This document shows, one piece after another, positions 1 through 13,145 of a DNA stretch of 13,145 nucleotides (positions are counted from its first letter, which is position 1; each line of letters starts with the position of its first letter). Origin of the DNA: Elusimicrobiota bacterium. GTDB lineage: Bacteria; Elusimicrobiota; Elusimicrobia; UBA1565. Location of the stretch: assembly GCA_043819795.1 (NCBI GenBank), contig JBDREN010000086.1:1-13145 (forward strand). The letters are read 5' to 3'. The position numbers and the translations under genes are program-made. A model generated the notes under the pieces. That model had not been told where the DNA came from. It ran no database searches and worked only from the letters and a program-made list of their open reading frames with translations.

Positions 1-3648
<3,648 letters not shown>

Positions 3649-3716
3649 GAGTAGCGCTAGCGGCGCCCGTCGTCCGGTCGAGGTCCGCCGGCGTTGAGCC
3701 TGCCGATGGGCTCGTT

Positions 3717-3753
3717 TAGGAGCGTGTCCAGGTCTTACTCGGACACGCTCCTA
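3717..3753. repeat. Perfect 13-bp inverted repeat between convergent genes (possible bidirectional terminator or REP-like element)
   Basis: TAGGAGCGTGTCC (3717-3729), an 11-nt loop, then GGACACGCTCCTA (3741-3753). There is no strong U-tract on either strand. Confidence 0.7.
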
Positions 3754-5133
3754 GAGTCCGGTCAGCGCGATCCGGCTCAGCCCCGAGCGCGTGCCGACCC
3801 AGAGCGAGTCTCCGTCGAACGCGACCGCGCTCACGTCGTCGCCCGCGAGGCCGTCCTTCTTCCCGAGGGAGCGCCACCGGCCTTTCCACAAGAGCTTCAG
3901 ACCCTCCTCCATCCCGCCGACGGCGACCGTCGTCCCGCGGACCGCGATCGCGCCGGCGTTCACCCAGACCCGCGGCAATAGGGGGCGGACGCCGCCCTTT
4001 CCGCGATCGAGCAGTAATACCCCGCCGTCATAGGTCCCGGCGATGACGCCCTCGGGGTGCGGGGCCAGGGCCGTCACCCAATCGACGGGGATGGAGCCCT
4101 CCAGGCTCCGGAAGTGGGACCAACGCTTCCCGTCGTGACGATAGACTCCGGCCAGGCCCGCGACCCAGAGGGCCTTGGCGTCCACGTGGAGGTCCTGCGG
4201 ATGCTCCTCGGGGATGGGGATCGTCCGGACCTCGCCGTCTTCGAAGACAAGGATTGCGCCCTTTTGCGCGGCATAGACTTTGCCCCCGAACCCTGCCAGC
4301 GCCGAGGTCTTGTTTCGAAAGACCGTTCCCTCCGGGATCGCGACCCGCCCGTCCTCGATCCAGAAGAGCCCTTTGTGACCGGCGCCCCACAGACGTCCGC
4401 CGTCGAAGTGGAGGTCGTCGACCCAGTCGGAAGGAAGTCCCTGCTCCGTGGTCCAGTGCCGCCAGCGTCCGTCCCGGAGCGCCGAGAGGCCTTTGTCGAA
4501 GGTTGCGACCCAGAGGGTGTCTTCGACCTTGAGGACCCGGGTGATGTTGTTGTCGGCCGGGCCCTCCCGGCGTATCCTGCGCCGTGCCAGGCCGTCGAAC
4601 ACGTAGAGCCCTTGGCGGGTCCCGACCAGGAGCAGCCTTGGGGTGGCGGCGAGGGCGGTGACCACGTCGGGGAAACCCGGCAGCCGCCGTCCGGGCGCCC
4701 GCAACTCGCGAAGGCCCCCGCCGAAAGTCCCGACCAGGAGGCGTCCCCGGAATACGGCCACCGAGGTCGCGGGGAAGCCGTGGACCGGATGAACGACGGA
4801 CCCCCGCCCGCAGCGCTTTTCGACCCCGCGCCGCTCGGGAGTATAGACGCACCCGGCGTGCTCCAGCGTCGGGGGTATTTTCCGGAGGGGGGCGTCGGCT
4901 CCGCGGATGCGGACCTTCTCGACGCGGTCCAGCCTCTCCGGCAGTTCGATCCGGTACGATGCCCCGGTCGTGCCGATGAGCGCCGAGTCTCCAAGGACCT
5001 CGATCGCCACGACGTCCTCGCTGTTGGCGTGGTTCTCTATGGGGAACGGCGCGGGGGGAGGCTCTCGAGGTCCTGCACAAAGCGCCGGCCCGGCGGCGAA
5101 GAGAAGGGCCGACCATGCCGCGGGGCCGGTCAC
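3751..5133 (-). CDS. Secreted beta-propeller repeat protein (two-component-regulator-propeller-like blades)
   Basis: 460-aa ORF with a signal-peptide-like N-terminus (MTGPAAWSALLFAAGPALCA). Repeated blades include LLVGTFGGGL, LWVATFDKGL, GLPSDWVDDL and DGLAGDDVSAVAFDGDSLWVGTRSGL. The GTG start overlaps the upstream TGA stop (GTGA, 5130-5133). Confidence 0.85.
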   Translation of the reverse strand: MTGPAAWSALLFAAGPALCAGPREPPPAPFPIENHANSEDVVAIEVLGDSALIGTTGASYRIELPERLDRVEKVRIRGADAPLRKIPPTLEHAGCVYTPERRGVEKRCGRGSVVHPVHGFPATSVAVFRGRLLVGTFGGGLRELRAPGRRLPGFPDVVTALAATPRLLLVGTRQGLYVFDGLARRRIRREGPADNNITRVLKVEDTLWVATFDKGLSALRDGRWRHWTTEQGLPSDWVDDLHFDGGRLWGAGHKGLFWIEDGRVAIPEGTVFRNKTSALAGFGGKVYAAQKGAILVFEDGEVRTIPIPEEHPQDLHVDAKALWVAGLAGVYRHDGKRWSHFRSLEGSIPVDWVTALAPHPEGVIAGTYDGGVLLLDRGKGGVRPLLPRVWVNAGAIAVRGTTVAVGGMEEGLKLLWKGRWRSLGKKDGLAGDDVSAVAFDGDSLWVGTRSGLSRIALTGL

Positions 5134-7652
5134 CGGAGGTCCGGGAGCCGGTGGCGGAATACCTGGTGGTGGATGTTTCCGGCGTAGTCGGTCGCCTCGA
5201 CCAGGAAACGGGTCTCCCCCGGCTCGAGGCCCTCGAGGTCCAGCACGCCCTTCCAGGTGAAAGAGCCCGGCGAACGGATCAGCTTCATCGGGATCACGCG
5301 GCCGTCCGGGGCGAGGATCCGGAGCCGCTTGACGTCGTGGAGCACCTCGATCGCTCCTCGGGGTCCCGAGCGCATCTCGAGGACGTCCTTCTTCGGCACG
5401 GCCGTGAAGACCAGCTTCGAGCCCTCGCGGGAGGCGCTCACCGTCAGGACCGGCGCTTTCGAATCGACCGTGTAGAAGGCGTTGAGCTCCCTGCGCGATC
5501 CGTCGGGCTGCACGGCGAGGACGCGGATCGGGTAGCGGCCGTCTTCCACGCGCCGCGGGACGAGGAACCGGCAGGTCCAGCGGCCCAGGTCCGGATCGAA
5601 CTTGAGGAGCTTCCGGAGCCCGAAATCGAACTCGGCGATGACCGCGGCGCTCTCTTCGGGCGCGTCCACGCTCAAAACGGGGTCCCCGGGCTTCATGCGC
5701 GGGATCGAGACCTGGGCCTCGGGGCCGAAGACTCCCTCGTGGCTGACGCCCTCGGGCATCTCGACCGGGATGAGCACCGAATCCAGAGGGAGCTTCGTGT
5801 CGGCGAGGATATTGCGCTCGACCGCGACAAAGGATGTGTACTTGCTCATCAGGTTGAAGCGCTTTGCGAGCTCGATGATCCGCTTCACGCGCTTCGGATC
5901 CTCGATATTGAGCATCGCGTCCATGTGCGCCTTGATCTGCTTGCGGGCCCAGAGGGCGCCCAAGGCCTTGTTCTCGCGCCTACCCTCGGGCAGGACCACG
6001 TCGAAGACCTTCTCGTAGGCCGCTTGGCCGGCGCTGCCGCGCAGCCTCACCTTGGCCGAGCCCGGCTTTCCGTAGCGGCCGAAGACGAACAGGGGCTGGT
6101 TCTCGAAGAGGTCGGGGAGGCGCCCCGGGTAGACGTCCGAGACGTCGAGCCCGCCCCAGTCGATCGCCAGGTCCATGAGCAGGGGGTTGCTGATCCGCCG
6201 GTAGAAGCGATCCACCGCTTCCAGCGTGTTCTCGTCGTTGCGCACGTATTGGACGAAGCCGTTGCCGGCCTCGGCCATGCCGTTAAGCAGGTAGCGGTTG
6301 ACCGAGGAGCCCACCCCGAAGGAGTAGAGCCGCGTGTCGCCGAGGCGCTCCTTGATGGCGGCGAGGATCTGGGCGTCGTTGCCGATGTAGCCGTCGGTCA
6401 TGAAGAATACCATCCGGCGGCGGTGGGGGTCCTTGGGAAAGTCGAGCGCGGCCCTGATCCCGGCGAGCATCTGGGTGCCGCCCATCCCGCGCATCCCGTT
6501 GACGTACGAGAGCCCCCGGCGCCGGTTGATGAACGTGTTGGGCAACGGCCCGCGGGAGAATTGCGAGGCGGCGTCGGAGAACTTGATGATCTGGAAGGAG
6601 TCGTACGGGTTCATCCCCATGATCAGCCGGCGCATGGCCTGCTTGGCCTTGGCGATCGGCTCTCCCGACATCGATCCCGAGTTGTCGACCACGAAGACGA
6701 GCTCCTTCGGAACGGGCTCGCTCGGCCGGACCTTGGCCTGGGGCTGGAGAAGCAGCATGAAATAGCCTTCTTTGCCGTCGCGGTGCGCGAGGACCGCCGG
6801 CTCCGCGCGCCCGGCGGAGAGACCGTACTGCAGGACGAAGTCCTTGTTGGGGATCCGGTCCGAAGGGCGGATCTGGACCTCGGCCACGCCGGAGCCCCGC
6901 TTCCGGATGTCGACGAGATGCGACTTGGACCGGAGGCCCTTGATAGGCAGGCCCGCGTCGATCCGGACGCGCAGGCTGATGTCGTGCCCGTTGCGCTCGC
7001 CCGGCGTCAGGACGTGGGGGGTGATCCGTGACGCGTCGGGCACGGCCGTCGTGTCCATGGACCAGCCGGAGCCCAAGTCCTGTCGCGAGAGCCGGAATCC
7101 CGGGATAAATCGCGGCCCGACGACCATAGGGAATACGAAGCGGTAGATGCCGTCGTCGTACTTGAGCTCATGCACGTAGCGAATCTTGACGAAGACCGTC
7201 TCCCCGGCCGGGATGTTCGCGAGCGACTGGGTGAAGATGTTGGCCCGTTCCTGCTCGAGGAGCGCGGCCGTCTTGCCTTCCTGCTTCGCTTTCTCGTAGA
7301 TCTTGCGCGCCTTCTCGCGCTCCTTGACCTTGCTGTAGACGACCCGGTCCCCGATGCGGAAGTACATGTCGCTCACGGCCGCGTTGTCCGGGAGGGGGAA
7401 GACGTACTCGGCCTCGATCCGGTTCTTGGCGGGATTGTGGAAGCGCTGCTCGACCTCAACGGCGGCGATGGCTCCGGTCACCTCGGTCGTGACGGAGGTG
7501 CGCTCGAGCACGAAGCGGCCGGCCGTCTTGCCCTGGCGGTCGACGATCCGCATCTCTCCCTGAAAGACCGCGTCGTCCAAGGGCGGGGGGGTCTGCGCCT
7601 CGCAGGCACCGGGAGCGAGCAATCCGAGCAGCACGATCAATACCTGACCCAT
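5130..7652 (-). CDS. Secreted VIT (vault protein inter-alpha-trypsin) and von Willebrand factor A domain protein with C-terminal beta-rich domains
   Basis: VIT motifs: VEVEQRFHNP, EAEYVFPLPDNAAV, ARKIYEKAKQEGKTAALLEQERANIFTQSLANI. The vWA MIDAS is intact: VFVVDNSGSM, GGT, FMTDG. The start is moved from 7790 to ATG 7652, which gives a signal peptide (MGQVLIVLLGLLAPGACEA) and 840 aa. Confidence 0.92.
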   Translation of the reverse strand: MGQVLIVLLGLLAPGACEAQTPPPLDDAVFQGEMRIVDRQGKTAGRFVLERTSVTTEVTGAIAAVEVEQRFHNPAKNRIEAEYVFPLPDNAAVSDMYFRIGDRVVYSKVKEREKARKIYEKAKQEGKTAALLEQERANIFTQSLANIPAGETVFVKIRYVHELKYDDGIYRFVFPMVVGPRFIPGFRLSRQDLGSGWSMDTTAVPDASRITPHVLTPGERNGHDISLRVRIDAGLPIKGLRSKSHLVDIRKRGSGVAEVQIRPSDRIPNKDFVLQYGLSAGRAEPAVLAHRDGKEGYFMLLLQPQAKVRPSEPVPKELVFVVDNSGSMSGEPIAKAKQAMRRLIMGMNPYDSFQIIKFSDAASQFSRGPLPNTFINRRRGLSYVNGMRGMGGTQMLAGIRAALDFPKDPHRRRMVFFMTDGYIGNDAQILAAIKERLGDTRLYSFGVGSSVNRYLLNGMAEAGNGFVQYVRNDENTLEAVDRFYRRISNPLLMDLAIDWGGLDVSDVYPGRLPDLFENQPLFVFGRYGKPGSAKVRLRGSAGQAAYEKVFDVVLPEGRRENKALGALWARKQIKAHMDAMLNIEDPKRVKRIIELAKRFNLMSKYTSFVAVERNILADTKLPLDSVLIPVEMPEGVSHEGVFGPEAQVSIPRMKPGDPVLSVDAPEESAAVIAEFDFGLRKLLKFDPDLGRWTCRFLVPRRVEDGRYPIRVLAVQPDGSRRELNAFYTVDSKAPVLTVSASREGSKLVFTAVPKKDVLEMRSGPRGAIEVLHDVKRLRILAPDGRVIPMKLIRSPGSFTWKGVLDLEGLEPGETRFLVEATDYAGNIHHQVFRHRLPDLR

Positions 7653-7660
7653 GGGCGCAA

Positions 7661-7687
7661 TACGAGCGGGGCGGGGCGAGTATTTCA
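7661..7687 (-). promoter_or_regulatory. Candidate ECF-sigma-type promoter for the VIT-vWA operon
   Basis: The minus strand reads TGAAAT-N17-CGTA, ending 8 nt before ATG 7652. This resembles the SigW-type TGAAAC...CGTA consensus. No Shine-Dalgarno is visible. Confidence 0.35.
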
Positions 7688-7866
7688 GGGTGCGGGGCGA
7701 CACGCCGGGGCCGAGGCCGCGACCGGCCCGGTTGATGAAGGGAAACAAAGGCGAAGCCGCCCTTCCTTCACGGGGCTTGCGGGGGCCCAAACGCGATGGG
7801 ACTGTTCATGTCAAGGACGTTCCGGAGTGCCTTTTTTTGGGGTAATGTACTATTGTAACTGCTCCG

Positions 7867-10092
7867 ATGCTCCCTTTCTTGACGTTCCTCGTCCTGCTGT
7901 TTCAGGTCGGCCAAAGCCGGTTATACGGATACGTCCTCTTTCACCACTTCACGCCCGCGGCTATTTCTCTGGCTTTGCTGGGCTTGGGCTTGGGGGCTTT
8001 CCTGCGTCTAGGCGTTCTGAAGACGTTCGGCCCTGAGCGGCTCCGCGTCTACGGCCTCTCGGCGCTCTCCGCGTGCTTTATGCTTGTGTATGCCGCCCTG
8101 TTTGCCGCCGGTTCCGTTTGGGTCCTGTTGGCGGCTTCCCTTCTCCCTTTTTTGATGCTCGGGGTACTCGTTTCCCAATGCTACGCATCCTCGGCGTCGA
8201 ACGATCCGTATAAGACTTACTTCATGGATCTGATGGGGGGCGCGGGGGCATGCCTTTGCGCGATTCCCGCGATCAACCTCTTGGGTGGGGTCGGCCTGAA
8301 TCTGGTCTTGGCGCTCCTCGCCTCCACTGCGGCCTGCGTGCGGAGCTATGCCTTGAGAGGAAGACGCCCGAAGTTTTTCTCCCGGGCCGTTTTGTGCCTG
8401 GCGGTGATCATGACGGGACTGTGGTCGGCGTCGCTTCTGCCGGATCCTTGGGAGACCGCTTCCCCGCCGGGTCGAAAGCCCCTGCATGAAAGCGCGCGGA
8501 GGGAAAAGGGCCGGATACTGGATCACGCGTGGAGCGTGTCGGGGCGGGCCGACCTCTACGCTCACCCCGACTACGCCAATATCCGCTGGATCTACAACGA
8601 CGCCACGAACTCGTCCTACCTGGTCCGCGAGCCCAGGACGGAGTCGCAGAAGAATATCCTCAAGGCCATGACCCCGTATGCCCCGTTCGACTTCTTCCGC
8701 CCGAAAGACGTCCTCCTCATCGGGCCCGGCGGCGGGTTAGAGGTGCACTTGGCGCGGTTGGGCGGGGCGGAGCGTATCCAGGCGGTGGAGCTCAATCCCG
8801 CGATCATAGAACTGGTGCGTCGCTCGAAGGATTTCGCCGGCGACGTGTATGACCAACCGGGAGTGGCGCTGACGGTCGGAGAGGGGCGTCGCTTCTTGAT
8901 GACGCATCCCCAGCTCTACGACTTGATTCAAATGTCGCTGGTTCTGACGGCGACGCCTCAAAGCGGGACCTTCGCGCTGGCGGAAGGATACCTCTATACC
9001 CGGGAAGCCCATCGCTTGTATTTGAACCGTCTTCGGCCCGGCGGTTTTTTATCCATAATCGACGATCACGGCACGCGGAATTTCCGCCAGCTTATCACCT
9101 CGTTGTCTGTATTGGAAGAAGGCGGTCGAGGGACGGGCGCGGCGATGCGTCATGCTGCGGTCATCGAGAATACAAGAAAGGACGGGATGGGCTACCGCCA
9201 TCTTCTCCTCATTTCTCCTACTCCCATTTCCGAGGCGTCCGCCGAGCGGATACTCACCTTGTCTCGGAGCCGCGGCCTGACGCCTTTGTGGGTGCCGGGA
9301 CGCGTCGCGCGGGCGCCGTTTGATGCCTTAGCGAGGATGGGACGTATGGCGTTTCTCGCCGCCCATCCCCTGGAACTTAGCCCGCCGACCGACGAACATC
9401 CGTTTTTCTTTTACTTCGGCAAAGGCGCGCGCGGGTATTTTTCGGTGGTGCGGACGCTCGGCGTCGTTGCCTTGCTCTCGGCGTTTTTGGCCGCCCTATT
9501 CGCTCGGCGGCACAAGAGAGCGCTGGGCGCCCAGTCGTGGCGGCCTCTTCTGGCGGCGTTTCTCTTGGGCGCGGCCTTTATGTGCCTGGAGGGGGGCTTG
9601 CTGCAGCGTCTTACGCTCGCGGCGGGCGGCCCGACCGAGATTTTCGCGATCCTCCTGTTCTCTCTTTTGTTCTGGTGTGGGCTCGGCAGCCGCTTGGCTT
9701 GCGTGCTCGGCCGGCGGTTCTCTTTCGGATTGCCGGAAGCTTGCGTAGGGGCGATGCTGGCCGCTCTGGCCGCTTATTTCGTCCTGGGCGAGTATTATAC
9801 GTTCACGGGGGCGCGGTCTCCATTATTCTTGCGCGCGGGGATATTCTTCTCATTGGCTCCGGTCGGTCTCATCTTGGGAGGGCCGTTTCCCTTTCTCCTC
9901 GCGCGTTACGTCCGCGGGGACGAGAAAGCGGCCGCGGTCTTGTGGGGGGTAAACGGCTTGGCGTCGGTGTGCGGCGCTATGCTTACGATCGCTTTACCGG
10001 TGGCATGGGGGGTGCGTGCCAATTTCCTGGCGGGCGGGCTTCTGTATGGAGCGGCGGCGTGGATCACGCGCGGGGGGGAGAAGGGGCCATGA
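7867..10092 (+). CDS. Polytopic membrane protein with a central spermidine-synthase-like class I SAM-binding domain
   Basis: 741 aa with hydrophobic multi-helix N- and C-terminal regions (including YFMDLMGGAGAC and LWGVNGLASVCG). Central motifs: VLLIGPGGGLEV, AVELNP, GEGRRFL, YDLIQMSL, EGYLYTREA, LRPGG. Confidence 0.88.
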   Translation: MLPFLTFLVLLFQVGQSRLYGYVLFHHFTPAAISLALLGLGLGAFLRLGVLKTFGPERLRVYGLSALSACFMLVYAALFAAGSVWVLLAASLLPFLMLGVLVSQCYASSASNDPYKTYFMDLMGGAGACLCAIPAINLLGGVGLNLVLALLASTAACVRSYALRGRRPKFFSRAVLCLAVIMTGLWSASLLPDPWETASPPGRKPLHESARREKGRILDHAWSVSGRADLYAHPDYANIRWIYNDATNSSYLVREPRTESQKNILKAMTPYAPFDFFRPKDVLLIGPGGGLEVHLARLGGAERIQAVELNPAIIELVRRSKDFAGDVYDQPGVALTVGEGRRFLMTHPQLYDLIQMSLVLTATPQSGTFALAEGYLYTREAHRLYLNRLRPGGFLSIIDDHGTRNFRQLITSLSVLEEGGRGTGAAMRHAAVIENTRKDGMGYRHLLLISPTPISEASAERILTLSRSRGLTPLWVPGRVARAPFDALARMGRMAFLAAHPLELSPPTDEHPFFFYFGKGARGYFSVVRTLGVVALLSAFLAALFARRHKRALGAQSWRPLLAAFLLGAAFMCLEGGLLQRLTLAAGGPTEIFAILLFSLLFWCGLGSRLACVLGRRFSFGLPEACVGAMLAALAAYFVLGEYYTFTGARSPLFLRAGIFFSLAPVGLILGGPFPFLLARYVRGDEKAAAVLWGVNGLASVCGAMLTIALPVAWGVRANFLAGGLLYGAAAWITRGGEKGP

Positions 10093-10208
10093 TCCGGTCA
10101 CGCGGGGATATCCCGATCATCCCCGGTCTCGAAGACTTCCTCTTGTCCCTGGCGCGGTTTTCGCGTTCGATGTCCTTTCCCTAGGGGAAAATCAACCGCA
10201 AACGAGGA

Positions 10209-10244
10209 CAAAAGAAGACGCCAGCCCTCCCGGGCCAGCGTCTT
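10209..10244 (-). terminator. Intrinsic terminator downstream of the tRNA-Tyr locus
   Basis: The minus strand reads AAGACGCTGGCCC-GGGA-GGGCTGGCGTCTT followed by CTTTTG: a 13-bp stem with 2 G-U pairs and a GNRA loop. Confidence 0.8.
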
Positions 10245-10251
10245 TCCCAAA

Positions 10252-10305
10252 TGGTGGTGGGGATAGCACCGATCCAATAAGTCAGAGGACCGGCACTATC
10301 CCCAC
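10252..10305 (-). other. Duplicated tRNA-Tyr 3' end carrying CCA, forming a 19-bp hairpin (att-like remnant or tRNA-like minihelix)
   Basis: The minus strand reads GTGGGGATAGTGCCGGTCC-TCTGACTTATT-GGATCGGTGCTATCCCCAC-CACCA. CTATCCCCACCA at 10255-10266 is identical to 10322-10333. Confidence 0.75.
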
Positions 10306-10308
10306 GGT

Positions 10309-11493
10309 TCAGGAGAACGTATGGTGGGGATAGGATTCGAACCTATGTAGGGCGTAGCCCGCTGGTTTTACAGACCAGTGCATTTGACCGCTCTGCCACC
10401 CCACCTTTCTTTGTTTTTCAGCGAAATTCGGGATTTCGAAAGGTGGTCGATTTCGCTGTGTAGCACTAGTGTAGCACTTTTCCGACTCCAGGAGCTGGAT
10501 CGCGGCCAGCTTATGGCTCGGAGACAGGTGCGAGTACCGCTCCGTCATCCGGGTCGTGGAGTGCCCCAGCAACTCTGCTACGGTTTTCAAATCGGCACCC
10601 TTCATGATCAACTCGCTGGCGAAGGTGTGCCGGAGATCGTGAAACCGGAAGTCTCTGATTCCGGCCCGCTCAACGGCCGCCTCGAACTGGCTCCTGAGGC
10701 CGCCGAACCTGGAGAGCTTCCTGCCTTGCGCGTCGCAGAAGATGTGCTCTCCCTTCCGGACCATCCCGTTGAGCGTATCCTGCACGTCAGGATGAATCGG
10801 GATGTGGCGTATTCTACCAGATTTCGTCTTGCGGAGCGTAATCTGGTGGGCCACCGCGTCGATGTCCGTCCACTTGAGGTCCTGGATTTCGCCTTTCCTC
10901 ATGCCGGTCTTAAGCGCGAAGAGGACCACGCGCCGGAGCTCCGGCCCGCACACGGCGAGGAGCCGCTTCTTCTCGTCCGGGCTCAGGTAGCGGGTCCGGC
11001 CGCGGTCCTTCTCGCTGAAGAACCGGACGCGGCGCACGGGGTTGTCGAGCACGAGGCCCCATTCCATGCCCTTGTTGAAGGCGGTCTTGAGCACCGCGAG
11101 CTCGCGGTTGACGCGCGCGCCGGTGATCGGCCGTCCTTTCCTAAGGGTCTGCCTCCGGTGGGCCTTGTACTGCTCGATCCGGTGCGGGTTCAGCTCCGAG
11201 ACCAGGCAGTCCCCGAAGAAGTCAAGCATGGTCCGAATCGCGATTGCGTCGCTGTCGAAGGAGGACTTGTTGGTCCTGGCGTAGTCCTTCATGTAGGTCT
11301 CGAGGAGGTCCTTCAAAGGAAGCCGCGTCTGGCGGTCCAGGGCCTTGCCCGAGGCGTAATCGCTTCTGCGCTTGAAGTAGACTTCCTTGGCCTGCCTGCG
11401 GTCGGTGACGCCGGTCGATTCCTGGAATCGCTTACCGTTAAGCTTGAACGAGTACCACCAGAAGGGGCTGTTGGGGCGCTTATAAAGTCCCAT
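10309..11493 (-). CDS. int: Tyrosine recombinase / phage-type integrase whose C-terminal tail overlaps tRNA-Tyr
   Basis: N-terminal arm-binding-like segment (GLYKRPNSPFWWYSFKLNGKRFQESTG). Complete catalytic set: R (TGMRKGEI), K (KTKSG), HxxR (FHDLRHTFAS), H (LGHS), Y (RYSH). GGAGG RBS before ATG 11493. The first in-frame stop is TGA at 10309-10311. Confidence 0.96.
   Translation of the reverse strand: MGLYKRPNSPFWWYSFKLNGKRFQESTGVTDRRQAKEVYFKRRSDYASGKALDRQTRLPLKDLLETYMKDYARTNKSSFDSDAIAIRTMLDFFGDCLVSELNPHRIEQYKAHRRQTLRKGRPITGARVNRELAVLKTAFNKGMEWGLVLDNPVRRVRFFSEKDRGRTRYLSPDEKKRLLAVCGPELRRVVLFALKTGMRKGEIQDLKWTDIDAVAHQITLRKTKSGRIRHIPIHPDVQDTLNGMVRKGEHIFCDAQGRKLSRFGGLRSQFEAAVERAGIRDFRFHDLRHTFASELIMKGADLKTVAELLGHSTTRMTERYSHLSPSHKLAAIQLLESEKCYTSATQRNRPPFEIPNFAEKQRKVGWQSGQMHWSVKPAGYALHRFESYPHHTFS
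10322..10405 (-). tRNA. tRNA-Tyr(GTA), CCA not encoded
   Basis: GGTGGGGTGGCAGAGCGGTCAAATGCACTGGTCTGTAAAACCAGCGGGCTACGCCCTACATAGGTTCGAATCCTATCCCCACCA. Acceptor stem GGTGGGG/CCCCACC with discriminator A. Anticodon arm CTGGT-CTGTAAA-ACCAG. Long variable arm GGGC-TAC-GCCC. T arm ATAGG-TTCGAAT-CCTAT. Confidence 0.97.
10458..10478. repeat. Tandem 10-bp direct repeat, candidate integrase arm-type binding sites
   Basis: GTGTAGCACT at 10458-10467 and 10469-10478, with 11-bp periodicity, about 50 bp from the tRNA 5' end. Confidence 0.65.
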
Positions 11494-11511
11494 GGGCGGA
11501 CCTCCATTCTA

Positions 11512-11871
11512 TCATTTGCTTTGTTGCCGCCGCAGCGGCGTAATGGCCCGGCGCTTCATCCACTTGTCGATCTCCTGGACATCGAAGCGGACCAGGTTCT
11601 TTCCGCCCTCCCCGGCTTCTTCGATGCTCAGCGGGATGAAGGGTATGCTCCGGCGCTGGACCAGCTTGTAGAGCGACCACCGGGACACGCCCAGGTAGCC
11701 GGCCAGCTCCTGGATCGTGAGGTAGCGCTTGTCCGGAGAGGGCGGCGGGGGCTTCTCCCGCCCCGATACCCATTGCACGGTATCCCATTCGTCCTGGATC
11801 TCCTGCGGGACGATGAACCCGGCGAACTTGCTCTGAATCCTAGAATCGTGGTACGGGATTTCTGGCGTCAT
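11512..11871 (-). CDS. Excisionase-like helix-turn-helix protein (HTH_17/MerR-like), probable recombination directionality factor
   Basis: RYLTIQELAGYLGVSRWSLYKLVQRRSIP...VRFDVQEIDKWM. ATG 11871 is preceded by AAGGAGG and is preferred over 11892. It lies directly upstream of int. Confidence 0.88.
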   Translation of the reverse strand: MTPEIPYHDSRIQSKFAGFIVPQEIQDEWDTVQWVSGREKPPPPSPDKRYLTIQELAGYLGVSRWSLYKLVQRRSIPFIPLSIEEAGEGGKNLVRFDVQEIDKWMKRRAITPLRRQQSK

Positions 11872-13045
11872 AGGCCTCCTTCCAATCTTCAACGACCAAT
11901 CTGGTGGCGACCGTGAGAATGACCCATATGGGCATGAGCGCGAGGTTCTTCACCACGTAGTCGGTCATTACCTTGGCGCGGGCGACGGCCCGGGTCCCGT
12001 TCTTGGACTGGCCCCGGACCGACCAGTCCGTATAGCCCCATGTGGCCAGCATGATGAGGCCGCCCGCGGCCATGGCGAAGAGGGTCTCGGCCGCGCGGCT
12101 CACACCCCTGCGCCACCAAAAGCGGCGGCGGAAGAGCCCCCGCCTGCGCGGGCGGCGGTAGGGATCCCAGAGGGGCGTTCTACGAGGCTCTTGCCGGACC
12201 GGCTCGGGCGCGGTCGGCTCCACCGGAGCGGGTGGGGGGTGCTCCGGTGGAGCGGGCTCCGGCGTGGGCTCCGGAGGGGGGAGCGGCTTGGCCCTGGGCG
12301 GCCACTCCAGGGAGTCCGGGGCGATGCTGTACGCGGTCCCTTGGGCGTCCTCCAGGGTCCAGGCGTGGCCGCTTTGCAGGGCGTCCTCGAGCCCGATGAA
12401 GAAATGCCGGGGCCCATCCCCGGGACCAGAGTCCGCCTCGCGGGCCAGGGCGTTCCGGATGCCCCGGCTGCCGCAGACCCACCAGACATGCATAAGGTCG
12501 TCGCGCTCCCGGAGTTTCCGGAAGGATTCCTCGAGCTTGTCGCTGTTCTTGAGGGTGAGCTCGACCTCCAGCCCGACCTGCGCGGACACGCCGCGGAGGT
12601 TGTTGGTGAACCGGAATTCGGCGTCGCAGACCTTCGTGCCGTACCAGCCGCGCCGTTCCCAGAGGGGCTTTTCGGTCACGTACCAGCTGACCATGGGATG
12701 CTCCTCCAGGACCAGCCCGAGCCGCGCGCAGGCCAGCCGATGCTGGAAGATGTGCGGCCGGAAATCCTCCGGCTTGAAGCGGCCTGTGACCGGGAGCCGG
12801 CGCAGCCGGTCCAGGGTCCAGTAGCCCTCCGGGCTCAGGCAGAAGGCCTTGCCGGGACTGGTCCCGGTGCGGAAGTCGAGCGTCAGGCCGCGGGCCTTGA
12901 GCCGGTTGAGCACGCGGTAGGAGTGGGTCTGGTTGGTGAAGATGAGCTGCACTTCCGTGATGGTCAGGTAGTTGTACTCGGCCAGTTTGCTCATCAGCCG
13001 GAGCATCTTGTCGGTCAGTTTCTTCGGTCTCTTCTGTCTTCCCAA
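11840..13045 (-). CDS. Replication-relaxation-family-like protein (winged helix plus nuclease-like domain) with a Pro-rich linker and hydrophobic C-terminal tail
   Basis: LTDKMLRLMSKLAEYNYLTITEV...YRVLNRLKARGL...FCLSPEG; HIFQHRLACARL; CDAEF...VGLEVELTLKNSDKL; VWWVC. The likely start is TTG 13045, 5 nt after GGAGG; the GTG at 13051 lies inside the RBS. Confidence 0.75.
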   Translation of the reverse strand: MGRQKRPKKLTDKMLRLMSKLAEYNYLTITEVQLIFTNQTHSYRVLNRLKARGLTLDFRTGTSPGKAFCLSPEGYWTLDRLRRLPVTGRFKPEDFRPHIFQHRLACARLGLVLEEHPMVSWYVTEKPLWERRGWYGTKVCDAEFRFTNNLRGVSAQVGLEVELTLKNSDKLEESFRKLRERDDLMHVWWVCGSRGIRNALAREADSGPGDGPRHFFIGLEDALQSGHAWTLEDAQGTAYSIAPDSLEWPPRAKPLPPPEPTPEPAPPEHPPPAPVEPTAPEPVRQEPRRTPLWDPYRRPRRRGLFRRRFWWRRGVSRAAETLFAMAAGGLIMLATWGYTDWSVRGQSKNGTRAVARAKVMTDYVVKNLALMPIWVILTVATRLVVEDWKEAYDARNPVPRF

Positions 13046-13100
13046 TGTCACCTCCTTGTCTTATTTTCACCCCATCCATCAGCCCCGCTTCGATCCCTTG

Positions 13101-13126
13101 CTACGATACTCTCTAGAGTGTCGTAG
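13101..13126. promoter_or_regulatory. Imperfect 26-bp palindrome upstream of the rep/relax-xis-int operon (candidate operator or origin site)
   Basis: CTACGATACTCT-CT-AGAGTGTCGTAG: 12-bp arms with one mismatch. It includes TATCGT (TAnnnT) on the minus strand. Confidence 0.45.
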
Positions 13127-13145
13127 GGGGGGAGGGGGGGGGGGG

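Follow-up and report, generated by a model that had tools for sequence, protein, structure and literature searches.

A 67-bp hairpin insert behind a tRNA-Tyr gene belongs to a small family of tRNA-linked units and may have moved as single-stranded DNA

What is the CCA-ended hairpin that repeats the neighbouring tRNA-Tyr gene's 3' end in this Elusimicrobiota bacterium, and how did it come to be there? The window, i.e. the whole stretch of 13,145 nucleotides analysed, is contig C86 of genome G000 (4.99 Mb, 90% complete), and its tRNA-Tyr(GTA) gene (10405-10322, minus strand), which lacks an encoded CCA, is the sole full tRNA-Tyr in the assembly. A 67-bp unit begins within this gene with a 12-bp repeat, X1 (10322-10333, minus; tRNA nt 62-73, 12/12 duplicated), that completes the tRNA. 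It continues on the same strand with a 16-nt spacer containing a small hairpin and the int stop codon (10306-10321 and 10309-10311 respectively), an anti-target arm, X', that is a 10-nt inverted copy of tRNA nt 62-71 (10296-10305), and a conserved 30-nt core (10267-10296) with a GTGCC foot, inner TCC/GGA pairs and an 11-nt loop ending YYAY-N. The right end of the core reads GGTG and the junction always lies before C. Behind it stands X2, the second copy of the 12-bp repeat with a CCA (10252-10266, minus), followed by an intrinsic-terminator-like hairpin (10215-10244, minus).

The stem of the hairpin comprises 19 bp on the minus strand (10305-10287 / 10275-10257; 16 Watson-Crick and 3 G-U pairs) with an 11-nt loop (10286-10276) and a CACCA tail (10256-10252), a C-C mismatch replacing the G1-C72 pair of the tRNA. 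The minus-strand RNA fold is predicted at -36.4 kcal/mol (z -7.13; equalled by 0/200 shuffles) against -25.2 kcal/mol for the plus strand, where the inner stem is broken, and the direct repeats (10333-10322 and 10266-10255) are spaced 67 bp apart. All the features listed in the original prediction, from the stem, loop and tail that pair fully only on the minus strand to the absent CCA, the C-C mismatch and the repeats, are present. The tRNA was the sole match in an Rfam search of the window.

Related genomes reveal what the locus looks like without the unit. CCA follows the discriminator immediately in the tRNA-Tyr genes of 23/29 relatives, in many of them with a terminator-like hairpin directly after it, and the core was absent from all 29 tRNA-Tyr loci compared (two of these having short flanks). 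By this comparison, 10266-10252 is the native tRNA end and 10215-10244 the native downstream end of the locus. At the tRNA-Tyr end, 67 bp were added with a 12-bp duplication, the original CCA end being displaced downstream, which agrees with the mini-insertion and with the order of tRNA-CCA and terminator at empty sites that had been proposed. Losing the CCA from the gene probably does no harm, as it is encoded in just 13 of the 40 tRNA genes of G000.

The proposal that the insert acts as a structural switch on the tRNA holds only for a predicted transient state. In equilibrium folding, the 5' arm invades the tRNA 3' strand with P 0.58-0.99 for RNA ends between 10296 and 10266, and P falls to 0 once the transcript reaches 10260; invasion of the acceptor is predicted at transcript lengths of 110-140 nt, and cloverleaf and hairpin coexist from 146 nt. 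The folding thus predicts a transient invasion of partial transcripts, resolved once the second copy is transcribed, and no lasting switch. A role in the 3'-end fate of the int mRNA was not borne out, its sole pointer being the int stop codon inside the insert.

This int gene (10309-11493, minus) encodes the tyrosine integrase (PF00589) of a separate upstream element; this frame runs on across all of the tRNA-Tyr gene and ends within the insert. The element also encodes an excisionase-like HTH_17 protein (11512-11892, minus) and has two direct 10-mers near the int 3' end (10458-10478, minus) that may be its arm-type sites. Since 5'-half fragments of tRNA-Tyr (nt 1-42) lie upstream of the complete gene in relatives, the integrase most likely uses the anticodon loop and replaces the tRNA 5' half, a different site from that of the insert. 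The integrase on contig C133 likewise runs into tRNA-Thr, and many elements in G000 seem to replace tRNA 5' halves, a mode that is rare in Islander (159/3919). Further along the window, a 403-aa ORF (11840-13051, minus) without a Pfam match at E<=1 presumably resembles a replication-relaxation protein (by eye, from its motif), and an open-ended protein at 1-3648 (plus), with many 43-aa Cys/Asp repeats of 129-bp period, is one that we take to be thrombospondin type-3-like.

Could the insert itself be an integrase product, i.e. the scar of a J-site island at tRNA-Tyr that lost nearly everything it carried, so that attL and attR now lie 67 bp from each other and the hairpin consists of fused arm sequences? 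A tRNA followed by its displaced fragment is an island signature according to the available portion of PMC4383910, G000 is rich in integrases and tRNA fragments, and on contig C164 two related cores bracket 5.1 kb of genes. We nevertheless consider such a scar highly unlikely. The window integrase lies upstream, and for such elements the relatives show 5'-half fragments; no integrase was found inside any of the units described below; independent units cluster at 50-70 bp; and the junctions fall at many tRNA positions and at one hairpin position, unlike an integrase site. Short duplications of a tRNA end need not be island scars in every case.

The core occurs six times in G000, at the window tRNA-Tyr, behind a tRNA-Tyr 3' fragment (C151), behind tRNA-Glu (C133) and three times with tRNA-Gly fragments on C164, and there are half-sites on C5, C188 and C164. 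The bases that precede the core in the full copies are, at least partly, complementary to a copy of a tRNA piece. Two covariance models and a pattern, used on 101 genomes of the order, added members in G003, G011, G412 and G008, so that 23 units at ten tRNA types were compiled (G008, 8; G000, 6; G412, 5; G003, 3; G011, 1), 12 with the narrow core and 11 with shorter or different cores but the same foot. The core pattern gave 10 matches in 5/101 genomes of the order, as opposed to none in the reversed control, and nine of the ten abut a tRNA gene or fragment. A looser layout search of 163,660 bp of tRNA flanks (100 flanks of G003, G008 and G412, among the matches listed, 150 of 179, plus 33 earlier loci, with G011 left out) returned 14 matches against one in the control; 12 of these 14 start inside the tRNA, mostly at the acceptor base (sense nt 65|66, antisense nt 7|8). 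An independent count of duplications with an arm found 14 in 290 tRNA sides versus 1-3 in shuffles. For G000 alone this count (2/80) and a generic 7-mer layout scan (6 vs 2-10) were at noise level. Inspection of the covariance-model matches led us to drop 8/11 loci in one search and 11/12 in another, and family members were missed because these searches scored only 37-55 candidates per genome. Five of the dropped matches (L217, L218 and L223-L225, in G027 and G436) are dispersed inverted-repeat elements of ~90 bp that end in GGGACWGTCCC, like the TIRs of a TIRYT gene in G027 (L367), and were retained as a lead only.

No member was found outside the order in the phylum, class, GTDB contig and metagenome searches. 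Among 401 genomes sampled across the phylum, exact core matches occurred only in G000, with 13 two-mismatch matches elsewhere versus 15 in the control; the 4/151 genomes that matched in the class sample all belong to the same order, and a third core pattern added no further members. The three core matches in GTDB genome contigs were all in coding genes, exact core patterns gave 0, 0, 2 (both chance) and 0 matches in viral contigs, plasmids yielded no core match and phages three weak coding ones. Metagenomes gave 0 matches for one pattern and at least 120 stretches for another, none of the 80 inspected having the layout; ten metagenome stretches near low-threshold tRNA calls looked like coding false positives. 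The family is not described in the results of a literature search that hardly covered tyrT and did not cover RtT work, nor in the accessible parts of PMC4383910, PMC3184786, PMC3119063, bioRxiv 2024.07.17.603846 and bioRxiv 2026.09.22.753630. Within the searches made, what is new is that the family is minimal and its foot defined, that insertion is mirrored at the two acceptor-stem ends, that there is evidence of a tandem or circular form for this unit and that a candidate enzyme can be named for testing.

The units follow one order, namely X1, a spacer, the inverted arm X' (often with one bulged T), a 5-bp foot, a variable hairpin, the other side of the foot and an X2 starting with C, over 49-103 bp and with duplications of 6-19 bp. 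The foot (n = 23) reads G-C at the first pair (22 units), T·G at the second (21; T-A in 2), C-G (10), G·T (9), A-T (3) or G-C (1) at the third, C-G at the fourth (22) and C-G (15), T-A (7) or T·G (1) at the fifth, a pattern that was partly imposed by the searches, the choice between T·G and T-A being free. The junction was GGYR|C in 12/12 narrow cores. Covariation was also seen in the alignment, the score for six cores being reached by 0/500 shuffles and that for ten by 13/500 (modest). The window insert is thus no one-off scar; it has relatives with a conserved, covarying stem. An inverted copy of the tRNA end is usual, not universal, and the arm pairs with its own target better than with others' (mean 5.3 versus 2.4 bp; permutation p 2e-5, n = 11 units that are non-independent). 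CCA is absent after most units, and a CCA tail is not a family feature. Direct-inverted-direct layouts with unrelated cores were also seen at tRNA-Tyr and tRNA-Asp ends (L021 in G021, L323 in G412, L286 in G008 and L002 in G003).

Fifteen units lie in sense orientation at tRNA 3' ends or in the T-arm and six are antisense at tRNA 5' ends, two units at tRNA-Ser(CGA) of G003 taking the first bases of the tRNA as right arm. Within the tRNA the junctions vary (48, 62, 66 and 67; antisense 7, 9 and 13) at one fixed hairpin position, and the commonest ones are mirror images across the G7-C66 pair. Three arrays of tandem units were found, of 2 x 51 bp in G003, 2 x 58 bp in G412 and three of ~50 bp before a tRNA-Ser 5' fragment in G008. 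The family is thereby characterized by a fixed hairpin junction (GGTG|C, for the window unit within the T-stem/acceptor part of the tRNA), a duplicated tRNA end with the gene restored, a target-matched arm, both orientations and tandem arrays. We give somewhat better than even chances to the reading that the unit is a small, non-autonomous, protein-less insert that would travel as a hairpin of single-stranded DNA and restore its tRNA, one of a family that is linked to tRNAs and has the build of the RtT repeats of E. coli. Recognition as single-stranded DNA is supported by the wobble, which pairs only on the unit's own strand, including in 4/6 antisense units. C-GNA-G triloops, which are far more stable as DNA than as RNA (as stated in the available part of PMC13037366), close 6/23 cores; the window's own core has no GNA loop, and, as DNA, the strand of the unit itself was the more stable one in no more than 16/22 units. 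The GC skew of the contigs gave no clear sign of a replication-strand bias of the units.

The same hairpins could instead be RNA modules like RtT, transcribed together with the tRNA and then excised as a tRNA-like hairpin of ~55 nt with a CCA end, or acting as a trailer that steers tRNA end maturation; they would spread among tRNA genes by duplication and be retained by selection on RNA structure. This is unlikely in our judgement, and the evidence falls on both sides. E. coli rttR is annotated as a small RNA, reflecting what we take to be a real processed RNA in RtT, and its end coincides exactly with the displaced CCA, where it closes a stem equivalent to ours. The window hairpin has a very stable RNA fold, its U·G/G·U pairs are typical of RNA stems, acceptor invasion is predicted during transcription, and two of the six antisense units retain Watson-Crick foot pairing in the transcript. 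The other four antisense units lose their foot pair there, the wobble becoming an A·C mismatch, and that six of 23 units are antisense to their tRNA at all counts against an RNA module, as do the lack of a following CCA in most units, the copies behind dead tRNA fragments (C151, C164) and the lack of the unit at tRNA-Tyr in 29/29 relatives, where it must therefore be dispensable. Nor did the RtT model (RF00391) match: it found nothing at E<=10 in 10150-10330 and nothing at or above its gathering score of 45 bits in any of five genomes (best 24.1), as opposed to four matches in the E. coli control.

A reading without any dedicated enzyme, in which the units were made at tRNA genes prone to hairpins, by replication slippage and template switching at quasi-palindromes, and homologous exchange copied an existing core from locus to locus, fits some of the irregular cases. 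Duplications extend beyond the tRNA into as much as ~10 nt of flank, and those of L264, L276 and C133 measure 18-19 bp. The Ser-TGA unit of G008 has no arm against the tRNA and one that matches the flank of the right copy (score 7 vs 3), an arm in G003 matches the native leader, and there are chimeric half-sites at C5, C188 and C164:9660-9750. This origin seems to us very improbable, given that the same core and junction base recur in tRNAs, genera and families that are unrelated, the tRNA side showing no homology. It is also at odds with the C151 unit, whose left copy and arm are of the G000 type and whose displaced end matches the tRNA-Tyr of other genera. Because it is the left copy, rather than the displaced end, that the arm fits (7.5 vs 4), this unit appears from its sequence to have arrived ready-made or to have recombined (a chimera).

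Further signs of movement came from outside the assembly, in which the window unit is single. A 97-nt contig of a sediment metagenome (run X1) spans 10255-10333, apart from two differences, and runs back into the start of its own unit, and a second contig of the run enters it from the tRNA side. We take the length of 97 nt, i.e. 67 + 30, to be that of a closed loop for assembly words of 31 letters. The contig represents either a tandem array or a circle of the window unit, a depth of 2-2.6 not separating the two. Several other arrangements were observed in G000. At C164:1545-6767, the two units bracketing 5.1 kb are of Gly type and 89% alike over 70 bp, and the interval holds WD40-like, lipoprotein and lgt-like genes (by eye), possibly a captured cargo. 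At C164:9651-9760, an arm and core start stand before a right arm in inverted orientation and a TAAC...GTTA hairpin resembling attC, possibly a strand-switch or IntI product, and at C5:1990-2075 a different double hairpin of ~55 nt splits a tRNA-Gly 3' fragment in the T-loop.

For a hairpin insert of the preferred, single-stranded DNA kind, we propose the following steps. The unit would be handled as folded single-stranded DNA, and an enzyme acting in trans would recognize the hairpin foot with its T·G wobble and cut there. The strand might then be transferred into a tRNA gene beside the acceptor stem, on either strand, and repair or fold-back synthesis would make the duplication and could restore the match of the inverted arm. 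Of the two orientations, only the one directed away from the body of the tRNA would survive, because it alone rebuilds the tRNA, and arrays could arise from repeated rounds or from a small circle. The CCA-ended minihelix may be a by-product, and the displaced copy may absorb the antisense arm in the pre-tRNA, which is perhaps why the insert is tolerated.

As to the enzyme, an HUH Y1 transposase of the TIRYT type is a tentative guess, one that we would sooner doubt than accept even if the unit does move as single-stranded DNA. In the accessible portions of PMC3333891, PMC8266576 and PMC6006769, HUH Y1 enzymes bind such hairpins, need mispairs, have the cut site picked by a 5'-foot guide and can make tandem copies. 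TIRYT-like Y1 genes are encoded in G000 and in all five relatives tested. Nineteen TIRYT-like genes (TIRYT as in the available part of PMC3733652) yielded a repeat of at least 10 bp in 15 cases, and 6/15 of these TIR starts resemble the foot in containing GTVCY, versus a background of 5%, a post hoc comparison of related sequences. No core was found beside the Y1 and reverse transcriptase genes of G000 or beside 16 Y1 loci of the five relatives, and TIRYT Y1 transposases are a lead only. Upstream of a Y1 gene of G008 (L374, C29), a ~75-bp stretch in the TIRYT left end has a 13-nt match, in reverse, to the right arm of the core. Three reverse transcriptases of group II intron type are encoded on C179, C6 and C95 of G000, none with a core nearby.

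The most far-reaching form of this scheme is a retargetable, DNA-guided mini-element, in which a TIRYT-type Y1 would bind the foot, the arm of 5-10 nt would guide it to the tRNA acceptor strand on either DNA strand and a single-stranded circle of ~60 nt would move. We judge it quite improbable as a whole. If it were true, guided transposition would also account for how the E. coli RtT repeats arose, and a substrate of TIRYT enzymes would be known for the first time; an arm that acted as guide would extend the DNA-guided targeting of the IS608 type from 4 nt to 5-10 nt.

Several known systems were compared with the family. REP/BIME with RAYT and TIR/TIRYT are alike, in the accessible portions of PMC3333891, PMC8266576, PMC3733652 and PMC6006769, in their short imperfect single-stranded hairpin, strand-specific mispair, possible 5'-foot guide and tandem amplification. 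Our units differ from REP and TIR in their low copy number, confinement to tRNA ends and target duplication of 6-19 bp; the arm, of 4-10 nt, changes with the target, and the junction lies before C, not at C|T. An identity with REP/RAYT was rejected, there being no GTAG or CGTC tetranucleotide at the 5' foot, where the bases vary with the target. tRNA-targeting islands (Islander; from the part of PMC4383910 available) share the restored tRNA and the directly oriented displaced fragment, at either 3' or 5' ends. The unit was not assigned to them, since it spans 67 bp versus >2 kb (2-200 kb), holds no ORF, has int outside its repeats and has a junction whose position is set by the hairpin and not by a sub-site of the tRNA. 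Integron cassettes and attC resemble it in carrying a target-like arm inside, taking the partner arm from the target and acting as a folded single strand. The attC identity was discarded, as the junction lacks RYYYAAC...GTTRRRY (AAC/GTT) boxes, there is no pattern of extrahelical bases, the unit does not lie beside intI and the true attC sites of G000 look different; integron integrases with canonical attC cassettes were seen at C133:1-3285, C91 and C123. For Ssn/GIY-YIG hairpin cassettes (as far as covered by the available part of PMC11893778), G000 gave two GIY-YIG matches, and none of the 30 loci inspected out of 209 matches had the motif at a gene end or tRNA, so that this identity was rejected as well. 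A dif/Xer site was rejected on its loop length, which varies from 10 to 15 nt in our units, and a tRNA primer-binding site on the arm, which has no complement of CCA. A CRISPR repeat-spacer and a group II intron end were likewise rejected as identities of the unit.

The closest likeness is to the repeats of E. coli tyrT/tyrV (rttR/RtT, RF00391), which also lie behind tRNA-Tyr and have a tRNA-end copy, a 10-nt inverted copy, a folded core with C-GNA-G and tandem copies. The original prediction had called the window element loosely reminiscent of them; the resemblance is closer than that, as the 178-bp repeats of tyrT in E. coli K-12 contain the last 19 tRNA bases, three C-GNA-G hairpins and the same kind of 10-nt inverted copy of the tRNA end. 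Both RtT and our units end in a tRNA-end copy that pairs with the internal inverted copy. RtT differs in length (178 versus 49-103 bp), in lacking the GT.CY/RG.RC foot in E. coli and in a duplication that starts in the T-loop, and unlike RtT our family also occurs antisense at tRNA 5' ends. Judged by sequence comparison, the window element is laid out like RtT and is not a member of it. E. coli genomes hold 1-14 places matching RtT (median 3), and to our knowledge the origin and purpose of such tRNA-linked repeats have never been explained. The present units are a minimal, easily synthesized version of them: the core takes 30 nt, the junction is fixed and the insertions at 5' ends mirror those at 3' ends, so that a DNA element can be told from an RNA module by direct test.

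Follow-up and report, generated by a model that had tools for sequence, protein, structure and literature searches.

The window, that is, the whole stretch of DNA that was analysed, is 13,145 nt long and corresponds to positions 1–13,145 of the forward strand of JBDREN010000086.1 (Elusimicrobiota bacterium, assembly GCA_043819795.1). It constitutes an entire contig, referred to here as G000:C86. A tyrosine integrase gene (int) on the minus strand points into a tRNA-Tyr gene of the same strand and runs through it. The features at the locus are as follows.

10215..10244, minus strand: hairpin followed by a U run, resembling an intrinsic terminator
10255..10321, minus strand: 67-nt unit behind the tRNA, made up of a 19-bp hairpin that closes with a duplicate of the tRNA 3' end and then CCA; it holds the int stop
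10309..11493, minus strand: tyrosine integrase ORF, 394 aa, with zero internal stops
10312..10479, minus strand: C-terminal extension of int, 56 codons covering arm sites, spacer and tRNA; not conserved
10322..10405, minus strand: complete tRNA-Tyr(GTA), 84 nt, called by ARAGORN and Rfam (63.7 bits); CCA not encoded
10367..10405, minus strand: tRNA-Tyr 5' half (nt 1–39), presumed from the fragment ends in relatives to be supplied by the element
10373–10367, minus strand: anticodon loop, putative 7-bp crossover region
10406..10457, minus strand: att spacer separating the arms from the tRNA; its DNA sequence is conserved
10458..10477, minus strand: two tandem arm-type sites, GTGCTACAC, with copies at 10477–10469 and 10466–10458
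10468..10476, minus strand: candidate extended −10, TGCTACACT, within arm copy 1 and 62 nt ahead of the tRNA
11512..11892, minus strand: excisionase-like HTH gene upstream of int (PF12728; TIGR01764 over its cut-off)
11840..13051, minus strand: replication-relaxation (MobC-like) gene of the element (NF041423, E 7.5e-8, under its cut-off; no Pfam match)

The Phage_integrase domain (PF00589) was found at residues 169–326 with 112.7 bits against a cut-off of 27.1, and the N-terminal and core-binding domains (PF24624, PF13102) also exceeded their curated cut-offs. In a profile search, the protein scored under every XerC, XerD and integron cut-off. The catalytic Tyr is residue 320, and the conserved fold extends to approximately residue 338, where similarity to homologues fades; this corresponds to about 10480, the position at which the first-pass annotation had ended the recognisable fold. 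That annotation had also described an ORF spanning the entire same-strand tRNA-Tyr, and both the open frame and the two tRNA calls confirmed it. The frame is open from about 10480 onwards and closes at the TGA at 10311–10309, 11 nt beyond the discriminator base as had been stated, although the tail comprises 56 codons and not the ~58 given earlier. The overlap of the int ORF with the tRNA-Tyr is genuine, yet it is not improbable. The contigs of one DNA run, a small share, fall short of the junction at 10480.

The window copy is the sole full tRNA-Tyr gene in the assembly, which is 90% complete. The att spacer contains a short inverted repeat (10458–10450 and 10427–10419). The contig breaks at 13145, 2.7 kb upstream. 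It ends (13080–13145) in a run of G ahead of the replication-relaxation gene, which probably caused the assembly break. At the other end of the window, 1–3648 on the plus strand hold a gene for a large Asp-rich protein whose 129-nt tandem repeats resemble thrombospondin type 3, and genes like it are found on many other contigs of the genome.

The element and its attachment site

The layout of the window is that of the reversed type of integrative element, in which the element carrying the integrase lies upstream of, and is co-oriented with, an intact tRNA gene. This reversed-orientation, or 5'-fragment, class of islands is already known: the Islander counts given in PMC4383910 include a 5' fragment in 159/3919 islands (4%), and a passage of PMC6563490, citing Zhao and Williams (2002), describes recombination on the tRNA 5' side as much rarer. 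Membership of this class, which the first-pass annotation had not recognised, would explain why int points into the 5' end of the tRNA. The window probably represents the integrase-proximal junction of an Elusimicrobiota reversed-orientation integrative element, at which the overlap with int is incidental. We infer its class membership, crossover and attP from relatives.

A copy of tRNA nt 1–39 followed by non-tRNA sequence was verified upstream of the full tRNA-Tyr gene in 11 of 40 relatives; among the matches listed for the same 40 relatives there were no tRNA-Tyr 3' fragments. At the level of the order, 101 genomes were searched and 92 gave a match, and displaced tRNA-Tyr 5' halves ending at nt 39–43 were verified in 22 of these 92. 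Double matches were excluded from the 5'-fragment count where they represented two full genes (G012, G296, G421), contig ends (G028, G441), a decayed gene (G016) or a match to the spacer (G305), and a phylum-wide search of 401 genomes was left out of the counts. Many cases share a direct repeat located ~100–130 nt past the 5' fragment and again 40–60 nt ahead of the full tRNA. This spacing is what arm-type sites flanking an anticodon-loop crossover would show.

Related elements share a 39-nt identity block and restore the tRNA at the junction. These elements carry one and the same repeat at either end, and the arm-like repeats noticed in the window at first pass are for this reason best read as arm-type att sites. 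The fragments in relatives also stop at the anticodon loop, so that recombination at the present locus would take place inside the tRNA and hence within the int ORF, in agreement with the earlier proposal. The element end in the genome G003, which belongs to the same family, is 81% identical to the window over the arms, the spacer and the 5' half, and the far end in G003, on another contig, includes a 5' fragment with the same arm repeat.

A fuzzy search of the window's own 90%-complete assembly for the tRNA-Tyr 5' half together with the arm repeat, intended to locate the far end, returned the window only. In G031:C3, which has a 60% identical integrase at tRNA-Tyr, no 5' fragment was found within 37 kb upstream with the window tRNA as query. 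A tRNA-Tyr 3' fragment in the window's own genome (C151:42629) was rejected as the far-end mate, since an upstream element calls for the other half of the tRNA and the arm repeat is not matched there.

Matched end pairs occur in the window's own genome at tRNA-Ser(GCT) (both on C151, 25.6 kb apart), tRNA-Thr(CGT) and tRNA-Ser(CGA), and the int-before-tRNA geometry recurs there at tRNA-Ser(GCT), Thr(CGT) and Thr(TGT). Among relatives, this geometry was present in 8 of the 19 loci scanned, the remaining 11 having the tRNA elsewhere or none. Judged by these loci, the integrase group as a whole shares this geometry. A crude sort of the tRNA fragment rows of the genome gave 11 of the 5' type, 9 of the 3' type and 7 others; the evidence for two of the 5' rows is weak, and some of the 3' rows are perhaps genes that were missed. 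Elements that replace the 5' half are seen at no fewer than five further tRNA genes in this genome and at a tRNA-Phe-like 5' half recognised by eye (contigs C151, C12/C100, C123/C235, C14/C140/C124, C133/C155 and C90), a level well in excess of the 4% in Islander.

The 5'-fragment islands of Islander share with the present locus a tyrosine integrase and an element upstream of an intact tRNA. On the evidence of relatives, they would also have in common with it a 5' fragment displaced to the far end and an anticodon-loop crossover (site A). They differ in two respects: the int ORF of the window crosses the att site, and the class is common here, with 22/92 order genomes at tRNA-Tyr alone. In this order of Elusimicrobiota, the 5'-half-replacing mode is common and affects many tRNAs (Tyr, Cys, Ser, Thr, Leu, Ala and others), compared with 4% of the islands in Islander, and essential single-copy tRNA genes therefore often lie behind element DNA. 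Literature searches on integrases, tRNA genes and genomic islands of Elusimicrobia returned nothing that was judged related.

Eight loci (L058–L065, in G022, G024, G018, G025, G039, G019, G020 and G017) contain elements of 1.4–7.8 kb that extend from a tRNA-Tyr 5' fragment to the full gene and have no match to the window integrase. Several have arm repeats at both ends, and their cargo, judged by eye from the ORFs, is AAA-ATPase or toxin-antitoxin-like. They look like non-autonomous cassettes, some in tandem. The integrases of L078–L088 are 60–63% identical to each other, have related arm repeats and insert at tRNA-Tyr, Cys and Ser(GCT), an indication that targets are often switched inside one integrase clade.

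Conservation and expected frequency of the read-through

The comparison with homologous integrases suggested at first pass showed that the read-through is not conserved. All of the 10 closest loci (60–63% identity; 3 at Tyr, 5 at Cys and 2 at Ser, including two near-duplicate pairs) stop 64–83 nt ahead of their tRNA. Two related pairs elsewhere, G027/G436 at tRNA-Tyr and C133/G022 at tRNA-Thr, share a read-in. In the window, 131 nt separate the catalytic Tyr from the tRNA, compared with 189–209 nt in the closest loci. The window keeps the spacing from the arms to the tRNA, and the linker before the arms is ~58 nt shorter. As a consequence of the shorter linker, the TAG between the arm repeats, which is the in-frame stop in 6/10 closest loci, is out of frame in the window. 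The tail past the catalytic Tyr is 74 aa in the window, 24–44 aa in the best 30 homologues and 40 aa as the median of 117.

This arrangement raises the question of an assembly slip, or of a very recent private frameshift by the arm repeats, in which case the true or ancestral gene would end at the arm-repeat TAG with ~342 aa. The neighbouring frame does close at this TAG, four codons after 10480 and at the stop used by the six loci mentioned above, and the junction lies beside a short A run that is one base longer in G003. A linker shortened by ~58 nt is, however, not a single-base error, and a sister clade reads its arm repeats in the frame of the window (L088, P0034, P0038, P0041, P0042 and P0046), a frame that natural genes thus do use, so that we regard a slip or private frameshift as very unlikely.

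A quick tree was built, after removal of the tails, from the top 64 rows with a length of 330 aa or more, and read-in labels were assigned partly by eye. In this tree, the window protein is the lone tRNA read-in of a 42-row clade (SH-aLRT 99), and 9 of the 22 rows in neighbouring clades read into the tRNA. The tree requires 8 changes to account for the 10 read-in rows, and 46 of 500 shuffles gave a number as low.

The rate expected by chance was estimated from the two parts of the path. The 25-codon spacer remained open in 26% of 5000 dinucleotide shuffles, and one of the three frames of the window tRNA-Tyr is open, which together give a chance of overlap of ~0.09 per element. Five of 20 int–tRNA junctions reach the tRNA, in frames 0, 1 and 2, compared with 2.9 expected (P = 0.14). 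L008 (catalytic end deleted), L082 (a duplicate of L081) and L002 (the same as L078) had been dropped before this test, and G436, G308 and G300, which were found later, stand outside it, with one of the three reaching the tRNA. At tRNA-Tyr itself, the int frame extends into the gene at 3/7 junctions; the window uses one frame, G027 and G436 use another, and G031, L081, G308 and G300 stop ahead of it. Sense tRNA-derived tails exceeding the shuffled maximum were found in 8 of 118 homologues, or in 17 when judged by eye. Four homologues (P0066, P0087, P0103 and P0118) cross a whole tRNA, and one further tail matches a tRNA in antisense. Full read-through is uncommon but recurrent.

In the pairs that share a read-in, the spacer has 52–59% amino-acid identity, and C133/G022 also show a 33-nt in-frame length difference. 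The pN/pS values, obtained from protein-guided alignments of 21–44 codons and near saturation, were 0.37 and 0.50 for read-in tails and 0.48 and 0.59 for early-stopping linkers.

Taken with the distribution among relatives, these rates suggest that the read-through most likely arose by accident and is incidental. The docking geometry, known but rare, packs int, arm sites, putative promoter and tRNA into ~130 nt, and coding overlap with the tRNA would thereby arise repeatedly by drift. For annotation, this serves as a warning that integrase tails of this kind are translated tRNA.

Predicted exchange of the integrase tail and possible processing of the message

We propose that attP would carry int and the arm sites, followed by the spacer and a tRNA-Tyr 5' half. 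A crossover at the anticodon loop would strand the host promoter and the host 5' half at the far end and would rebuild a full tRNA behind int; both outcomes are seen in relatives and predicted here. The linker, ~58 nt shorter than in the nearest kin, would have shifted the usual stop out of frame and placed the ORF in the only frame of tRNA-Tyr that is open. The resulting 56-residue tail would most likely be tolerated baggage, and a swap of ~19 residues on excision, as well as any non-stop mRNA arising from a cut by RNase P, would be side effects and not a selected switch.

Since the crossover is placed within the int ORF, excision should exchange approximately the last 19 residues of Int. With a crossover at nt 33–39, residues up to ~375 would be shared, and the last 19 would derive from the host half. 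When the window int was joined to 11 related far ends, 55–58 residues were shared and the tails then changed; the joined tails extend 65–152 aa past the catalytic Tyr in 10/11, and one remained open through the 300 nt read. The join to the far end of G003, used as a proxy, gave a tail of 67 aa, compared with 74 aa in the window. In the two cases for which both ends are available, the tail changes from 72 to 87 aa (G027) and from 72 to 85 aa (G436). Two homologues, P0063 and P0067, enter a tRNA 5' half before diverging, which is what would be expected of an attP or a tandem junction.

The first nucleotide of the tRNA, at which RNase P would cut, lies in codon 363 of int, and the genome has SmpB, tmRNA and RNase P RNA. 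A non-stop int mRNA produced by RNase P is possible; relatives that stop upstream of the tRNA evidently manage without one. A literature search on integrase mRNA, RNase P and non-stop decay found nothing.

The first-pass annotation had interpreted the overlap as an evolved control, either Mx8-like or based on RNase P and tmRNA: integration would add a tRNA-encoded tail, RNase P or 3' processing of the tRNA would cut the mRNA before its stop codon, and tmRNA tagging would keep Int low while the element is integrated. The position of the cut and the three components named above permit this, and tails do change both in the 11 joins and in the two real both-end cases. The read-in common to two related pairs and the 8/118 homologues with clear sense tails (17 by eye, four of them crossing a whole tRNA) also speak for it. 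The 9/22 rows of the neighbouring clades and the excess of 5/20 junctions over expectation count against an incidental overlap, as does the lack of a clear promoter near the tRNA, with which co-transcription from int would be possible. We nevertheless consider selected control unlikely, since the read-in is missing in 10/10 closest loci and in 41/42 clade rows. Elsewhere it is scattered on the tree and occurs in all three frames, the frames and stop points vary between cases, the rate is not significantly above chance, and pN/pS of the tails in read-in pairs is about equal to that of early-stopping linkers. Moreover, the excised form would have only half a tRNA and no substrate for RNase P, and the effect could exist without being selected.

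A related scenario, which seems to us quite unlikely, is that loss of the int stop in reversed-orientation elements yields a free switch kept by some lineages. A complete tRNA would be part of the int mRNA in the integrated form alone, and RNase P would cut this mRNA into a non-stop message for tagging by tmRNA; if the tRNA promoter lies in the arm site, binding of Int could also tune the sole tRNA-Tyr of the host. Int would then be damped after integration and at full strength in the excised circle. If the non-stop mechanism were real, it would represent a new way to sense the integrated state.

The incidental overlap that we favor can be compared with several known systems. In Myxococcus phage Mx8, attP lies inside int, integration alters the 3' end of int, and the change alters specificity and acts as a switch, according to the account in PMC6070905; the overlap of int with att in Mx8 and in SSV1-type archaeal integrases across attP is also mentioned in PMC4383910. 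The window resembles Mx8 in having, on the evidence of relatives, a crossover within the int ORF. It differs in that the overlap is not conserved in close relatives (0/10 loci and 0/41 other clade rows) and in that the predicted swap would touch only ~19 residues, far past the fold. Integration of the SSV1 type splits the catalytic gene into int(N) and int(C). The att site in the int gene and the tRNA target are common to that type and the window, whereas the window fold (residues 1–338) lies wholly upstream of the tRNA and stays intact.

In the integration-dependent immunity of mycobacteriophage BPs, as outlined in PMC4557955, the att site lies in the repressor ORF and an encoded ssrA-like tail governs proteolysis. 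An att site in an ORF that switches a C-terminal tail would be shared with the window, where it is predicted; in BPs, however, the ORF encodes a repressor with an ssrA-like tag, and Int of the window has no evident encoded tag. Phages showing tRNA-dependent lysogeny, as described in PMC10865867, have a short core, leave the tRNA unrestored and bring a complete tRNA gene of their own. A host tRNA supply that relies on element DNA would be common to both situations, but here, as indicated by relatives with their 39-nt identity block, a 5' half borne by the element would restore the tRNA at the junction.

Candidate promoter of the tRNA-Tyr and the unit downstream

A search for a −35/−10 pair ahead of the window tRNA-Tyr found none, and there is no clear promoter near the tRNA. 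Host-type tRNA-Tyr genes mostly have an extended −10-like motif 10–30 nt upstream, as judged by eye, and the window is without one at that position. The window tRNA-Tyr is probably transcribed from an element-borne promoter, for which our best candidate, a guess, is the extended −10 in arm copy 1. Equivalents of this motif are located 61 nt (G003) and 54 and 52 nt (both G024 ends) upstream of the tRNA, a result obtained in 1.65% of 2000 shuffles; the motif is absent at the G031, L081, G027 and G436 ends. If the −10 in the arm copy is the promoter, most of the tRNA-Tyr precursor would not come from the int message, and binding of Int could overlap the tRNA promoter. In the literature, nothing was found on an attP with a 5' half and a promoter, or on promoter replacement.

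Without the 67-nt unit behind the tRNA, the ORF would reach 442 aa, and the hairpin unit was unmatched at the tRNA-Tyr loci of 29 relatives, so that the position of the int stop also looks accidental. A similar 67-nt unit follows a tRNA-Tyr 3' fragment at G000:C151:42686–42752, and the unit is possibly a miniature element that sits at the 3' ends of tRNA-Tyr genes. A contig of DNA run X1 gives signs of one more tandem copy. The genome also holds two decayed fragments from the 3' side of tRNA-Tyr (G000:C151:42629–42721 and 44661–44697), which suggests that conventional 3'-type elements also used tRNA-Tyr. The window tRNA-Tyr may be a chimera formed from two element-borne halves.
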